A DNA stretch of 64,000 bases from Bacteroidaceae bacterium (GTDB lineage: Bacteria; Bacillota; Clostridia; Oscillospirales; Acutalibacteraceae). The notes below the pieces were generated by a model. The model was given only the letters and a program-made list of their open reading frames with translations. It ran no database searches and was not told the origin of the DNA. The stretch is from contig CAVCCW010000001.1 of NCBI GenBank assembly GCA_963600825.1, positions 4,841-68,840 of the forward strand, in the 5' to 3' direction. Both the position numbers and the translations under genes were made by a program. Below are positions 1-64,000 of the stretch, piece by piece; position 1 is the first letter of the stretch; each line of letters starts with the position of its first letter.

Positions 1-852
1 GAAAAGCTGAAATACTGGGGCCCGGTAGACTGGTACAACGGCGGTATGGAACACGTTACCCGCCACATGATTTATTCCCGATTCTGGCACCGTTTCCTGT
101 ATGATATCGGCGAGGTACCATTCAAGGAACCGTACGCAAAGCGGACTGCACAGGGTCTGATTCTGGGACCGGACGGAGACAAGATGTCCAAGTCCAAGGG
201 CAACGTTATTGACCCATTGGATGTAGTAAATGAATATGGCGCAGATGTTCTGCGGACCTATGTTCTCTTCATGGGTGACTATGAAAAGGCTGCTCCGTGG
301 TCGGAAGCTTCCGTTAAAGGATGCAAGCGCTTTATTGACCGTACCTGGGCTCTGCAGGACATCCTGGTAGACGGAGATGACTATTCCAAAGAACTTTCCG
401 CTTCTTTCCACAAGGCAATCAAGAAGGTTTCGGAAGACATTGAAAACATGAAGTTCAATACCGCTATTGCAACGCTGATGGCTTTGCTGAATCAGATTTC
501 CGACAATGGCAAGTTGAACAAAGCAGAATACAAGACCTTCCTGCTGCTCTTGAACCCGTTTGCTCCGCACGTAACCGAAGAAGCCTGGGAAGCCCAGAAC
601 TTTGGCGGCATGATGGCTACGGCAGAATGGCCGACCTATGATGAAGCCAAGTGCGTAGAAGACGAAGTAGAAATTGCTGTACAGGTAACCGGTAAAATTA
701 AAGCCCGCATTATGGTGCCGGCAGACATTACCGCGGAAGATGCCATTGCTGCCGCTAAGGCAGAAGGTAAGGTGGCTGCCGCACTGGAAGGCAAGACCAT
801 TGTGAAAGAATTGTATGTTAAGGGCCGTTTGGTTAATATTGTTGCCAAATAA
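1..852 (+). CDS. leuS: leucyl-tRNA synthetase, C-terminal part (5' end lies outside the window)
   Basis: Frame 1 is open from base 1 (..VDWYNGGMEH..). Class-I KMSKS loop (DKMSKSKGNVIDP) and LeuRS C-terminal domain. Stop at 850-852. Confidence 0.92.
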   Translation, partial: EKLKYWGPVDWYNGGMEHVTRHMIYSRFWHRFLYDIGEVPFKEPYAKRTAQGLILGPDGDKMSKSKGNVIDPLDVVNEYGADVLRTYVLFMGDYEKAAPWSEASVKGCKRFIDRTWALQDILVDGDDYSKELSASFHKAIKKVSEDIENMKFNTAIATLMALLNQISDNGKLNKAEYKTFLLLLNPFAPHVTEEAWEAQNFGGMMATAEWPTYDEAKCVEDEVEIAVQVTGKIKARIMVPADITAEDAIAAAKAEGKVAAALEGKTIVKELYVKGRLVNIVAK

Positions 853-863
853 GAGGAACTGCC

Positions 864-1949
864 ATGACGGAAGAATTAATGCAAGTAGTTGACTCTGTTT
901 CAGAGTATGTTACAACGCATCTTTCCTTTATTTTGCTGGGACTTCTCCTGTGGGGGCTTTGCGTAGCCTTCCGCGGGAAAGTGTCCAAATTCGTTTCCAA
1001 CTTATTGAAAAAGGCCACCCTGCGCTGGCCGGTGATGTCAGAAGGCTTAAGTGAATCCGTAAAAAGCCCCATTCGCGTTTATCTACCGGTGTTCGGACTC
1101 TATCTTTTCCTGGTGGTAATCAATCCGGGAAATACGCTGTCCTGGGCAGCAGATTTTTCCACTAAGCTCATCCGGATTTCCAACATTGTGTTGGTTACCT
1201 GGATTGCCATGAATCTGTCCCCGTATCTGACGTCTTTGTTAATTAAGACGTCGGAGGAGCACCATCAAACCAGCGCGGTAGCCATTAAATTTACCGCTAA
1301 TGTGCTGAAGATTATTATTGTCAGCCTGTCTTTGGTTATTATTATCAGTGAACTTGGCTACAACATTAACGGAATTATTACCGGTCTTGGAATCGGCGGC
1401 CTGACCATGTCCCTGGCGGCCAAGAATACGGCTTCCAACCTGTTTGCCGGCTTTGAGATTGTGGCCGATAAACCATTTGAAATCGGGGACTATATTGAAA
1501 CGCCATCCTGCAAGGGCACCGTGGAAGACATGACCATGCGTTCCACCCGGATCCGTACCACCGGCGATTTACTGGTTGTCATTCCCAACTCCACCTTAAT
1601 GACCGAAGCCATCACCAATTATTCCAAGATGGGGAAGCGTCTGGTGAATGAAAGTATTGGTCTGACCTATGACACGACCAATGAAACCATAGAAAAAATT
1701 GTAACGGAAATTCGGGAGATGCTTTCCAAGCACGAAGCCGTAGACAATGAACGGATTGCCGTCAGCTTTTCCACGTTCGGAGACAGCAGTCTGAATATTG
1801 AATATTTGTACTTCACAACCTTTACGGATAAGGATGAACATATGCTGATTAAACAGGATGTAAACCTGAAAATCCGTGCAATTGTGGAAAAAAACGGCGC
1901 TTCGTTTGCCTTCCCCAGCACCAGTGTTTATCTGGAGAATGCGAATTGA
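864..1949 (+). CDS. MscS-family mechanosensitive ion channel
   Basis: 361 aa with N-terminal TM helices followed by the MscS pore/beta-domain signature (GLGIGGLTMSLAAKNTASNLFAGFEIVADKPFEIGDYI..G.VEDMTMRSTRIRT). Confidence 0.8.
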   Translation: MTEELMQVVDSVSEYVTTHLSFILLGLLLWGLCVAFRGKVSKFVSNLLKKATLRWPVMSEGLSESVKSPIRVYLPVFGLYLFLVVINPGNTLSWAADFSTKLIRISNIVLVTWIAMNLSPYLTSLLIKTSEEHHQTSAVAIKFTANVLKIIIVSLSLVIIISELGYNINGIITGLGIGGLTMSLAAKNTASNLFAGFEIVADKPFEIGDYIETPSCKGTVEDMTMRSTRIRTTGDLLVVIPNSTLMTEAITNYSKMGKRLVNESIGLTYDTTNETIEKIVTEIREMLSKHEAVDNERIAVSFSTFGDSSLNIEYLYFTTFTDKDEHMLIKQDVNLKIRAIVEKNGASFAFPSTSVYLENAN

Positions 1950-2042
1950 CATCCCCTTAAGCAGGCTGTATAATAAGCCATGTTCGTATGACGAACCATG
2001 TTTGATATTTAACCCTGCTAAATTGGAAGGAGGGACAACATA

Positions 2043-2219
2043 ATGAGCCAGGTAAAAGTTCGCGAAGGCGAATCCATTGATGCTGCTCTCAGACGTTTTA
2101 AGAGACAGACTTCTCGTGACGGTATTATCCAAGAAGTACGGAAGAGAGAACACTACGAAAAGCCGTCTGTTCAGAAAAAGAAGAAACAGGAAGCTGCTCG
2201 CAAGCGCAAATACAAATAA
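2043..2219 (+). CDS. rpsU: 30S ribosomal protein S21
   Basis: 58-aa ORF below the track cutoff, read by hand: [67 protein letters not shown] upstream. Confidence 0.9.
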
Positions 2220-2232
2220 GTCTTTGAAACGG

Positions 2233-2266
2233 CCGGTTGGGAACTTCCTCAGCCGGTTTTGTTTTT
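2233..2266 (+). terminator. intrinsic terminator after rpsU
   Basis: 9-bp stem CCGGTTGGG/CCTCAGCCGG-type hairpin (2233-2256) followed by TTTTGTTTTT. Confidence 0.7.
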
Positions 2267-2279
2267 GAAGGAGGGGCCT

Positions 2280-2816
2280 ATGAAAAAGGTACTTCGTACA
2301 GCCATGAAACGCCGCACCATGATGGATGTCAGCGTGGAAGATTTGCAAAAGTTGCAGACCAAGGTCATTGCTATAGATGCCGACAATACGGCTTGCTTTG
2401 ACGGTACCCATACGCCTTTGCCGGGGGCAGAGGATTGGATCCGGTCTATGAAACAAGCCGGGTATCGCCTGGTTATTGTTTCCAATGCCTGGGCCAGTCG
2501 CTCCGGAGACCTTGGAAACCGTTTTGGTATTCCAACCATTGGAACGGCATTAAAGCCATTTCCGTTTGGCTTTTGGCGTGCCTGTTTAAAAATGAGGGTT
2601 TTGCCCAAGCATATGACCATGATTGGGGACCAGGTATTGACGGATACCATTGGAGCCAATCTGGCGGGTGTCAATATGGTCTATGTCTTCCCTTATGAAA
2701 TGGAAAAACGTGCGCCCAAGGCGTTTGGCTTTAAGCGCAATTTAGAAGAACTTATTTTCACTGTTCAGGACTTCCTGGACGACCTTAGAACAAATCGCCC
2801 GACAGGAAAGGAGTAG
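2280..2816 (+). CDS. YqeG-family HAD-IIIA phosphatase
   Basis: DxDNT motif (AIDADNTA), VSN motif (IVSNA) and GDQVLTD motif, matching the B. subtilis YqeG layout. Start chosen at the ATG behind the AGGAGG RBS; the track ORF starts at 2259. Confidence 0.8.
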   Translation: MKKVLRTAMKRRTMMDVSVEDLQKLQTKVIAIDADNTACFDGTHTPLPGAEDWIRSMKQAGYRLVIVSNAWASRSGDLGNRFGIPTIGTALKPFPFGFWRACLKMRVLPKHMTMIGDQVLTDTIGANLAGVNMVYVFPYEMEKRAPKAFGFKRNLEELIFTVQDFLDDLRTNRPTGKE

Positions 2817-2819
2817 GTT

Positions 2820-3881
2820 ATGAATCTGCCTGCATTACAAAAAAAGCTGCAGCCAAACCAGGCCACGCTAATTCTTTCGGAAGAAAATCGCCGTTATTTT
2901 ACGGAATTTTACACCTCTGATGGATATCTGATTGTCACCGCGAAGGGCTCCCTTTTCCTGACGGACAGTCGTTACATTGAAGATGCCAGGTTCCGGGTTA
3001 CCTCCTGCGCCGTTGCACTGCAGACAGATGCCCACGAACAGATTGACGCATTCCTGCGTGCCAAGGGCTGCACTGAAATTTTGGTGGAAGCCTCCCGGAT
3101 GACCATGGCAGACGCAAACAGCTTCCGGGAAAAACATCCGCATCTGATTTGGAACACGTCCGGCACTTTGGATACCTATATTCAGGATTTTCGTTCCCGG
3201 AAAGAAGTAGAGGAACTGATCCTGATGACCAAGGCGCAGGAAATTGCCGAAAAGTCTTTCCTGGAAACCCTGGAGTATGTAAAGGAAGGCGTTTTGGAAC
3301 GGGAATTGGCTGCTGAGCTGGAATACCGTATGCGCTTGAACGGTGCCGATGGCGTTGCCTTTGACACCATTGTTGTCAGCGGCGAAAACAGTTCTAAGCC
3401 ACATGGCGTGCCAGGCATGCGGGCGCTGCTCCGCGGAGATTTCATCACCTTTGACTTCGGCGCTTTATATCAGGGCTACCGCAGTGACACCACCAGAACT
3501 GTTGCGCTTGGAAAACCGTCGGATGAAATGCGCTTGGTTTACAACACTGTGCGTAAGGCTCAAGAAACTGCAGCGGAAGCGCTGCAGGCCGGTATGACGG
3601 CACGAGCATATGACAAGGTAGCCAGAGACATTATTACCGAAGCCGGTTTCGGCCCATACTTCGGTCATAGCCTGGGCCATGGCGTCGGCATTGAAATTCA
3701 CGAAGAACCCTTCTGCGGTCCGCGTTCCGAACCGGTTTTGCAGGCACGGAATGTGGTTACCTGTGAACCGGGCATTTATCTTCCGGGAAAATTCGGTGTT
3801 CGGATTGAAGACATGCTGATGGTAACGGAAGAAGGATCGCAGAATTTCTGCAAATTAACCAAAGACCTGCTTGTTTTATAA
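2820..3881 (+). CDS. Xaa-Pro aminopeptidase, M24 family (YqhT/PepP-like)
   Basis: Creatinase-like N-domain plus M24 metal ligands (DFG..Y.GY.SD, HGVGIEIHE, EPG.Y, IED). Conserved position directly upstream of efp. Confidence 0.85.
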   Translation: MNLPALQKKLQPNQATLILSEENRRYFTEFYTSDGYLIVTAKGSLFLTDSRYIEDARFRVTSCAVALQTDAHEQIDAFLRAKGCTEILVEASRMTMADANSFREKHPHLIWNTSGTLDTYIQDFRSRKEVEELILMTKAQEIAEKSFLETLEYVKEGVLERELAAELEYRMRLNGADGVAFDTIVVSGENSSKPHGVPGMRALLRGDFITFDFGALYQGYRSDTTRTVALGKPSDEMRLVYNTVRKAQETAAEALQAGMTARAYDKVARDIITEAGFGPYFGHSLGHGVGIEIHEEPFCGPRSEPVLQARNVVTCEPGIYLPGKFGVRIEDMLMVTEEGSQNFCKLTKDLLVL

Positions 3882-3961
3882 GGCACCATGCCTTGAAAAA
3901 ACCAGGGGTATAGGATACAATAAGTACGAATAAAAGCAATTTAGTACATGGAGGTACACCT

Positions 3962-4519
3962 ATGATTTCTGCTGGTGATTTTAGAAACGGCGTAACCTTT
4001 GAAGAAGACGGACAAGTCCTTCAGGTTGTAGAGTTTCAGCACGTAAAACCTGGTAAGGGTGCAGCATTTGTTAGAACCAAGACCAAAAACGTAATTACCG
4101 GTTCCGTTGTAGAAAAGTCCTACAACCCAACCGCTAAATTCCCGACCGCTTTCATTGAAAGAAGAGAAATGGATTACTCCTACAATGACGGGGACCTGTA
4201 TTATTTCATGGACAATGAAACCTATGAAATGGAACCGGTTAGCGCAGGAGACCTGCCGGACAACTTCAAGTTTGTAAAGGAAAACATGACTTGTAAAATC
4301 CTTTCCTACAAGGGCAAGGTATTTGGTGTAGAACCGCCAAACTTTGTAGAACTGACCGTAACCGAAACCGAACCGGGCTTTGCAGGCAACACGGCAACCA
4401 ATGCCACCAAGCCGGCAACCCTGGAAACCGGTGCCGAAGTCAGAGTGCCGCTCTTCATTAACGAAGGGGAAACCATTCAGATTGATACCCGTACCGGAGA
4501 GTACATGGGCCGTGCATAA
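3962..4519 (+). CDS. efp: elongation factor P
   Basis: 185 aa with a typical EF-P sequence (..[21 protein letters not shown]..). Confidence 0.95.
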
Positions 4520-4538
4520 TAAAGAAGGAGATCCTGTT

Positions 4539-5003
4539 ATGGCGCTGTCTGAAAAAGTAGCCTACCTGGCTGGATTAAAAGAGGGCTTAAATCTGGATGA
4601 AACGCGTCCGGAAACCAAGCTGTTTCATGCCGTGGTAGACGTGTTAACGGATACCGCGCTGACTTTGGACGGCATGGAATCCACCATGAATGATTTGTTT
4701 GCCCAGTTGCGGGAAGCAGATGCTGCTAAGGTCTCGGCTGCAGAGCCAAAGCCAAAAGTGGAAGAGTTGCCAGCTGCAAAGGCAGAGCCAGACAAACCGG
4801 CCAAAACGGACGGACAGGTCAAAGTGGCTGTAACAGAAGATCAGGCAGAAGAAAAACCCTTCTTAGACGAAGAACTGTTTGAAGTAGAATGCCCTAACTG
4901 CGGCTTGCTGATGTATTTAGATCAGGAAGCTTTGGCAGAAGGCGGCATTGCCTGCCCGAAATGCAACAAAAATCTGGAGTTTGAAATAGAAACAGACGAC
5001 TAA
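4539..5003 (+). CDS. conserved clostridial zinc-ribbon protein (CD1247 N-terminal-domain-like)
   Basis: 154 aa from the ATG behind a GAAGGAG RBS. Acidic, low-complexity middle and a C-terminal CPNC..17..CPKC zinc ribbon. The track ORF from 4380 overlaps efp and was trimmed. Confidence 0.6.
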   Translation: MALSEKVAYLAGLKEGLNLDETRPETKLFHAVVDVLTDTALTLDGMESTMNDLFAQLREADAAKVSAAEPKPKVEELPAAKAEPDKPAKTDGQVKVAVTEDQAEEKPFLDEELFEVECPNCGLLMYLDQEALAEGGIACPKCNKNLEFEIETDD

Positions 5004-5010
5004 GAAAACA

Positions 5011-5049
5011 AAAGAGGGGTATTGACGGGTTCGTCAATACCCCTCTTTT
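5011..5049 (+). terminator. intrinsic terminator
   Basis: 17-bp perfect stem AAAGAGGGGTATTGACG/CGTCAATACCCCTCTTT, GGTT loop and a T-run. Confidence 0.8.
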
Positions 5050-5074
5050 AAAGTAAAGGAAAAGATGACACGGT

Positions 5075-5671
5075 ATGATGAACTTCAAAGAATCGGATCT
5101 TTTAGAAAAAACCATTCGAAAAATTTACGTGTTTAAGGGGCGTATTATCAACGTCAGAAATGATGATGCCCAGCTGTCCAACGGAAAAATTGTCAGTCGG
5201 GAAGTAGTGGAACACCGTGGTGGGGTCGGCATTCTGCCGATTACCGCACAAGGAGAAGTACTGCTGGTAAAGCAGTATCGGTATCCATACGAAGAGCTCC
5301 TACTGGAAATTCCCGCCGGCAAACTGGAACCGGGGGAAACCCCCTTTGAAACCGGGGTGCGGGAATTACAGGAAGAAACCGGCATGAATGCAGCACGGTA
5401 TTTTGATTTGGGCATTGACTATCCAAGCCCCGGTTATTGTAATGAAAAGATCCACCTGTATGCCGCCGACGGATTAACGGAAATTGGCCAGCGTCTGGAT
5501 GAAGGAGAATTTCTAAATGTGCTGTCCGTTCCGCTGACAGAAGCCTTAACCATGATTTATAACGGGGAGTTGAAGGACTCTAAAACCGTCATTGCCCTGA
5601 TGAAATACCATGAAATGCAGCAACTTGGAAAGTTACAGCCAATGGCAATAGAAACGGAGGCGGCAGAATGA
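5075..5671 (+). CDS. NUDIX hydrolase (ADP-ribose pyrophosphatase-like)
   Basis: Nudix box GKLEPGETPFETGVRELQEETG; NudF-like length and layout. Confidence 0.8.
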   Translation: MMNFKESDLLEKTIRKIYVFKGRIINVRNDDAQLSNGKIVSREVVEHRGGVGILPITAQGEVLLVKQYRYPYEELLLEIPAGKLEPGETPFETGVRELQEETGMNAARYFDLGIDYPSPGYCNEKIHLYAADGLTEIGQRLDEGEFLNVLSVPLTEALTMIYNGELKDSKTVIALMKYHEMQQLGKLQPMAIETEAAE

Positions 5672-6243
5672 AGCTGATTTTGGCCTCCGGTTCCCCGCGC
5701 CGGCGGGACATCCTGTTGGAGCAGGGCCTTTCCTTTACCGTTTTTACGGCTGATTTTGATGAACATTCGGTCAGCCTTGCAAATCCTGAGCAAGGTGTAC
5801 AGCAGTTGGCACTGGGCAAGGCAAAAGCGGCCATGGAAAAGTGGCGCAACGAAGGGCGCCCGTTAACAGAAGACAGCGTTTTCCTGGGAGCGGATACCAT
5901 TGTAGTGCTGGACGGGGTTCCCATGGGGAAACCGGCCGACAAAGCAGACGCTTTTGCCACCCTGAAACGGCTCTCCGGAAAGGCCCATCAGGTTTACACA
6001 GGTGTGGCCTTGTGCAGCCCGGAGCAGGCAGAGTGCTTTGCGGTTAAAACTGACGTCTACTTTAAACCACTTTCGGATGAAACCATTCAGGCCTATATTG
6101 CCACCGGAGAACCCATGGACAAAGCCGGCTCCTACGGCATCCAGGGACGCGGTGGTGAACTGGTGGAAAAGATAGACGGAGACTACTTAAATGTGGTTGG
6201 CTTACCCGCCAAAGAAGTGCTGAATCGCTTACAAAAATTGTAA
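5668..6243 (+). CDS. maf: Maf-like nucleoside triphosphate pyrophosphatase / septum formation protein
   Basis: MKLILASGSPRRRDIL.. N-terminus and GAD..V.. motifs. 4-nt overlap with the upstream gene. Conserved position before mreB. Confidence 0.9.
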   Translation: MKLILASGSPRRRDILLEQGLSFTVFTADFDEHSVSLANPEQGVQQLALGKAKAAMEKWRNEGRPLTEDSVFLGADTIVVLDGVPMGKPADKADAFATLKRLSGKAHQVYTGVALCSPEQAECFAVKTDVYFKPLSDETIQAYIATGEPMDKAGSYGIQGRGGELVEKIDGDYLNVVGLPAKEVLNRLQKL

Positions 6244-6254
6244 TGATTTTCTTG

Positions 6255-6283
6255 TTGTACACCGGTTTACGGTGGTTTATAAT
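6255..6283 (+). promoter_or_regulatory. candidate sigma-A promoter for mreB
   Basis: TTGTAC, 17-nt spacer, TATAAT, about 70 nt upstream of mreB. Confidence 0.45.
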
Positions 6284-6351
6284 AACTATACTATTAAAGA
6301 AGAACATGCCCCAGTGCGCATGATTGGCCCTTGAAAGGAGTCTAGTAAAAG

Positions 6352-7368
6352 ATGCTATTTACACAGGATATGGGGATTGACCTCGGTACCGCAAATACCC
6401 TTGTTTTTGTAAAGGGCAAAGGAATCGTTATCCGTGAACCTTCCGTTGTTGCCGTAGACGTTCGCTCCACCCCGAACCGGGTTGTAGCAGTTGGCTCGGA
6501 AGCCAAACAGATGATTGGTCGTACCCCTGGCTCCATTACCGCTGTTCGCCCGTTAAAGGACGGCGTTATTGCCGACTTTGATATTACCGCGGATATGTTA
6601 AAAGAATTTATCACCCGTGCCATGCAGGCCTCCCATCTGTCTAAGGCCAGAGTTATGATCTGCATTCCGTCCGGGGTTACTGAAGTAGAACGTAGAGCCG
6701 TTCATGACGCCGCAAGAAGCGCCGGCGCCAAGAGCGTCAGCCTGATTGAAGAACCAATGGCAGCGGCCATCGGCGCAGGTCTTCCGGTTGCAGAAGCCAC
6801 CGGCTCTATGATTGTAGATATCGGCGGCGGTACCGCAGAGGTTGCCGTTATCTCCCTTGGAGATATTGTTACTTCCTGCTCCGCCCGCGTAGCCGGAGAC
6901 AGCTTTGATGAAGCCATCGTCAACTACGTAAAGAAGAAATACAGCCTTCTGATTGGTGATCGCACCGCAGAAGACATCAAAATTAAAATTGGTTCTGCCT
7001 ATCCGTACGAAGGCGAAGGCGCCGTGGACGTAAAGGGCAGAAACTTAGTAGACGGTCTGCCGAAGAATATTGAAATTACTTCGGAAGAAGTGCGGGAAGC
7101 TCTTTCCGACAGCGTAAACCAGGTATTGGATGCCATCCGCTCCACGTTGGAAAAAACGCCGCCGGAACTGGCAGCAGATATCATTGACCAGGGCATCATG
7201 TTGTCCGGTGGTGGCGCATTGCTGCGTGGCCTGGATCGCCTGATTGCTGCAGAAACCAGAATGCCGGTTCATGTAGCCGATAATCCTCTGGACTGCGTTG
7301 TAGACGGCACCGGTATCTGTTTAGAAAATGACATGCTCAGCCTGACCGGCACAAAGAATTACGACTAA
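6352..7368 (+). CDS. mreB: rod shape-determining protein MreB
   Basis: Actin-fold motifs ([15 protein letters not shown]) over the full length, 338 aa. Confidence 0.95.
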
Positions 7369-7396
7369 GCGCAGGCTGTATCACTGAGGAGAACAG

Positions 7397-7426
7397 AAAA
7401 AGGGGCTTTGTATCAAAGCCCCTTTT
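7397..7426 (+). terminator. hairpin/attenuating terminator between mreB and mreC
   Basis: AAAAAGGGGCTTTG-TAT-CAAAGCCCCTTTT. Confidence 0.7.
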
Positions 7427-7459
7427 ACCACCTTTTAGGGAAAGAAGAGAGGATCCGGC

Positions 7460-8491
7460 GTGAAACGGTTTTTCAAAACACTTTGGTTTAAAATCCTGGC
7501 TGCTATTCTGGCAGTCCTGATTCTGTTTACCATAATTGCAGGGGTCTCCGCCCACCGGGGAAGCCCGCTTTCCTCTACCATTGGAATTGTAGCGGAACCA
7601 TTTGAAATTGTGGCCAGCGGGGTCAGTCGTGGAGCCAGTTATATTAAGCACCTGTTCACCCGCTCCACTACCTATGAAAAGCGGATTGAAGAACTGGAAA
7701 ATCAGGTAACGGAATACCAGAAAGATTTGGCAGATTATGAATCCGCCAAACAAAAACTGGAACAATATGAAGCCTTCCTGGGCATCCAGGAGGACCACAC
7801 AGATTATGAAGTTCTTTCTGCCAGCGTTATCGGCAAGGATTCGGCCAATAATTACACCACCTTTGTTTTGAATAAAGGCACGGCCAGCGGTGTTAAGGTC
7901 AATGACCCGGTTATTTACGGGGCCGGCCAGCTGGTTGGTGTTGTTACCAAGGTGGCACCCACATATTGCGTTATTTCCACTATTTTGGATCCTAATATCA
8001 GCATTTCGGTGTATGACATTCGAACCCGGGAATCCGGCTACATTACCAACACCACGGAGCTGGCCGCCCAAGGGCTGTGCAAGCTGTCCGGGCTGAACCG
8101 GGATACCGCCGTTACCAAAGGCGCCATCATCAACACGGCAGGCTCTGGCGGTATTTATCCACGGGACCTTGTCATCGGCACCGTAACCAATGTCCAAAAT
8201 GATGACTATAATCTTTCCGCGTTTGCCACCGTTAAGCCGAACATTACCATTGCTGATGTACAGGAAGTGTTAATCCTGACCGCCTTTGACGGACAGGGTA
8301 TCTCCGTTGCCACGGACAGCGGCGCGTCATCTTCGGATGCCACTTCGCCGGAAATTGAATCTTCGTCTTCCACTACTACAACTAGCAGTACCACTTCCAG
8401 AAGAAGACGTTCCTCCACGACTTCGTCGTCCTCTTCTACTTCCACAACGGAAAGCAACACGGCTTCAGCAGTAACCGTACCGGAACAGTAA
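7460..8491 (+). CDS. mreC: rod shape-determining protein MreC, with a Ser/Thr-rich C-terminal tail
   Basis: GTG start, N-terminal TM helix, coiled coil (EELENQV..EYQKDLADYE) and MreC beta-barrel repeats. Sits between mreB and mreD. Confidence 0.85.
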   Translation: MKRFFKTLWFKILAAILAVLILFTIIAGVSAHRGSPLSSTIGIVAEPFEIVASGVSRGASYIKHLFTRSTTYEKRIEELENQVTEYQKDLADYESAKQKLEQYEAFLGIQEDHTDYEVLSASVIGKDSANNYTTFVLNKGTASGVKVNDPVIYGAGQLVGVVTKVAPTYCVISTILDPNISISVYDIRTRESGYITNTTELAAQGLCKLSGLNRDTAVTKGAIINTAGSGGIYPRDLVIGTVTNVQNDDYNLSAFATVKPNITIADVQEVLILTAFDGQGISVATDSGASSSDATSPEIESSSSTTTTSSTTSRRRRSSTTSSSSSTSTTESNTASAVTVPEQ

Positions 8492-8558
8492 GATCTGATA
8501 AAGAAAAGGAAACTACAGCAACCGAAAGGTCTGCATCGCAAAAGAAAGGAGCGGGACA

Positions 8559-9155
8559 ATGAAAGTTCAAAACAAAACCATTCCCCTTGGGAAAAAGCCC
8601 CGACTCCGGTTAACGCGGGAACAGAAACGCCGGTTTTGGGTGCGCTTCTTTTACACCGGCATGATTTTGCTTTGCTCCCTATTGCAAAATACCGGTCATC
8701 TGATTCCTTCCGTTTTTGGCGCACATGCGTGGATTTTAGTGCCGCTGGTGGTTTGCATTTCCATGTTTGAACATAACCTGGAGGCCACTGTTTTTGCCGT
8801 TGTGGCAGGTGCACTGTGGGACGTTTACTCCGCCTGGGGTGACGGCTTCCACGCACTCATGATGTTTGTTATTTCCACTTCGGTGGCGTTGCTACTGAAT
8901 TATCTCATGCGAAACAACCTGGTTACCAGCCTTCTGCTGGGCCTGGTTGCCGTTGTTCTTTATGGCCTTGTCCACTGGCTGATTTTTGTGGTCATCCGTG
9001 GAACAGGGGGTGCGTTCCATTCGCTGGTTACGTTCTACCTGCCAACCATGTTATATACGTATCTTTTTACTCCCATTTTTTATATTCTTGTGCGAGCCAG
9101 TCTGGTTTCCATTCGCAACCGATATCCGAAACCGATTACTACGCGCAAACCGTAA
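8559..9155 (+). CDS. mreD: rod shape-determining protein MreD (polytopic membrane protein)
   Basis: 198-aa multi-TM protein in the canonical position after mreC. Its own sequence signature is weak. Confidence 0.65.
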   Translation: MKVQNKTIPLGKKPRLRLTREQKRRFWVRFFYTGMILLCSLLQNTGHLIPSVFGAHAWILVPLVVCISMFEHNLEATVFAVVAGALWDVYSAWGDGFHALMMFVISTSVALLLNYLMRNNLVTSLLLGLVAVVLYGLVHWLIFVVIRGTGGAFHSLVTFYLPTMLYTYLFTPIFYILVRASLVSIRNRYPKPITTRKP

Positions 9156-9213
9156 TTTACGGAATTTTTGCTAATCCCTTGCTTGCATTTCCAACAGAAA
9201 GGAGGAGTTCCCT

Positions 9214-11346
9214 ATGGGAATCAGTAAAGCCAGAACTGTAGCCGTAAATGTTATTATTGGAATTCTTTGCCTTACTCTGACTGGTGTGCTGTTCTGGGCG
9301 CAGCTGGGCAACTCCGATGCTGCCGGAAGTGCAACCGCGTACAATGTAACTGTGGATGCTGTCCGCGGAGAAATCTTAGACCGAAATGGTTCAGCTATTG
9401 TTACCAACCGCCAGGGGAACTCTATTACTTTTAATGCCGTCAGCTTTCCCAGCAGTGACGAACAAAGTTCCCGTAATGAAATTATCCTGTCCCTGATCCA
9501 ATTGGCAGAAGCCAATAATGTGGAATATGTGGATAATCTTCCCATTATCCTGGATAGCACAGGAAACTATGTCTTTACGACAGAAGACACGGATACCGCT
9601 GCGGCAATGGATGAATCTGACACCAAAGAAGCGGAATCTTATATTACCTGGTTGAAGTCGTCCGACATGTTAAATCTGAACAGTTACGCTACCGCAGAAA
9701 ACTGTATGGATGCGTTAATTAAGCGATATCAGCTGGAGTCTTACTCTAAACAGGAAGCCCGGGATATTGCTTCCGTTTGTGTACAGATGAAGAAGGAAAA
9801 CTTCAGTAAGTCTTATCCGTACACCTTTGCAGAAGATGTCTCTATGGATTTTGTTACCATTATTATGGAAAACAAGAGCTTTTATAAAGGCGTGGAAAAT
9901 ACGGTAGTAGCTTACCGCGAATATACAGACGGTACCTTGGCACCACATGTTATTGGGCGCACCTCTAACATTGATGCTGATACCTACAATGCCAAAACAG
10001 AAGAGCTGGAGCAAGCCATAAAGGAAGCAAACACGTCAGATGAGGAAGCGGAATTAAAGCGGAACGCTTATACCGTAACGGATGTTTATGGCAGCTCCGG
10101 AATAGAATTGGCTATGGAGTCCTATTTACGTGGAACACGCGGTGTAAAAACGGTTTCCGTCGGTGCGGACGGAACGGCTACCGAAACTTATTCCATAGAA
10201 CCGCAACAGGGAAATGCCGTTGTTTTGACGTTGGATGCAGGATTACAAAAAGTAGCGCAGGAATCGCTGAAAAACCGAGTAGATACTTTAAATATTTCCT
10301 CCTCCTTAACTTGTGCAGCGGCCGTTGTTGTAATGAATGTTAATACAGGAGAAGTACTGGCCTGTGCAAGTTATCCTACCTATGACAATAGCACTTGGAG
10401 TGAAAACTATAGTACCTGGGCCAATGATGATTCAGCCCCTCTTTGGAACCGTGCTCTGAACAGTGTATACGAACCGGGTTCCACCTTTAAGCCGCTGGTT
10501 GCTGTGGCCGGGCTGGAAGAAGGCGTCATTGACGAAGATTTTACGGTTGCTTGTAATGGCTCTTATACTTATTACTCTGATCATACCTATCATTGTGCGC
10601 ACAACAAAGCACACGGAACCAATAACGTAGTTGGTGCACTGAAAGAATCCTGTAACGTATTCTTTTATGAAACCGGCCGGTTGCTTGGCATTACCAAGTT
10701 GGACCAATGGGCAGAGGCCTTTGGCCTTGGCCAAAAAACTGGTATTGAAATTTCCGAAGCAACCGGACAGATGTCCAGCCCGGAAGAACGGCAGGCCAGC
10801 GGCGGTACCTGGTATCCCGGTGATACCATTACTACAGCCATCGGCCAGTGTGACAACCAGTTCACTTTAATTCAGCTTTGTAATTACGTAGCCACTTTGG
10901 CCAACGGCGGAACGCGATACGTACCGCACCTGGTAAAGAAGGTCCTTTCTGCAGATTATTCGGAAACGGTTTTGGAAAAGGATCCGGAAGTAGCCCAAAA
11001 AATCAGTATCAGCAGCAAGACATTATCTTTGGTAAAAGAAGGTATGCTGAAAGTGGCATCGGAAGGTTCCTGCAAACAATATTTCCAGAATCTGCCGGTA
11101 CAGGTAGCTGCCAAGACCGGTACTTCCGAAGTTACCAAAAAGGTAGGAGACGAATATATTGAAGGCAATAACGGATTCCTGATTTCCTTTGCACCGTATA
11201 AAGATCCGGAAATTGCAGTAGCCGTTGTTGTTGAAACGGCAGATGCTGGGTCTTTGACCGCCGTTATTGCAGCCGATATTTATGATTATTACTTCTCTGC
11301 CAAAACGCTGCAAAGCACGGCAGACTATAACACGTTGCTTTCGTAA
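9214..11346 (+). CDS. mrdA: penicillin-binding protein 2 (class B transpeptidase)
   Basis: N-terminal TM helix and dimerisation domain, then transpeptidase motifs SxxK (STFK), SxN (SCN) and KTG (KTGTS). Confidence 0.9.
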   Translation: MGISKARTVAVNVIIGILCLTLTGVLFWAQLGNSDAAGSATAYNVTVDAVRGEILDRNGSAIVTNRQGNSITFNAVSFPSSDEQSSRNEIILSLIQLAEANNVEYVDNLPIILDSTGNYVFTTEDTDTAAAMDESDTKEAESYITWLKSSDMLNLNSYATAENCMDALIKRYQLESYSKQEARDIASVCVQMKKENFSKSYPYTFAEDVSMDFVTIIMENKSFYKGVENTVVAYREYTDGTLAPHVIGRTSNIDADTYNAKTEELEQAIKEANTSDEEAELKRNAYTVTDVYGSSGIELAMESYLRGTRGVKTVSVGADGTATETYSIEPQQGNAVVLTLDAGLQKVAQESLKNRVDTLNISSSLTCAAAVVVMNVNTGEVLACASYPTYDNSTWSENYSTWANDDSAPLWNRALNSVYEPGSTFKPLVAVAGLEEGVIDEDFTVACNGSYTYYSDHTYHCAHNKAHGTNNVVGALKESCNVFFYETGRLLGITKLDQWAEAFGLGQKTGIEISEATGQMSSPEERQASGGTWYPGDTITTAIGQCDNQFTLIQLCNYVATLANGGTRYVPHLVKKVLSADYSETVLEKDPEVAQKISISSKTLSLVKEGMLKVASEGSCKQYFQNLPVQVAAKTGTSEVTKKVGDEYIEGNNGFLISFAPYKDPEIAVAVVVETADAGSLTAVIAADIYDYYFSAKTLQSTADYNTLLS

Positions 11347-11366
11347 GCGGAAGGGGATGACTTGCG

Positions 11367-12107
11367 GTGTCAGAACAAAAGAAGAAAGCCAGAAAAGTTT
11401 TGCTTACTTCCGGTAAGGGCGGCGTGGGAAAATCCACATTGACCGCCATGATGGGGCGGGTTTTAACCACCCTGAATAAAAAAGTACTACTTCTTGATTT
11501 TGATATTGCGCTGCGCACGCAGGATCTGATGCTTGGTGTGGCAGACCGTGTGGTTTATGACTGGTATGATGTTATTGCAGGTCGCTGCAAGCCCATGGCG
11601 GCGGTTATCTCGCCCAGCATGTCCGGGCCGGATGTCCTGGCAGCACCATTAAAACCGCACCCCATTACCAAAGAGCAGGTTTTAACCCTGCTGGCGCAGT
11701 ATGAAAATTTTTATGATTATATCCTGGTAGACAGCCCGGCCGGCGTTGGATCTGGCTTTACCGCCGCCACGTGGGGTATGGATTTGGCACTGGTGGTATC
11801 CACGCCGGATCCCGTTTGTGTCCACAGTGCTTCCGTTGCTGTGGATTTGTTACAGGAAACAGGCCTTCCGTGCCGTTTACTGATTAACCGGTTTATTCGC
11901 AAATCGGTGGAAAAGGAACGTGCGCTGAACATAGACAATACTATAGATGCAGTAGGAGCAAGGCTGATTGGCGTAGTTCCGGAGGACATGCAGCTGGCGC
12001 TGGCTGCACAAACCGGGACCTGCGTGGATCTGCGGCGCAAATCCGCCAAAGCACTGCAGCGGATCTGTGCCCGCCTGGAAGGAGAAAATGTACCCTTGAA
12101 AGTGTAA
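11367..12107 (+). CDS. minD: MinD-family ParA-type ATPase lacking the C-terminal membrane-targeting helix
   Basis: GTG start. Deviant Walker A SGKGGVGKST. Collinear with MinD through ..LEGENVPLKV, where it stops. Confidence 0.75.
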   Translation: MSEQKKKARKVLLTSGKGGVGKSTLTAMMGRVLTTLNKKVLLLDFDIALRTQDLMLGVADRVVYDWYDVIAGRCKPMAAVISPSMSGPDVLAAPLKPHPITKEQVLTLLAQYENFYDYILVDSPAGVGSGFTAATWGMDLALVVSTPDPVCVHSASVAVDLLQETGLPCRLLINRFIRKSVEKERALNIDNTIDAVGARLIGVVPEDMQLALAAQTGTCVDLRRKSAKALQRICARLEGENVPLKV

Positions 12108-12214
12108 GGATGACATTTTTGCTTTTGTGAAAAGAACACAAAAGCCGGTTGTTTAAAACAACCTTTTGTGTTAAAATGGTCACGACTTACAGGTATCAAA
12201 GGAGAGATATTCTC

Positions 12215-12646
12215 ATGAATATAGCCATTATTGCTCATGATGTAAAAAAGGAACTCATGACCCAGTTCTGTATTGCTTATGCGGGCATCCTTAGTCAGCA
12301 CAAACTCTGTGCTACCGGCACCACCGGAAAAATTGTATCGGAAGCCACCGGTCTGTCCATTCAGAAGTTTTTAAGCGGAGACCAGGGCGGAGAACAGCAA
12401 ATTGCATCCCGCATTGCCTGTAATGAAATTGACTTGCTCTTAATGTTTGGAGATCCTTTAAACCCGAAGCCAATGGAGCCAATTGAAGCAGATTTACTTC
12501 GGCTTTGCAATGTGCATAACGTTCCGGTTGCCACCAATATTGCCACGGCAGAGGCCCTCATTCATTCCCTTGCCCGTGGAGATCTGGACTGGCGGGATAT
12601 TGTCAATCCGAAGACGGATCAAAGAAAACAAATGACAGAAGAATAA
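12215..12646 (+). CDS. mgsA: methylglyoxal synthase family protein (active-site variant)
   Basis: 143 aa from the ATG behind an AAAGGAG RBS. IIAHDxKK and ATGTTG motifs are present. GGDQQ reads GGEQQ and PH(D/E)PD reads PMEPI. Confidence 0.7.
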   Translation: MNIAIIAHDVKKELMTQFCIAYAGILSQHKLCATGTTGKIVSEATGLSIQKFLSGDQGGEQQIASRIACNEIDLLLMFGDPLNPKPMEPIEADLLRLCNVHNVPVATNIATAEALIHSLARGDLDWRDIVNPKTDQRKQMTEE

Positions 12647-12711
12647 CCTTGCAAGCGCCTGCAAAAGATATGACTCTTTTGCAGGCCCTTTTACTTTTTG
12701 GAGGAAGAATT

Positions 12712-14124
12712 ATGCGAAAAACAAAGATTATCTGCACCATTGGCCCAGCCTGTGACGATCCTGCCATCTTACGGCAACTTTGCCTTGCCGGCATGAATGT
12801 GGCCCGTCTGAACTTTTCCCATGGCACCCATGAGGAACATCAGGTCCGGATTGACAATCTGAAGAAGGTGCGGGAAGAACTGAACCTGCCAATTGCTATC
12901 ATGCTGGATACCAAAGGTCCGGAATATCGCATTAAAACCTTCAAAAACAGAAAAGTTACCTTAAAGGAAGGAGACAAGTTCACCTTTACTACCGATGAGG
13001 TAGAGGGAGATGAACACCGCGTTTCCGTTACCTATAAAGATCTGATTTCCGACCTTTCTGTTGGAGATATTATTCTGGTTAACAACGGCCTGGTCAGCTT
13101 TAAAGTAGAAGAACTGGAAGGCAATAATGCCAACTGTGTGGTTCAAATTGGCGGCGAGCTGTCCAATCAGAAGTCCATGAACTTCCCGAACCATGTTATG
13201 ACCAATGCCTACCTTAGTGAACAGGACAAGTCCGACCTGCTCTTCGGTATCAAGAACGATGTAGACTTTATTGCCGCTTCCTTTGTTTCCACTAAGCAGG
13301 ATCTGCAGGATTTGCGGGATTATCTGGATGCCAATGGCGGCAAGGACATTGAATTGGTTGCCAAAATTGAAAACCGTTCCGGTGTAGACCATGTAACTGA
13401 AATCTGCGATTTAGCAGACGGCGTTATGGTAGCTCGTGGCGATCTTGGAGTAGAAATTCCGTTTGTAGAAGTTCCGGCCATTCAGAAAAAGGTGATTGAT
13501 ACCTGCCGGATGCTGGGGCGCCGCGTCATTACGGCCACGGAGATGCTGGAAAGCATGATTGTAAACCCGCGTCCGACACGGGCGGAAATTTCCGACGTGG
13601 CAAACGCGGTTTATGACGGCGCTTCCGCCATCATGCTGTCCGGAGAAACAGCTGCCGGTAAATATCCGGTAGAATCCGTAAAGTATATGGCAGAAATTGC
13701 CGAGTATACGGAAAAGAATATTCATTATGAACGCCGTTTCCACGACACTCCCTTTAAAATCCACAATAAATTGGATGCTATTTCCCATTCCACCTGCTCC
13801 ATGGCCATTGACGTCGGCGCCAAAGCAATTGTTGTTAACTCTTTGACCGGTGCAACCGCCCGTATGGTCAGCCGGTTCCGTGCTCCAATTGATATTATTG
13901 GAACCACAACTACAGAGCGCGTATGGCGGCGGTTGAACCTGAGCTGGGGCGTTACGCCGGTTCTGTTGGAAGAGTTTGATTCTACAGAAGTTATGTTCTA
14001 CAGTTCTCTTCGGGAAGCCCAGAAAGTGCTGGATTTGAAACCGGGAGATAACGTGGTTGTTACCGGTGGACAAACGGCCGGTAAAGAGGGCTCTACCAAT
14101 ATGATTCGGATTGCCACCCTGTAA
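12712..14124 (+). CDS. pyk: pyruvate kinase
   Basis: MRKTKIICTIGPA.., MLDTKGPE, VARGDLGVEIP. 470 aa from the internal ATG with a GGAGGA RBS. Confidence 0.95.
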   Translation: MRKTKIICTIGPACDDPAILRQLCLAGMNVARLNFSHGTHEEHQVRIDNLKKVREELNLPIAIMLDTKGPEYRIKTFKNRKVTLKEGDKFTFTTDEVEGDEHRVSVTYKDLISDLSVGDIILVNNGLVSFKVEELEGNNANCVVQIGGELSNQKSMNFPNHVMTNAYLSEQDKSDLLFGIKNDVDFIAASFVSTKQDLQDLRDYLDANGGKDIELVAKIENRSGVDHVTEICDLADGVMVARGDLGVEIPFVEVPAIQKKVIDTCRMLGRRVITATEMLESMIVNPRPTRAEISDVANAVYDGASAIMLSGETAAGKYPVESVKYMAEIAEYTEKNIHYERRFHDTPFKIHNKLDAISHSTCSMAIDVGAKAIVVNSLTGATARMVSRFRAPIDIIGTTTTERVWRRLNLSWGVTPVLLEEFDSTEVMFYSSLREAQKVLDLKPGDNVVVTGGQTAGKEGSTNMIRIATL

Positions 14125-14201
14125 TGTTTGCAAAAGGGCAACCCTGGTATTATAATTTCAAAGGTTAAAATTCTGCCCCGGAGGGGCTTAGGAGGTTCTT
14201 T

Positions 14202-15557
14202 ATGTCCCTTGTTACACAGGCCATAAAAGGAACACAGGACACACTGCCGCAAAACAGTCATAAGATCCAATTCTTAGAGGCTACCTTGGCAGACATTGCC
14301 GGAAATTACGGCTTTAAAGAAATCCGTACACCGGTGTTTGAACACACAGAATTATTTGATCGCTCTGTTGGGGATACAACAGATGTAGTTCAAAAAGAAA
14401 TGTATACCTTCCTGGATAAGGGCGGCCGGTCTATTACCCTGCGCCCTGAGGGCACCGCCGGTGCGGTTCGCTCCTACTTGGAACACGGTTTATTTAATGA
14501 TGCTGCACCGCAGAAGCTGTATTATTTGACTTCCTGTTACCGATATGAAAAGCCGCAGGCAGGGCGTTTGCGGGAATTCCACCAATTTGGTGTAGAATGC
14601 TTTGGAACGCAAAGCCCGGCTGCAGATGCAGAAGTCATTGCACTGGCAGATGAAGTGTTTGGTTTCCTTGGTGTAAAAGATCTGACTTTGGAAATCAACA
14701 GCATCGGTTGTCCGCATTGCCGCCCGCAATACCAGCAAGCTTTGCGGGACTACTTTGCAGAACGCAAGGATCAACTTTGTGATACCTGCAAAGGCCGCCT
14801 GGAAAAGAATCCTATGCGGATTTTAGACTGCAAGGATCCGGGAGACGCCGCTATTGCCGCTGGGGCACCGGTAGTTTTGGATTATCTTTGCCAGGAATGC
14901 AAAGACCACTTTGAAAAGGTGCAGGCGTACTTAAGTGCCATGCAGATTGACTACACAATTAACCCACGCATTGTGCGGGGCCTGGACTATTACACCAAGA
15001 CGGTGTTTGAATTTGTTTCTACCGGAATTGGTGCCCAGGGCACCGTTTGCGGCGGCGGCCGGTATGACGGCCTTTGCGAAGAGCTGGGCGGCAAGCCGAC
15101 ACCGGCACTCGGCTTCGGCATGGGGATAGAACGTCTGATGCTGGTGCTGGAAGCGCAGCAGATTGCGCTTCCGGAAGCAGAGCATCCGCAATTATATCTT
15201 GCTTCCGCCGGAGAAGCGGCCACCCTAAAAGCCTGCCAGATTGCACATGACCTGCGCAGCGAAGGGGTTTATGTTTTATTTGATACGGTTGGCCGCTCCG
15301 TAAAAGCGCAAATGAAATATGCCAATAAAGTTGGTGCCGACTTTGTGGTTGTCCTTGGGGACAATGAACTGGAATCCGGTACCGTCAGCTTAAAAAATAT
15401 GCAAAGCGGGGAATGCCAGGAAATGGCACTTGATAGTTTTGCAGAAGACTTCAGTAATGTGTCCTTACAACAGATGGTGGCCTCCCTCGGTGCCGAGTTT
15501 GCAGAGACCGACATGGAAGGATTCAATATCACCGATTTTTTGGGAGGGAACCTGTAA
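14202..15557 (+). CDS. hisS: histidyl-tRNA synthetase
   Basis: Class II motifs (LRPEGTA, YRYE.PQ.GR.REF.Q, GGGRYD). Confidence 0.95.
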   Translation: MSLVTQAIKGTQDTLPQNSHKIQFLEATLADIAGNYGFKEIRTPVFEHTELFDRSVGDTTDVVQKEMYTFLDKGGRSITLRPEGTAGAVRSYLEHGLFNDAAPQKLYYLTSCYRYEKPQAGRLREFHQFGVECFGTQSPAADAEVIALADEVFGFLGVKDLTLEINSIGCPHCRPQYQQALRDYFAERKDQLCDTCKGRLEKNPMRILDCKDPGDAAIAAGAPVVLDYLCQECKDHFEKVQAYLSAMQIDYTINPRIVRGLDYYTKTVFEFVSTGIGAQGTVCGGGRYDGLCEELGGKPTPALGFGMGIERLMLVLEAQQIALPEAEHPQLYLASAGEAATLKACQIAHDLRSEGVYVLFDTVGRSVKAQMKYANKVGADFVVVLGDNELESGTVSLKNMQSGECQEMALDSFAEDFSNVSLQQMVASLGAEFAETDMEGFNITDFLGGNL

Positions 15558-17338
15558 TGGATTTAATGACCGGACTGAAACGTACAAATTATTGTAATGA
15601 CTTTACCGCAGACAGTATCGGAAACGAAGCTGTCGTTTGCGGTTGGGCCGCAAAGCAGCGTGACTTAGGCGGCCTGATTTTCATTGACCTGCGGGACCGC
15701 ACCGGTGTGGTTCAGCTGGCCTTTGACGATTCTTCTGACAAGGCTGTTTTTGACAAGGCAGCCACTGTTCGTTCCGAATTTGTTTTAATGGCAAAGGGCA
15801 CCGTCAGAGAACGCGCCTCTAAAAATAAAGACATCAAAACCGGAGACATTGAAATTTTTGTCACAGATCTCCGCATCCTTGGAAAGTCGGAAACACCGCC
15901 TTTTGAAATTACGGACGATGTAAAAACAGACGAATTAAAGCGGCTGCAATACCGGTATTTGGACCTCAGAAGACCAGCATTGCTGAACAATCTTTTGATG
16001 CGCCACAAGATTACCAAGGTAACCAGAGACTACTTTGATGAAAACGGCTTTATTGAAATTGAAACCCCGATGCTGATTAAGTCTACTCCGGAAGGAGCTC
16101 GGGACTTCTTGGTACCAAGCCGTATCCACAATGGGGAATTTTACGCTTTGCCGCAGTCCCCGCAGTTGTACAAGCAGTTGTCCATGGTAGCCGGTTTTGA
16201 CCGTTACATGCAGGTGGCCCGTTGCTTCCGTGACGAAGACCTGCGCGCAGACCGTCAGCCGGAATTTACCCAGATTGACGTGGAAATGTCTTTCGTAGAA
16301 ATGGAAGATGTCCTTGCCGTTGGGGAAGGCTACATGAAGCGGATTTTCAAGGAAATCTTGGATATTGATTTGCCGTTACCACTGCCTCGCCTGACCTATA
16401 AAGAAGCCATGGAACGCTACGGTTCCGACAAACCGGACACCCGCTATGGCATGGAAATTTATGACCTGTCTGACGTAGTGAAGGACAGCGGCTTCGGCGT
16501 TTTTGAAAGCGCCATTCAGGGCGGCGGCTCCGTTCGGGCCATTACCGCCAAGAATGCAGCAGGAACCCTTTCCCGGAAAGCCATTAACAAGCTGACAGAG
16601 GAGGCAAAGGGTATCGGCGCCAAGGGCCTTGCCTGGATTCGCTGGACAGACGAAGGATGTACGTCTTCGTTCGGTAAATTTATTTCCGAAGACTGTATGA
16701 ACGCCATTTTGGAGGCCGGCAAGGTAGAACAGGGAGACGTTGTTCTGATTATCGGGGACACCAATAACAAGCACGTTCTTACTATTTTGGGCGCTCTGCG
16801 TCAAACGGTTGCCAAGAAGCTGGATTTAATTCCGGAAGGCTTGTATAATGTTCTTTGGATTGTAGAAATGCCGTTCTTTGAATTTGACGAAGACCTTGGC
16901 GAATGGGTTGCCATGCATCACCCGTTTACCGCACCAATGGAAGAATGTCTTCCGTATCTGGAATCCGACAAAGAAAATGTCCGTGCCCAGTCTTATGACC
17001 TGGTTTTGAATGGCATTGAACTTTGCTCCGGCTCCATTCGTATCACTGATCCGGAACTGCAATCCCGCATCTTTGATCTGCTTGGCTTGACAGAAGAAGA
17101 GGCCATGAACAAATTTGGCTTCCTGATCAACGCGTTTAAATACGGCGCACCGCCACACGGTGGCTTTGGCCTTGGTTTAGACCGCCTTTGCATGCAACTT
17201 TTGGGTGCTTCTACCTTACGCGATGTAGTTGCTTATCCAAAAATCAAGGATGCCTCTGAACCTATGACCAACTGCCCTTCAGAAGTAGATGCAGACCAGT
17301 TAAAAGAACTCGGTATTGCTCTGGATTTGTCAGAATAA
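15557..17338 (+). CDS. aspS: aspartyl-tRNA synthetase
   Basis: OB-fold N-domain, FRDEDLRADRQPEFTQ and GGFGLGLDR motifs. Start overlaps the hisS stop (TAATG). Confidence 0.95.
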   Translation: MDLMTGLKRTNYCNDFTADSIGNEAVVCGWAAKQRDLGGLIFIDLRDRTGVVQLAFDDSSDKAVFDKAATVRSEFVLMAKGTVRERASKNKDIKTGDIEIFVTDLRILGKSETPPFEITDDVKTDELKRLQYRYLDLRRPALLNNLLMRHKITKVTRDYFDENGFIEIETPMLIKSTPEGARDFLVPSRIHNGEFYALPQSPQLYKQLSMVAGFDRYMQVARCFRDEDLRADRQPEFTQIDVEMSFVEMEDVLAVGEGYMKRIFKEILDIDLPLPLPRLTYKEAMERYGSDKPDTRYGMEIYDLSDVVKDSGFGVFESAIQGGGSVRAITAKNAAGTLSRKAINKLTEEAKGIGAKGLAWIRWTDEGCTSSFGKFISEDCMNAILEAGKVEQGDVVLIIGDTNNKHVLTILGALRQTVAKKLDLIPEGLYNVLWIVEMPFFEFDEDLGEWVAMHHPFTAPMEECLPYLESDKENVRAQSYDLVLNGIELCSGSIRITDPELQSRIFDLLGLTEEEAMNKFGFLINAFKYGAPPHGGFGLGLDRLCMQLLGASTLRDVVAYPKIKDASEPMTNCPSEVDADQLKELGIALDLSE

Positions 17339-17365
17339 AAGATTCGCAAAACACAGAACTTTTTA

Positions 17366-17408
17366 AGTACAGGATGAATTTACAGGTTCATTCTGTACTT
17401 TTATTTTT
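17366..17408 (+). terminator. intrinsic terminator after aspS
   Basis: AGTACAGGATGAA...TTCATTCTGTACT hairpin followed by TTTTATTTTT. Confidence 0.7.
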
Positions 17409-17422
17409 AAGGAGGTTTTTTA

Positions 17423-18586
17423 ATGTCAAACCATTATCCAACCGTCTTCATTCACGGCCTAGGTGGCTGGGGTGAAACAGACAAGGCAAGCAAATTTTTC
17501 CCGTACTTCGGGTCTACTCCTTCCAAAAACATGATTCAACATATGCGGGAAGAAGGGTATGAAGTGTATCAGCCGTCTCTTGGCCCGGTTACCTCGGCCT
17601 GGGATCGTTGCTGTGAACTGTGGGCCCAGCTGGTCGGCGGCACCGTAGACTACGGTAAAGTGCATTCCCAGAGACACGGCCACGCCAGATATGGACGGAC
17701 CTACGAAAAGGGCCTGATTGAAGACTGGGGAACCCCGGGAGATCATGCCAAAATTAATGTGGTTGGTCACAGCTTTGGCGGCCCGGTTGTAAAGCAGTTT
17801 GCAGAACTGATTGCAAACGGATGTCAGGAAGAAGTAAACGGAACACCGGAAGAAGAATTGTCCGGTCTGTTTAAAATAGAAAAACCGCAGAAGATTCACT
17901 GTGTTACCACCCTGTCCGGTGTAAACAACGGTACTACCATGGCTTCTCTGATGGGCAATAAGGGAATGACAATTATTACTTATGCTATTTTGATTGCCAA
18001 TGCCCTTGTTGGTCAGACCAGAGTCATGGATTTCTATGATTTCCGTACAGATCATTGGGGCGTTATGCCGGATCCAAGTACCGTAACCAAGCACAAGTTT
18101 ACCAATCCGCTGAAGAAGAAGGCCGCTTATGCTGCTTATGACAAGAACTTTGTGGATTCCTGTGCCCGTGAAATGATGGTAGAAACCGTACAGGATATGG
18201 TAAACCCAAGTCAGAGAACCAACCCGAAGTATTACTACTTTGTATACCGTGCGGCACGGCAGTTGAAGGATATGTTCTTCCTTTGCGCAGCGGCAGGAAA
18301 GCTGACCGGAAAAATTCAGGAAGATAAGCTGGCCTGCTACGGTGTAGATGCTTCCTGGAAAGAACAGGATGGCTTTGTAAATGTACCGGGACAAAGTGCA
18401 CCATTTAACCAGCCGTATGCAGACTTCCCTGGCGAAGAAAGCATTGAACCGGGCATTTGGTATAACATGCCGGTAGAAGACAAGGACCATATGTCCTGGA
18501 TGGGCTTCGGTGAACCGAAGGACAAGTACTTTGCCGAGTATGAAGTTATGTTGAAGCGGTTTGCCGCTTTGCCGGATGTAGACTAA
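17423..18586 (+). CDS. triacylglycerol lipase-like alpha/beta hydrolase (family I.5/I.6-like), no signal peptide
   Basis: FIHGLGGWG oxyanion region, GGTVDYG..H...HGHARYGRTYEG segment and GHSFGG nucleophile elbow, resembling staphylococcal/Geobacillus lipases. AGGAGG RBS. Confidence 0.75.
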   Translation: MSNHYPTVFIHGLGGWGETDKASKFFPYFGSTPSKNMIQHMREEGYEVYQPSLGPVTSAWDRCCELWAQLVGGTVDYGKVHSQRHGHARYGRTYEKGLIEDWGTPGDHAKINVVGHSFGGPVVKQFAELIANGCQEEVNGTPEEELSGLFKIEKPQKIHCVTTLSGVNNGTTMASLMGNKGMTIITYAILIANALVGQTRVMDFYDFRTDHWGVMPDPSTVTKHKFTNPLKKKAAYAAYDKNFVDSCAREMMVETVQDMVNPSQRTNPKYYYFVYRAARQLKDMFFLCAAAGKLTGKIQEDKLACYGVDASWKEQDGFVNVPGQSAPFNQPYADFPGEESIEPGIWYNMPVEDKDHMSWMGFGEPKDKYFAEYEVMLKRFAALPDVD

Positions 18587-18633
18587 GCGTAAAAACCGTT
18601 TAAAGATTGACATAGCCTCCAAAGCATGGTATT

Positions 18634-18666
18634 GTGTTCAAACGCGAATCATTCGCATTTGAACAC
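18634..18666. promoter_or_regulatory. Fur-family-type operator (15-1-15 inverted repeat with a 7-1-7 core)
   Basis: GTGTTCAAACGCGAAT-C-ATTCGCATTTGAACAC, one mismatch, centred on 18650. Lies 20 nt upstream of the transporter ATG, in an operon that encodes a Fur-family regulator. Confidence 0.55.
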
Positions 18667-18685
18667 ACCTGCTTTGGAGGCTTTC

Positions 18686-19567
18686 ATGTTAGAACTGCTG
18701 TGGGAGGTTTTGAAAGAAACCACCCTTGATACCTTAAAAGTAATCCCGATTTTATTCATTGCTTATGGGGCAATGGAATTAATGGAACACAAGGCCGGGG
18801 AGCGGACCAAAGAGCTGGTAAAAAAATCCGGCCACTTCGGTCCGCTCTACGGCGCGGTGCTGGGGATTTTACCGCAATGCGGCTTTTCCGCCGGCGCATC
18901 CAGCCTGTACGCCGGCCGGGTCATTACGGTTGGAACCCTGATTGCCGTATATCTTTCTACCTCAGATGAAATGCTGCCGATTCTGCTGTCGGAAAATGTC
19001 CCGGCCGACACCATTGGCAAAATCCTGGGCCTGAAGGTGCTGTTTGCCGTTCTGGCCGGATTTGCCATTGACTTTGGCGTGCGCCTGTTTCGGAAACGCC
19101 GCCATGTACCACTGGAAGAAGAGCCGGACATCCATCACGTTTGCGAACATGATGCAGCACACAAAGAGGAAGATGGCATTTTAAAATCCACCGTCCTGCA
19201 CACCGTAAAGATTACCGGTTATTTATTTCTGATTTCTTTTGTCCTGGCGTTCCTGATGGATCTGATTGGGGAAGAGCGCCTAAGCAATCTGCTTGTTTCC
19301 GTTCCGGTGCTTTCTGAAATGATTGCCGGCTTAATCGGTTTAATACCAAACTGCGCCGCATCGGTTGTTATTACCCAGCTGTATGTGGAGGGCCTGATTG
19401 GAGCGGGCCCGATGATGTCCGGCCTGCTGGTTGGCGCCGGTATCGGCATTTTAGTATTGTTCAGGGAGCATGACAATCCGAAGAAAAACCTTGCCATTGT
19501 CGGTATTACTTATTTCTTTGGCGTTTTATTCGGCGTCCTGCTGGATCTATTAAACGTAACGCTGTAA
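18686..19567 (+). CDS. putative 10-TM metal transporter (ArsP_2 / putative manganese transporter family)
   Basis: Polytopic membrane protein with duplicated ILPQCGFS / LIPNCAAS half-motifs. Start set at the ATG behind a GGAGG RBS; the track ORF starts at 18626. Confidence 0.6.
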   Translation: MLELLWEVLKETTLDTLKVIPILFIAYGAMELMEHKAGERTKELVKKSGHFGPLYGAVLGILPQCGFSAGASSLYAGRVITVGTLIAVYLSTSDEMLPILLSENVPADTIGKILGLKVLFAVLAGFAIDFGVRLFRKRRHVPLEEEPDIHHVCEHDAAHKEEDGILKSTVLHTVKITGYLFLISFVLAFLMDLIGEERLSNLLVSVPVLSEMIAGLIGLIPNCAASVVITQLYVEGLIGAGPMMSGLLVGAGIGILVLFREHDNPKKNLAIVGITYFFGVLFGVLLDLLNVTL

Positions 19568-19584
19568 ACCAAAGGAGGGTCTCC

Positions 19585-19989
19585 ATGAAAACGGAATGGC
19601 CATCTTGTCTGAAGCACACCAAGCAACGGGAAGAAATTATGCAGCTGTTGCAGGACTCTGTGGAACCGCTTTCCGCGTCGGATCTGTTCGGGCGAGTCAG
19701 TGATATTAACCTGTCTACCATTTACCGCATTTTGGCAGCCTTTGAAGCCAATCATTTGGTAGAAACCATTGTTCTGCCGGATGAGGATACCACGCTTTAT
19801 AAGTGGTCTGCCGGGGAACATAAGCATTATGCTACCTGCTTAGGATGCCACAAGCAAATTGCATTAACCGGCTGTCCGGTGGCGGAACTAAAATTATTAG
19901 AGAGCACTCCGGAGTTTACCATAACGGCACATCGCCTGGAATTATTTGGATATTGCAAGGAATGTCTGCAGAAAAGCAGAAAAAAGTGA
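19585..19989 (+). CDS. Fur-family transcriptional regulator
   Basis: 134 aa with a winged-helix N-domain (..STIYRIL..), HxH region (EHKHY) and two CxxC pairs (CLGC, CKEC). Confidence 0.85.
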   Translation: MKTEWPSCLKHTKQREEIMQLLQDSVEPLSASDLFGRVSDINLSTIYRILAAFEANHLVETIVLPDEDTTLYKWSAGEHKHYATCLGCHKQIALTGCPVAELKLLESTPEFTITAHRLELFGYCKECLQKSRKK

Positions 19990-20034
19990 TACAATAATAA
20001 AGATTTTGAAATCACCTGAAAAGGAGAACAATAT

Positions 20035-21309
20035 ATGAAAACAGATACCAAAGTCATTCATTCCGGTTACACCCCGGGCAATGGAGACCCTCGGATGATT
20101 CCGATTATTCAGTCCACTACCTTCAAGTATGACACCAGTGCGGATATGGGAAAGCTGTTTGACCTGGAAGCAAGCGGTTATTTCTATACGCGCTTGCAGA
20201 ACCCGACCAATGACATGGTGGCAGCCAAGCTTGCCGACATGGAAGGCGGTACAGCAGCCATGCTGACTTCTTCCGGTCAGGCCGCCAACTTCTATGCAGT
20301 TTTCAATATTGCTAACTGTGGGGACCATGTTATTGCTTCTTCCTGCATTTACGGCGGTACCTTTAACTTGTTTGCCGTAACCATGCAGAAGATGGGTATT
20401 GAATTTACTTTTGTAGATCCGGATTGCACGGACGAAGAATTGGAAGCTGCATTCCGTCCAAACACCAAGGCGGTTTTCGGAGAATCCATTGCCAACCCGG
20501 CTTTGACAGTATTTGATATTGAACGCTTTGCCAAGGCTGCACATGCCCATGGTGTGCCACTGATTGTAGACAATACCTTCCCAACGCCAATCAATTGCAA
20601 TCCGATTCAATGGGGAGCGGATATTGTAACCCACTCTACTACAAAGTATCTGGACGGGCATGATGCCACCGTTGGCGGCGCCATCATTGATTCCGGCAAA
20701 TTTGACTGGATGGCTCATAAAGAAAAATTCCCGGGTCTTTGCACACCGGATGATAGTTATCATGGCATTACCTATGCTGAAAAGTTCGGCAAAGAAGGGG
20801 CCTTCATTACGAAGTGCACAGCCCAGTTAATGCGGGACTTCGGTTCCATTCAGGCACCCATGAATGCCTATCTGCTGAATCTTGGCATTGAATCCCTTGC
20901 TGTTCGCATGGATCGCCATGTCAAGAATGCACAGAAGGTTGCCGAGTTCCTGGAAGCAAATGATAAGGTTGCCTGGGTAGAATATCCTGGCTTAAAGTCC
21001 GACAAATATTATGACCTGGCGCAGAAATACATGCCGAACGGTACGTGTGGCGTAGTTTCCTTTGGCGTCAAGGGCGGTCGTTCCGCTGCCGAAGAATTTA
21101 TGAAGCATCTGCAGTTGGCCATCATTGCCACGCACGTGGCAGACGCCCATACCTGCGTGCTTCACCCGGCTTCTTCCACACATCGCCAGATGACGGACGA
21201 AGAACTTCTTGCTGCCGGCGTTAGCGCCGATCTGGTTCGTCTGTCTGTCGGCATTGAAAATGTAGACGACATTATTGCGGACCTGACCCAGGCCCTTGCC
21301 GCTGTTTAA
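20035..21309 (+). CDS. metY: O-acetylhomoserine sulfhydrylase / aminocarboxypropyltransferase (PLP-dependent)
   Basis: Cys/Met-metabolism PLP family. Lys motif HSTTKYLDGH. 424 aa. Confidence 0.85.
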   Translation: MKTDTKVIHSGYTPGNGDPRMIPIIQSTTFKYDTSADMGKLFDLEASGYFYTRLQNPTNDMVAAKLADMEGGTAAMLTSSGQAANFYAVFNIANCGDHVIASSCIYGGTFNLFAVTMQKMGIEFTFVDPDCTDEELEAAFRPNTKAVFGESIANPALTVFDIERFAKAAHAHGVPLIVDNTFPTPINCNPIQWGADIVTHSTTKYLDGHDATVGGAIIDSGKFDWMAHKEKFPGLCTPDDSYHGITYAEKFGKEGAFITKCTAQLMRDFGSIQAPMNAYLLNLGIESLAVRMDRHVKNAQKVAEFLEANDKVAWVEYPGLKSDKYYDLAQKYMPNGTCGVVSFGVKGGRSAAEEFMKHLQLAIIATHVADAHTCVLHPASSTHRQMTDEELLAAGVSADLVRLSVGIENVDDIIADLTQALAAV

Positions 21310-21351
21310 AAAATAAATAGCGCTTGTTTGTAAAGCGTTTTGCAAAAAGAA

Positions 21352-21379
21352 AGACCTTGGAGCTTTTGCTCCAAGGTCT
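21352..21379. terminator. bidirectional intrinsic terminator
   Basis: AGACCTTGGAGC-TTTT-GCTCCAAGGTCT between convergent genes, with T-rich flanks on both strands. Confidence 0.75.
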
Positions 21380-21403
21380 AAACTTTTGTCTTGTGTTCAG
21401 TGC

Positions 21404-22426
21404 TTATTCGCCCTTCATGTCAAGGAGCTTAACACCGCCGTCAACAACAGCTGCGGACAGCTTGATGGAGTCGGTAATAGCGGCTTCAATGTCATCCGGA
21501 GTGGCGCCGAGGTCTTTGTAAGAAGTTTCGGTGTCAAAGAAGATATCAATGTCCATGATGTACGGAAGCTGCATTGGGTCCATGCCGGATTCAATGCCAC
21601 GCTTCTTGTAATCAAGAACATACATTGGCATTGCCATAGCCATCATCCATGGTGGGATGGAAATAACCGGACGGTTGTTTCCCATGCCGCGAGCTTTGTA
21701 AACAATCTTCAGGAACTGCGGCCACTTCATGTTGTAGCAGGAGATCGGGTAAGCACGGCCGCCCTTGGTGTTGTAAGCAGCACCAACGCAAACTTCACCA
21801 ACCTGACGAACGGTCAGCATTGCGGTACCACCAGCCGGATAGAAGGTGCAAGGAAGCTTGTCCATCATCTTGAGCTGTTCAATCAGAATGGTCCAAACCG
21901 GCTTACGGCCCGGCTGTGTGCCAAAGATGTACGGCAGTTCCAGGATGGCAACGGAGAAGTTGTCATCGGCCAGGGAAAGAGCATACTTTTCCTGATCCAT
22001 TCTGGCGCGGAAGTACGGGTTTCTTTCTTCGGTCTTCATCTTCGGATAGTTCTTTGCAACAAAAGAGAAGTAAGAACCAAAGATAACAGAGTGCTTGTAG
22101 CCAAGTTCCTTAGCCATCGGCATAAGTCTCTTCAGCGGAGCAATGTTGTACTGATAATATCTGTCATAAACAGGTGCCGGGAATTCTGCACGTTCGTCTA
22201 CGCCGGCGGCATAAACAAGGCAGTCACAACCGGTCATCAATTCGCGAAGTTCGTCATCAGAGCACTTGTTAACGTCCTGGAAGATGATTTCCATTTCTTC
22301 CGGCAGCGGAGCGCCTTCTGGAAGAGGAGGAAGAGCCAGAGTCTTAACAGAGTCGCCTCTTTTGATGAACTGTTCAGCAGCAGAAGAGCCAAGAAGGCCG
22401 GTGCCGCCAATCATAAATACTTTCAT
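21404..22426 (-). CDS. NAD(P)-dependent epimerase/dehydratase-family (extended SDR) protein
   Basis: Rossmann motif MKVFMIGGTGLLGS at the N-terminus. AAAGGAG RBS. 340 aa. Confidence 0.75.
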   Translation of the reverse strand: MKVFMIGGTGLLGSSAAEQFIKRGDSVKTLALPPLPEGAPLPEEMEIIFQDVNKCSDDELRELMTGCDCLVYAAGVDERAEFPAPVYDRYYQYNIAPLKRLMPMAKELGYKHSVIFGSYFSFVAKNYPKMKTEERNPYFRARMDQEKYALSLADDNFSVAILELPYIFGTQPGRKPVWTILIEQLKMMDKLPCTFYPAGGTAMLTVRQVGEVCVGAAYNTKGGRAYPISCYNMKWPQFLKIVYKARGMGNNRPVISIPPWMMAMAMPMYVLDYKKRGIESGMDPMQLPYIMDIDIFFDTETSYKDLGATPDDIEAAITDSIKLSAAVVDGGVKLLDMKGE

Positions 22427-22590
22427 GTTACGATCTCCTTTAAAAGAATACTGTTTTTGTGATTGTCATAAAATATAACAATCTGCACAAATGATATTTT
22501 ACCCTTTTCATAGCATTTCTGTCAATTTTCCAGAGCTAGCTTTCACAAAAAATGTGCATGATTTTCGTTAGGCGATGTAGTGCTCTTTCA

Positions 22591-22619
22591 TTGAAAGGAA
22601 AAAACGAATATGCTAGAAT
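22591..22619 (+). promoter_or_regulatory. candidate sigma-A promoter for the EF-G paralog
   Basis: TTGAAA, 17-nt spacer, TAGAAT with an extended TGc. Confidence 0.5.
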
Positions 22620-22702
22620 GTACATGATATATCCGATTTTATCGGAAACTTTTGGTTAGAATTTACAGTATTAAAAATCCCAAGACCAAGGAGGAATCAA
22701 AC

Positions 22703-24769
22703 ATGAAAACCTATAGTTCAGCCAACATACGAAACATTGTGGTAGCGGGTCATGCCGGCAGAGGTAAGACCTCACTGTGCGAAGCCATGCTTTATGTAGC
22801 AGGGGCAACCGATCGTCTCGGAAAAATAGCCGACGGCAGCACAGTCATGGACTATGACCCGGAAGAAAAGAAAAGACTCGCCAGTTTGCAGAGCGCTGTA
22901 GCAAGCCTTGAATGGAATGACGTCAAAATTAACTTAATTGACACTCCTGGTCTTTTTGATTTCGCCGGCGGTCTTTCCGAAGGCGTGCGTGCAGCAGGCT
23001 GCATGATGATTGTAACGGATGCAGAAAAAGCCAAGTATGATGTTGGGGCCGAAAAGGCCTTTGCCGCAGCCGAAGACAGAAATCTGTCCAAGATTTTTGT
23101 CATTAATAAGACGGATGCGGAAAACGCCAATTTCGGCAATCTGTTTGAAGAGCTGAAAGCCATCCACGGCAACAAGCTTTGCCCGGTCGTAGTACCGTTT
23201 ATTGAAAACGACCGCATTAAGTGCCTGGTTAACTTTTCACAGAACAAAGCTTATGAATATCACGACGGCAAAGCCGTTGAAGTGGATATGCCGTCTTCCG
23301 AAAAGTTGGACGCCATGCGGGATATGTTCCTGGAAGCCGTTGCCACAACCGATGACGACTTAATGGAAAAGTATTTTAACGGAGAAGAGTTTACAGAAGT
23401 AGAAGCCCTGACCGGCCTGCTTGCCGGTGTTACCGAAGGCTCCGTTTATCCGGTTTACGCCTGCTCCGCAACCAAGCTGGAAGGCATAGATCTTTTGCTG
23501 AAGGGCATTGTTAACCTTGGACCATCTGCTTCTTCCAAGACCGGCGAACTTGCCGTAGATGAAGACGGAAATGAAGTCCAGGTTCCTTGTGATGACAAAG
23601 CGCCGCTTGCCGCCATTTGCTTTAAGACTATTGCAGACCCGTTCGTTGGCAAACTGTCTTATCTGAAAGTCATTTCCGGTAAGCTGACGGCAGAAAGTGC
23701 AGCCTATAACCCACGGACCGGAGAAATGGTAAAGATGGGCAAGCTGGTTGCGCCACAGGGCGGAAAACAGACCGATATTAAAGAAATCAGTGCCGGAGAT
23801 ATCGGCATTGTTACCAAGCTGGCCGGTGTTAAGACCGGAGACACCCTTTGCGATCCAAAGCACATCCTTACCCTGAAGGGCCTGTCGTTGCCGGTGCCTG
23901 TTTACACCAGAGCGGTTACTGCCAAGAAGAAGGGCGAAGAAGAAAAAATTGCCCAGGGCCTGTTGCGTCTGTCCGAAGAAGATCCAACCATTAAATTCTA
24001 TACAGATCCGGAAACCAAGGAACAAATCCTGGCCGGCCTTGGAGAACAACACGTTGATATTATTGTTGGCAAGCTGAAGAGCAAGTTTGGTGTAGAAATG
24101 AACCTGGCTGCGCCGAAGGTTGCTTACCGGGAAGCCATTCGCAAGAGTGTTTCCGTTCAGGGTAAGTACAAGAAGCAATCCGGTGGTCATGGTCAGTACG
24201 GAGACGTTTGGATTCGCTTTGAGCCATGTGATGCCGAAGGCCTGGAATTTGCAGAAGAAGTCTTTGGCGGATCTGTTCCACGGAACTTCTTCCCGGCAGT
24301 AGAAAAGGGTTTACAGGAATCTATCAAGCACGGTGTGCTTGCCGGATATCCAATGGTTGGCCTGAAAGCGGTTCTGTATGATGGCTCTTACCATCCGGTA
24401 GACTCGTCTGAAATGGCATTTAAGACCGCCGCTTCCTTTGCGTATAAGGAGGGTATTCCGAAGGCAGCACCGGTTATCCTGGAACCGATTGTTACTTTGA
24501 CGGTTGACGTTCCGGATGACAACATGGGTGACATCATGGGAGACATTACGAAGCGTCGTGGCCGTGTTCTTGGCATGGAGCCAATTGACGGTCGTCCCGG
24601 TATGCAGCGTTTGGTAGCAGAAGTTCCGGATGCGGAACTGTCCGACTTCTCAACCATGCTTCGCTCTACCACCAAGGGTCGTGGCTCCTTTACCAAGGAA
24701 TTTGCCCGGTATGAAGATGCTCCACAGAATGTGGCAGAAAAAATTATTGCAGAATCCAAAGCAGAATAA
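22703..24769 (+). CDS. elongation factor G paralog (translational GTPase family) with degenerate switch motifs
   Basis: 688 aa from the ATG behind an AGGAGG RBS. G1 GHAGRGKTS, G3 DTPGLFDF, G4 NKTD. EF-G domains II-V are recognisable. Confidence 0.85.
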   Translation: MKTYSSANIRNIVVAGHAGRGKTSLCEAMLYVAGATDRLGKIADGSTVMDYDPEEKKRLASLQSAVASLEWNDVKINLIDTPGLFDFAGGLSEGVRAAGCMMIVTDAEKAKYDVGAEKAFAAAEDRNLSKIFVINKTDAENANFGNLFEELKAIHGNKLCPVVVPFIENDRIKCLVNFSQNKAYEYHDGKAVEVDMPSSEKLDAMRDMFLEAVATTDDDLMEKYFNGEEFTEVEALTGLLAGVTEGSVYPVYACSATKLEGIDLLLKGIVNLGPSASSKTGELAVDEDGNEVQVPCDDKAPLAAICFKTIADPFVGKLSYLKVISGKLTAESAAYNPRTGEMVKMGKLVAPQGGKQTDIKEISAGDIGIVTKLAGVKTGDTLCDPKHILTLKGLSLPVPVYTRAVTAKKKGEEEKIAQGLLRLSEEDPTIKFYTDPETKEQILAGLGEQHVDIIVGKLKSKFGVEMNLAAPKVAYREAIRKSVSVQGKYKKQSGGHGQYGDVWIRFEPCDAEGLEFAEEVFGGSVPRNFFPAVEKGLQESIKHGVLAGYPMVGLKAVLYDGSYHPVDSSEMAFKTAASFAYKEGIPKAAPVILEPIVTLTVDVPDDNMGDIMGDITKRRGRVLGMEPIDGRPGMQRLVAEVPDAELSDFSTMLRSTTKGRGSFTKEFARYEDAPQNVAEKIIAESKAE

Positions 24770-24773
24770 AAGA

Positions 24774-24802
24774 AGGCCTCCGGCAAGTTGCCGGAGGCCT
24801 TT
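24774..24802. terminator. bidirectional intrinsic terminator
   Basis: AAGGCCTCCGGC-AAGTT-GCCGGAGGCCTT with T-runs on both strands. Confidence 0.8.
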
Positions 24803-24812
24803 CAATTTTTGT

Positions 24813-25577
24813 TTAGTCTGCTTTTAAAATGGCTAAGTTCTTTGCAGATTGTTCTACGTTATGGGAATAAACGTGGGAAAGGTCAATCATGTCATACACC
24901 GTGATAGGGTGTCCGCGTTTGGACCACCGCGCAAAGCACATTAAATATAAGAACTTTAAACTGCGAAGGGTTAAGAGGCGTTCAATGGCTAAATCGCCAT
25001 CCTGATACGCATCCAGGGTATAACGGAAGAAAAAGTAGGCGCCAAGGCGGCGGAACCACTGGTTAATCTGATCCCCCTGCTGCTCCTTGAAGAGCACTTG
25101 GGCGGAGTAGTAGTCCGGGCGACGAAGCAACAGCTTTACGGCGTGCACGGCTTTGGCCCAGTCTTCGCTTAACACTTCCATAGAGTCCATGCGGTCCCGC
25201 AATTGAAGATTGGTTTCGTCCAAGGCAAACAAGTCTTCCAATGGGCTTTGTGGGTCTAACGCGGTGGAAACCAGTTGGTCACGAATGTCCCGCAGGTCAT
25301 CCAATTTGGCGTCTCCGGTGCTTAGGTCCGTGTCTCCGGTTACTTGGAAAGAGGCGTCTGGTCCGAAAAACAGATGGCCGACTTCCATGCAGGAAAGACT
25401 GAGGTCCATTTGCTCATAGTTGCCAATGGTTAGAACAGATTGTGGGAAACTGGTTACCAGGTGGGTCATGCCTTCATTTATGCCGGCGTCGTTTCCGGGA
25501 CAGTGATATTCCAGGCAGTTTTCTCCGGCACAGGTAAATTGTTCGGCGTATTGTGGATACTCTCTCATTCTTCTCAC
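24813..25577 (-). CDS. FliB-family (CxxCxxCC-domain) paralog, truncated and Cys-depleted
   Basis: 254 aa. Shares the N-terminal EYPxY..F.C.G..C, the Y.Q.DLSLSC core and the C-terminal FRY..LYLM.F..W..VE motifs with the upstream paralog. Lacks the second Cys cluster. Confidence 0.55.
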   Translation of the reverse strand: MRRMREYPQYAEQFTCAGENCLEYHCPGNDAGINEGMTHLVTSFPQSVLTIGNYEQMDLSLSCMEVGHLFFGPDASFQVTGDTDLSTGDAKLDDLRDIRDQLVSTALDPQSPLEDLFALDETNLQLRDRMDSMEVLSEDWAKAVHAVKLLLRRPDYYSAQVLFKEQQGDQINQWFRRLGAYFFFRYTLDAYQDGDLAIERLLTLRSLKFLYLMCFARWSKRGHPITVYDMIDLSHVYSHNVEQSAKNLAILKAD

Positions 25578-25601
25578 CGTACTTTTTTGGATTTTTGATG
25601 A

Positions 25602-26621
25602 TTAATTTTTGAAGGCGGCAATATTCTTGTCGTCATGCTCTACCTCTTTGGAATAGGTGTGGCAGAATTCCATGAAGTCCTGATTGGTCAGGTGGTATTC
25701 CGCTACCGGACCGGTTTGGCCGGCTTTTTGTTCTCCGGCCCACCAGTGGGAAAAGGCCATAAGATATAACAGGCGCATGCTGCGACGCATCATTTTCAGA
25801 CCGCAGACCGGGCTGTCATCATAATAGGAATCCGGGAAATACCGGAAAGCCAGATACATACTGATCTTTTCAAAGTTCCGCTCCAGAATTTCCTGATTGC
25901 GCCAAAGGAAAAGGGCTTCCAGGTTTTCATTGATATGCGGAAGAAGTTCTTTCATCTGCTTCATTTCCGCGGCCCAACGCGGATCCCATGGGTCTTCGTC
26001 TTTCAATAGCTTTAAAAGGGCTTCATTGCTTTCTTTCGGCAGGCGTTTGCCGATTAAAACATATTCCTCTACCTGCGCAATACGCTTTGGCAAGGGAAGA
26101 TCCGTTTTTCCGAGAATGGCCAGAGCTTTATCCCGTACTTCCAGACAGGTAGTAAAGTCTATGTCATCCAAATAGGATTCTGTCAGGTAGGCGGGATTTT
26201 CCTTCTCCTGCCGAATGACAGAAAAACGGAAGTCGTCCCGGAAGAACAGCCGACTGGCTTCCGGGCAGGAAAGACTTAAGTCATACTGCCGATAATCAGC
26301 TACTTCTACCACAAAACGCGGATGTTCGGCGCAGGTGCGGCAAAGACGGTTTTCTCCTAAATGCAGAATGATATCACACAGGTTTTGCTCATTTAAAAAC
26401 GGGCAGCGCCCCTTTTCTGTCAAGGGAAAAACGGCGTCTCCGTCCGGGGTTTCCGCAATATGGGAACGGATGACGTCCCCAAACGGAGCGGGTGCAATTT
26501 CCTGATAGTAGGTTAGGGCGTCTTCGTCTAAATCTACTTCCCAACCGGCACAGCAGGTTTCGGGACAATCTCCGGCGATACAGTGAAACTCCGGATAATA
26601 ATTAGGGTATTCAATGACCAT
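25602..26621 (-). CDS. FliB-family Cys-rich protein (flagellin lysine-N-methylase-like, 8-Cys metal-binding domain)
   Basis: 339 aa. FHCIAGDCPETCCAGW plus GRCPFL..NLC..RLCRTC gives eight conserved Cys. 11-nt overlap with pepD. Confidence 0.6.
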   Translation of the reverse strand: MVIEYPNYYPEFHCIAGDCPETCCAGWEVDLDEDALTYYQEIAPAPFGDVIRSHIAETPDGDAVFPLTEKGRCPFLNEQNLCDIILHLGENRLCRTCAEHPRFVVEVADYRQYDLSLSCPEASRLFFRDDFRFSVIRQEKENPAYLTESYLDDIDFTTCLEVRDKALAILGKTDLPLPKRIAQVEEYVLIGKRLPKESNEALLKLLKDEDPWDPRWAAEMKQMKELLPHINENLEALFLWRNQEILERNFEKISMYLAFRYFPDSYYDDSPVCGLKMMRRSMRLLYLMAFSHWWAGEQKAGQTGPVAEYHLTNQDFMEFCHTYSKEVEHDDKNIAAFKN

Positions 26622-28083
26622 GGTTAAGACTCAATTCTGCCAGAACCTTGGTCAAAAGGGAATAAAAGCGGGCTAAGGAATCCAGCGGCATTTTTTCATC
26701 TGGGGTGTGGACGTGGAATAAATCAGGGCCGACGGACACGGCATCCAGGCCGTCCATGGCGCTGACCAGCAGGCCGGTTTCCAGGCCGGCGTGTAAGGCT
26801 TCTACCTTCATGTTCTTTCCGAACAGGGATTGGTATGTGGAAAGGATGCAGTCCCGGAGCGGGGATACTTCCTGGTACGCCCAGCCGGGATACCGGCCGG
26901 AAACCTCCATGGTGAAGCCGAAGGCTTCCGCAGCAAGGCGGATGCGGTTTAAAGCTTCTTCTTCCAGGGAGTCCACGGAGCTGCGGGCCATGCAGGCGTA
27001 GGTGCAGCTGGCATCATCTGTACGAACAATTCCTAAGTTGGAAGAGGAAACAACCGCGCCGTCCAGCTGCGAATTCCGTGAAAGGACGCCATTCGGCGTC
27101 AGCAGAATGGCGCTGGCAAGGGCCTGCCCGTCGGCCGCTGTCATGGCATAGACCTGGCGGTCTTCCTGAAGGCAGAAGTGGAATTTAAAGTCCGGTTCCT
27201 GCGGACGGATTTCGTCATGATAGTTGTTGCGTAAATGCTCCAGCATGGCAATGGCACGGTCTGCGGAGTCCGAGGTGCGGTACAGCACCGTGGCGGAGCA
27301 CTCCCGCGGAATGGCATTGTCCATGCCGCCACCGTTAAAGTCAACCAACTGAACGTAAGGATTGTCGGCAAAGAGGTTGGACAAGGTACGAGCCATTAAC
27401 AGAATGGCGTTGCAGTGGTTTAAGTCTATGTCTGTTCCGGAGTGGCCGCCCAGCAGGCCCTCAATGGTAATGCTGATGAGGAAGCCCTGCGCTTCATGGC
27501 GCCGAATGGCGCGGGTGGTGTCTACTCTTGCACCGCCGGCGGAACCGACAACGCAGATGCCTTCTTCTTCGGAGTCCAGATTGATTAACTGGGTGCTTTT
27601 TAGCCAGGTGGGACTTACTTTGGAAGCACCAAGCAACCCGATTTCTTCTCCTGTGGTAAACAGGCATTCCAGTGGCGGATGGGTTATCTCTTTGTCTTCC
27701 AGAATGGCCAGCATCATGGCCACGGCAATGCCGTCGTCTGCTCCAAGGGTGGTTCCGTTGGCGGTCAAAGCGCCGTCCTGAATTTGCAATTCAATGCCGT
27801 CGGTTTGAAAGTCATGGGAACAGGTGGATAATTTTTCACAGACCATATCCATGTGTCCTTGCAGTGCAAGGAATGGAGCGGTTTCTCCGCCGTTTTGGCC
27901 CGGTTTGCGAATCAGCACATTCAGGGCTTCGTCCTGCATGGCTTCCAATCCATGGTCCTTTGCAAACTGCATCAGAAAATTGCTGATGCCGGCTTCGTTT
28001 CCGGAGCCTCTTGGGATGGCAGAAATCTGTTCAAAAAAAGATAAAACATTGGCCGGTTCCCGTCCGGCGAATAAGTCTGTCAT
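26611..28083 (-). CDS. pepD: aminoacyl-histidine dipeptidase (M20 family, PepD-like)
   Basis: 490 aa with PepD-type N-terminus (..FEQISAIPRGSGNE..), HMDMV metal site and GEEIGLLGA motif. Confidence 0.85.
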   Translation of the reverse strand: MTDLFAGREPANVLSFFEQISAIPRGSGNEAGISNFLMQFAKDHGLEAMQDEALNVLIRKPGQNGGETAPFLALQGHMDMVCEKLSTCSHDFQTDGIELQIQDGALTANGTTLGADDGIAVAMMLAILEDKEITHPPLECLFTTGEEIGLLGASKVSPTWLKSTQLINLDSEEEGICVVGSAGGARVDTTRAIRRHEAQGFLISITIEGLLGGHSGTDIDLNHCNAILLMARTLSNLFADNPYVQLVDFNGGGMDNAIPRECSATVLYRTSDSADRAIAMLEHLRNNYHDEIRPQEPDFKFHFCLQEDRQVYAMTAADGQALASAILLTPNGVLSRNSQLDGAVVSSSNLGIVRTDDASCTYACMARSSVDSLEEEALNRIRLAAEAFGFTMEVSGRYPGWAYQEVSPLRDCILSTYQSLFGKNMKVEALHAGLETGLLVSAMDGLDAVSVGPDLFHVHTPDEKMPLDSLARFYSLLTKVLAELSLNHGH

Positions 28084-28117
28084 AGTGTCTAATGCCTTCT
28101 TTTAAGTGGTGTATGGA

Positions 28118-29287
28118 TTAAAAGGAAAGGGTATTGACCTTTTCTGTTAATTCTATAATTTGATCCCGGTAAAACGCAATCAGTGCCGGGCCTTCCGGCT
28201 GGTTCTGCAGGCGGCGGATAGAGCGCCGCAGTAACCGGGTATAACCAAGCAATTTTGCTTTGTTTTCCTCTTCTTCTAAAATAACCGGATCCTTGGTTTC
28301 GAAGTATTCTTCCAGGGTTCGTTTCCAGAAAGTACCGGCAAGTTCCCATGGAATGCCAAGAAATTCGTCAGTTACGCTGTGGTTCAGTGCAGAAAATCCG
28401 CGGAATGCATTAAAGATAGAGGCAAAGTCAAAGACCGGAGCGCCGTAAGACAGCGTGTCCATATCAATCAGGATGGGTTCTCCGTTCTGGAGCATGACGT
28501 TGCGGGTATGGTAATCTCCGTGGATCAGATGGTGATCTTCCGGAATGGCTTGTACCAGGGCATGTAATTTTTCCCAGGTTTCTGCCGGAAGGTGCTCCTT
28601 CAGGAAGTCTACCCAACCCATAACCACGGCTTTTTCATCTGGAAAATCTTCCGGGGAAACTTCGGTGGCATGGATTTGTTTTAACAGACGCACAAAAACC
28701 TGTAAATAGTCTTCCAGGTTTTCCGGATGGGCCTTTAACAGTTTACTAAGGGATTTGGCGGACAGCAGTTCAAAAACAGAACCGTAGCTGTTGCCGACTT
28801 TTACTACATCGTACGGGATGGCGGTATTAATGCCGGATACAAAGGCTTTGCGAGCCAGCTCCCGCTCATTTTGAATTTCCGGAAGTGCATCCGGATTGCG
28901 ATATACTTTGACAACGGTTTCCGGGTCAATCCGGTAAACCAGGCCGTTGGAGCCCTGACCGATTAACGTACAGCCTTCTACAGACAACTGGCGATACGCT
29001 TTTTGTACGGGCAGCATTTCCGTAAAACCGGTCATTTCCAAAATGTCATACACTTCAGGGGAAGCGTTGATTATTTGCAAATCCGGATGATCCTTCCGGA
29101 GACGCAGTATAACACGCAGTCCGGCACTGGAAATGTAAACCAGGGCTTCGGCGTCCAGAATATAGGAAAGGCCCGGATTAGCATCTATGACCTTTTTGCA
29201 GTCTGCTTCCACAGCGGCAGCGTTATTGGTGTCAATGCGCCCTTCCAGGCAGAGGTAGAGGGTATCGTTTTCCTGATAGGTTTTCAT
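28118..29287 (-). CDS. STAS domain fused to a protein-kinase-like (APH/ePK-fold) domain
   Basis: aa 1-95: STAS with VYISSAGLRVIL. aa ~105-389: Gly loop IGQGSNGLVY, VVKVY lysine, catalytic HGDYHTRN and metal-binding IDMD. Confidence 0.7.
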   Translation of the reverse strand: MKTYQENDTLYLCLEGRIDTNNAAAVEADCKKVIDANPGLSYILDAEALVYISSAGLRVILRLRKDHPDLQIINASPEVYDILEMTGFTEMLPVQKAYRQLSVEGCTLIGQGSNGLVYRIDPETVVKVYRNPDALPEIQNERELARKAFVSGINTAIPYDVVKVGNSYGSVFELLSAKSLSKLLKAHPENLEDYLQVFVRLLKQIHATEVSPEDFPDEKAVVMGWVDFLKEHLPAETWEKLHALVQAIPEDHHLIHGDYHTRNVMLQNGEPILIDMDTLSYGAPVFDFASIFNAFRGFSALNHSVTDEFLGIPWELAGTFWKRTLEEYFETKDPVILEEEENKAKLLGYTRLLRRSIRRLQNQPEGPALIAFYRDQIIELTEKVNTLSF

Positions 29288-29313
29288 AAACGGGGCGTCC
29301 TTCCTGACATAAA

Positions 29314-29877
29314 TTAGTCGTGATGAAAGATTTCGTGCACCAGCTGCAGGTATTCCTGATAGGCATCGGTATCTGCCAGTTGGTTTGTATATTCTGCAAT
29401 GCTCTCATAATACCATTGTTGCATGGCAGGGTCCTTTTGGTTGAAGTGTGCCCACAGGGCATCTCCTTCCGCGCGGTAGGAGCGGGCGTAGGAGCGGAGA
29501 TTGGCAAGCTTGTCACTAAGCCATAAAATTTTGATGTCTCTGTCAGTGGTCTGCTTTAAATCCTGTAAGGATTCCTTTTTCCGGATTTGCCAGGTGTCTT
29601 CCGGCGGGCGGTCCTGCCGCTTGTCTTCCGTTTCACTCTTGACCAGTTCATAAACGCGTGGGCCGAATTTTTCCTGGATTTCTTCCAGGGAGACACCGGC
29701 GTCTTCTACTACATCGTGGAGAACGGCGGCAGCCAACAACTCCTGATTATTGGAAATAGTGGATGCAATGGAAGCAACCTCCAGCGGATGAAGAATGTAT
29801 GGGGAATAGGAAAGTTTTCGTGTCATGCCGGCATGCTTTTCCGTGGCAAAGTAAATTGCCTGATCTAATAAATCCAT
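29314..29877 (-). CDS. HD-domain protein, RelA/SpoT-type (p)ppGpp hydrolase-like (small alarmone hydrolase-like)
   Basis: 187 aa. ..EKHAG..R....PYILHPLEVA....AAAVLHDVVEDAGVSLEEIQEKFG..V..LV matches the SpoT/Mesh1 hydrolase core. No synthetase domain. Confidence 0.7.
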   Translation of the reverse strand: MDLLDQAIYFATEKHAGMTRKLSYSPYILHPLEVASIASTISNNQELLAAAVLHDVVEDAGVSLEEIQEKFGPRVYELVKSETEDKRQDRPPEDTWQIRKKESLQDLKQTTDRDIKILWLSDKLANLRSYARSYRAEGDALWAHFNQKDPAMQQWYYESIAEYTNQLADTDAYQEYLQLVHEIFHHD

Positions 29878-29887
29878 AAGTCTGCTG

Positions 29888-31915
29888 TCAAATCCTTTTC
29901 TGTAAAGTTAAGATATTCTGACCGTCTTTTTGCTGGTAGGACAAGTCATCCATGGTTTTCTTAACCAGGAAGATGCCGAGTCCGCCAACGGTACGGTCTT
30001 CTGCACTCTGACTGAGGTCCGGTTCATCCCGATCTAACGGGTTAAAAGGAATGCCGCTGTCTGTAAATTGCAGACTGAAGACGCCGTCTTTGTAGCGGGT
30101 TCCCAATGTAATATTTCCGGATTGCCCAATATAAGCATAGTGCGCAATGTTTACGAAGACCTCTTCTGCTGCAAGGGAAATTTGCATGGCGTCTTTGGGA
30201 CTGCAGGGGGTCTTTTCCAACGCCTGCTCTACAAAGGCAATGGCGGAGGCCAGTTCCGCATCCGAGGCGGGGAAGGTTTGTTCGGAGAAGTCTGTATTAT
30301 GGGCGGCTTTGCGGAATTCCATCAGGAGCATGGTAATGTCGTCAAACTGTGCAGCGTTTCCGGCAAAGGTGGCCAGTTCCTGCCGCAGGTTCAGAAGGAG
30401 ATCATAAATGTCATCTCCGCCGTGCTGTGTCAGATAGGCGGAAAGCCGATCCGGTCCATACAGTTCATTGGCTTCATTCATGGTTTCAGTAACACCGTCG
30501 GTGTATAAGAACAACCGGTCTCCCGGATTCATGTGCATGGTGCCCAGTTTGTATTTCATTCCGTCCATGGCACCAAGCACCAGGCCTGGACGATTCTTCA
30601 CATACCGGAAAACACCGTCTTTCTGCCGGAGCAGTGGCGGGGTATGACCGGCATTGGCATAATGCAGTTCGCCGGTTTCCAAATCCAAAACGCCCATCCA
30701 CGCGGTAACAAAGTATCCGGTGTCATTGCCTTCACACAAAGTGTGGTTCATCCGTGTAAAGACTTCATTCGGTTCCAGCCCGGATTGGGCGTGATTCTTC
30801 ATTAAAATTTTGGCAATGACCATGAACAGGGCAGCGGGAACGCCCTTGCCGGAAACGTCTCCAACTGCAATTGCCAGGTGTTTCTGGTCTACCATATACA
30901 TATCATAAAAGTCACCACCGACCTCTTTGGCCGGTTCCATGGTGGCAAAAATGGAAAACTCATCATGCTCCGGGAACGGAGGGAAAATATTTGGCAGCAT
31001 GTTGGCCTGAATGTCCGTGGCAATGCTGAGCTCGGCGCTAATCCGTTCTTTTTCCTTTAGAGAGTCCACCATCTGGTTAATGCTGTTGCCGATGTGCCCC
31101 AGCTCATCTTTGGAGTTCATTTCCAACGGCTCTTCCGGGAATTCGCCGGAGCCGACTTCGTCCAGATAAGAATCTATGCGGGCCAGGCTTTTGCTCCATT
31201 TTGCCGTGCGATTCAGAATTAAGGCAAAGGCCAAAAGTAACATGATTCCAAGGAGCAATAACAGTCCCTGTTTCAGATTCTTGGTGGCATTTTCCAGTTC
31301 GGAAACTTCCCGGCCGGCTACCAGAATGCCAATGGTGTTGCCTTCGGCATCATAAATACAATGGTAATAACAGTAAACCATATTTCCTGCTGCATTGGCC
31401 TGGCCGGAGAAGTAGCCGTCTTTGTCCAGCGTATCAGCAACGGTCTTATCAATATAAGTGCCAACGATAACTTTACCGTTCATATCTTTAGCAGAACCGG
31501 CAACGCGGATATAGTGCCCTTGCTGATATCCTGTTTTCTTGTCTCCGACCCAGGTTAGTTCGTCATCATTGTCGGTTTTCATGAACACATAGGAAAAGGA
31601 CCCGGTTTTTTGCTGTAATTTCTGGAACGGTTCGGTGTTGGCGTCTTCCAGGGTTCCGTTGCCAAGACGAACGGTTCCTTTATAAATGTAACCGTCCTGA
31701 ATGGACCAGTCCCCTTCACCAATTAAATCAGAAAGGTATTCCAGGTTAGATTGCAACTGCTCGGTCATGAGTTCTTTTTCCTGCTGGTCTACCACATAGG
31801 TAACTGCAATGGAAATACTGGTATACAGAATGGCGCCGCAGATCAGAACAATCAGAAGCACTTTGGACGCCACAGTATGCAATTTAAAGAAGGATTTTAA
31901 TTTCTCTTTGTTCAT
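29888..31915 (-). CDS. membrane sensor: TM / Cache-like / TM / HAMP / PP2C (SpoIIE) phosphatase / RsbW-type HATPase kinase fusion
   Basis: 675 aa with two TM helices flanking a ~190-aa periplasmic-type domain. PP2C motifs GGDFYD, GDVSGKG, YTDGVTE, FDDITML. C-terminal N-box EEVFVNIAHYAY, DSGIPFNP, GGLGIFL. Confidence 0.8.
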   Translation of the reverse strand: MNKEKLKSFFKLHTVASKVLLIVLICGAILYTSISIAVTYVVDQQEKELMTEQLQSNLEYLSDLIGEGDWSIQDGYIYKGTVRLGNGTLEDANTEPFQKLQQKTGSFSYVFMKTDNDDELTWVGDKKTGYQQGHYIRVAGSAKDMNGKVIVGTYIDKTVADTLDKDGYFSGQANAAGNMVYCYYHCIYDAEGNTIGILVAGREVSELENATKNLKQGLLLLLGIMLLLAFALILNRTAKWSKSLARIDSYLDEVGSGEFPEEPLEMNSKDELGHIGNSINQMVDSLKEKERISAELSIATDIQANMLPNIFPPFPEHDEFSIFATMEPAKEVGGDFYDMYMVDQKHLAIAVGDVSGKGVPAALFMVIAKILMKNHAQSGLEPNEVFTRMNHTLCEGNDTGYFVTAWMGVLDLETGELHYANAGHTPPLLRQKDGVFRYVKNRPGLVLGAMDGMKYKLGTMHMNPGDRLFLYTDGVTETMNEANELYGPDRLSAYLTQHGGDDIYDLLLNLRQELATFAGNAAQFDDITMLLMEFRKAAHNTDFSEQTFPASDAELASAIAFVEQALEKTPCSPKDAMQISLAAEEVFVNIAHYAYIGQSGNITLGTRYKDGVFSLQFTDSGIPFNPLDRDEPDLSQSAEDRTVGGLGIFLVKKTMDDLSYQQKDGQNILTLQKRI

Positions 31916-31933
31916 GGTGCGTCCTTCCTTGTC

Positions 31934-32230
31934 TTAAACAATGGTAAGAATGTCCGAAAAGCCGGTCATATCCAAAATGTCCCGGACGGTGCTGTTGACA
32001 TGGGTCAGAGTTAAGGAACCGCTCCCGGCAAGCTGCTTTTGTGCTGTCAGCAAAACACGCAATCCGGCAGAGGAAATATAATCCGATTCTGCAAAATCCA
32101 AAACCAGTTGATTGCTCTTTTCCAAAGCACGGTTAATTGCTGCGGAAAGCTCCGGGGAGGAAAGAGTGTCTAATCGCCCGGAAAGGGCAAGGGCAATGGT
32201 GGCTCCGTTTTCCGTTACAACGATGTTCAT
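31934..32230 (-). CDS. STAS-domain anti-sigma-factor-antagonist-like protein (RsbV/SpoIIAA family)
   Basis: 98 aa with conserved DYISSAGLRVLL phosphorylation motif and C-terminal DILDMTGF. AAAGGAG RBS. Confidence 0.85.
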   Translation of the reverse strand: MNIVVTENGATIALALSGRLDTLSSPELSAAINRALEKSNQLVLDFAESDYISSAGLRVLLTAQKQLAGSGSLTLTHVNSTVRDILDMTGFSDILTIV

Positions 32231-32284
32231 GCTGGTCCGACTCCTTTCGGTTTTGTCTGCAATTCTTATACCAAATTAAGTCTT

Positions 32285-32290
32285 ATTATA
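32285..32290 (-). promoter_or_regulatory. candidate -10 box (TATAAT) for the STAS operon
   Basis: A perfect TATAAT on the minus strand, about 55 nt upstream of the STAS ATG and downstream of the tRNA terminator. The -35 is not convincing. Confidence 0.35.
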
Positions 32291-32322
32291 AAGCAGTAAC
32301 TGAAACAAGAAAAGAAAAAAAT

Positions 32323-32357
32323 AAAGACCACGCAACTAACATAGTTGCGTGGTCTTT
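32323..32357 (-). terminator. intrinsic terminator after the tRNA pair
   Basis: 16-bp stem AAAGACCACGCAACTA/TAGTTGCGTGGTCTTT followed on the minus strand by a T-run. Confidence 0.8.
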
Positions 32358-32359
32358 TG

Positions 32360-32434
32360 TGGTGACCCGGACGGGAATCGAACCCGTGTTACCGCCGTGA
32401 AAGGGCGGTGTCTTAACCGCTTGACCACCGGGCC
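32360..32434 (-). tRNA. tRNA-Glu (anticodon UUC), CCA encoded
   Basis: Reverse complement GGCCCGGTGGTCAAGCGGTTAAGACACCGCCCTTTCACGGCGGTAACACGGGTTCGATTCCCGTCCGGGTCACCA folds as a cloverleaf. Near-identical to Bacillus tRNA-Glu. Confidence 0.92.
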
Positions 32435-32437
32435 ATT

Positions 32438-32514
32438 TGGTAGCGGGAGTAGGATTTGAACCAACGACACCCCGGGTATGAACCGAGTGCTCTAGCCAAC
32501 TGAGCTATCCCGCC
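32438..32514 (-). tRNA. tRNA-Met (anticodon CAU; elongator type most likely, Ile2-lysidine not excluded), CCA encoded
   Basis: Reverse complement GGCGGGATAGCTCAGTTGGCTAGAGCACTCGGTTCATACCCGGGGTGTCGTTGGTTCAAATCCTACTCCCGCTACCA. Anticodon loop TTCATAC. One U-U mismatch in the T stem. Confidence 0.85.
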
Positions 32515-32533
32515 ATGTGTTAAAGCAAGAGTC

Positions 32534-32563
32534 ATTATAACGGAATCATATATGACTTGTCAA
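32534..32563 (-). promoter_or_regulatory. near-consensus sigma-A promoter for the tRNA-Met/tRNA-Glu unit
   Basis: TTGACA, 18-nt spacer, TATAAT on the minus strand. The -10 ends about 19 nt before the mature tRNA-Met 5' end. Confidence 0.6.
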
Positions 32564-32580
32564 CACTTTTTTTGTGTTCT

Positions 32581-33240
32581 TTAGCCATTCGGCAAAAGAA
32601 GGCTTTTTAGCTCCTGTGGAGAGTGTGCAATGGCGTCGGCTCCGGCGGTAAGGAGCTCCTGCTCCGAGCCAAAGCCGTAGGTGACGCCAATGGCGCTGAC
32701 ACCGGCTTTTTTTCCGCCGGTAACGTCATAATGACGGTCTCCAACCATGCAGATGTCCGGGCCGGCAGATAAGTTTAGCTGTGCCAGGGCACAGCCGACC
32801 AAATACGTTTTGTCGGCATTCTTGTTATGCAGCTCCGGGCCGATGACGGCGTCCAGCAAATCGTCAATGCCGACAAACGGTACGGCCATCTGCAAAAAGT
32901 GGAGCGGCTTGGAAGACGTTACGGCGGTTTTAATACCGGCCGCCTTCAGCGCCTCCAGTAACTCCCGGATGCCGGGGTACAAATCTAATTCAAAGACCCC
33001 CTGCTTCTGATAGTACACACGGTATAAATCTACCAGCTCCGAAGTCAGGGGCTCTTCTGTGCCGTAAACATGGGAATAACCATCATATAAAGGTGGACCG
33101 ATAAAGTAATTCAGACCTGCTGGATCGCCTACGGGAATGCCCTTTTCCGCCAAAGAAAAACGGATGGCATTTTTAATGCCCCGCTCCGTGTTGGCTATGG
33201 TGCCATCAAAATCAAAGAATACTGCGCGAACCGCCTGCAT
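32581..33240 (-). CDS. HAD-family hydrolase (phosphoglycolate phosphatase-like)
   Basis: FFDFDGTIANTE motif I, TSS motif II and GDRHYD motif IV. Start set at the ATG behind an AGGAGG RBS; the track ORF extends to 33294. Confidence 0.8.
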   Translation of the reverse strand: MQAVRAVFFDFDGTIANTERGIKNAIRFSLAEKGIPVGDPAGLNYFIGPPLYDGYSHVYGTEEPLTSELVDLYRVYYQKQGVFELDLYPGIRELLEALKAAGIKTAVTSSKPLHFLQMAVPFVGIDDLLDAVIGPELHNKNADKTYLVGCALAQLNLSAGPDICMVGDRHYDVTGGKKAGVSAIGVTYGFGSEQELLTAGADAIAHSPQELKSLLLPNG

Positions 33241-33305
33241 GGAACCCCTCCTTTGCTGTTGTTCATTATACTGTAAGAATGGTATAATCAGCAACGGTGA
33301 TTCTC

Positions 33306-34037
33306 ATGACTGAAACAACCAGGCAGAGTCGGATTATTTTCCTGGACGAGGTACGCGGCTTCTGCATCTTATGCATGATTCTGTATCATGCACTTCTTTT
33401 GTTAGATCAGTTTTTCTCTGTGCAAATAGCAGCCACGCTTTGGCACTGGTTGTCTTATATTCAGCCGCTTTATGTTATTGCATTTGTGGTTATCAGCGGC
33501 ATCAGCTCCCGCCTGAGTCATTCCAACTGGAAGCGGGGTCTGAAGCTGGCGGTTATTAGTGTTCTTATTACTGTTGTAACGGTGCCGGTGGCGCACGCCG
33601 TTCACTTTCATGGAATGGAAGATTATTTTGGTATCCTGCACTGTCTGGCGGGTTGCATTCTGCTTTTTGCTGCCGCGGAGGGCTTGCTGGCCAGGGTGAA
33701 GCCGGAGATAGGCGTTGCGGTTTGCCTTGTTCTTTACGGCGTCAGTACCCTGCTTTTCCCCATGACTCTGGATAGCTGCACGAACGCACTCTTCTGGCTT
33801 GGAATCCATAATACGGATTTTGTTTCCATGGATTATTGTCCTTTGTTGCCGCTGGTGTTCCCGTTTTTCTTGGGAACCTTTCTTGGCGTTTTTGTAAAAG
33901 CCGGACGGATTCCTGACTGGACGTACCGTTCTCATGTTCCCTTTTTTGCTTTTACCGGCCGTCATTCACTTTGGATTTACTTGTTGCATGTACCTATTCT
34001 TTACGGCCTGTTTACGCTTTACTTTAAACTGTTTTAA
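33306..34037 (+). CDS. DUF1624 / heparan-alpha-glucosaminide N-acetyltransferase-like membrane protein
   Basis: R..FLDEVRGF.I..M..YH N-terminal signature and about 8 TM helices. The start is ambiguous (GTG 33297 or ATG 33306). Confidence 0.6.
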   Translation: MTETTRQSRIIFLDEVRGFCILCMILYHALLLLDQFFSVQIAATLWHWLSYIQPLYVIAFVVISGISSRLSHSNWKRGLKLAVISVLITVVTVPVAHAVHFHGMEDYFGILHCLAGCILLFAAAEGLLARVKPEIGVAVCLVLYGVSTLLFPMTLDSCTNALFWLGIHNTDFVSMDYCPLLPLVFPFFLGTFLGVFVKAGRIPDWTYRSHVPFFAFTGRHSLWIYLLHVPILYGLFTLYFKLF

Positions 34038-34048
34038 GGAGTTTTCCC

Positions 34049-34684
34049 ATGACCAAAAAAGAGCGCGCCCGCGCCGCGGTGGAACAATTAAAACTCATGT
34101 ATCCGGATCCGGAATGTTCACTGGAAGCGCAGGATCCGTATCAGCTGTTGGTGGCAACACGCTTGTCCGCTCAGTGCACGGATGCCCGGGTCAACCTGGT
34201 TACGCCAGCATTGTTTGCCGCGTTTCCCACCCCGGAAGCTATGTCCAAAGCACCGGTAGAAGAAGTGGAAGAACTGATTCGCTCCACCGGCTTTTACCAC
34301 ACCAAAGCCAGAGACCTGGTTATCATGGCCCAGCAGCTGTTAGACCGCTTTGACGGCAACGTGCCGGATAACATAGAAGATTTAACCTCTTTACAAGGCG
34401 TCGGCCGAAAAACGGCCAATCTGATTTGCGGAGACATTTACCATGTCCCGGGCTCCGTGGTAACGGATACGCACCTAATCCGCATTGCCAACCGCATCGG
34501 TTTAGTGGACACCAAGGACCCAAAGAAGGTGGAACTGGAACTCCGCAAGCTGTTGCCGCCGGAGGAAAGCAACAACTTTTGCCACCGTTGCGTTATGCAC
34601 GGGCGTGCCTGCTGCACGGCCCGGAAGGCCCATTGCGAAAACTGCGCCTTAACGGAAATTTGCAAAAAGAAGATTGCAAAATAA
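34049..34684 (+). CDS. nth: endonuclease III
   Basis: HhH-GPD motif (LQGVGRKTANL), catalytic region and C-terminal 4Fe-4S Cys cluster (C..C..C..C). Confidence 0.9.
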   Translation: MTKKERARAAVEQLKLMYPDPECSLEAQDPYQLLVATRLSAQCTDARVNLVTPALFAAFPTPEAMSKAPVEEVEELIRSTGFYHTKARDLVIMAQQLLDRFDGNVPDNIEDLTSLQGVGRKTANLICGDIYHVPGSVVTDTHLIRIANRIGLVDTKDPKKVELELRKLLPPEESNNFCHRCVMHGRACCTARKAHCENCALTEICKKKIAK

Positions 34685-34733
34685 CGCATTTTCATTAAAA
34701 TACTGTATAGGCGCGTTTTTGCGCCACCCTTAT

Positions 34734-34809
34734 GGGCCTATAGCTCAGCTGGGAGAGCGTTCGGTTCGCATCCGAGAGGTCGAGGGTTCGAATCCCTTTA
34801 GGTCCACCA
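34734..34809 (+). tRNA. tRNA-Ala (anticodon CGC), CCA encoded
   Basis: GGGCCTATAGCTCAGCTGGGAGAGCGTTCGGTTCGCATCCGAGAGGTCGAGGGTTCGAATCCCTTTAGGTCCACCA. G3:U70 identity pair is present. Confidence 0.92.
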
Positions 34810-34814
34810 CATAG

Positions 34815-34852
34815 GAACGGTTATTCTGACAGAATAACCGTTCTTTTTTTTT
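34815..34852 (+). terminator. intrinsic terminator after tRNA-Ala (also abuts the 3' end of the convergent araC-family gene)
   Basis: GAACGGTTATTCT-GAC-AGAATAACCGTTC followed by T9. Confidence 0.8.
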
Positions 34853-34857
34853 CACTG

Positions 34858-35817
34858 TTATCTTTGGGAATCCCGATACTTTTTCGGGGTAAGGCCATAG
34901 GCTTCTTTGAAAATGCGATGAAAATAACTGAGGTTGCTGTACCCAACAGCGCGGCCAATGTCATCTACCTTAAGTGATGTACAACGTAGGTAATAAGCGG
35001 CCTGGCTTAGGCGCTTATGCTGCAGCAATTCTTGGAACGTGTTCCCGGTCCTGCGCCGGATTTCCCGGCTAAGCCAGTAAAGATCATAATTTAATTCGCC
35101 GGCAATCTCTGTAAGGGAGGCTGCCTGGTAATATTCCTCAATGTAGCGAAGTACCCGCACAACCGCATCTTCCTGCATATTTTTGGTGGTCAACTTGTCC
35201 GTGTGGTTCATCAGCTCCATAAAAAGCAGTCCCATGGTGGTTTGGCAAATGCTTCGGCGATTTGGCTCGCTTTCATTTAACAGGGTGTAAATCAGGTTTT
35301 CTACCAGATTCTGAACCGGTAAAATATCTGCCACACGGAAATGCAGCCAACCGGTATTTTCGGAGCCAAGGCTTTCGGTTAAGAAAGTGCGTAGCGGCGC
35401 TTTGTCGGTATCCAGCATTTCCAAAACCTTATCAAAAAACTGCGGCAGAATAATAAAATTTACGGCAATGTCGTCTTCGCCGGCAGGTAAAATTTCCTGG
35501 GTTGCTCCCTGGCCGAAGAACAGTAGCTCGCCCTGTTGCAATGTAACAGAGGTGCCGTTGGCAATGTGTGTGGTACTTCCCTGGCACATATAGACCACTT
35601 CTACGTAGTTGTGGCTGTGCTCCGGGAAGTGAGCAAAACGGGTATGGGGACGGATGGTAATCAGCCGCCCGCTCTGCAGAAGTTTGGCAGCATCCACGAT
35701 GTCAGATGCCGCAGCTGCGTCCATATAAATTCCTTTATTTAGCGCCTGCCCGGACAGAAGAGACTCCTCTTCCGGACTGATTTTGCTGAGCTGTTGCAGC
35801 AATTCCTGATTTAACAT
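34858..35817 (-). CDS. AraC-family transcriptional regulator (cupin sensor + dual HTH)
   Basis: 319 aa with an N-terminal cupin (H.H.Y.E..Y...G) and a C-terminal AraC HTH (..LSYFHRIFKEAYGLTPKKYR). Divergent from the sugar operon. Confidence 0.85.
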   Translation of the reverse strand: MLNQELLQQLSKISPEEESLLSGQALNKGIYMDAAAASDIVDAAKLLQSGRLITIRPHTRFAHFPEHSHNYVEVVYMCQGSTTHIANGTSVTLQQGELLFFGQGATQEILPAGEDDIAVNFIILPQFFDKVLEMLDTDKAPLRTFLTESLGSENTGWLHFRVADILPVQNLVENLIYTLLNESEPNRRSICQTTMGLLFMELMNHTDKLTTKNMQEDAVVRVLRYIEEYYQAASLTEIAGELNYDLYWLSREIRRRTGNTFQELLQHKRLSQAAYYLRCTSLKVDDIGRAVGYSNLSYFHRIFKEAYGLTPKKYRDSQR

Positions 35818-35861
35818 GTGCTTGGCACCCCGCCTTTCTTACCTCCTACTATAATTTTTTT

Positions 35862-35897
35862 GTGTCCTGGTTTGCAATGCAAATCAGGACACTTTTT
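35862..35897. promoter_or_regulatory. 31-bp near-perfect palindrome plus T5 in the divergent araC-family/rhaB intergenic region
   Basis: GTGTCCTGGTTTGCA-A-TGCAAATCAGGACAC (14 of 15 arm positions pair), centred at 35877. It begins 6 nt after a plus-strand TATAAT (35850-35855). Confidence 0.5.
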
Positions 35898-35966
35898 CTG
35901 TCAAATAGCAATCTAAACTTTTGCGTCTATACATGATTAAATGAAGGCAAAGTGAGGCGCGTAAGA

Positions 35967-37244
35967 ATGAAGTGTTATCTTGCAATAGATATTGGTGCAT
36001 CCTCTGGACGACATATTTTAGGCTGGTGGGAAAACGGAAAAATAAAGGCAAAAGAGATTTACCGGTTTCCCAATGGCGTAACAGAGCAGGCGGGACATCT
36101 TACCTGGGATATGGAAAGTTTGGTTTCCCATGTCCGGCGCGGCATAGAAAAAGCCAAAGTGGAGTGCTCTGAAATTGTCAGTCTTTCCGTAGATACCTGG
36201 GGTGTGGATTACGTCCTTATGCAGGGCGATATAGCTGTTTTCCCCGTCTACGCCTACCGCGATGACCGTACGAAAGAGGCAGTGGAGAAAGTACACGGCA
36301 AAATTTCTTTTTCCAATCTGTACCAGCGGACGGGGATCCAATATCAACCCTTTAACACAATTTATCAACTTTATGCGGACCAATTGGCAGGACGCTTAAA
36401 GGATACAACAGATTTTTTGATGATTCCGGAATATCTTATTTACCGGCTTTGCGGAGTTAAAGTGCATGAGTACACGAATGCCACAACAGGCGGTATGGTG
36501 AATGCCGAAACAGGAGAATATGATCCGGAAATCATTGCCGCGCTGGGGCTGCCGGAACACCTTTTTCCAAAACTGGCTGCACCGGGAACCGTGGCTGGCG
36601 AATATGAAGGTATCAAAGTGGTCCTTTGTGCCACCCACGACACCGGATCAGCGGTTGAGGGAATTCCCATGGTTGGAAATAATCCTTATATTTCAAGCGG
36701 GACCTGGTCCCTGCTTGGTGTAAAGACAGAAAAGCCAATTACAAACCGGGCAAGTGAACTTGCCAACTATTCCAATGAAGGTGGCGTAGGCTATAACCGG
36801 TATCAGAAAAACATTATGGGTATGTGGCCGGTAAACGAACTGAAGCGGGAACTTTGTCCCGATACTCCCTTTTCAGAAATAGATCAGGCTGCGGTAGAAA
36901 GTACGTGTGAAACCGTTGTAGATATTAATGATCCGGAGTTTTTTGCGCCCAAGAGCATGAAGTCTGTCTTTGACGAGAAAAGCGGAAATACCTTACACAC
37001 GATCGGAGATTATTTTTGCTGTGCGTATCGCTCTTTGGCAGTCAGCTATCAAACCGCGCTTGCTGAACTGGAGCGAAACACCGGAAAAACTTATAAAACG
37101 CTTTACATTGTAGGTGGTGGCGCAAAAAACAAAGTGTTAAATGAACTGACTCGCAAAATAACAGGAAAAGAGGTTGTTGCGCTGCCCATAGAGGCAACGG
37201 CAATTGGCAACCTGAAAGTACAGATGGAGGGTATGGAATGTTAG
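35967..37244 (+). CDS. rhaB: rhamnulokinase (FGGY family)
   Basis: AIDIGASSGRHIL..EIYRFPNG....LTWDMESL matches the E. coli RhaB N-terminus. Start set at the internal ATG. Confidence 0.8.
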   Translation: MKCYLAIDIGASSGRHILGWWENGKIKAKEIYRFPNGVTEQAGHLTWDMESLVSHVRRGIEKAKVECSEIVSLSVDTWGVDYVLMQGDIAVFPVYAYRDDRTKEAVEKVHGKISFSNLYQRTGIQYQPFNTIYQLYADQLAGRLKDTTDFLMIPEYLIYRLCGVKVHEYTNATTGGMVNAETGEYDPEIIAALGLPEHLFPKLAAPGTVAGEYEGIKVVLCATHDTGSAVEGIPMVGNNPYISSGTWSLLGVKTEKPITNRASELANYSNEGGVGYNRYQKNIMGMWPVNELKRELCPDTPFSEIDQAAVESTCETVVDINDPEFFAPKSMKSVFDEKSGNTLHTIGDYFCCAYRSLAVSYQTALAELERNTGKTYKTLYIVGGGAKNKVLNELTRKITGKEVVALPIEATAIGNLKVQMEGMEC

Positions 37245-38659
37245 TGGAAACCAAAGCAAGAATCGGCGTTTTTGCCATTGCCCTGGGGGCGTATCTGCCG
37301 CAATTCCCGGAGCTTGTGCCGGAATTTGAGGAGCAGTACCGGGACTTTAAGAAGCGGATTCCGGACACCGTAGAACTGATTGATGGCGGCATTGTGACGA
37401 CAAAGGAACTGTCTATGGCGGCGGGAGATAAATTCCGTGCCGCAGATGTGGACCTGGTTATCCTGCAACTTTTGACCTATGCCACCAGTTACAATATGCT
37501 GCCGGCGGTACGGGATTTGGATGTGCCGGTGGTGCTGGTAAATCTGCAGAAGAAAAAGGCACCGGATTACGCAAACACAGATACTCCTACCTGGCTTGGC
37601 CAGCTGTATGCCTGCGGTGCTGTTGGTGAAATGGTTGCAGATTTGGAACGCGCAGGAAAACGGCATGCGGTTATTACCGGTGTAGTGGAAGGCGGAGATG
37701 ATACGGCCCAGGCAGAAATTGAAGACTGGTGCCGGGCAGCACAGGTGCGTCGCCGCTTCCGTGATACCAACCTTGCCCAAATTGGCAGACCGTACCCCGG
37801 TATGATGGATTTGTATATTGACGAAACCAATTTGTATCATCGGATGTGGCTGTATACCAAGCAGTTTGACTGGGAAAAAATGTGGGCCATTGCCGATGAT
37901 ATTACAGATGAAGATGCCATTCGCACAAAAGCGGAGGAAATCTTAGATACCTTTGATATTGAAGGTGGTGCCACGGTGGAAACCGTTTGGGATATGGCAC
38001 GTTATGTGGTTGCCTTTGAACAATGGGTCAAGGACGAACAGATTGCGCTGATTGCTTCCCATTATGATGGCTTTGCCAAAGGGGTGGCCGGAAAACTGGA
38101 TGCCATGCTGATTCCGGCGTTCTCCATGCTGATTAAGCAGGGCGTTGCCTGCGCGGTAGAGGGAGACATTAAAGTGGCAATGGCCATGAGTATTCTCAAA
38201 ACCATTTCCGGTACCGGACAACTTTCTGAAATGTATTCCATTGACTTTGATGAAGATGTTTGCATTATTGGCCATTCCGGCTCGGGCGATGCAGACATCA
38301 GCGTAGAAAAGAAGCCCACCATGAAAATTGTTCCGGTATTCCACGGGAAAACGGGTGGAGGCTATCTGACCCAGTTTTATCCGCCGGTTGGTCCGGTAAC
38401 GTACCTTGGCATTACACAGGATCAGGATGGGCACTTTAAATTTGTTGTGGCAGAAGGGGAGAATCAGGAAGGCCCGATTTTTACCTTCGGAGACACCAAT
38501 ATGCGCACGAAATTTTCCTGCGGAGCACGGGAATTCTGTAACCGCTGGAGTCAGGCGGGACCGACGCATCATATGGCGGCAGCAATCGGCCACCATACCA
38601 ATACCATCTTAAAGGTGGCAGAAATTTTTGATGTGCCGGTAGATGTTATTACCAGATAA
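37238..38659 (+). CDS. L-arabinose/L-fucose isomerase-family sugar isomerase
   Basis: 473 aa. AraA-like metal-site context (AVEGDIKVA, SEMYSIDF, IIGHSGSGD). GGAGGG RBS. Overlaps the rhaB stop. Confidence 0.7.
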   Translation: MLVETKARIGVFAIALGAYLPQFPELVPEFEEQYRDFKKRIPDTVELIDGGIVTTKELSMAAGDKFRAADVDLVILQLLTYATSYNMLPAVRDLDVPVVLVNLQKKKAPDYANTDTPTWLGQLYACGAVGEMVADLERAGKRHAVITGVVEGGDDTAQAEIEDWCRAAQVRRRFRDTNLAQIGRPYPGMMDLYIDETNLYHRMWLYTKQFDWEKMWAIADDITDEDAIRTKAEEILDTFDIEGGATVETVWDMARYVVAFEQWVKDEQIALIASHYDGFAKGVAGKLDAMLIPAFSMLIKQGVACAVEGDIKVAMAMSILKTISGTGQLSEMYSIDFDEDVCIIGHSGSGDADISVEKKPTMKIVPVFHGKTGGGYLTQFYPPVGPVTYLGITQDQDGHFKFVVAEGENQEGPIFTFGDTNMRTKFSCGAREFCNRWSQAGPTHHMAAAIGHHTNTILKVAEIFDVPVDVITR

Positions 38660-38671
38660 GGAGAAACGGAA

Positions 38672-39484
38672 ATGAAAGATATTTTAACAGCACCGTGGAT
38701 GATAGAAATGATCCGCACGGCGGACAATATGTATCAGCATGGCTGGGATGAACGCAACGGCGGCAACATTAGCCTGTTGTTAGAGGAAGAACAGGTATGT
38801 GAATACGTGGACACGAAGAAGGTTCTGCGTACTTTGGAAACAGGATTTACCGCGCCCTCTCTGGAAGGAAAGTATTTCCTTGTAACCGGAACAGGAAAGT
38901 ATTTTAAAAATGTAAAATATGCACCGGAAGTCAATTTGGGACTGGTGCACCTTGTAAACGAAGGGCAGACGGCTGAACTGCTTTGGGGATTTGCCGATGG
39001 AGGCTGCTTTACCTCCGAGTTCCCAGCGCATATGATGAGCCATGCAGAGCGGCTGAAAGTGGATTCGGAAAATCATGTAGTTATGCACTGTCATCCAACC
39101 AACTTACTTGCTATGACGTATGTCCATACACTGGATGAAAAAGCGTTTACAAGAACCCTTTGGCAGATGTGCACCGAGTGTATTGTCGTCTTTCCGGACG
39201 GCGTTAATGTTTTGCCGTGGATGCTTTGCGGCACCAATGAAATTGGTCGTGCCACTGCCGAAAAAATGCAGACAGCCAGACTTGTAGTATGGGCACAGCA
39301 TGGAATTTACGGTGCCGGCAAAGATCTGGATGAAACCTTCGGGCTGATTGAAACAGCCGAAAAGGCGGCAGAAATCTACATGAAAATTGCCCATCTGCCA
39401 ATCCTGAACAGCATTACAGATGAACAAATGCACCAGTTGGAACAGCGTTTCGGCGTAACGGCCAGAGCGGGATATTTATCTTAG
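38672..39484 (+). CDS. rhaD: rhamnulose-1-phosphate aldolase (class II aldolase family)
   Basis: 270 aa. ..HGWDERNGGNISL.. N-terminal signature of RhaD, plus the HxH zinc site (MHCHPTN). Confidence 0.8.
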   Translation: MKDILTAPWMIEMIRTADNMYQHGWDERNGGNISLLLEEEQVCEYVDTKKVLRTLETGFTAPSLEGKYFLVTGTGKYFKNVKYAPEVNLGLVHLVNEGQTAELLWGFADGGCFTSEFPAHMMSHAERLKVDSENHVVMHCHPTNLLAMTYVHTLDEKAFTRTLWQMCTECIVVFPDGVNVLPWMLCGTNEIGRATAEKMQTARLVVWAQHGIYGAGKDLDETFGLIETAEKAAEIYMKIAHLPILNSITDEQMHQLEQRFGVTARAGYLS

Positions 39485-40149
39485 CTTTTGTCAATTGTTT
39501 TTAGCTTAAAACTGTTTTTGTAGAATTCCAGTAGTCCGTCATCTCGCATTTTTCCAAGCTCCTTGGAAAGGGCACTGCGGTCCAGGTTTAAGTAGTCTGC
39601 CAACTGCTGGCGGTTAAAAGGGATCTGAAAGGTGGTGCTACCGTTTTTGGCGGCCTGCGTTGACAAATAAAGCATAACTCTTTCCCGGATGGTTTTGGGT
39701 GTGGTGCAGAAAATGCGGTTAGATAAAAGCAGGTTCTTCTGTACGGAAATACGAAGAATATTATTTAATAGTTTAGGGTACCAGGTCTGCTGTGCGTTTT
39801 TTTCGCACAGCAGATTTTTTATGTCCACAAAAAGAATGTTACAGTTTTCTGCCGCTACTGCATCTACCATCATTGGCTCTCCGGCAATGGCATAGGTCTC
39901 GGCAAATACCTGACCGACGGAAATGTTACTTAAAATACTTCTCTTTCCCCAGGGGCCAATGCTTTCTATGTGAACACTGCCATTTTGGACAATGCCGATT
40001 TCGTGGACAAGGTCTCCGGAGTGAAAAATGATGGTTTCTTTGGGAAAGGAGCTGGATCGCAGATAGGAAGAAGAAAGGATGTCCGCGGCTTCGGCATCCG
40101 TGAAATTCTGGAATAAAAAAGAGGGTAGGGTTTTCATGGAATTTTTCAT
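39481..40149 (-). CDS. Crp/Fnr-family transcriptional regulator
   Basis: 222 aa with a cNMP-binding-like beta-roll and a C-terminal HTH (RQQLADYLNLDRSALSKELGKM). Its 3' end overlaps the rhaD stop by 4 nt. Confidence 0.85.
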   Translation of the reverse strand: MKNSMKTLPSFLFQNFTDAEAADILSSSYLRSSSFPKETIIFHSGDLVHEIGIVQNGSVHIESIGPWGKRSILSNISVGQVFAETYAIAGEPMMVDAVAAENCNILFVDIKNLLCEKNAQQTWYPKLLNNILRISVQKNLLLSNRIFCTTPKTIRERVMLYLSTQAAKNGSTTFQIPFNRQQLADYLNLDRSALSKELGKMRDDGLLEFYKNSFKLKTIDKS

Positions 40150-40164
40150 AGAGCTCCTCGTTTC

Positions 40165-40178
40165 GTGGTTATAACCAC
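40165..40178. promoter_or_regulatory. perfect 14-bp palindrome GTGGTTATAACCAC, candidate Crp/Fnr-family operator
   Basis: Lies in the 93-nt divergent region between the Crp/Fnr gene and the ferredoxin-like gene. Confidence 0.4.
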
Positions 40179-40242
40179 ATAATTACTACCTTTATTACAC
40201 TATACTAAGCGTGGAAAAGCAAGAAAAATGGAGGAGCTACCT

Positions 40243-40983
40243 ATGATTAGAAAGATTATTCAGATTGATGAAGAAAAGTGCAACGGCTGTGGAGCCTGCG
40301 CCAATGCCTGCCATGAAAATGCCATTGAAATGGTAAACGGTAAGGCCAAATTAATGCGCGATGATTATTGTGACGGTATGGGTGACTGCCTGCCGCAGTG
40401 CCCGACCGGTGCTATTACATTTGTGGAGCGGGAGGCCGCCGCTTATGATGAACAGGCGGTAGAGGAAAACAAAAAGAAGAAGCAGGCCGCCGCAGCGCCG
40501 GCTCAGGGCGGACACGGTGGTCACGGTGGCTGCCCCGGCCACCAGATGCATCGCTTCCAGCGGGATATTACTCCGGAAAGTGCTCCAGAAGCTGTTGCAG
40601 CGCCTGTTGCCAAACCGCAATCCCAGCTGGGTCAGTGGCCGGTGCAGATTAAACTGGTATCCCCTGAAGCATCTTATTTTGATGGCGCCAAGCTTCTGAT
40701 TGCAGCCGATTGTACGGCTTATGCTTATGCCAACATGCACCAAGACTTTATGCGCGGCAAAATCACTATAATCGGCTGCCCGAAGCTGGACGCTGTTGAT
40801 TACACGGAAAAGCTGACCGAAATTATTAAGAATAACAACATCCAGTCCGTCACCATTGTCCGCATGGAAGTGCCCTGCTGCGGCGGCCTCCAAATGGCTG
40901 CCATGAACGCCCTGCAAAACAGTGGCAAGTTCATTCCTTGGCAGGTAGTCACCATCTCCCTTGATGGCAAAATCCTGGATTAA
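40243..40983 (+). CDS. 4Fe-4S dicluster ferredoxin-domain protein with a Cys-rich C-terminal domain
   Basis: CNGCGACANAC and CDGMGDCLPQCP cluster motifs, a GGHGGHGGCPGH linker and a C-terminal domain with CPKLD and PCCGG. Start taken at the ATG behind a GGAGGAG RBS. Confidence 0.75.
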   Translation: MIRKIIQIDEEKCNGCGACANACHENAIEMVNGKAKLMRDDYCDGMGDCLPQCPTGAITFVEREAAAYDEQAVEENKKKKQAAAAPAQGGHGGHGGCPGHQMHRFQRDITPESAPEAVAAPVAKPQSQLGQWPVQIKLVSPEASYFDGAKLLIAADCTAYAYANMHQDFMRGKITIIGCPKLDAVDYTEKLTEIIKNNNIQSVTIVRMEVPCCGGLQMAAMNALQNSGKFIPWQVVTISLDGKILD

Positions 40984-40990
40984 ATAAAAA

Positions 40991-41014
40991 GCTGACTCGC
41001 CCGGGCGAGTCAGC
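40991..41014 (+). terminator. hairpin terminator
   Basis: Self-complementary GCTGACTCGCCCGGGCGAGTCAGC with a weak T tract after it. Confidence 0.55.
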
Positions 41015-41141
41015 TCCTTTGCGTTTGAAAAGACACGCCATGTTAAACCAACAAAGCACCGGATCTTTGTTAATTCTTTCGGCTGAAAGCGATTTATAAT
41101 AAAGGTGTCCGAGTTTAATTTTTATAGGCAAAGGAGGAAAA

Positions 41142-42053
41142 ATGATGCAAGAAAAGAAGGTTGCAGTTGTTACCGGCGCGGCTCGCGGGATGGGCTTTGC
41201 TGCCGCAAAGAAACTCTGCGAAAAGTACTATGTTATTCTGACAGACGTAAACCAGGAGAATTTGGATGCCGCTGTAAAGGAATTGACAGAGGCAGGATTT
41301 TCCTGTGAAGGGAAAAAGGTAGATGTTAGTGACCACGGGGCCGTGGCCGAGCTGGCGCAGTACGCTGCCACAAAGGGCCAGGTGCAGGCTTCCGTAAATA
41401 TTGCAGGTTTGTCCCCGTCCATGTCAGATGCAAAGAAAATTTGGACCGTAAATGCCCTGGGCACCGTTTATATGGCTGAAGAATTTACCAAGGTAATGAG
41501 CGAAGGAGCCTGCATTTTGAATTTTTCATCCATGTCCGGGGACATGCTGCCGGATTTGGCCGTTATCCGGATGTTCCACAATCTGGAAAGTCGGAACCTG
41601 GAAATGTACAAAAAGATAATGTATAAGCTTTTGGATTTGATGCCTGCCACCTTCGGCCCGGCCATGGGATACATGCTGTCCAAGAATTTTGTAAATTATT
41701 ATGCAGCGCTGTATTCCAGAAAACTGGTAGACACGGGAATTCGCTGTGTTACCATCAGCCCCGGTGACTTTGCCACGCCAATGGGCATGCTGGAAAAGGA
41801 CGGCGCCGCAACCTATCTTCCCGGAGCTTCCATTCGCCGTTTCGGCCAGCCGGAAGAAATGGCGTTCCTAGTTGACTGCGTGGTAGACGAACGCAACAGT
41901 TACCTGACCGGCTGTGAAATCCTGAATGACGGCGGCGTCATTGCCAGCCTGCGCACCAGCATGCTGTACAATGTAAAAGCTACGGTAAAGGCTGCCATCA
42001 ACCAGTACCACCTGGCCGACAAGTTCCCGGTGCTGAAAGTATTTGTGAAATAG
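41142..42053 (+). CDS. SDR-family oxidoreductase
   Basis: TGAARGMG cofactor motif, NIAG and YxxxK (YMLSK). 303 aa. Confidence 0.8.
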   Translation: MMQEKKVAVVTGAARGMGFAAAKKLCEKYYVILTDVNQENLDAAVKELTEAGFSCEGKKVDVSDHGAVAELAQYAATKGQVQASVNIAGLSPSMSDAKKIWTVNALGTVYMAEEFTKVMSEGACILNFSSMSGDMLPDLAVIRMFHNLESRNLEMYKKIMYKLLDLMPATFGPAMGYMLSKNFVNYYAALYSRKLVDTGIRCVTISPGDFATPMGMLEKDGAATYLPGASIRRFGQPEEMAFLVDCVVDERNSYLTGCEILNDGGVIASLRTSMLYNVKATVKAAINQYHLADKFPVLKVFVK

Positions 42054-42074
42054 TGTTTGGAGTTATGGCAAAGT

Positions 42075-42105
42075 AAAAGCCCTGCGCAATCAGCGCAGGG
42101 CTTTT
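42075..42105. terminator. bidirectional intrinsic terminator
   Basis: AAAAGCCCTGCGC-AATCA-GCGCAGGGCTTTT between convergent genes. Confidence 0.8.
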
Positions 42106-42130
42106 GAGTTTTATTTATGGCTTTCCATAA

Positions 42131-42745
42131 TCAGCCTTGTACTTTTTCCATGGCCTTGCGGAGCGGGAGCGCAAGAACAACAGCTAAAATAGTGCAGGTA
42201 ATGGCTTCAATTAAGCCGTTGATGCCGACAAAGGCAATGGTGAAAGCAAATACGTTGGTGCTTCCCAATTGGGCCGCCAATCCCTGAATCAGGTCTGTTG
42301 GCCAGAAAAACGCCAATAAGGTGGTCATGAAGAAGAGCGTGTTTAACAGTGCGCCCGCAAGGCCACTGACGCCGTACGCCAAGGCGTTTTTCTTTTTGAA
42401 TGCCTTGAAGATGAGTCCGCAGAGCCACCCCATCAGACAACGGGTTGGTACACAGACGAAGAAGGTGGCCACCGGACGAATCTGAAACAGAAGAACGCCG
42501 AAGGCGGACAGGCCGCTGACGGCCTGGATAAAGCTGGTAATACCAAATGCCAGGCCAAGAATGGCTCCGGCTTTTTCATCCAGCAAGGTGGCGCCCAGGA
42601 TAACCGGAATGGTAATCAGGGCAATTTCCAGTCCTGCCGTTTTAATGTAGCCGATAGGGGTGAAGGCCATTAACAGAAGGATGGCCAGCAACACAGACAG
42701 CTCCGTTAAATACAGGACCCGTGGGTTTACGCGTGCTTTTTTCAT
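42131..42745 (-). CDS. ECF-transporter S component (substrate unknown)
   Basis: 204 aa with 6 TM helices and an ECF S-component-like pattern (..TPIGYIK..GLEIALITIPVILGA..L....GAILGLAFG..SF). Confidence 0.65.
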   Translation of the reverse strand: MKKARVNPRVLYLTELSVLLAILLLMAFTPIGYIKTAGLEIALITIPVILGATLLDEKAGAILGLAFGITSFIQAVSGLSAFGVLLFQIRPVATFFVCVPTRCLMGWLCGLIFKAFKKKNALAYGVSGLAGALLNTLFFMTTLLAFFWPTDLIQGLAAQLGSTNVFAFTIAFVGINGLIEAITCTILAVVLALPLRKAMEKVQG

Positions 42746-42974
42746 ATGAAATTGTCTCCTTTGCTACTGCTCCCAAATGGGATGCAATGCGTATTGGCGA
42801 TGCAGTCATCGCGCCCCCCATGATAGCGTGTACTATTATATTTTGTCAAATATGAATAATTATGCTGCCGTTAAGCCTTTTTTCTTACTTTTATTTCATT
42901 ATTACATTGATTATTACATATTTATGTGCGTATAATACAGGCATACTATAAATTTTGAATTAGGGGGATTATTC

Positions 42975-43835
42975 ATGAAAAGCGTAAAGAAGATTTTAGC
43001 TCTTATCATGGTCCTTGCAATGACCGTTGCATTTGCCGCTTGCGGCGGATCGGATGACAGTAGCTCGCAGAAGGTAAAATTGATTAACATTGCATTGACC
43101 GAAGAAGAATATGCTTATGGTGTTAATAAAGATGAACCGGAACTGCTGGCACAGCTGAATGACTTTGTTCAGAAGAGCAAGGAAGACGGCACTCTGGAAG
43201 AAATCATGAACCACTATTTTGGCGATGGTACTCCGGTCGGTGTTGAACTTGGCACAGAAGATTCTGCTAAGGATCAGCTGATTATTGCTACCAACTGTGA
43301 ATTTGCTCCGTTTGAGTACCTGGACGGAAGCCTGGCTTATGGCGTTGACATGGAAATGATGAAAGCCTTTGCAGACTCCCTGGGCAAGGAACTGGTTATT
43401 AAGAACATGGAATTTGACTCTGTTCTGACCTTCATTGACGCCGGTTATGGCGATGTAGCTGCCACCGGTCTGACAAAGAATGAAGACAGAGAAAAGTATG
43501 TTACCTTCTCTGATTCTTACTATGATGCAAACCAAATGATTATTGTAAAGGAAAGCGATACTCGCTTTGACAACTGCAAGACCCTTGCTGACGTAGAAGA
43601 AGTTCTGAACGGTCTGGATTCCAGCACAAAGATTGGTGCACAGAATGGTACTACCGGTAAGCTTTACATTGAAGGCGATGAAGGCTTCGGCTTTGCTGGC
43701 CTGAAAGCTACCGCCATGGGTTACTCTAACGGCGCTCTTGCTGTACAGGATATGCTGAACGGAAATATTGATTTCGTTATCATTGATGAAGCTCCGGCTA
43801 AATCTTTGGTAGAAAAGTATAACGCTGTAGCATAA
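42975..43835 (+). CDS. amino-acid ABC transporter substrate-binding lipoprotein (SBP family 3)
   Basis: Lipobox LAMTVAFAACGG. SBP_bac_3-like body (..ATNCEFAPFEY..GYGVDMEM..GKL). Confidence 0.85.
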   Translation: MKSVKKILALIMVLAMTVAFAACGGSDDSSSQKVKLINIALTEEEYAYGVNKDEPELLAQLNDFVQKSKEDGTLEEIMNHYFGDGTPVGVELGTEDSAKDQLIIATNCEFAPFEYLDGSLAYGVDMEMMKAFADSLGKELVIKNMEFDSVLTFIDAGYGDVAATGLTKNEDREKYVTFSDSYYDANQMIIVKESDTRFDNCKTLADVEEVLNGLDSSTKIGAQNGTTGKLYIEGDEGFGFAGLKATAMGYSNGALAVQDMLNGNIDFVIIDEAPAKSLVEKYNAVA

Positions 43836-43897
43836 AGTATAAAATGCATGCCGGGGGAGGGAATACGTCCCCCGGCTTTTTTTAAAAGGATGTTGTT

Positions 43898-44608
43898 ATG
43901 AATAGTTGGGGCTTAAAATGGACCACCTTTGTGAACAGCTTCATAGGTAAGGAAGCGTACAAACAGGTCTTAGTCGGCTTGGAAAACACGGCTATCATTG
44001 CCGTTGGAGGACTTTTGATTGGTCTGGTAATTGGTACGCTGATTGCGGTTGTTCGGTTGCTTCCGCAAAAAAATGCAGGTACACGTGTCCTGAAACGGGT
44101 AGCTTCTGTTTATGTCGGCTTCTTCCGGGGTACGCCAATGGTAGTACAGCTGTTGCTTGGTTACTATGTATTGTTCCCGCTGCTCGGCATTCGGGGCGTG
44201 CAGGCACTGGTAGTTGCTGTTGTTATCTTCGGCATGAACTCAGGTGCTTACGTTTCAGAAATGATGCGTGGTGGTATCCTGTCTGTAGATTACGGACAGA
44301 CAGAAGCCGGCCGCGCCATTGGCCTGACCTATGGTCAGACCATGATAAAGATTGTCATCCCGCAGGCAGTCAAGAATATTATTCCGACGCTGGGTAATGA
44401 ATTTATTACCTTAATAAAGGAAACATCGGTAGTTGGCTACATCGCCTGTACGGATTTGTGCGTAGCATTCCGGAACATCGGCGCCAGCAACTATGAATTC
44501 ATGGTCCCGTACCTGGTTATGGCGGTTATGTATATCGTCATCATCCTGATTCTGACCCTGCTTGTAAATGCTTTGGAAAGGAGACTGCGGAAGAGCGATG
44601 CCAGATAA
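43898..44608 (+). CDS. amino-acid ABC transporter permease (HisMQ family)
   Basis: EAA-loop region (..[29 protein letters not shown]..). Confidence 0.9.
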
Positions 44609-45551
44609 CATTATTTTAAGTGCAAGACACCTTTATAAAACCTTTCAGAAAGCGCAGGGCATGGTAATGGCATTGCAGGATGTCAGCTGTGACATTGCCA
44701 AAGGAGAACGGATTGCCATCATAGGTCCGTCCGGCTCCGGAAAGTCCACTTTCCTTCGCGCCCTGAACCTCCTTGGGGAACCCACCTACGGGGAAGTGTG
44801 GTTTGCGGACCAGCTCCTGACCCCGGCAGACCCATATCTGCACTGGGATGTTATGGAGGCCTCCAAAACCTATCAAAAACTGTATCCTTCCTTTGCGAGT
44901 CAGCACTCCGATTTGTCTCCGGAGGAGACCAGGGAAGCCCTGATTCAGAAAATTAAAGCGGAAGACCTGCTGCACGAAAAGCACGAAGGCCACGCTTATA
45001 AAGAAAAAATGAAGCAGATTGAAAAGGACCATACGTTGGATATTAACCAGGCTCGCCAAAGAATTGGCATGGTATTCCAGCATTTTAATCTGTATAACAA
45101 TATGACCATTCTGGAGAATGTAACGCTGGGGCCGACCAAGCTGTTGGGGCAGAAGCCGGAGGAGGCCAAGGCAAAAGCAATGGAACTGCTGGAGCGGGTC
45201 AACCTGGCCGACAAGGCTGAGGATTACCCGGGACAGCTGTCAGGCGGCCAGAAGCAGCGGATTGCCATTGTGCGGGCGCTTGCCATGAACCCGGAAGTCA
45301 TGCTCTTTGATGAGCCGACGTCTGCACTGGATCCGGAAATGGTTGGTGAAGTACTGGACGTTATGAAAGAACTGGCAGAGGAAGGCATGACCATGGTCAT
45401 TGTTACCCATGAAATGGGCTTTGCCCGCGAGGTGGCTTCCCGCGTGCTCTTTATGGCCGACGGCAAACTGGTGGAAGAAGGAACCCCGGTAGAAATCTTT
45501 GACAACCCGCAGTCGGAACGATTGCAAGATTTCCTGTCAAAGGTTCTGTAA
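44598..45551 (+). CDS. amino-acid ABC transporter ATP-binding protein with a ~65-aa insertion
   Basis: Walker [11 protein letters not shown]-loop MVFQHFNL, signature LSGGQKQR, Walker [11 protein letters not shown] and H-loop VTHEM. Start overlaps the permease stop. Confidence 0.9.
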
Positions 45552-45826
45552 GAATCTGTGCAAAATGTAAAGGCTGATTAACGTTTCGTAATCAAAACCT
45601 TGTCAAGCATTTCTTTTTCCGCAAATCGGAAGAAAATACCGAAAAAGCCATGGTTACGCCATAAAAAAATCTACTTTTGGACGGTTTCCACAGAGTTTTG
45701 AACATTTATCCTCAAAAAAATAATACGGAAAGTTGTATTTTTCCAAATTAGAACTAAAAATAGGGTATTGACACGAATAATCCGCGAAAACAAGCCAAAA
45801 ACACGGTTAACAAGTCCAAAAACAAG

Positions 45827-45878
45827 GCCGCGTCTGTGGGGAAACTCCCGCTGGACGCGGCTCTTTTGCTGCTTTTTT
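45827..45878 (+). terminator. intrinsic terminator-like hairpin in a long intergenic region
   Basis: GCCGCGTC...GACGCGGC stem (45827-45861) with an inner GGG/CCC pairing, followed by TCTTTTGCTGCTTTTTT. Confidence 0.6.
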
Positions 45879-46021
45879 CATAAATTGGCCATATTTTAAT
45901 ACAGATTGTTGTTAAACAAATTCAGCAAAAGTGTTTCACGCCATTTCCGGTTGTCCTTGGAACAGATAACGGATACAATGAATATCCGAGAAAGAGAAAG
46001 CTAACATAAGGAGGATTTTGT

Positions 46022-47278
46022 ATGGCGTCACCTTTGGCGGATCGCATTCGGCCGGAAACGCTGGACGACATTGTCGGACAGCAGCATCTTCTGGGCGAAG
46101 GCAAAGCGCTGCGCAACATTATTCAGTCCGGCTCCATCCCGAATTTGATTTTTTACGGGCCGTCCGGAACGGGAAAGACAACGGTTGCCAGCATGATTGC
46201 AAAACAAACCAATAAACGGTTATACCGTTTAAACGCTACCAATGCCTCCATTTCGGATATTAAGGATATGGTGTCGGAACTGAATACCCTGGCAGCGCCG
46301 AACGGGATATTGCTGTATTTGGATGAAATCCAATACTTTAATAAGAAGCAACAACAGAGCCTGCTGGAGTATCTGGAAAGCGGAGACATTACCATGATTG
46401 CCTCCACCACGGAAAACCCATACTTTTATGTATATAATGCGGTCATCAGCCGCTGCACGGTCTTTGAATTTAAGAGCGTCAGTGCAGTGGATATTGAAAA
46501 GGCCGTGCAGCGGGCCTTCCGCGTTTTAGCGGAAGAGAGCGGCGCGCCGTACCAATTGGAAGACGGCGTCAGCATGGCCATTGCCCGCGCCTCCGGAGGG
46601 GATGTGCGCAAATCCATCAATACAGTAGAGCTGTGTGCCCTGTCCTGCGGACCGGATGCTGTTATTACATTAGACCTGGTGGAACAGCTGACGCAGAAGT
46701 CCTCCATGCGGTACGACCGCGCCGGAGACGACCACTATGATATTTTAAGCGCTTTTCAAAAAAGCCTGCGGGGGTCGGACCCGGATGCCGCCCTGCATTA
46801 TCTGGCCAGACTCCTTTCTGCAGGAGACCTGCCATCCGCCATTCGGCGTCTGATGGTCTGTGCCTGCGAAGATGTCGGTCTGGCCTATCCACAGATCATA
46901 CCTATTGTAAAAAACGCTTGTGATATTGCTTTGCAGGTCGGCTTGCCCGAAGCCCGCATCCCTTTGGCGGACGCGGTGGTCCTTGTTGCCACCAGTCCGA
47001 AGTCCAACAGCGCGTACCTGGCGTACGGCGCTGCGGAAGCGGACGTGCAGTCCGGCAACTTCGGCGCCATCCCGCGCCGCCTGCAGAACAAGCACTTTGA
47101 CGGCGAAGACAATCCAAACAAGGGTCAGTTCTACGTTTACCCGCATGACTATCCCAACCACTGGGTAAAGCAACAATATTTGCCGGATGCCATTAAAGAT
47201 ACCGTTTATTACACGCCCGGTGAAAACAAGGTAGAGCAAGCGGCCAAAGCTTACTGGGATTCTATAAAAGGTAAATAA
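46022..47278 (+). CDS. rarA: replication-associated recombination protein A (AAA+ ATPase)
   Basis: LADRIRPETLDDIVGQQHLLG, Walker A GPSGTGKTT, DEIQYFNK and MgsA_C-type C-terminal domain. Confidence 0.9.
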   Translation: MASPLADRIRPETLDDIVGQQHLLGEGKALRNIIQSGSIPNLIFYGPSGTGKTTVASMIAKQTNKRLYRLNATNASISDIKDMVSELNTLAAPNGILLYLDEIQYFNKKQQQSLLEYLESGDITMIASTTENPYFYVYNAVISRCTVFEFKSVSAVDIEKAVQRAFRVLAEESGAPYQLEDGVSMAIARASGGDVRKSINTVELCALSCGPDAVITLDLVEQLTQKSSMRYDRAGDDHYDILSAFQKSLRGSDPDAALHYLARLLSAGDLPSAIRRLMVCACEDVGLAYPQIIPIVKNACDIALQVGLPEARIPLADAVVLVATSPKSNSAYLAYGAAEADVQSGNFGAIPRRLQNKHFDGEDNPNKGQFYVYPHDYPNHWVKQQYLPDAIKDTVYYTPGENKVEQAAKAYWDSIKGK

Positions 47279-47328
47279 AGCTATATTTTGCGTCCTCGGG
47301 GACGGGGACCGCAACATTTTGCGGATGA

Positions 47329-47357
47329 AACGGAGTGCAAAAACGCACTCCGTTTTT
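47329..47357 (+). terminator. intrinsic terminator after rarA
   Basis: AACGGAGTGC-AAAAAC-GCACTCCGTT followed by TTT. Confidence 0.8.
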
Positions 47358-47449
47358 GCGCGGTTTCTGCCTCCCGCATCTTTGTGAAAAGTGACAGAAC
47401 TGCGCCGGAAAACATTGTAAAAAAAGCAGAAATTTCTCAGAAAAAACTA

Positions 47450-47478
47450 TTGCATCAGGGGTATCGGTATGGTATATT
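47450..47478 (+). promoter_or_regulatory. candidate sigma-A promoter of the S10 operon
   Basis: TTGCAT, 17-nt spacer, TATATT, about 310 nt upstream of rpsJ. Confidence 0.5.
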
Positions 47479-47788
47479 TTTTAGGCACGTGAATTGGGCG
47501 TGTTGCGCCCAAAATCACGCAGAGATATGCGAAGATGCGGGAGGTGGCCGTCCCCGAGACGGGAAATTTCCGCGGAGTATGTCCGATTTTAAACCGGGCG
47601 AAACAAATAACGGCAAATCAATCTGACTCGCAAAAGATTGAACTGCCATGCTGTTTTGTCACCCGAAAGCAGAGCTGCTCACGAGCTTTAGCCTTCAGGT
47701 TTTTTAAATACTGACTGGGGAAACGCCCGGTTGGGTTTATAAAAGCAGCAATAAGCCCGCCATACTTATCACTCTAGGAGGAGTAAAA

Positions 47789-48100
47789 ATGGCAGTAAAA
47801 GAAAAGATCAGAATCAGACTCAAAGGCTATGATCACAACTTAGTTGACATCGCAGCCGAAAAGATCGTTGAAACCGCAAAGCGCACTGGCGCTAAGGTAT
47901 CCGGTCCTGTTCCCCTTCCTACTGAAAAGGAAATTGTTACCATCCTTCGTGCAACTCATAAGTACAAGGACAGCCGGGAACAGTTTGAGCAAAGAACCCA
48001 CAAAAGACTCATCGACATTCAGAGACCTTCCAACAAAACTGTTGAAGCTCTGACTGGTCTTGAGCTTCCTGCCGGTGTTGAAATCGAAATCAAGCTGTAA
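47789..48100 (+). CDS. rpsJ: 30S ribosomal protein S10
   Basis: Conserved S10 sequence ([11 protein letters not shown]..). AGGAGG RBS. First gene of the S10 operon. Confidence 0.97.
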
Positions 48101-48195
48101 AGCACACAGTTCTGACTACATCGCCAGAACGCAGATTTCATCCCGTAGGGTCATGTTGGCAAACGCCAACCAATAACCATTAGGAGGTAGTAATT

Positions 48196-48828
48196 ATGCA
48201 GAAAGGTCTTATCGGTAAGAAAATCGGTATGACACAGCTTTTTGACGAATCCGGAAAAGTTATCCCGGTAACCGTTGTAGAAGCTGGACCATGTACTGTT
48301 GTTCTCAAGAAGACAGAAGCTAATGACGGTTACAATGCCGTACAGCTTGGCTTCGGAGACGTTAAGGTACAGCGGGTTAACAAGCCTATGAAGGGTCAGT
48401 TTGACAAGGCTAATGTTGCCCCGAAGAAAGTTTTGAAAGAATTCAGACTGGATGATTGTGACAGCGTTAACGTTGGTGACATTCTGAAGGCTGATACCTT
48501 CGCCATCGGTGACAAGGTAGACGTCATCGGTACCAGCAAGGGTAAGGGAACCGCCGGTGCCATTAAGCGCTGGAACTTCTCCCGCCTGAAAGAAACCCAC
48601 GGTACCGGTCCTAATGCAAGGCACGCCGGTTCTCTGGGTGCCTGCTCGGATCCGTCCCGCGTATTCAAGGGAAAGAAATTAGCTGGTCATCTTGGTTCTG
48701 AACGCGTAACCATCCAGAATCAGGAAGTTGTTAAGGTAGATGTTGAAAACAACCTGATTGCCATCAAGGGTGCCATTCCGGGCCCGCGCGGCGGCATTGT
48801 TGTTCTCAGAGACACCGTAAAAGCATAA
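48196..48828 (+). CDS. rplC: 50S ribosomal protein L3
   Basis: Conserved L3 sequence; operon order. Confidence 0.97.
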
Positions 48829-48844
48829 GAAGGAGGAGTAAGAC

Positions 48845-49468
48845 ATGCCTAGCGTAGCAGTTTATAGCGCAGCCGGTAAGAAAAACGGCACCATGGAACT
48901 GTCCGACAGCATCTTCGGCATTGAACCGAATATGTCCGTTGTTCACCTGGTTGTTGTAAATTACCTGGCAAATCAGCGTCAGGGTACACAGTCTACCCTC
49001 ACCCGCTCCGAAGTAGCCGGCGGCGGAAGAAAACCGTGGAGACAGAAGGGCACCGGTCGTGCTCGTCAGGGCTCCATCCGTGCACCACAGTGGAGACACG
49101 GCGGTATTGCTCTTGGTCCAAAGCCAAGAACTTACGGATTTGACGTAAACAAGAAAGTAAAGAAACTGGCCATGAAGTCCGTTCTTTCTGACAAGGTTGC
49201 AAATGATGCATTCCAGATTGTAGAAGAATTTGGTCTGAAAGACATTAAGACCAAGGACATGGTTAAGGTTCTTAGCGCACTGGGACAGACAAAGAAGACT
49301 CTCATCGTAACCGCTGAGAAGGACGACGTTGTTTACAAGAGCGCAAGAAATATTCAGGGCGTTAAAGTAAGCCCGGTAAACGCTATCAGCGTTTATGACA
49401 TCGTCAACAGCAACAAGGTTGTTATTGCCAAGGACGCTGTTGCTAAGCTTGAGGAGGTATATGCATGA
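48845..49468 (+). CDS. rplD: 50S ribosomal protein L4
   Basis: Conserved L4 sequence (..[19 protein letters not shown]..); operon order. Confidence 0.97.
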
Positions 49469-49761
49469 GCAAGGTAGCACAGGACATCATCCTCAAACCA
49501 ATTATTACAGAAGCCAGTATGGCAAACACTGCTCTGAAGAAGTACACCTTCAAAGTAGCCAAGGATGCCAACAAGATTGAAATTGCCAAAGCAGTTGAAG
49601 AACTGTTCGGCGTACAGGTTGCCAAGGTAAACACTCTGAACGTTCGCGGTAAGCAGCGCAGACAGGGCCGTTTCGTAGGCTACACTGCATCCTGGAAAAA
49701 AGCCATCGTAACCCTGACCGAAGACTCCAAGACCATCGAGTTCTTCGAAGGCATGATTTAA
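49465..49761 (+). CDS. rplW: 50S ribosomal protein L23
   Basis: Conserved L23 sequence; 4-nt overlap with rplD. Confidence 0.95.
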
Positions 49762-49778
49762 GTTAGGAGGGAAAAGAA

Positions 49779-50612
49779 ATGGCAATTCGTGTTATCAAGC
49801 CGGTTACCAACGGCACAAGAAACATGTCCGTTACTGATTACTCCGAACTTTCTAAGGTTGCTCCGGAAAGAAGCCTGTTAGAGCCGCTTTCCAAGCACTC
49901 CGGTCGTAACAGTTACGGTAGAATTACCGTTCGCCACAGAGGCGGCGGAAACCGTAGAAAATATCGTGTCATTGACTTTAAGCGTCAGAAGTTTGATGTA
50001 CCTGCAAAGGTTATCACTCTGGAATATGACCCGAACCGCTCTGCCAACATTGCTCTCATCCAGTATGAAGACGGCGTAAAGAATTACATTCTTGCTCCGG
50101 TTGGCCTGAAGGTTGGAGACACCGTAGAAGCCGGCCCGAATGCAGACATCAAGCCGGGTAACGCACTTCCTATGGTAAACATTCCGGTTGGTACTTTCGT
50201 ACACAACGTAGAACTTTACCCGGGTCGCGGCGGTCAGTTCGCAAGAGCTGCCGGTAACGCTGCTCAGCTTATGGCAAAGGAAAATGGCAAAGCCCTTCTC
50301 CGTATGCCGTCCGGTGAACTTCGTAACGTGCCGGTTACCTGCATGGCCACAGTTGGTCAGGTTGGCAACACCGACCACGAAAACGTTAAGCTTGGTAAAG
50401 CAGGTCGTACCCGTCATAAGGGTATCCGTCCAACCGTTCGTGGTTCTGTCATGAACCCGAATGACCACCCGCACGGTGGTGGTGAAGGTAAGTCCCCGAT
50501 CGGCCGTCCGGGCCCTGTTACTCCGTGGGGTAAACCTGCACTGGGTTATAAGACGCGTAAGCACAACAAGAAGTCCGATAAGATGATCGTAAGACGTCGG
50601 AACGGCAAATAA
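49779..50612 (+). CDS. rplB: 50S ribosomal protein L2
   Basis: Conserved L2 sequence (..HPHGGGEGK..). Confidence 0.97.
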
Positions 50613-50633
50613 TCGTGAAAGGAGTTATGCATC

Positions 50634-50909
50634 ATGAGTAGATCTTTAAAGAAAGGCCCATACGTGGAGCCGAAACTGCTCGCAAGAGTACAGAAGATGA
50701 ACGAAGCCGGTGAAAAGATCGTTTTGAAGACCTGGAGCCGTTCCTCCACTATCTTCCCAGATTTCGTTGGTCATACCTTCGCAGTTCACGACGGACGTAA
50801 GCACGTTCCCGTATACGTTACTGAGGACATGGTAGGACACAAACTCGGTGAATTCGCACCGACCAGAACATACAGGGGCCACGCAGGTTCCAAGACATCA
50901 GGCAAGTAA
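50634..50909 (+). CDS. rpsS: 30S ribosomal protein S19
   Basis: [11 protein letters not shown].. conserved S19. Confidence 0.97.
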
Positions 50910-50923
50910 GGAGGGTGTAAATA

Positions 50924-51256
50924 ATGGAAGCAACTGCTAAGGTTACATTCGTAAGAATTGCACCTCGCAAGGTACAGATCGTTCTGGATCTGATCCGCAA
51001 CCAGCCGGCCGACAAGGCCATGGCTATTCTCAAGCACACCCCGAAAGCTGCAACAGAGGTTCTTGAGAAACTGTTAAAGTCCGCAATGGCAAACGCTGAG
51101 GTTAAGGGTATGGACATCAGCCGGCTTTACATTTCCGAATGTTATGTAAACCAGGGACCAACTCTGAAGCGTATGAGACCAAGAGCACAGGGACGTGCAT
51201 ATGGAATTGACAAGAAGACATCCCATATCACCATGGTGCTTAAGGAAGCAGAATAA
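50924..51256 (+). CDS. rplV: 50S ribosomal protein L22
   Basis: Conserved L22 sequence; operon order. Confidence 0.95.
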
Positions 51257-51273
51257 AGGAGGAGGTTGAAACA

Positions 51274-51945
51274 ATGGGACAGAAAGTTAACCCAACTGGA
51301 CTCAGAATTGGTGTTATCAAAGACTGGGAATCTCGCTGGTATGCCGGCAAGAACACTTTCGGTGACACACTGGTAGAAGACTACAATCTCAGAAAATACC
51401 TTCTTCAGACTCTGAAGCCAGCAGGCGTACCAAAAGTAGAAATTGAACGCGATGCAAAGCGCGTTCGCATTAATATCCACTGTGCAAAGCCGGGTATTGT
51501 TATCGGCCGCGGCGGTTCTGAAATTGAAAAGCTGAAAGCAGTATGTGAAAAGAAACTCGGCAAGCCGGTTTCCATTAACATTATTGAAATTAAGCAGCCG
51601 GACCTGGATGCACAGCTTGTTGCAGAAAACATTGCCGGTCAGCTGGAAAGACGTATTTCTTATCGTCGTGCCACTAAGCAGGCAATCGGCAGAACCATGA
51701 GACTGGGAGCCAAAGGTATTAAGGTACAGTGCGGCGGCCGTCTCGGCGGTGCTGAAATTGCACGTTCCGAAAGTTATCATGAAGGAACCATTCCTCTGCA
51801 GACCATCCGTGCAGACATTGACTACGGATTTGCAGAAGCTCATACCACCTATGGTGTTGTTGGTGTAAAAGTATGGATCTACAACGGTGAAGTACTGCAC
51901 AGCACCAAGAAGACCGGTGGTGCTAAGAAAGGGGGCAACAAATAA
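51274..51945 (+). CDS. rpsC: 30S ribosomal protein S3
   Basis: [13 protein letters not shown].. conserved S3 with a KH domain. Confidence 0.97.
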
Positions 51946-52367
51946 TGCTGATGCCAAAAAGAGTGAAACACAGAAAGCAGCAGCGTGGTCGTATGACCGG
52001 TAAAGCCACTCGTGGCACCAAGGTCACTTACGGTGACTATGGTCTTGTTGCTCTGGAACCGGCATGGATCACCTCTGCTCAGATTGAAGCAGCCCGTGTT
52101 GCCATGACCCGTTACATCAAGCGTGGCGGTCAGGTTTGGATTAAGATCTTCCCTGACAAGCCAATCACCAAAACCCCGGCTGAAACCCGAATGGGTAAAG
52201 GTAAGGGTGCCGTAGAATACTGGGTAGCCGTTGTTAAGCCGGGCAGAGTTATGTTTGAACTTGCCGGCGTACCGGAAGAAACAGCTCGTGAGGCCATGCG
52301 TCTTGCAGCTAACAAGCTCCCCATCAAATGCAAGTTCGTAAAGAAAGAGGAGGGTGAACAGGAATGA
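51945..52367 (+). CDS. rplP: 50S ribosomal protein L16
   Basis: [11 protein letters not shown].. conserved L16. Confidence 0.97.
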
Positions 52368-52567
52368 AAGCTTCTGAACTGAGAACACTGTCCGCCGCTG
52401 AACTTGACGCAAAGCTTGCCGAACTTCGGGACGAACTGTTTAAACTTCGTTTTCAGCAGGCAATCAACCAGCTTGAAAACCCATCCCGCATCAGTGCCGT
52501 TAAAAAGGACATCGCCCGCATCAAAACCATCCAGCGCGATGTAGAACTTCACGGCACGGAAGCCTAA
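52364..52567 (+). CDS. rpmC: 50S ribosomal protein L29
   Basis: Conserved L29 sequence (..[12 protein letters not shown]..); overlaps rplP by 4 nt. Confidence 0.95.
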
Positions 52568-52587
52568 GGAAAGAGAGGTTTGAAAGC

Positions 52588-52845
52588 ATGAGTGAAAGAA
52601 ATCTTAGAAAAACTCAGGTCGGCGTCGTAACCAGCGACAAAATGGATAAAACCGTTGTTGTTACTGTCAGAGACAGAGTACAGCATCCGCTTTATAAGAA
52701 GATTGTAAACCGCACCGTAAAGATCAAAGCCCATGACGAAAACAACGAATGCCACGTAGGTGACAGAGTTAAAATCATGGAAACCCGTCCTATCTCCAAG
52801 GATAAGAGATGGCGTGTAGCAGAGATCATTGAGAAGGCTAAGTAA
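52588..52845 (+). CDS. rpsQ: 30S ribosomal protein S17
   Basis: Conserved S17 sequence; operon order. Confidence 0.95.
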
Positions 52846-52862
52846 TTAAGGAGGGAATCCCT

Positions 52863-53231
52863 GTGGTACAACAGCAAACACTCCTCAAGGTTGCCGACAA
52901 CTCTGGTGCAAAAGAAATCATGTGCATCCGTGTACTTGGCGGTACCGGGAGAAGATACGCCAACATCGGTGACGTCATTGTTGCTTCCGTAAAGAAAGCA
53001 CAGCCGGGCGGAGCCGTAAAGAAGGGCGAAGTAGTGAAGGCAGTTGTTGTTAGAACCAAGAAGGGCGTTCGTCGTGATGACGGCACCTACATTCGGTTTG
53101 ACGAAAACGCAGCTGTTCTGATTAAGGAAGATAAGAGTCCAAAAGGAACCCGTATTTTTGGGCCTGTAGCAAGAGAACTGAGAGGCAAGGACTTCACCAA
53201 GATTCTGTCCCTTGCTCCGGAAGTACTCTAA
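52863..53231 (+). CDS. rplN: 50S ribosomal protein L14
   Basis: GTG start. ..[20 protein letters not shown].. conserved L14. Confidence 0.97.
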
Positions 53232-53248
53232 TCTGGAGGTAAAAAAAT

Positions 53249-53566
53249 ATGAATAAAGTTCACGTTAAAACCGGCGATGAAGTTATTGTAATCAATGGTA
53301 AATACCACGGTCAGAAGGGCAAGGTTCTTGCTGTTTCTCCGGCCGAAGGCAAAGTCATTGTAGAAGGCATTAACATCATTACCAAGCACGTTAAGCCAAG
53401 AAGAATGGGCGAAACCGGTGGTCTGGTAAAGGCAGAATCTGCTCTGTATGCCAGCAAGGTTCAGCTCGTTTGCCCGGAATGCGGAAAGCCGACTCGCGTT
53501 GGTCATGAAGGTCAGGGCAAAGATAAGAAACGCGTTTGCAAGAAGTGCGGCGCAAAGTTTGAATAA
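53249..53566 (+). CDS. rplX: 50S ribosomal protein L24
   Basis: KOW motif ([21 protein letters not shown]). The C-terminal CPECG..C.KCG zinc-ribbon-like extension is unusual for L24. Confidence 0.93.
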
Positions 53567-53583
53567 AGGAGGGGAACAACAGA

Positions 53584-54123
53584 ATGGCTAGATTAAAAGA
53601 TAAGTATGTAGGCGAAGTTGCTCCTGCTCTGATGGAAAAGTACGGTTACGAATCCGTAATGCAGATTCCGAAGCTGGAAAAGATTGTTGTTAACGTTGCC
53701 TGCGGCGAAGCCAAGGAAAACTCCAAGGTAATTGATTCCGTAGTAAACGACTTACAGACCATCACCGGTCAGCATCCGGTTCTTTGCAAGGCTAAGAAGT
53801 CTGTTGCAAACTTCAAGCTTCGTGAAGGCATGGTCATCGGCGCAAAGGTAACCCTTCGCGGTGACAGAATGTACGAATTCCTGGATCGTTTCTTCAACCT
53901 GGCTCTGCCACGCGTAAGAGACTTCAGAGGGATCAACCCGAACTCCTTCGATGGCCGCGGAAACTACTCCCTGGGCATTAAGGAACAGCTGATCTTCCCG
54001 GAAATTGAGTACGACAAGATTGATGCTATCCGTGGTATGGACATCTGCTTCGTTACCACTGCAAAGACAGACGAAGAAGCAAAAGAACTGCTCACCCTGA
54101 TGGGTGCTCCGTTCTCAAAGTAA
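53584..54123 (+). CDS. rplE: 50S ribosomal protein L5
   Basis: Conserved L5 sequence; operon order. Confidence 0.97.
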
Positions 54124-54136
54124 GGAGGAGAGAACT

Positions 54137-54322
54137 GTGGCAAAAACTTCTATGAAAGTTAAGGCAGCAAGACCTGCCAAATACTCGACCAGACAGCATA
54201 ACAGATGCAAGATCTGCGGTAGACCACACGCTTATCTCCGTAAGTACGGAGTATGCCGCGTTTGCTTCAGAGAACTTGCTCATGCAGGTCAGATCCCTGG
54301 CGTTAAGAAAGCCAGCTGGTAA
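54137..54322 (+). CDS. rpsZ: 30S ribosomal protein S14, type Z (zinc-binding)
   Basis: 61 aa from a GTG behind an AAGGAGGAG RBS. CKICG...CRVC zinc motif. Confidence 0.93.
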
Positions 54323-54356
54323 AAAACGAGCAATAGCATAAGGAGGGTAACGAAAC

Positions 54357-54755
54357 ATGCAAATTACAGATCCGGTAGCAGATATGCTTACCAGAATTAG
54401 AAATGCAAATTCCGCAAAGCATGACACAGTACAAGTTCCCGCATCCAACATGAAGAAGGCCATTGCTCAGATTCTTGTTGACGAGGGATACATCAAAAGC
54501 TTTACCGTTACGGAAGACGGAAAGCAGGGCGTCATTGACATCGTGCTCAAGTACGGCCCGAACAAATCTCAGGTTATCACCGGTCTTAGAAGAGTTTCCA
54601 AGCCGGGTCTCCGCATCTACACCAGCTGCGAAGATATGCCAAAGGTAATGAAAGGTCTTGGCATTGCCATCCTTTCCACTCCGAAGGGCGTTATGACTGA
54701 TAAAGAAGCTCGCAAAGCCAATGTTGGCGGCGAAGTTCTTGCATTCGTTTGGTAA
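54357..54755 (+). CDS. rpsH: 30S ribosomal protein S8
   Basis: ..[13 protein letters not shown].. conserved S8. Confidence 0.97.
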
Positions 54756-54769
54756 GGAGGAACAGTGAA

Positions 54770-55315
54770 ATGTCTCGAATTGGTAAAAAACCAATCGCCA
54801 TTCCAGCCGGCGTTGAAGTAAAGCTGGACGGAAACACTGTTACCGTAAAAGGTCCGAAGGACACCCTTACGCAGACAGTACATCCGAACATGGAAGTAAA
54901 GGTTGAAGGAACCGAATTATTGGTAACTCGCCCGAACGACCAGAAAGAAAACAGAGCTCTGCACGGCCTGACCCGTTCCCTGCTTGCCAACATGGTAACA
55001 GGCGTAACCGAAGGCTTTACCAAGGAGCTTGAAATTAACGGTGTAGGTTACCGTGCTGCCATGGAAGGCAACACTCTGGTACTTACCATCGGTTATTCCC
55101 ACCTTGTTAAGATGGAAACTCCGGACGGCCTGAAGTGCGAAGTTCCGGCTCCGAACAAGATTGTAATTTCCGGTGCTGATAAGCAGGCCGTAGGTCAGTT
55201 TGCAGCTGAAGTTCGCAAGCAGCGTCCGCCGGAGCCATATAAGGGCAAGGGCATTAAGTATGCTGACGAACACATTCGCCGCAAAGAAGGTAAAGCCGGT
55301 AAGGGCGGTAAGTAA
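54770..55315 (+). CDS. rplF: 50S ribosomal protein L6
   Basis: MSRIGKKPI.. conserved L6; start trimmed to the ATG behind the AAGGAGG RBS. Confidence 0.96.
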
Positions 55316-55333
55316 GAAAAGGAGTGAATCGGA

Positions 55334-55693
55334 ATGGTATCAAGACAAGATAGCAATAAAGCTCGTCTTAAGCGTCATAAAAGAGTACGCGCAAAGATTT
55401 CCGGCACTGCACAGCGTCCGCGCCTCAGTGTTTACCGTTCTTTGAACAACATCTATGCGCAGATCATTGATGACGAAGCAGGAAACACTCTTGTTGCTGC
55501 TTCCTCCAATGAAAAAACGTTTAAAGAATACGGCGGAAACAAAGCTGCCGCCAAAGAAGTTGGTAAACTTCTTGCAGAACGTGCAGCAGAAAAAAATATT
55601 ACAGAAGTAGTCTTTGACCGCGGCGGTTATGTATATGAAGGCCGTGTAGAAGCACTCGCTGAAGGTGCCCGTGAGGGTGGCCTGAAGTTCTGA
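55334..55693 (+). CDS. rplR: 50S ribosomal protein L18
   Basis: Conserved L18 sequence (..[16 protein letters not shown]..). Confidence 0.96.
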
Positions 55694-55715
55694 TAACAGA
55701 AAGGAGAGGAATTTT

Positions 55716-56216
55716 TTGGCTAAGATTGATGCATCTAATTTAGAGCTTCAGGAGCGCGTTATCACCATTAACCGTGTTTCCAAGACCGTTAAAGGTGGTC
55801 GTATTTATAAGTTCGCTGCTCTTGTAGTAGTTGGAGATGGCAACGGAATCGTAGGCTTCGGTATTGGTAAGTCCGGCGAAGTTCCAGATGCTATCCGCAA
55901 AGGCATCGAAGATGCTAAGAAGAACTTAATTAAGGTTTCTCTGAAGGGTTCTACTATCCCTCACGAAGTAACCGGTAAGTTCGGTGCAGGCGTTGTACTG
56001 CTGAAACCGGCTGCACCTGGTACCGGCGTTATTGCCGGTGGTCCTGTCCGTGCTGTTGTAGAAACAGTGGGTATCAAGGACATTCGTTCTAAGGCACTTC
56101 GCTCGAACAATCCGTGCAACGTAGTAAGAGCTACCCTGAACGGTCTGTCTCAGCTTCGTACTGCTGAAGAAGTTGCAGAAGTTCGCGGCAAGTCCGTAAA
56201 AGAAATTGTAGGCTAA
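55716..56216 (+). CDS. rpsE: 30S ribosomal protein S5
   Basis: TTG start. ..[15 protein letters not shown].. conserved S5. Confidence 0.96.
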
Positions 56217-56229
56217 GGAGGTTGTCAAA

Positions 56230-56418
56230 ATGGCAAAGAAAGACACCGTTGATGTAAAGCTTGTAAAGAGCCTCATCGGCAGCAAGAAAGACCAGATTGC
56301 AACCGCATATTCTCTTGGTCTTCATAAAATTGGGGATGTCAGCACCCAGCCGAACAATCCTCAGACCCAGGGTAAGATCAACAAGATCATTCACCTGGTA
56401 GAAGTTAGCGAAGATTAA
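56230..56418 (+). CDS. rpmD: 50S ribosomal protein L30
   Basis: Conserved L30 sequence; operon order. Confidence 0.93.
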   Translation: MAKKDTVDVKLVKSLIGSKKDQIATAYSLGLHKIGDVSTQPNNPQTQGKINKIIHLVEVSED

Positions 56419-56433
56419 TAGGAGGTGCAAAAC

Positions 56434-56877
56434 ATGCAACTGCACGAACTCAAGCCAGCAGAAGGCTCCAAGCGTGACGTAAAGCGCATCGGTCGTGGCC
56501 CGGCTTCCGGCCAGGGTAAGACTGCAGGCAAAGGCCACAAGGGTCAGAAAGCAAGATCCGGTTACAGCCAGCGCTTTGGTTTCGAAGGTGGCCAGATGCC
56601 ACTCCAGAGACGAATTCCGAAGAGAGGGTTCAACAATATCTTCGCTAAGGAAATCGTAACGGTAAACGTTTCTGATCTTGAGAAGAAGTTCAATGACGGT
56701 GACGTTGTTGATGCCGCAGCTCTGATTGCTGCTGGTCTGATCAAGAAGGAAAAGGACGGTGTAAAAGTCCTTGGAAACGGAGATCTCAGCAAAAAGCTGA
56801 CCGTTAAGGTCAATGCTTATTCTGGCGCTGCCAAAGAAAAGATTGAAGCAGCAGGTGGGAAGGCTGAGGTGATCTGA
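56434..56877 (+). CDS. rplO: 50S ribosomal protein L15
   Basis: [12 protein letters not shown].. typical L15 N-terminus, 8 nt after GGAGG. The track ORF from GTG 56425 is a possible alternative start. Confidence 0.95.
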
Positions 56878-56878
56878 A

Positions 56879-58192
56879 ATGCTGCAGACACTGGTCAACG
56901 CGTTTAAGACTCCTGACTTAAGAAAGAGAATGCTGTATACCGCATTCATCATTCTTCTGTTTCGTATTGGTGCCGCTATTTCAGTCCCGTTTACAGATGC
57001 TTCCATGGGTATCATTTCCGATACCACATCGGCAGGCAACTTCATGAACTATTTAAATATGATGACCGGTGACGCGTTCAACTACGGAACCATTTTTGCA
57101 ATGTCAATTACTCCGTACATTAACGCATCCATCATCATTCAGCTCCTGACGGTAGCCATTCCTGCTTTGGAACGGTTAACCAAGGAAGGAGATTCCGGAC
57201 GGAAAAAGATGCAGGCAATTACGCGGATTACCGCTATTGTCATTGCTCTTCTTCAGTCCACTGCCTACTTCTTCTATTTAAGAAGCGGCAGCTACCTTGT
57301 CGGTAATGACTACACCGGATTTTCTGCAGTTTTGCAGGCCCTGGTTATTATCCTGACGCTGACCGCCGGTTCCGCATTAATGATGTGGATGGGCGAACAG
57401 ATTAACGTCAAGGGAATCGGCAATGGTATTTCCATTCTGCTGTTTGCGGGTATTATTTCCCGTATGCCGCAGACCGCAATGCTTCTTTGGAACACCTTCA
57501 CAAAGGGTGGTCTGTACTATGCATTCTCTCCGCTTGCCCTGATTAGTATCTTGGCTTCGGTTGTCTTCATTGTATGGATTGACGGTTCCGAAAGAAGAAT
57601 TCCGGTTGTTTATGCCAAGCGTGTAGTTGGCCGGAAGATGTATGGCGGACAAAGCACCAACTTACCTATTAAGGTAAACATGTCCGGTGTTATGTCCATC
57701 ATCTTTGCCAGCTCCATTCTTTCCCTGCCGCCAACCATTCAGATGTTCTTAACGGACAAGATTGAAGAAGGCAGCGGATGGGACAAGTTCTTTAATCTTT
57801 TTGATGCAGAGAACTGGTTCTATGGTATTATTTACTTTGTTTTGATCATCTTCTTCGCGTTCTTCTACAGCTCTATTCAGTACAACCCGATCGAGATGGC
57901 AAACAATCTCCGGAAGAACAACGGCACTATCCCGGGCATCCGTCCTGGCAAGCCGACTTCCGAATATATTGCAAAGGTTCTGAACCGCGTGGTTCTGATT
58001 GGATCTTTGCTTATCAGTATTATTGCTCTTTATCCAACCGTTTATTCTCAGATTACCAATGCATGTGGCGCACAGGTTAACATTTCCCTGGGTGGTACAT
58101 CCGTAATCATTTTGGTTGGTGTTGCTCTGGAAACGGTAAGACAGTTGGAATCCCAGTTAATGGTTCGCCAGTATAAGGGTTTCCTGGATTAA
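56879..58192 (+). CDS. secY: preprotein translocase subunit SecY
   Basis: 437 aa, 10-TM SecY sequence; operon position. Confidence 0.97.
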   Translation: MLQTLVNAFKTPDLRKRMLYTAFIILLFRIGAAISVPFTDASMGIISDTTSAGNFMNYLNMMTGDAFNYGTIFAMSITPYINASIIIQLLTVAIPALERLTKEGDSGRKKMQAITRITAIVIALLQSTAYFFYLRSGSYLVGNDYTGFSAVLQALVIILTLTAGSALMMWMGEQINVKGIGNGISILLFAGIISRMPQTAMLLWNTFTKGGLYYAFSPLALISILASVVFIVWIDGSERRIPVVYAKRVVGRKMYGGQSTNLPIKVNMSGVMSIIFASSILSLPPTIQMFLTDKIEEGSGWDKFFNLFDAENWFYGIIYFVLIIFFAFFYSSIQYNPIEMANNLRKNNGTIPGIRPGKPTSEYIAKVLNRVVLIGSLLISIIALYPTVYSQITNACGAQVNISLGGTSVIILVGVALETVRQLESQLMVRQYKGFLD

Positions 58193-58208
58193 CCGAAGGA
58201 GGAAAGAT

Positions 58209-58847
58209 ATGAATATTATTTTTCTGGGCGCGCCGGGCGCCGGCAAAGGCACACAGGCAGATAGAATTGCTGATGCCTACGGCATTCCGACCATCTCCAC
58301 AGGCAACATGATTCGTGAAGCGCTGGCCAAAGGCACCGAAATGGGCCTGAAGGCCAAAGCCTTCATTGAGGCCGGACAGCTGGTTCCTGATGCAGTTGTC
58401 ATCGGCATCATTCAAGAGCGTTTAGCGCTGGCAGATTGCGCAAACGGGTTTATCCTTGACGGATTCCCACGCACCATTCCACAGGCAGAAGCCCTAGAAG
58501 AAATGGGCGTTACCATTGATAAGGTGGTAGACATTGAGGTTGCCGATGACATCATCACGGCCCGCATGTCCGGCCGCCGGGTTTGCCCCAAGTGCGGCGC
58601 GCCGTACCACATTGAATCCCTGAAGCCGAAAAAAGAAGGCATCTGTGACAAGTGCGGTACTGAACTGCAGCAGCGTAAAGATGATAAGCCGGAAACGGTT
58701 GCTGACCGCTTAAAGGTTTATCATGAGCAGACCGAACCGTTGAAAGACTTCTATGCCAAACGCGGCACCCTGAAGGAAGTAGACGGCCTTGGCTCTGTTG
58801 ACGAGATTACAAAGCGTGTCAAAGACGCTTTGGAGGCAAATGCATGA
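58209..58847 (+). CDS. adk: adenylate kinase (zinc-lid type)
   Basis: GAPGAGKGTQ P-loop. Lid CPKCG..CDKCG. Confidence 0.97.
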   Translation: MNIIFLGAPGAGKGTQADRIADAYGIPTISTGNMIREALAKGTEMGLKAKAFIEAGQLVPDAVVIGIIQERLALADCANGFILDGFPRTIPQAEALEEMGVTIDKVVDIEVADDIITARMSGRRVCPKCGAPYHIESLKPKKEGICDKCGTELQQRKDDKPETVADRLKVYHEQTEPLKDFYAKRGTLKEVDGLGSVDEITKRVKDALEANA

Positions 58848-59602
58848 TAGTACTGAAAACCAGTAAAGAATTAGAGCTGATGAAGAAAGCTTGTCAGATT
58901 TCTTCCGATGCTCTGTTCAAAGCCGGAGACGCAGTCCGCCCGGGTATTTCCACTTGGGAACTGGACAAAATTGCGTATGATTACATAAAAAGTCAGGGAG
59001 CAGAACCCAACTTCCTTGGCCTTTATGGATTTCCGGGTACTGCCTGCATTTCCGTAAATGATGAGATCATTCATGGCATTCCAAGCAAGAAAGTAATCCT
59101 GAAAGAGGGCGACATCGTCTCCATAGACACGGGCGCCAAATTTGACGGATACAACGGTGACAACGCCTATACCTTTATGGTTGGCGAAGTTTCTCCTGAA
59201 GTGAAGCGGCTGCTAGAGGTCACAAAGGAGAGTTTGTACAAGGGCATTGAAGCTGCCGTTCCGGGCAACCGGATTGGTGACATCGGCCACGCCGTTCAGG
59301 AATGCGCAGAAGCCGCCGGTTACGGTGTCATTCGGGAATACGAAGGACACGGAGTCGGCACCAAGCTTCATGAAGATCCTGGCATACCAAACTTTGGTAG
59401 AGCCCATCGGGGCGCGCGGATTCTTCCGGGAATGACCCTGGCAATTGAACCAATGATTGCCATGGGCACCTATAAGATTCGTCAGAATCCGGGAGACGAG
59501 TGGACGGTTTATACCGCCGACGGGAAGCCTGCCGCTCACTTTGAGAACACCATTGCCGTTACGGCGGATGGACCAGTTATTCTGACACCATTTAAGTATT
59601 AA
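58844..59602 (+). CDS. map: type I methionine aminopeptidase
   Basis: M24A metal ligands (D..D, H, E, E) in conserved contexts; 4-nt overlap with adk. Confidence 0.96.
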   Translation: MIVLKTSKELELMKKACQISSDALFKAGDAVRPGISTWELDKIAYDYIKSQGAEPNFLGLYGFPGTACISVNDEIIHGIPSKKVILKEGDIVSIDTGAKFDGYNGDNAYTFMVGEVSPEVKRLLEVTKESLYKGIEAAVPGNRIGDIGHAVQECAEAAGYGVIREYEGHGVGTKLHEDPGIPNFGRAHRGARILPGMTLAIEPMIAMGTYKIRQNPGDEWTVYTADGKPAAHFENTIAVTADGPVILTPFKY

Positions 59603-59620
59603 TGGTGAGGAGGGAAACGT

Positions 59621-59839
59621 ATGTCTAAACAGGATATGATCGAAATCGAAGGGACTGTTGTTGAAGCACTTCCGAACGCCATGTTCAAGGTAGAGCTTCA
59701 AAACGGACACCAAATTCTGGCCCATATTTCCGGTAAGCTTCGGATGAATTACATCCGCATTCTTCCGGGAGACAAAGTAACGGTCGAAATGTCGCCATAT
59801 GACCTTACTAGAGGCCGTATCACGTGGCGATCCAAATAA
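59621..59839 (+). CDS. infA: translation initiation factor IF-1
   Basis: 72 aa, S1-like OB fold (..[22 protein letters not shown]..). Confidence 0.97.
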
Positions 59840-59861
59840 CACAACAACGGAGGTAGTTCAA

Positions 59862-59975
59862 ATGAAAGTAAGACCTTCTGTCAAAAAAATGTGCGATAAG
59901 TGCAAAGTGATTAAGCGCAAGGGTAAAGTCATGGTTATCTGTGAAAACCCGAAGCACAAACAGCGTCAGGGCTAA
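59862..59975 (+). CDS. rpmJ: 50S ribosomal protein L36
   Basis: 37-aa ORF below the track cutoff, read by hand: [45 protein letters not shown]. Confidence 0.93.
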
Positions 59976-60012
59976 CTCGCCCGGACTTACACACTAATGG
60001 AGGTGCAAATTA

Positions 60013-60381
60013 ATGGCTCGTATTTCAGGTGTTGACCTGCCAAGAGACAAAAGAGTTGAAATTGCTCTGACTTACATCTATGGCATCGGCAATAAAACTG
60101 CAAACGATATCATTACCGCAACCGGTGTAAATCCTGATACCCGCGTTAAGGATTTGACCGAAGAAGATGTTTCTAAGCTTCGTGAGTATATTGACCACCA
60201 TCTGACCGTAGAAGGTGACCTTCGCCGCGAAACAGCGCTGAACATCAAGAGATTGATTGAAATCGGTTCCTACCGTGGCGTACGTCATAGAAAGGGTCTT
60301 CCGGTAAGAGGACAGCGTTCTAAGACCAACGCTCGTACGCGCAAGGGTCCGAAGAAGACCATTGCAAACAAGAAGAAGTAA
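60013..60381 (+). CDS. rpsM: 30S ribosomal protein S13
   Basis: [15 protein letters not shown].. conserved S13. Confidence 0.97.
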
Positions 60382-60397
60382 TAGGAGGGATACCTAA

Positions 60398-60799
60398 ATG
60401 GCTAAACAGGGCAAAAAGACCACAGCCACTCGCAGACGTCGTGACCGTAAGGCAGTTGTCAACGGTGCGGCTCATATCCAGTCCACCTTCAACAATACTA
60501 TTGTTACCATTACCGATTTGGAAGGTAACGCCGTATCTTGGGCATCCGCCGGTGAACTTGGTTTCCGCGGATCCAAGAAATCCACTCCGTTTGCCGCACA
60601 GAGCGCAGCTGAAACTGCTGCTGCCATTGCAATTGACAACGGAATGAAGACTGTTGAAGTTTACGTCAAGGGCCCGGGCGCCGGCCGTGAAGCTGCCATT
60701 CGTGCACTGCAGACCGCCGGTCTGGAAGTAACCATGATTAAAGACGTTACTCCAATCCCGCACAACGGATGCCGTCCGCCGAAGAGAAGACGTGTCTGA
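60398..60799 (+). CDS. rpsK: 30S ribosomal protein S11
   Basis: Conserved S11 sequence (..[15 protein letters not shown]..). Confidence 0.97.
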
Positions 60800-60816
60800 T
60801 AAGGAGGATAAACACT

Positions 60817-61419
60817 ATGGCAAAAAATATGCAGCCGATTGCCAAGCGCTGTAAGGCGCTCAACCTTTCTCCTGCAACCCTTGGCTACTCCGGCAAGGAA
60901 ACTCGCCGCAACCCGAAGGGCAACATGAGAAGAAAGCAGTCCGAATATGCACTGCAGCTGAACGAAAAGCAGAAAGTAAAGTTTGTTTACGGTATGCTGG
61001 AAAAGCAGTTCCGTTCTTATTATGAAAAGGCAGCTAAGATGCCGGGTAAAACCGGTGACAACCTTCTGATTCTTTGCGAAAGCCGTCTGGACAACGTTGT
61101 TTTCCACCTTGGTTTTGCATCTACCCGCCGTCAGGCAAGACAGCTGGTTAACCACAGCCACTTCACTGTAGACGGTAAGAAGGTTAACATTCCGTCCTTC
61201 CAGGTTAAGCCGGGTATGGTAATTGAAGTTAAGGAAGGCAGCCGTTCTTCCGTTCTGTTCACCCGTCTGACCGGAGAAGATGCTCCGCTGGTTAACGTTC
61301 CTGCATGGTTGGAACTGGACAGCAGCAAGCTGAAGGGCACGGTTACCAGAATGCCTACTCGTGAAGATGTTGACTTCCCGGTTGAAGAACATCTCATCGT
61401 TGAGTACTACTCCAAGTAA
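60817..61419 (+). CDS. rpsD: 30S ribosomal protein S4
   Basis: Start at the ATG behind the AAGGAGG RBS (MAKNMQPIAKRCK..). S4 domain is present. Confidence 0.95.
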   Translation: MAKNMQPIAKRCKALNLSPATLGYSGKETRRNPKGNMRRKQSEYALQLNEKQKVKFVYGMLEKQFRSYYEKAAKMPGKTGDNLLILCESRLDNVVFHLGFASTRRQARQLVNHSHFTVDGKKVNIPSFQVKPGMVIEVKEGSRSSVLFTRLTGEDAPLVNVPAWLELDSSKLKGTVTRMPTREDVDFPVEEHLIVEYYSK

Positions 61420-61472
61420 TGCTAGTACTTTAAAGCCCCGATTCTTTTTCATTTTACAAAGGAGGGTTTTGA

Positions 61473-62420
61473 ATGATCGGTATCGAGAAGCCAAATATTG
61501 AAATTGTCAATTTGGAAGGCGACACCTACGGAAAATTCACGTTGGAACCACTGGAAAGAGGCTTTGGCACCACGCTGGGTAACTCCCTTCGTCGGGTCCT
61601 GCTCTCCTCTCTCCCGGGTTATGCCATTACTTCTGTGAAGATTGACGGCGTTCTTCATGAGTTCTCCACCATTCCGGGCGTCAAAGAAGACGTAACCGAA
61701 ATTGTACTGAACTTAAAGAGCGTAATTGTAAAGCTGAACAGCGATGGCCCAAAGACCGTCCGCATTGATGCTACCGGTGAAGGCGAAGTAACCGCCGGTG
61801 ACATCAAGGGCGACTATGACGTTGAAATCCTGAATCCGGACCTGCACATTGCAAGCCTTGATAAGGACGCCAAGCTTTCCATGGAAATGACCGTAGATAA
61901 CGGCAGAGGTTATGTTTCTTCTGACAGAAACAAGCAGGAACTGCAGCCGATTCTGGGTGTCATTGCCACTGACTCTATTTATACACCGGTATTAAAGGTT
62001 AATTACACTGTTGAGAACACCCGTGTAGGCCAGCGTATTGACTATGATAAGCTGACTCTGGAGGTGTGGACCAACGGAACCATTTCTGCAAAGGAAGCGG
62101 TTTCTTTGGCAGCCAAGATCCTCAACGATCACCTCAAGTTATTTATTGACTTGTCTGAAAACGAATTCATGGCCGACGTTCTCGTTGAGAAAGATGATAA
62201 CTCAAGAGAGAAAGTTCTGGAGATGACCATTGAAGAACTTGATTTGTCTGTTCGTTCCTTCAACTGCTTGAAGCGCGCAGGCATTAACACAGTAGAAGAT
62301 TTGACCAACAAGTCCGAAGATGACATGATGAAGGTTAGAAACCTTGGCAAGAAGTCTCTTGACGAAGTCGTTGCCAAGTTAGACAACCTCGGATTCTCTC
62401 TTCGCACGGATGACGAATAA
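61473..62420 (+). CDS. rpoA: DNA-directed RNA polymerase subunit alpha
   Basis: 315 aa. N-terminal assembly domain plus C-terminal domain (..[17 protein letters not shown]..). Confidence 0.97.
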
Positions 62421-62438
62421 GGTAAAGGAGTGATCAGA

Positions 62439-62780
62439 ATGCCAGGAACCAGAAAACTTGGTAGAACCAGCAGCCATCGTAAGTCCATGCTTCGTGGAAT
62501 GGTTACCTATCTGTTTGAAAATGGCAAAATTGAAACCACCGTTACTCGCGCCAAGGAAGTTCGTGCAATGGCCGAAAAAATGATTACCATTGCAAAGAAG
62601 GACGACCTCAGTGCCAAGCGTCAGGTACTTGCATACGTTACCAAAGAAGACGTAGCCAAGAAGCTGTTTGACGAAATTGCACCGAAGTACGCAGATGTAA
62701 ATGGCGGTTACACTCGTATCATTAAGACCGGCCCACGCCGCGGCGATGCAGCTGAAATGTGCATCATTGAACTTGTCTAA
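62439..62780 (+). CDS. rplQ: 50S ribosomal protein L17
   Basis: [18 protein letters not shown].. typical L17 N-terminus; start trimmed from the track ORF at 62430. Confidence 0.95.
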
Positions 62781-62804
62781 TGTTACGTAGCTAACGCAAA
62801 CGTT

Positions 62805-62837
62805 AAGCCCCGGAGGGAATTTCCCTCCGGGGCTTTT
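62805..62837 (+). terminator. strong intrinsic terminator ending the alpha operon
   Basis: AAGCCCCGGAGGGAA-T-TTCCCTCCGGGGCTT followed by TT. Confidence 0.85.
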
Positions 62838-62880
62838 GTGTGTAAGGGGAGCCCGCCGCGGCGTGCTCCGGGATTGGAAA

Positions 62881-62907
62881 GCGCCGCACGGAACGGGCGT
62901 GCGGCGC
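62881..62907 (-). terminator. GC-rich hairpin after rsmA
   Basis: GCGCCGCACG...CGTGCGGCGC stem, 6 nt beyond the rsmA stop, with a short T tract on the minus strand. Confidence 0.5.
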
Positions 62908-62912
62908 TACAA

Positions 62913-63770
62913 TCAAGTAGAGCTATTCGTGTGTTGGTAGATGCGGATAAGATCTTCCAGGGTTAGCTGTTCAATGCGGGCCGTTTCGGGGATATTCAGC
63001 TCAGCAAGGACCGAGCGGAGCTCCTCCTTGCTGAGGTGCAGACAGGAGGAGAAGGAGTTAAGGATGGTTTTGCGGCGCTGGGTAAAACCGGCTTTGACCA
63101 TGCGGAAAAAGGCCTGTTCGTTATCCAGCTGGGCCGGCGGCTCCGGCAGAAGCGTCAGCCGGATAACTTCGCTGGTTACTTTTGGCGAAGGAACGAAAGA
63201 TTCCTTCGGCACGGTGAATAAACGCTCTGGCTGCGCGTAATACCGGATGGCCGCCGTAATGGCCCCGGCTTCCCGTGTGCCCATTTCTGCGCAGAGGCGT
63301 TCGGCCGCTTCGGCCTGGACCATCACGGTCAGGGACTGGATGGGCAGCTGCTCCTGCAGCAGGTGGGTAATAATTGGGGAAGTAATATAATAGGGCAGGT
63401 TGGCACAGACCACGACAGGCCGATTGCCGAACTCCTCTGCCAGAAGCTGATGCAAATCCAGCTTCAGTATGTCACCGGGTACCACCTTTACGTTGGCAAA
63501 GGGCACCAGAGTTTCCTCCAAAATGGGGAGCAGACGTTCGTCCAGCTCCACAGAAACCACCTTTGCGGCGCGCTTTGCCAGCTCCACGGTCAGCACGCCA
63601 ATGCCGGGGCCGATTTCCAGGACGCCATAACTGTCGTCCGGAATGGCGGCCTCCGCCATGGCCGGACAGACCTCCGGGTCCGTCAAAAAGTTTTGCCCCA
63701 GCGCCTTAGAAAAGTGAAATCCATGCCGCTTCAGCAACGCTTCAATCTGGTTAATATCATATAATTCCAT
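62913..63770 (-). CDS. rsmA: 16S rRNA (adenine1518/1519-N6)-dimethyltransferase
   Basis: ..KALGQNFL.D... and SAM motif VLEIGPGIGVLT; 285 aa. Confidence 0.92.
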   Translation of the reverse strand: MELYDINQIEALLKRHGFHFSKALGQNFLTDPEVCPAMAEAAIPDDSYGVLEIGPGIGVLTVELAKRAAKVVSVELDERLLPILEETLVPFANVKVVPGDILKLDLHQLLAEEFGNRPVVVCANLPYYITSPIITHLLQEQLPIQSLTVMVQAEAAERLCAEMGTREAGAITAAIRYYAQPERLFTVPKESFVPSPKVTSEVIRLTLLPEPPAQLDNEQAFFRMVKAGFTQRRKTILNSFSSCLHLSKEELRSVLAELNIPETARIEQLTLEDLIRIYQHTNSST

Positions 63771-63857
63771 GCAGTGCCTCCTGCTCTAGTCTGCCACTCA
63801 TTATAGTATAGAAGCCGTTTTTGTGCTACAATATGCCGGAAAGAGGTGACGGTTTTT

Positions 63858-64000
63858 ATGAAACAAAAAATAACCATCCTTTTGCTTGTGTTGACTACAT
63901 CGCTCATGTTCTGCGCCTGCGGAGCACCCGTACTTTATGAAAACGCAGAACCGCAGGACATCTACGGCACCGATGGGGAAACCGTGCTGGGTAAATATGT
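63858..64000 (+). CDS. putative lipoprotein, N-terminal fragment (continues beyond the window)
   Basis: MKQKITILLLVLTTSLMFCACG signal peptide with a lipobox-like Cys. The frame is open to the window end. Confidence 0.45.
   Translation, partial: MKQKITILLLVLTTSLMFCACGAPVLYENAEPQDIYGTDGETVLGKY

Follow-up and report, generated by a model that had tools for sequence, protein, structure and literature searches.

A partner-switching module of gut anaerobes that may control a kinase-hydrolase enzyme pair rather than a sigma factor

What does a partner switch regulate when no sigma factor is encoded beside it? This question is raised by a run of minus-strand genes in the window (the whole 64-kb stretch of DNA analysed), whose first four members encode a STAS protein, a membrane phosphatase-kinase, an HD hydrolase-type protein, and a STAS domain fused to an APH-type kinase fold. 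The original prediction was that the output of this module is enzymatic, i.e., the kinase-fold domain and possibly an alarmone hydrolase. We found no literature on this four-gene module, and PADLOC returned no match for it.

RESULTS

Gene organization of the locus

ORF calling recovered seven minus-strand ORFs at exactly the coordinates that had been predicted, with intergenic gaps of 18, 10, 26, 34, -11, and 24 nt from the first to the seventh gene. The genes and the flanking hairpins are as follows.

32323-32357, minus strand: intrinsic-terminator-like hairpin directly after tRNA-Glu (16-bp stem, then a T-run)
31934-32230, minus strand: free STAS protein, 98 aa (ORF, Pfam/NCBIfam)
29888-31915, minus strand: membrane sensor, 675 aa (ORF, Pfam)
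29314-29877, minus strand: HD_4 hydrolase-type protein, 187 aa (ORF, Pfam)
28118-29287, minus strand: STAS-APH fusion, 389 aa (ORF, Pfam)
26611-28083, minus strand: PepD-like M20 dipeptidase, 490 aa (NCBIfam TIGR01893, 493 bits)
25602-26621, minus strand: FliB-like flagellin lysine-N-methylase paralogue, 339 aa (NCBIfam NF038110, 203 bits)
24813-25577, minus strand: FliB-like flagellin lysine-N-methylase paralogue, 254 aa (NCBIfam NF038110, 44 bits)
24772-24802, both strands: bidirectional terminator-like hairpin (13-14 bp stem, a T-run on each strand)

The upstream hairpin is predicted to end the tRNA-Met/tRNA-Glu unit located at 32360-32514 and to delimit the transcription unit of the module on its 5′ side, whereas the downstream one is its predicted 3′ boundary, common to a convergent EF-G-like gene. 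The gene run, its spacings, and both terminators were thus borne out by the ORF and hairpin checks. The seven genes are not conserved as a unit: the PepD and the two FliB-like genes adjoin the module in its two closest relatives only (93-96% identity) and are lineage-specific passengers outside the conserved module, which is limited to the first four genes.

A free STAS protein and a membrane phosphatase-kinase with intact motifs

All domain calls of the original prediction passed the curated Pfam/NCBIfam cut-offs. The free STAS protein (type A) scored 59 bits against Pfam STAS and 65.6 bits against TIGR00377. Its DYISSAGL motif places Ser54 at the phospho-acceptor serine of SpoIIAA and RsbV in an alignment with PDB references 1auz, 1th8, 1tid, and 6m36, and SSAGL is present in 47/47 free STAS homologues. 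The sensor, also encoded on the minus strand, combines sCache_3_3, HAMP, SpoIIE/PP2C (182 bits), and HATPase_c_2 (83 bits) domains, arranged as follows.

Residues 11-42: transmembrane segment 1 (hydrophobic segment)
Residues ~76-216, nt 31268-31690: extracytoplasmic sCache (Pfam)
Residues 213-238: transmembrane segment 2 (hydrophobic segment)
Residues 241-288, nt 31052-31195: HAMP (Pfam)
Residues 344-534, nt 30314-30886: PP2C/SpoIIE (Pfam)
Residues 548-673, nt 29897-30274: RsbW-type HATPase_c_2 (Pfam)

The phosphatase and kinase motifs expected in this protein were all found, at residues 333, 352, 471, 524, 584, 619, and 644. Homologues keep the PP2C metal-site residues D335, D353, D473, and D525/D526, as well as the kinase residues E585, N589, D619xG621, and G644-G647. 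The best solved relative of the PP2C-HATPase half is the phosphatase-kinase fragment of Rv1364c (3ke6, E=4e-12). Sensor inputs are interchangeable across relatives of the module: sCache, dCache_1, 5TM-5TMR_LYT, and further multi-TM regions all occur, and some sensors lack an input domain.

An APH-fold kinase and an RSH-type hydrolase as candidate effectors

The STAS-APH protein exceeded the cut-offs for both of its Pfam domains (APH, 78 bits; STAS, 42 bits), which divide it as follows.

Residues 3-96, nt 29000-29281, minus strand: N-terminal STAS, type B (Pfam)
Residues ~97-389, nt 28121-28999, minus strand: APH/eukaryotic-like kinase fold (Pfam)

Alignment A1 revealed invariant S53 and S54 in the type B STAS domain and an entire catalytic set in the APH domain (G110xG112xxG115, K127, E141, H256-G-D258-x4-N263, and D275-x-D277). 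The top Foldseek matches of the AF2 model (pLDDT 91.8, pTM 0.75) were the small-molecule kinases APH(4)-Ia, APH(2''), MTR kinase, and FN3K and the phosphotransferases of macrolides and capreomycin, at ~15% identity and TM of 0.5-0.64. With ~600 or more matching stretches at 53-61% identity in a one-genome-per-species collection, the protein anchors a large family.

The 187-aa HD protein consists of a single Pfam HD_4 domain (79 bits, over cut-off). Invariant residues, taken from alignment A2 (20 sequences), comprise R20, H30-P-L-E-V, H54-D-V-V-E58-D59, and D122-K-L-A-N126-L-R128, and are followed by a C-terminal family-specific motif, FNQKDPxxxxWYY. Its PDB sequence matches include 4yf1 (Lmo0812, 2e-22), 7qoe (2e-21), 7qoc, Rel hydrolase domains, and Mesh1 (best-match E values from 2e-22 to 5e-15). 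TIGR00691 aligned over profile positions 1-121 only. The closest solved relatives, the C. glutamicum and L. levettii RelH enzymes, hydrolyze (p)ppGpp in vitro (PMC9293644). By its motifs, the protein is a predicted RelH/MixSpo-like small alarmone hydrolase (SAH).

Conserved neighborhoods and natural fusions

Co-occurrence of the four genes across Clostridia was found, with the order shuffled; the same content recurs in Erysipelotrichia-like and Spirochaetia MAGs. The following counts derive from the best-scoring 80 loci per scan, mostly phylogenetically non-independent MAG contigs with unreliable taxon labels. Among 55 well-flanked genome loci, STAS-APH has nearby an RsbW-like HATPase in 39 (71%), a free STAS in 36 (65%), HD_4 in 36 (65%; directly upstream on the same strand in 33), and PP2C in 31 (56%). 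All four partners are present in 17/55 and none in 3/55. The four parts are not obligatorily linked, because 13/55 loci have HD without a nearby HATPase and 16/55 show the reverse. In the reciprocal scan, an APH kinase lies directly downstream of HD in 32 of 45 HD-family metagenome loci (71%). HATPase (odds ratio 13.7, p=1e-4) and PP2C (p=2e-4) each tend to accompany the free STAS, whereas HD shows no such association with it (p=0.55); the free STAS goes with the kinase/phosphatase regulator, not with the hydrolase. The recurrence of this gene set across dozens of divergent genomes makes a chance arrangement highly improbable. The four-gene cassette occurs in hundreds of gut anaerobes.

Natural fusions join every part of the module. 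The Pfam-confirmed HD_4-APH fusion accounts for at least 120 clusters, STAS-HD_4 for 3, and an HD-degenerate STAS-APH fusion also exists; STAS, APH, and HATPase are fused in both orders (STAS-APH-HATPase and HATPase-STAS-APH). Other phosphoesterase folds are joined to the same kinase in STAS-APH-PHP and HD-CE-STAS-APH proteins, although the PHP, HD-CE, and PolyA_pol fusions are each known from one cluster representative and may be gene-calling or assembly artefacts. Catalytic residues are common to the STAS-APH and HD-APH kinase subfamilies. These fusions therefore point to a hydrolase-kinase enzyme pair as the functional core. As judged from genomic context, kinase and hydrolase are adjacent, or fused as an HD-kinase protein, across hundreds of genomes; the pair is also found without STAS or partner-switch genes, which would thus be a regulatory add-on to it. 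The predicted enzymatic output is strengthened by the HATPase-STAS-APH, STAS-APH-HATPase, STAS-HD, and HD-STAS-APH proteins and by the large HD-APH family. Involvement of the hydrolase was upheld, but as half of a conserved pair rather than as a mere possibility.

DISCUSSION

Proposed mechanism and alternative explanations

We favor, at a probability of roughly 55%, a sigma-factor-independent partner-switching module with an enzyme pair as output. Cache, HAMP, a PP2C phosphatase with intact catalytic residues, and an RsbW-type serine kinase reside on one membrane protein; the canonical phospho-acceptor serine (Ser54) occurs in two STAS domains, one free and one on the APH-fold kinase; the hydrolase gene sits between the sensor and STAS-APH genes; and across relatives an RsbW-like kinase adjoins the STAS-kinase or is fused to it. 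Binding of an extracytoplasmic ligand by Cache would shift the balance between the kinase and phosphatase activities of the sensor, and this balance would set the phosphorylation state of both STAS serines. The free STAS and the STAS-kinase may compete for the HATPase domain, thereby forming the switch, and the state of the tethered STAS would turn the APH-fold kinase on or off. The APH-fold kinase would work with, and probably against, the small alarmone hydrolase. Most speculatively, both enzymes would oppose each other on one phosphorylated, probably nucleotide-like substrate, one making what the other breaks, much as the synthetase and the hydrolase do in Rel/SpoT; in a minimal version, kinase output would be linked through this pair to the degradation of (p)ppGpp.

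A conventional switch, in which the sensor HATPase is the anti-sigma of a SigB/SigF-like factor encoded elsewhere and HD and STAS-APH are cargo or extra substrates, is rather unlikely. The three canonical regulator parts are all present and intact, Rv1364c is sigma-linked, and the sigma search was confined to the 64-kb window and related loci. However, as predicted, neither a sigma factor nor a stand-alone anti-sigma is encoded in the operon, and none was found in the 64-kb window; no sigma-like family or stand-alone anti-sigma occurs among recurrent neighbors in 80 related loci. Furthermore, the HATPase forms part of a membrane-bound sensor, direct fusions of RsbW-like domains to STAS-APH have been found repeatedly, and the weak likeness to the NCBIfam RsbW and SpoIIAB equivalogs falls far under cut-off (28.6 versus 145 and 16 versus 135 bits).

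A stronger, yet still doubtful, competitor retains the enzymes but not their common substrate: HD would be a plain (p)ppGpp/(p)ppApp hydrolase and APH, similar to YihE/SrkA or to CotS-type enzymes, a Ser/Thr protein kinase that phosphorylates the hydrolase or another protein, so that alarmone degradation is tuned by protein phosphorylation. The HD motifs and closest solved relatives are those of bona fide alarmone hydrolases (PMC9293644, PMC10434055), kinase-substrate pairs are often adjacent or fused, and weak NCBIfam/PDB matches link the kinase to protein-kinase-type APH folds (PRK11768, CotS/CotI, YtaA 2q83). Against this, the top Foldseek neighbors are all small-molecule kinases, fusions to the unrelated PHP and HD-CE folds fit a shared substrate more easily, and no conserved candidate phospho-site was found on the HD protein. 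The Pfam family and the resistance kinases among the best Foldseek matches could instead suggest a kinase for xenobiotics or antibiotics (aminoglycosides, macrolides, or peptide antibiotics), with its expression or activity under stress control, beside unrelated stress functions. This is very improbable: every NCBIfam resistance APH model scored 16-19 bits against cut-offs of 205-725, conservation across hundreds of anaerobe genomes is housekeeping-like, the GC content (0.485) matches that of the surrounding window (0.486), and the kinase is tightly linked and fused to the RSH-type hydrolase and STAS. A functionally meaningless juxtaposition in one genome is refuted by recurring gene content in divergent lineages, shuffled order, and multiple independent fusions. 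Overall, the interpretation originally proposed, that of a partner switch acting on enzymes, is supported.

Comparison with known systems

The module resembles the RsbU/RsbV/RsbW-sigmaB and SpoIIE/SpoIIAA/SpoIIAB-sigmaF switches of Bacillus in its STAS antagonist, HATPase_c_2 serine kinase, and PP2C/SpoIIE phosphatase, all with intact motifs, and its STAS phospho-acceptor aligns to SpoIIAA S58 and RsbV S56. Unlike these switches, it has no sigma factor in the operon, window, or related loci, it carries kinase and phosphatase on one membrane polypeptide behind Cache-HAMP, it has a second STAS domain on the same chain as an enzyme, and its conserved neighbors are enzymes. Rv1364c of Mycobacterium tuberculosis, a SigF-linked protein, has a PAS input and a STAS domain of its own in cis. 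The sensor shares its phosphatase-then-kinase order on a single chain (3ke6), but is a membrane Cache-HAMP protein with STAS domains in trans. SypE/SypA of Vibrio fischeri likewise combines an RsbW-like kinase and PP2C on one protein, which sets the phosphorylation of a STAS protein acting on a target other than a sigma factor; however, SypE is a cytoplasmic protein with its domains in reverse order and a receiver at the center, and SypA is a single-domain STAS, whereas the STAS of the module is covalently joined to a presumed APH-fold effector, with a hydrolase in addition. Other sigma-independent switches include BtrU/V/W (PMC8256260) and HenR-STAS in Anabaena (PMC13555669).

As in SiaA/SiaB/SiaC/SiaD of Pseudomonas aeruginosa, a membrane HAMP-PP2C sensor and a kinase would set a small switch protein, which in SiaABCD activates a nucleotide second-messenger enzyme, a diguanylate cyclase, rather than a sigma factor (PMC8457831). 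The output proposed here is instead an APH-fold kinase with an RSH-type HD hydrolase, and the NCBIfam SiaA match is weak (E=8e-17; score of 61 versus a cut-off of 700). The hydrolase itself resembles the RelH/MixSpo group (C. glutamicum RelH 7QOD, L. levettii RelH 7QOE, Listeria Lmo0812 4YF1) and Mesh1 in being a single HD domain of ~190 aa with all hydrolase motifs. SAHs are otherwise known as orphans or as antitoxins that counteract toxic synthetases (PMC9765508, PMC7229694); unlike them, this subfamily adjoins an APH-fold kinase (71% of loci) or is fused to it, an association for which we found no report for any SAH in the literature. The fused HD-APH relatives are reminiscent of long RSH enzymes (Rel/SpoT), with an N-terminal RSH-type HD followed by a phosphoryl-transfer domain on one chain, in a make-and-break layout; their second domain, however, has the APH/eukaryotic-like kinase fold, not that of the RSH nucleotidyltransferase-fold synthetase, and they contain neither TGS nor ACT domains. 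Finally, in CapK/CapS an RsbW-like kinase that senses ssDNA phosphorylates the STAS-like domain of a non-sigma effector, CapS, a DNA-binding repressor of defence operons (PMC13373217), whereas the module described here adds a PP2C phosphatase and a membrane sensor, and its effector is a putative enzyme.

Operon layout and genomic surroundings

ORF analysis located the seven minus-strand genes exactly where the original prediction had placed them, with successive spacings of 18, 10, 26, and 34 nt, an 11-nt overlap, and a final gap of 24 nt. Both bounding terminators were likewise borne out, i.e., a hairpin at 32357-32323 right after tRNA-Glu and a bidirectional hairpin at 24772-24802. The module and its surroundings comprise the following features.

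28118-32230, minus strand: four-gene module encoding, in this order, a free STAS protein (98 aa), a Cache-HAMP-PP2C-HATPase sensor (675 aa), an HD_4 hydrolase (187 aa), and a STAS-APH fusion (389 aa)
24813-26621, minus strand: tandem FliB-like flagellin lysine-N-methylase paralogues (NF038110, 203 and 44 bits)
32360-32563, minus strand: tRNA-Met/tRNA-Glu pair with its promoter, a perfect consensus TTGACA-18-TATAAT at 32563-32534
22652-24769, plus strand: EF-G-family GTPase paralogue (705 aa), convergent with the operon and sharing the bidirectional terminator at 24772-24802
47524-47601, plus strand: S10-Clostridia ribosomal protein leader (Rfam RF03136, 42.7 bits), ahead of a large ribosomal protein operon

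At 0.485, the four-gene block has the same GC content as the window (0.486), so nothing marks it as an island. The window derives from an uncultured member of the Clostridia, an origin with which the S10-Clostridia leader agrees, as does the L2 protein, whose cluster carries the label "Clostridia bacterium". Downstream, the FliB-like pair, whose second member matches the C-terminal part of the NF038110 profile only, stands after a PepD-like dipeptidase gene in one transcription unit. These three genes had to be dropped from the conserved unit, because, among the best 80 related loci searched, L001 and L002, the two closest relatives, were alone in having them beside the module.

Upstream, the tRNA unit ends in its strong terminator ∼90 nt ahead of the first start codon of the module. 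A promoter scan of this 90-nt gap called none, though TATAAT-like hexamers are visible, so transcription that starts at the tRNA promoter and reads through may account for part of the module's expression. A functional tie to the tRNA genes was rejected, since any tRNA lay within 10 kb in just 12 of 54 related loci, at inconsistent positions. At Rfam gathering thresholds the window yielded three tRNAs and the S10-Clostridia leader only, with no riboswitch or leader RNA (e.g., a ppGpp riboswitch) ahead of the operon. An anti-phage defense reading was also discarded, as none of the four proteins had a PADLOC match at E ≤ 0.01.

A predicted partner-switching regulator without a local sigma factor

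Every predicted domain scored above curated thresholds in Pfam and NCBIfam profile searches. In the 98-aa protein, which consists of a STAS domain (59 bits in Pfam; TIGR00377 at 65.6 bits, above cut-off), Ser54 lines up with the serine that is phosphorylated in SpoIIAA and RsbV, and also with a position held by Ala, not Ser, in chain 1tid_B. Of the homologous STAS domains, all 47 free ones and 75 of 78 fused ones have the SSAGL motif. These sequences form two clades, one of free and HD-fused STAS domains (type A) and the other of APH-fused ones (type B). One STAS-HD fusion (P0121; L078 9070-9978) carries the STAS loop YISPDGIG, and this STAS may act without phosphorylation, because Pro stands at the position aligned with the phospho-acceptor serine.

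Pfam matches place both a kinase and a phosphatase in the single polypeptide of the sensor, which consists of sCache_3_3 (residues 123-212), HAMP (241-288), SpoIIE/PP2C (344-534, 182 bits), and HATPase_c_2 (548-673, 83 bits) domains. The Cache domain lies between two hydrophobic segments (residues 11-42 and 213-238) and is thereby positioned outside the membrane. Among 38 sensors, the metal-binding aspartates of the PP2C domain (D335, D338, D353, D473, D525, and D526) were at least 95% conserved, and homologues also preserve the kinase boxes (N box, E585 and N589; G1 box, D619xG621; G2 box, G644-G647). The inputs mounted on this common PP2C-HATPase core are, as judged by domain content, interchangeable: sCache in the window, and dCache_1-HAMP, 5TM-5TMR_LYT, other multi-TM regions, or none in relatives.

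The regulator half hence has three of the four defining features of a canonical Rsb/SpoIIA switch; the fourth, a cognate sigma factor encoded alongside, is missing. Pfam and NCBIfam revealed no sigma domain in the seven operon proteins, and the precomputed Pfam annotation of collinear contigs, which covers window positions ∼1 to 60,600, lists no Sigma70-family domain. Judged by ORF size and position, the rest of the window beyond ∼60,600 holds no sigma-like ORF. When the ORFs lying up to 7 kb from the fusion gene at 80 loci were clustered, no sigma-like family stood among the recurrent neighbors. The claim that the switch lacks a local sigma factor thus held for the operon, for the window, and for recurrent genes of these loci.

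The hydrolase and the APH-fold kinase

The 187-aa protein matches HD_4 (79 bits over residues 7-148) and carries all RSH hydrolase motifs (R20, H30-PLEV, H54-DVVE58-D59, and D122-KLAN126-LR). Within a 20-sequence alignment of the family, R20, H30, H54, D55, E58, D59, D122, and N126 were invariant. Its best solved relatives are Lmo0812 (4yf1, 2e-22) and the RelH proteins of L. levettii (7qoe) and C. glutamicum (7qoc), all of them small alarmone hydrolases (SAHs) of the RelH/MixSpo group (PMC9293644, PMC10434055). Both RelH enzymes hydrolyse (p)ppGpp in vitro (PMC9293644, PMC10434055), and SAHs are promiscuous, with (p)ppGpp, (p)ppApp, and NADPH as substrates (PMC9765508). With a single HD domain, the hydrolase motifs, and no synthetase domain, the HD protein classifies by sequence as a member of the SAH group, whose expected activity, Mn2+-dependent hydrolysis of (p)ppGpp or (p)ppApp, has been demonstrated for the two RelH enzymes (PMC9293644) and would be predicted here. 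Membership in the long RSH (Rel/SpoT) family was ruled out: no RSH synthetase domain was found in the module, and TIGR00691 scored 75 bits, far under its cut-off of 499, over profile positions 1-121 only.

The 389-aa protein joins a STAS domain (residues 3-96) to a domain of the APH/eukaryotic-like kinase fold (Pfam PF01636; residues 107-296, 78 bits). Its kinase active site is complete and invariant in 25 homologues (G110xG112xxG115, K127, E141, H256-G-D258-x4-N263, and D275-x-D277). A confident AlphaFold2 model (pLDDT 91.8, pTM 0.75) matched APH(4), APH(2''), and MTR kinase with a Foldseek probability of 1.0. As modeled, the closest solved folds of the kinase domain are small-molecule kinases, at ∼15% identity: APH(4)-Ia, APH(2''), methylthioribose kinase, the macrolide, capreomycin, and amicoumacin kinases, and fructosamine-3-kinase. 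The reading as an antibiotic-resistance kinase was rejected on distribution and on the NCBIfam scores of the resistance models (APH_3p, 19.4 versus 205 bits; APH_6, 16.4 versus 325; APH_4_Ia, 15.9 versus 725). The kinase is related to the Fibrobacter paralogous kinase-like family TIGR02172 (107.6 bits, E = 8e-31), yet falls outside the 228.2-bit cut-off of that model.

Conservation and gene neighborhoods

A one-genome-per-species scan for the STAS-APH protein gave at least 599 confirmed stretches. Each of the 8000 candidates scored was significant, and the top 120 share the STAS+APH architecture, at 56 to 100% identity. The kinase domain alone retrieved 480 clusters (50% identity) at E ≤ 1e-30, with a STAS domain in 119 of the best 150. 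The STAS-APH family is thus very large, and it is concentrated in gut and rumen anaerobes. Several "cleanbin" records (L001, L002, L004-L006, L017, and others), titled Muribaculaceae, Paludibacteraceae, Bacteroidaceae, Alloprevotella, Segatella, and similar taxa, carry the Clostridia-type module at 58 to 95% identity; they are likely mislabelled or chimeric bins, which makes their organism names unfit for describing taxonomic distribution.

We examined neighborhoods to 7 to 10 kb around the gene at the best-scoring 80 loci of each scan, which are mostly MAG contigs and not phylogenetically independent. Searches with the seven window proteins showed that the four module genes recur widely. In the 55 loci with enough flanking DNA for neighbor counts, the STAS-APH gene had an RsbW-like HATPase nearby in 39, a separate STAS in 36, an HD gene in 36 (immediately upstream on the same strand in 33 of these), and a PP2C in 31, the PP2C + HATPase_c_2 architecture also being counted in 31. 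All four partners were near in 17 of the 55 loci and none in 3. Gene order varies, with the free STAS upstream of the sensor, between sensor and HD gene, or directly downstream of the fusion gene, as would be expected under selection for gene content. Unbiased clustering of ORFs within 7 kb at the 80 loci revealed no further widely shared family. An alpha/beta-hydrolase (Abhydrolase_1, 53 bits) lies inside or beside the module in 15 of the 80, and at one locus (L059 11490-12326) it stands between free STAS and sensor. In the reciprocal test from the HD family, on metagenome contigs with at least 1.3 kb downstream of the HD gene, an APH kinase directly followed this gene in 32 of 45 loci.

Natural fusions and two sub-modules

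Natural fusions, as read from domain matches, connect every pair of parts. HD_4-APH proteins of ∼480 to 495 aa that lack STAS make up a large separate family, in which at least 120 clusters, from MAGs of Ruminococcus, Lachnospiraceae, and Ruminiclostridium, have PF13328+PF01636 without exception. Their kinase domains share with those of the STAS-APH proteins the catalytic residues plus further conserved positions, among them S102, G105, C106, R119, R146, T155-A-I157, and R351, which suggests one orthologous activity. The contexts of these autonomous fusions differ, with no conserved partner and no partner-switch genes. In one lineage, the HD-APH gene is directly preceded by a tandem array of three to four paralogous genes, each for a 125-aa protein without a Pfam match (L151 3812-5872; L171 3747-4947).

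STAS-APH, STAS-HD, and HATPase-STAS-APH fusions, together with synteny, are what suggests that the STAS output may act on a target other than a sigma factor. STAS-HD_4 proteins form three divergent clusters, each encoded between a PP2C-HATPase sensor and a STAS-APH gene. An RsbW-like domain is fused to STAS-APH at either end (L074, P0373, P0390, and P0362), and one representative protein consists of HD_4, a degenerate STAS, and APH. In three cluster representatives (P0426, P0377, and P0419), STAS-APH is joined to a PolyA_pol/CCA-adding-type nucleotidyltransferase head, a PHP phosphoesterase, or an HD-CE domain; these are single representatives, and rare fusions may be artefacts. If real, the architectures would hint at a nucleotide or RNA-3'-end substrate.

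Fusions of type A STAS to HD and the frequent order STAS-HD-fusion gene had raised the idea that the free STAS is a dedicated partner of the HD protein. Across these phylogenetically non-independent loci, however, the free STAS went together with HATPase (odds ratio 13.7, p = 1e-4) and PP2C (p = 2e-4), and no such association was seen for the HD gene (p = 0.55). A free STAS also persists at loci that have a STAS-HD fusion, and the dedicated partnership was therefore rejected as a general rule. The resulting picture is one of two sub-modules, namely an effector pair of HD hydrolase and APH-fold kinase that is able to stand alone and a plug-in regulator.

Proposed mechanism and alternatives

The regulator (sensor-PP2C-HATPase and free STAS) would plug into the effector pair via the STAS domain on the kinase. 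Input through Cache-HAMP would tilt the sensor toward kinase or phosphatase activity on Ser54 of both STAS domains, and the free STAS would compete with the STAS-kinase for the HATPase domain. The APH-fold kinase would then be gated by the phosphorylation or binding state of its tethered STAS. In the most speculative step, kinase and HD hydrolase would oppose each other on one phosphorylated, probably nucleotide-like, substrate. We propose this step because the HD-kinase fusions have a Rel/SpoT-like architecture, the kinase resembles small-molecule kinases and is found joined to more than one phosphoesterase fold, and the RSH-type active site is retained.

Taken furthest, this reading makes the kinase and the RelH-type hydrolase the synthetase and hydrolase of a previously unrecognised phosphorylated nucleotide signal, a second, evolutionarily independent make-and-break enzyme of the Rel/SpoT kind; we give it about one chance in five. 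The signal might then be a 2'/3'-phosphorylated guanine or adenine nucleotide, or the reaction might be RNA 3'-end phosphorylation. Such an enzyme would be widespread in gut Clostridia, both as an autonomous HD-kinase fusion and as the split form of the window, wired to an extracytoplasmic sensor by a sigma-less partner switch. In the main rival explanation, the HD protein would do no more than hydrolyse (p)ppGpp, and the kinase would be a protein kinase acting as its regulator. The in vitro activity of the RelH relatives is in keeping with the first half of this proposal; the likeness to small-molecule kinases and the varied phosphoesterase fusions are what point us to a shared substrate instead. 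A conventional switch directing a sigma factor encoded elsewhere in the genome would suit the three canonical features of the regulator half; it is possible but disfavored, the operon, window, and neighborhood searches having returned no such factor. Overall, the comparative evidence supports and sharpens the original prediction of an enzymatic output. The module is best described from its genes as a partner-switching variant whose output would be a very widespread, uncharacterised kinase-hydrolase pair.

Significance and relation to known systems

Partner switching is a textbook means of freeing sigma factors; to our knowledge, only a handful of sigma-independent partner switches are known, with mostly obscure targets. 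Here, the probable target can be read from the protein itself, as its STAS domain has a kinase attached to it. This kinase also turns up again and again, within a very large, unstudied family, either next to an alarmone-type hydrolase or fused with one. Full-text literature searches found no description of the STAS-APH protein, the HD_4-APH protein, or this gene cluster. The module thus offers a testable route both to what sigma-less partner switches control and to the role of "orphan" SAHs where no toxic synthetase is present. If the substrate is shared, the pair would constitute a new on/off cycle, in nucleotide signalling or in metabolism, among the dominant gut bacteria, and the sensor inputs of this cycle (Cache, 5TMR-LYT, and others) could be paired with signals from host or diet.

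Like the Rsb/SpoIIA switches, the module combines a phosphorylatable STAS serine, a HATPase_c_2 kinase, and a PP2C/SpoIIE phosphatase; unlike them, it has no sigma factor encoded alongside, whether in the operon, in the window, or among the recurrent neighbors at the 80 loci. Though APH-fold, its kinase lies outside all curated resistance APH families. The PP2C-HATPase half of the sensor is closest to Rv1364c, and its predicted dual kinase/phosphatase activity in one polypeptide is a feature common to SypE/SypA. In its working, the regulator half would resemble the sigma-independent switches, namely SypE/SypA and BtrUVW (PMC8256260), SiaABCD (PMC8457831), HenR-STAS (PMC13555669), and CapK/CapS (PMC13373217).

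Follow-up and report, generated by a model that had tools for sequence, protein, structure and literature searches.

Partner switching is the textbook mode of sigma-factor control in bacteria, and other outputs are known in few cases. Rv1364c of Mycobacterium tuberculosis is a bifunctional RsbW-kinase/PP2C protein that acts on a STAS protein, and the HsbR/HsbA/HsbD partner switch of Pseudomonas controls the diguanylate cyclase HsbD. In the Bacillus systems SpoIIAA/SpoIIAB/SpoIIE and RsbV/RsbW/RsbU, a STAS protein with an acceptor serine, a GHKL kinase of the RsbW type and a PP2C phosphatase are encoded together, as they are at the locus described here. The locus differs from these systems in lacking a linked sigma factor, in the fusion of kinase and phosphatase in one membrane sensor, and in having one of its two STAS units covalently on an APH-type kinase (STAS-APH), which replaces the output.

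SypE and SypA of Vibrio fischeri are also similar, with an RsbW-like kinase and a PP2C phosphatase in one polypeptide acting on a STAS protein, and with an output in Syp that is not a sigma factor (PMC10120452). Compared with SypE and Rv1364c, the input here is through Cache-HAMP or other membrane domains rather than a receiver domain, the domain order is PP2C then kinase, and a STAS-enzyme fusion and a phosphoesterase partner are additional. In SiaABCD of Pseudomonas a phospho-switch protein governs an enzyme for a signalling molecule rather than a sigma factor (PMC7647112), a likeness that the present locus would share if its product is as proposed below. In SiaABCD and HsbR/HsbA/HsbD the switch protein binds an output enzyme of the GGDEF type that is encoded separately, whereas here the enzyme is a kinase of the APH fold and shares a polypeptide with the STAS domain. 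CapK and CapS likewise combine an anti-sigma-type kinase and a STAS-like substrate with a non-sigma output (EMBO J 2026, PMC13373217). They were ruled out as the same system because CapK is a GHKL kinase and not of the APH fold; furthermore, CapS is a DNA-binding repressor and the pair is associated with immune operons, whereas no family in PADLOC-DB 2.0 matched any of the four operon proteins described here at E≤0.01.

It was confirmed that the fusion found in the window, that is, the whole 64,000-nucleotide stretch of DNA that was analysed, is a real gene encoding a STAS domain fused to an intact APH-type kinase, an arrangement far beyond chance (Table 1). A ribosome-binding site, AGGAAGGA, lies 10 nt 5' of the start, and the identical 389-aa product was called by independent gene callers on five public contigs. 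A frameshift or two-ORF artefact was ruled out by the continuous frame, the five agreeing gene calls and hundreds of full-length orthologues. The original prediction, made without a strand, had read a frame continuous over 389 codons and one gene in which a complete STAS domain is joined to a catalytically intact kinase-like domain. This is borne out by the open reading frame (on the minus strand), Pfam, the alignment, AlphaFold and Foldseek. Likewise, no characterised STAS-kinase fusion had been recognised, and full-text literature searches found no paper describing one. Database names for the protein are limited to "anti-sigma factor antagonist", which is misleading and calls for renaming.

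Table 1. Positions in the window of the operon genes and of the domains, motifs and residues of STAS-APH.
Feature	Position	Strand	Basis
Free STAS protein, 98 aa, anti-sigma-antagonist type, first operon gene	31934..32230	minus	Pfam, TIGR00377
Membrane sensor, 675 aa: TM1-Cache-TM2-HAMP-PP2C (SpoIIE-type)-RsbW-like Ser kinase (HATPase_c_2)	29888..31915	minus	Pfam
HD_4 phosphohydrolase, 187 aa, small-alarmone-hydrolase/RelA-SpoT hydrolase type (putative)	29314..29877	minus	Pfam HD_4, PDB matches
STAS-APH fusion gene	28118..29287	minus	ATG start, 389 codons + stop, internal stops 0
STAS domain, residues 1-96	29000..29287	minus	Pfam STAS PF01740 at residues 3-96
Ser54 codon, predicted phospho-acceptor, in YISSAGLR (51-58)	29126..29128	minus	Alignment with TM1442, SpoIIAA
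Linker AYRQLSVEGC (97-106), STAS to kinase N-lobe	28970..28999	minus	Alignment, AlphaFold
APH-type kinase domain, residues 107-389	28121..28969	minus	Pfam APH, Foldseek
Gly-rich nucleotide-binding loop IGQGSNGLVY (109-118)	28934..28963	minus	Motif check, alignment
Lys127 codon (VVKVY), ATP-phosphate-binding Lys	28907..28909	minus	Invariant in 36-sequence alignment
Glu141 codon, Lys127 partner	28865..28867	minus	
Catalytic loop HGDYHTRN (256-263): D258 catalytic base, N263 metal ligand	28499..28522	minus	APH(4)-Ia alignment
D275-M-D277; D275 the DFG-equivalent metal-binding Asp	28457..28465	minus	APH(4)-Ia alignment
Arg-rich C-terminal helix motif RLLRRSIRR (351-359)	28211..28237	minus	Alignment

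The N-terminal domain matched Pfam STAS at E 1e-10 (41.8 bits; cutoff 22.6) and narrowly passed the TIGR00377 anti-sigma-antagonist cutoff of NCBIfam (54.7 vs 53.45), and the STAS family profile matched the SpoIIAA structures 1auz and 1th8 at ~3e-11. Ser54 aligned with the acceptor serines of TM1442 (ymdSaGl) and SpoIIAA (fmdSsGl) and was invariant in the 36 aligned sequences; the SS pair is retained in 99 of 116 STAS-fused cluster representatives. The acceptor serine at the start of helix 2 and the RsbW-type kinase and PP2C encoded nearby are features that STAS-APH shares with the SpoIIAA/RsbV type. Four of the ten linker residues (Y98, R99, G105 and C106) were invariant in the 36-sequence alignment, and the AlphaFold model gave this block a pLDDT of 84–89, with no disordered segment.

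For the C-terminal part, Pfam APH (PF01636) matched residues 107–296 at E 1.7e-21, with 77.5 bits against a gathering threshold of 23.2. The AlphaFold model (mean pLDDT 93.4, pTM 0.79) is a bilobal kinase fold of the APH branch, as the structural comparison proposed with the original prediction bears out. Foldseek grouped this part with APH-family kinases at E ~1e-10 and target-normalized TM scores of 0.5–0.63, the best matches being APH(2'')-Ib, MTR kinase, APH(3')-Ia, APH(4)-Ia, the capreomycin, macrolide and amicoumacin kinases and NahK; the best 50 matches were small-molecule kinases throughout. K127, E141, H256-G-D258, N263 and D275 were invariant in 36/36 sequences, as were G110, G112, N114 and G115 of the Gly-rich loop. 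D258, N263 and D275 correspond to D198, N203 and D216 of APH(4)-Ia, the residues mutated in PDB entries 3w0p and 3w0q, and HxDxxxxN is retained in 146 of the 150 kinase-clade representatives. Phosphotransfer by this domain is thus predicted from an intact catalytic set.

STAS-APH shares with the small-molecule kinases of the APH family the bilobal fold, the helical insertion and the Lys/Glu/HxDxxxxN/Dx(D) set. It differs from them in its low identity (13–19%), in scores below threshold for every named subfamily, and in its N-terminal STAS domain, Arg-rich C-terminal helices and fixed signalling neighbours. Within the ~390-aa clade R351, R354, R355, R358 and R359 are invariant, and the RLLRRSIRR motif is missing from variants with extra C-terminal domains. 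Membership of several named families was considered and rejected. The nearest named HMM, TIGR02172 (Fibrobacter paralogous kinase-like family), scored 107.6 bits against 228.2; the spore-coat kinases CotS and CotI scored 23.2 against 172.7 and 17.7 against 550 (NCBIfam); and the resistance families APH_3p, APH(6) and APH(4)-Ia scored 19.4 against 205, 16.4 against 325 and 15.9 against 725 (NCBIfam). The Hanks-type Pkinase model PF00069 gave no match at E≤0.01, and weak RIO1 and Bud32 fragments matched near the catalytic loop.

At the level of residues, the motifs YISSAGL (51–57), VVKVY with K127 and HGDYHTRN (256–263) lie where the original prediction placed them, and three of its assignments needed adjustment. 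The STAS domain given as residues 1–95 stands (Pfam, 3–96), with Ser54 and not Ser53 as the acceptor equivalent of the named pair; the Gly-rich loop is present at residues 109–118 rather than 110–118. The metal-binding motif IDMD was located correctly, with DMD at 275–277, but the near-universal metal-binding aspartate is D275, and D277 is variable in distant relatives (DMD in 89, DLD in 12, DME in 8 and DMG in 8 of the 150 clade representatives).

STAS-APH is the last conserved gene of a four-gene, single-strand operon in the order STAS, Cache-HAMP-PP2C-RsbW-like kinase, HD_4, STAS-APH, with gaps of 10–34 nt. The operon is situated after the terminator of a tRNA-Met/tRNA-Glu unit; a riboswitch-like leader 5' of the operon was rejected because the promoter and terminator found there belong to that unit. 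The free STAS protein (Pfam STAS 3.6e-16; TIGR00377 65.6 bits vs a cutoff of 53.45) has the same YISSAGLRV acceptor motif as STAS-APH. In the membrane sensor, Pfam identified sCache_3_3, with the extracytoplasmic Cache domain bracketed by two hydrophobic segments, HAMP, SpoIIE (1.2e-53) and HATPase_c_2 (2.1e-23). Its cytoplasmic part spans roughly residues 290–675. Motifs of the PP2C domain (GGDFYD 333, GDVSGKG 352, TDG 472, DDIT 525) and of the kinase (N-box EEVFVNIAH 584, G1 DSGIPF 619, G2 GGLGIF 644) are present.

The HD_4 protein, encoded 26 nt 5' of STAS-APH, matched PF13328 at 5.1e-22 (78.7 bits vs 27.2). Its best PDB match was Lmo0812 (4yf1, 2.4e-22; also 7qoe), followed by Rel/SpoT hydrolase domains and MESH1. 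Since it passes the HD_4 threshold and keeps the HD..ED motifs (HPLEV 30, HDVVED 54, SDKLAN 121), as do small alarmone hydrolases and Mesh1, it is a putative enzyme of the small alarmone hydrolase type. To our knowledge, no APH-type kinase and no STAS switch has been described as a partner of either the HD_4/SAH families or the TrpH/YciV PHP families.

To see how widespread the architecture is, as had been proposed with the original prediction, related proteins were surveyed, and the fusion proved very widespread and the dominant architecture of its kinase clade. At least 599 STAS-APH loci were found in species-representative genomes, and the STAS domain is present in 116 of the 150 kinase-clade cluster representatives nearest to the window protein, which rules out a rare chance fusion. 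Conservation of STAS-APH across classes is 55–60%, and the family is also present in Spirochaetia and Erysipelotrichaceae. Homologues number more than 8000, and Coprococcus catus (L069) is one of the carriers. STAS-APH is a very widespread putative output of membrane-sensor partner-switching operons in gut anaerobes.

Gene linkage was counted at 80 loci from different species within ±5 kb. Defined domains were searched by tblastn for this purpose, because clusters of neighbouring ORFs were distorted by long ORFs on the antisense strand and by STAS domains that merged them under single linkage. HD_4 was found near STAS-APH at 54/80 loci, in 50 of the 80 on the same strand and no more than 150 bp upstream, and HD..ED is kept by 54 of 56 orthologous HD_4 neighbours. 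A free STAS protein was present at 49/80 loci, with Y-x-SSAGL retained in 50/51 counterparts, HATPase_c_2 at 47/80 and PP2C at 37/80. Where at least 3 kb was available on both flanks, 47 of 50 loci had at least one partner. The order of the partners is shuffled across the 80 loci, and the association therefore reflects linkage rather than mere synteny. The M20, FliB-like and HAD neighbours are specific to the window and not conserved across the 80 loci, and no other partner gene recurred above ~16/80 loci. Among linked genes, no sigma-factor gene was recurrent within ±5 kb of the 80 loci, and none occurs in the window operon. The inputs vary on a constant core and include sCache, dCache_1, 5TM-5TMR_LYT, QueT-like and MatE-like domains. 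HD_4 is missing near about a third of the loci, several of them having no phosphoesterase within 5 kb, so that the phosphoesterase pairing is frequent and not obligatory.

Several partners also occur fused to the kinase. HATPase_c_2-STAS-APH and STAS-APH-HATPase_c_2 fusions were found in P0122, P0133 and P0149, HD_4-APH fusions in P0196 and P0249 (the latter without any STAS domain), an HD-CE-STAS-APH fusion in P0179 and a STAS-APH-PHP fusion in P0138; the PHP, HD-CE and PolyA_pol fusions each come from one cluster representative on one contig. At locus L087 the HATPase domain is gone from the PP2C protein and sits on the STAS-APH protein. A ~200-aa N-terminal domain common to P0198 and P0242 had no Pfam match. 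The place beside the kinase is taken by unrelated phosphoesterase folds, namely HD_4, TrpH-type PHP or HD-CE: a TrpH-type PHP adjoins STAS-APH at L087 and L041, and a divergent PHP occupies the HD_4 slot at L013 and L018. The best family match of the PHP partners, which resemble TrpH/YciV-type nucleotide phosphatases, is to 3',5'-nucleoside bisphosphate phosphatase / RNase AM. Such functional labels of the HD_4 and PHP relatives derive from sub-threshold matches to named equivalogs (106 and 119 bits; cutoff 400), and their substrates may therefore differ.

Taken with this context, the reading that we favour, at a probability of about 0.45, is that STAS-APH is the enzymatic output of a partner-switching module without a sigma factor, acting on a likely small, nucleotide-like substrate. 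The membrane sensor would detect an extracytoplasmic ligand through its Cache domain and switch between its cytoplasmic RsbW-like serine kinase and its PP2C phosphatase, which would together set serine phosphorylation on the free STAS protein and on Ser54 of STAS-APH. The phosphorylation state of the STAS domain would then turn the APH-type kinase on or off; alternatively, the RsbW-like domain may capture the fused STAS, in competition with free STAS, and so gate the kinase. The active kinase would move the gamma-phosphate of ATP or GTP onto a substrate hydroxyl, and the co-transcribed metal phosphoesterase (HD_4 in the window, TrpH-type PHP or HD-CE elsewhere) would remove it. In this way the module may let an external signal set how much of a phosphorylated molecule is present.

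We infer from these data which kinase acts on Ser54, which way the gating works and what the substrate is. The original prediction had suggested that STAS phosphorylation controls the kinase, and the PP2C/RsbW-like protein and the second STAS protein in the same operon point the same way. Such proposed control gains strong support, because PP2C/RsbW-like and STAS partners are linked to STAS-APH in most of the 80 loci and because an RsbW-like domain is fused to it in some relatives. The original prediction had also held that the substrate cannot be predicted from the sequence. Its identity does remain a deduction, but it is not wholly unpredictable, because the recurrent phosphoesterase partner offers a clue. 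Known activities of HD_4 relatives are the hydrolysis of (p)ppGpp and (p)ppApp and, for Mesh1, of NADPH (PMC9765508, PMC10083569). Two unrelated folds with known members that remove ribose 2'/3' (pyro)phosphates indicate the same kind of product. Kinase and phosphoesterase are probably opposed on a shared, possibly nucleotide-like, phospho-substrate, and the most likely substrate is a small molecule akin to a nucleotide, which would receive its phosphate on a ribose hydroxyl. A more specific form of this model, which we regard as rather unlikely, is a signal-gated writer/eraser pair for a phosphorylated nucleotide not described before. At the bidding of the membrane sensor, the APH-fold kinase would phosphorylate a ribose 2'/3'-hydroxyl, whether in a nucleotide or cofactor or at the 3' end of an RNA or tRNA, and the SAH-type HD_4 or TrpH-type PHP would erase the mark.

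The same gating could instead serve a protein kinase, with the HD_4 hydrolase or another protein as its target, so that the module would regulate, for example, alarmone hydrolysis without making a phospho-metabolite; this appears somewhat unlikely. The APH family includes protein kinases of the CotS and YihE/SrkA types, and fold and motifs do not separate the two classes. Protein kinases, too, can have a GxGxxG loop and a basic residue four positions after the catalytic-loop Asp (D+4), and the GxGxxG loop and VxK of STAS-APH resemble theirs; weak matches to CotS, CotI, YihE-type PRK11768, Bud32 and RIO were obtained. Close adjacency of HD_4 and the HD_4-kinase fusions would suit an enzyme and its substrate equally. 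Against this, no Pkinase match was found, the top structural matches are small-molecule kinases only, and HD_4 is swapped for unrelated PHP or HD-CE phosphoesterases. Such non-homologous replacement is more easily explained by a partner that supplies chemistry than by a specific target.

It is improbable that the kinase domain acts upstream, as an anti-sigma-type kinase phosphorylating the serine of its own STAS domain in trans or of the free STAS protein. The Hanks kinase PknD of M. tuberculosis reportedly phosphorylates a STAS protein, which would be a precedent, and HATPase_c_2 is missing from the surrounding 5 kb at several loci that have both HD_4 and STAS-APH. However, a dedicated RsbW-like kinase, sometimes fused to STAS-APH, is present in 47/80 loci, which would make a second STAS kinase redundant; moreover, the phosphoesterase partner would be left unexplained, and an HD_4-kinase fusion without any STAS exists.

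A regulated resistance kinase for aminoglycosides, macrolides, peptide antibiotics or other xenobiotics is highly improbable. Among solved structures, resistance enzymes match best, APH(4)-Ia in sequence and APH(2''), APH(3'), MPH and Cph in fold, but the scores fall far under every resistance-family cutoff in NCBIfam and the Foldseek identities are low. The cross-class conservation and fixed signalling partners are unlike those of accessory resistance genes. In aminoglycoside kinases the region that binds the substrate is acidic, whereas the C-terminal helices of STAS-APH are rich in arginine.

There is similarly very little to favour a toxin-antitoxin or defence-like growth-arrest module, in which, by analogy with toxic alarmone synthetases paired with SAH antitoxins, the kinase would be a toxin and the SAH-type hydrolase its antidote. 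Weak matches to TCAD9 (a conflict-system kinase-like family) and the HD-CE fusion are compatible with it, and CapK/CapS is an RsbW/STAS pair able to control immunity (PMC13373217). A paper on conflict systems mentions APH-like kinases in passing only (PMC7159879). However, none of the four operon proteins matched a PADLOC model, no mobile-element neighbours were seen, and the genes lie in a stable chromosomal setting together with membrane sensors for extracytoplasmic ligands. A non-catalytic role as nucleotide sensor or scaffold could be proposed for any kinase-like domain and has nothing specific in its favour here, and the invariance of the catalytic residues and the near-universal HxDxxxxN make it hardly credible.

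The STAS-APH module is a new variant form of partner switching, in which the switch domain forms one protein with a small-molecule-branch kinase. Should the writer/eraser form prove true, it would constitute a new pathway of second-messenger signalling or RNA-end modification that is common among gut Clostridia and Spirochaetes. If the favoured reading of STAS-APH as an enzymatic output holds, it would add a new output class to partner-switching systems and assign a role to an orphan branch of the small alarmone hydrolases and of the TrpH-type PHP enzymes. It could also bring to light a new signalling molecule, itself phosphorylated, in bacteria that are abundant in the gut microbiota.

STAS-APH is encoded by a single unbroken frame of 389 codons, with a ribosome-binding site (AGGAAGGA) 10 nt upstream of its ATG, and five public contigs encode the identical protein in a gene with unchanged boundaries, which excludes two ORFs split by a frameshift. 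Pfam placed a STAS domain (PF01740, E 1e-10, 41.8 bits against a cutoff of 22.6) at residues 3–96 and an APH domain (PF01636, E 1.7e-21, 77.5 bits against 23.2) at residues 107–296. The NCBIfam anti-sigma-antagonist superfamily model was passed narrowly (54.7 versus 53.45), and the nearest NCBIfam model for the C-terminal half was the uncharacterized TIGR02172, with a score below its cutoff. The AlphaFold model, for which 36 homologues were the input, was of high confidence over its full length (mean pLDDT 93.4, pTM 0.79, no disordered segments). Its best 50 PDB matches were all APH-family small-molecule kinases (E ~1e-10, 13–19 % identity), among them APH(2''), APH(3'), APH(4), methylthioribose kinase, capreomycin, macrolide and amicoumacin kinases and NahK. 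In a sequence alignment with the hygromycin kinase APH(4)-Ia, D258 matches D198, N263 matches N203 and D275 matches D216; D198 and N203 are the positions of the mutations in PDB entries 3w0p and 3w0q. The kinase half belongs to the APH superfamily but falls outside every named subfamily.

The original prediction of a STAS domain and a kinase fold in one protein was confirmed by the continuous ORF, the two Pfam domains and the model, and its interpretation is supported and extended; the PDB matches and the alignment exclude a fold other than a kinase and misaligned catalytic residues. The motifs it quoted lie where they were placed, with three small corrections. The Gly-rich loop spans residues 109–118 rather than 110–118; by alignment S54, not S53, is the equivalent of the SpoIIAA/TM1442 phospho-acceptor; and in the metal-binding IDMD, D275 is conserved but D277 varies in distant relatives.

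The best 120 matches in a collection of 5.8 billion proteins were all STAS plus APH proteins of 384–400 aa with 56–100 % identity to the query, the few source names given being 'anti-sigma factor antagonist'. At least 599 loci encode STAS-APH in one-genome-per-species GTDB contigs, and those listed belong mainly to Oscillospiraceae, Acutalibacteraceae, Lachnospiraceae, other Clostridia, Spirochaetia and Erysipelotrichaceae; the isolate Coprococcus catus VPI-C6-61 is among the carriers. With the kinase half alone as query, an exhaustive HMMER search gave 465 clusters (50 % identity) at E<=1e-30. Among the best 150 cluster representatives, 116 carry STAS ahead of the kinase, 19 consist of the kinase only, 13 are fragmentary and 2 begin with a different N-terminus, so the fusion is the prevailing architecture of a kinase clade of its own. 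Residues invariant in an alignment of 36 members were the acceptor motif YISSAGLR, linker residues Y98, R99, G105 and C106, then G110, G112, N114, G115, K127 and E141, the H256-G-D-Y-H...N263 and I-D275-M-D277-T-L motifs, and R351, R354, R355, R358 and R359 of an Arg-rich C-terminal motif. This motif (R-L-x-R-R-x-I-R-R, residues 351–359) is kept in the ~390-aa clade and missing where a HATPase_c_2, PHP or PolyA_pol domain has been added at the C-terminus; it could bind anions, or serve for docking of a partner that such variants carry as a fused domain.

STAS-APH is the fourth gene of a same-strand operon with intergenic gaps of 10–34 nt, which starts past the terminator that closes a tRNA-Met/tRNA-Glu unit. 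The 675-aa membrane protein has its PP2C and GHKL motifs all intact, and the closest solved structures to the HD_4 protein are Lmo0812 and 7qoe, followed by Rel/SpoT hydrolase domains and MESH1. No convincing promoter of the operon itself was seen. Downstream, an M20 peptidase and two paralogous FliB-like Cys-rich proteins are confined to this lineage; the Cys-rich pair share ~27–30 % identity, are conserved only in the closest relatives (loci L001 and L002) and had no Pfam match at E<=1. The contigs of L001 and L002 are 94–95 % identical to the window across the whole operon and are labelled Muribaculaceae and Paludibacteraceae, and other 'cleanbin' loci with the same module carry labels such as Bacteroides, Segatella and Prevotella. 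Since a Clostridia-type module occurs under these labels and the window holds an S10-Clostridia ribosomal leader, the MAG taxonomy labels of such loci look unreliable.

Positions of the module, its surroundings and features at related loci
Feature	Sequence	Position	Strand	Remarks
sigma-70 consensus promoter	window	32563-32534	minus	perfect TTGACA-18-TATAAT; drives both tRNAs
tRNA-Met	window	32438-32514	minus	
tRNA-Glu	window	32360-32434	minus	
Terminator hairpin	window	32357-32323		strong; after tRNA-Glu, ~90 nt ahead of STAS operon
Free STAS, 98 aa	window	31934-32230	minus	same YISSAGLRV motif as STAS-APH
Membrane protein, 675 aa	window	29888-31915	minus	Cache between two hydrophobic segments, HAMP, PP2C/SpoIIE phosphatase, RsbW-like HATPase_c_2 kinase
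HD_4 protein, 187 aa	window	29314-29877	minus	
STAS-APH	window	28118-29287	minus	
Arg-rich helix motif	window	28211-28237		
Cys-rich protein, 339 aa	window	25602-26621	minus	downstream of M20 peptidase
Cys-rich protein, 254 aa	window	24813-25577	minus	weak FliB_C (flagellin lysine-N-methylase-like) match in precomputed annotation
Bidirectional terminator hairpin	window	24772-24802		common to EF-G-like ORF and cluster
EF-G-like GTPase ORF, 705 aa	window	22652-24769	plus	apparent TTG start; convergent with cluster
S10-Clostridia ribosomal leader	window	47524-47601		
Abhydrolase_1 protein	L040	7150-7932		directly upstream of STAS-APH
Abhydrolase_1 protein	L007	355-1167		
Abhydrolase_1 protein	L086	2336-2875		
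Abhydrolase_1 protein	L087	6657-7460		
MatE-HATPase_c_2 gene	L010	2517-4265		adjoins STAS or STAS-APH gene
MatE-HATPase_c_2 gene	L090	125-1957		adjoins STAS or STAS-APH gene
STAS-APH-PolyA_pol (P0185)	L088	652-2490		nucleotidyltransferase head

The neighbours of STAS-APH were surveyed at 80 loci from different species. HD_4 was present in 54 (in 50 of them same-strand and no more than 150 bp upstream), free STAS in 49, on either side of STAS-APH, HATPase_c_2 in 47 and PP2C in 37; at least one partner was found in 47 of the 50 loci having at least 3 kb on both flanks. Gene order varies among lineages, and this shuffling indicates functional linkage rather than inherited synteny. Y-x-SSAGL is kept in 50 of 51 free STAS proteins and HD..ED in 54 of 56 HD_4 neighbours. 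The inputs of the PP2C-kinase protein are interchangeable (sCache, dCache_1 + HAMP, 5TM-5TMR_LYT, QueT-like or MatE-like membrane domains), a hallmark of a conserved signalling core. Where a MatE-type (multidrug/toxin extrusion) domain is fused to the RsbW-like kinase, it is a transporter-like input for the partner-switch kinase. The only further recurrent neighbour in the 80 loci was an alpha/beta-hydrolase (~260 aa, same strand, 16 loci), which may be a facultative fifth component or reflect lineage synteny.

Among the longer proteins of the kinase clade, fusions occur with the same partner domains as are found in the operons; each fusion was seen on one contig so far and counts as supporting evidence only. 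The arrangements were HATPase_c_2-STAS-APH (P0122), STAS-APH-HATPase_c_2 (P0133, P0149), HD_4-APH without STAS (P0249) or with a degenerate STAS in which the acceptor Ser is missing (P0196), HD-CE-STAS-APH (P0179, preceded by a MatE-HATPase_c_2 gene), STAS-APH-PHP (P0138) and STAS-APH-PolyA_pol head (P0185). In P0133 the RsbW-like domain has moved onto the STAS-APH protein; its contig encodes free STAS and a SpoIIE protein without a HATPase domain, then P0133, then a PHP protein. The setting of P0185, near DUF402, RpiB and RNase T genes on a single contig, is RNA/nucleotide-flavoured. P0198 (residues 1–215) and P0242 (1–190) have a common N-terminal domain of ~200 aa without a Pfam match, followed by STAS in P0242 and joined straight to the kinase in P0198.

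In loci without HD_4, an unrelated metal phosphoesterase can fill its slot. A TrpH/YciV-type PHP protein lies directly downstream of STAS-APH in L087 and L041, in L013 and L018 a divergent PHP-like protein occupies the slot 15 nt upstream, and in P0138 the PHP domain is covalently fused. The top family matches of these domains were 3',5'-nucleoside bisphosphate phosphatase and RNase AM, all below equivalog cutoffs, and not the CpsB/YwqE protein-tyrosine-phosphatase type; the top structures were 3e0f, 9etk, 2yb1 (Cv1693, a pAp 3'-phosphatase) and 7ug9. The group that Mesh1 takes off NADPH is the 2'-phosphate, and SAH enzymes also strip the 3'-pyrophosphate put on tRNA by toxic RelA-SpoT homologues. 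HD_4 relatives are described as hydrolysing the 3'-pyrophosphate of (p)ppGpp and (p)ppApp, and Mesh1 as converting NADPH to NADH by hydrolysis (PMC9765508, PMC10083569). Two non-homologous folds, both known for ribose 2'/3' (pyro)phosphate removal, share a slot next to a kinase from the branch that phosphorylates sugar hydroxyls, which suggests by analogy that the substrate of kinase and phosphoesterase is probably nucleotide-like. The main rival, a protein kinase with HD_4 or other proteins as its targets, is weakened by this swapping of the slot between unrelated folds and is the less probable of the two readings.

In the proposed mechanism, the sensor protein would toggle between Ser kinase and PP2C phosphatase and so set the phospho-state of free STAS and of Ser54 in STAS-APH. 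The kinase would be gated by the state of Ser54, or by both STAS units competing for the RsbW-like domain, and would write a phosphate that the phosphoesterase erases on a common, probably nucleotide-like substrate. It is likely that the neighbouring RsbW/PP2C protein has the STAS domain as its substrate or partner; a small-molecule substrate shared by kinase and phosphoesterase is put forward tentatively, at a little under even odds. Both together, as the preferred reading, are given a probability of roughly 45 %. Less likely than the protein-kinase rival are an upstream STAS kinase, a resistance enzyme, a toxin–antitoxin or defence module (PADLOC has no model for the STAS-APH module) and a pseudokinase.

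The three canonical partner-switching components were all recognized as family members. The defining feature of anti-sigma antagonism was absent: the module has no linked sigma or anti-sigma target, and the genes linked to STAS-APH at the 80 loci included no sigma factor. Judged from sequence, the module would work like a partner-switching system. It resembles SypE/SypA and Rv1364c in its bifunctional kinase/phosphatase, and SiaABCD and HsbA-HsbD in that its output is an enzyme, but none of these four has a STAS-kinase fusion or a phosphoesterase partner, and this module has both. No published description of the fusion or module was found in full-text literature searches. The general logic of phospho-STAS control is already familiar; what is new is a predicted partner switch with a fused small-molecule-type kinase as its output, working alongside a nucleotide-type phosphoesterase. 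STAS-APH is widespread in important gut taxa, mis-annotated and unstudied, and it is open to direct test.
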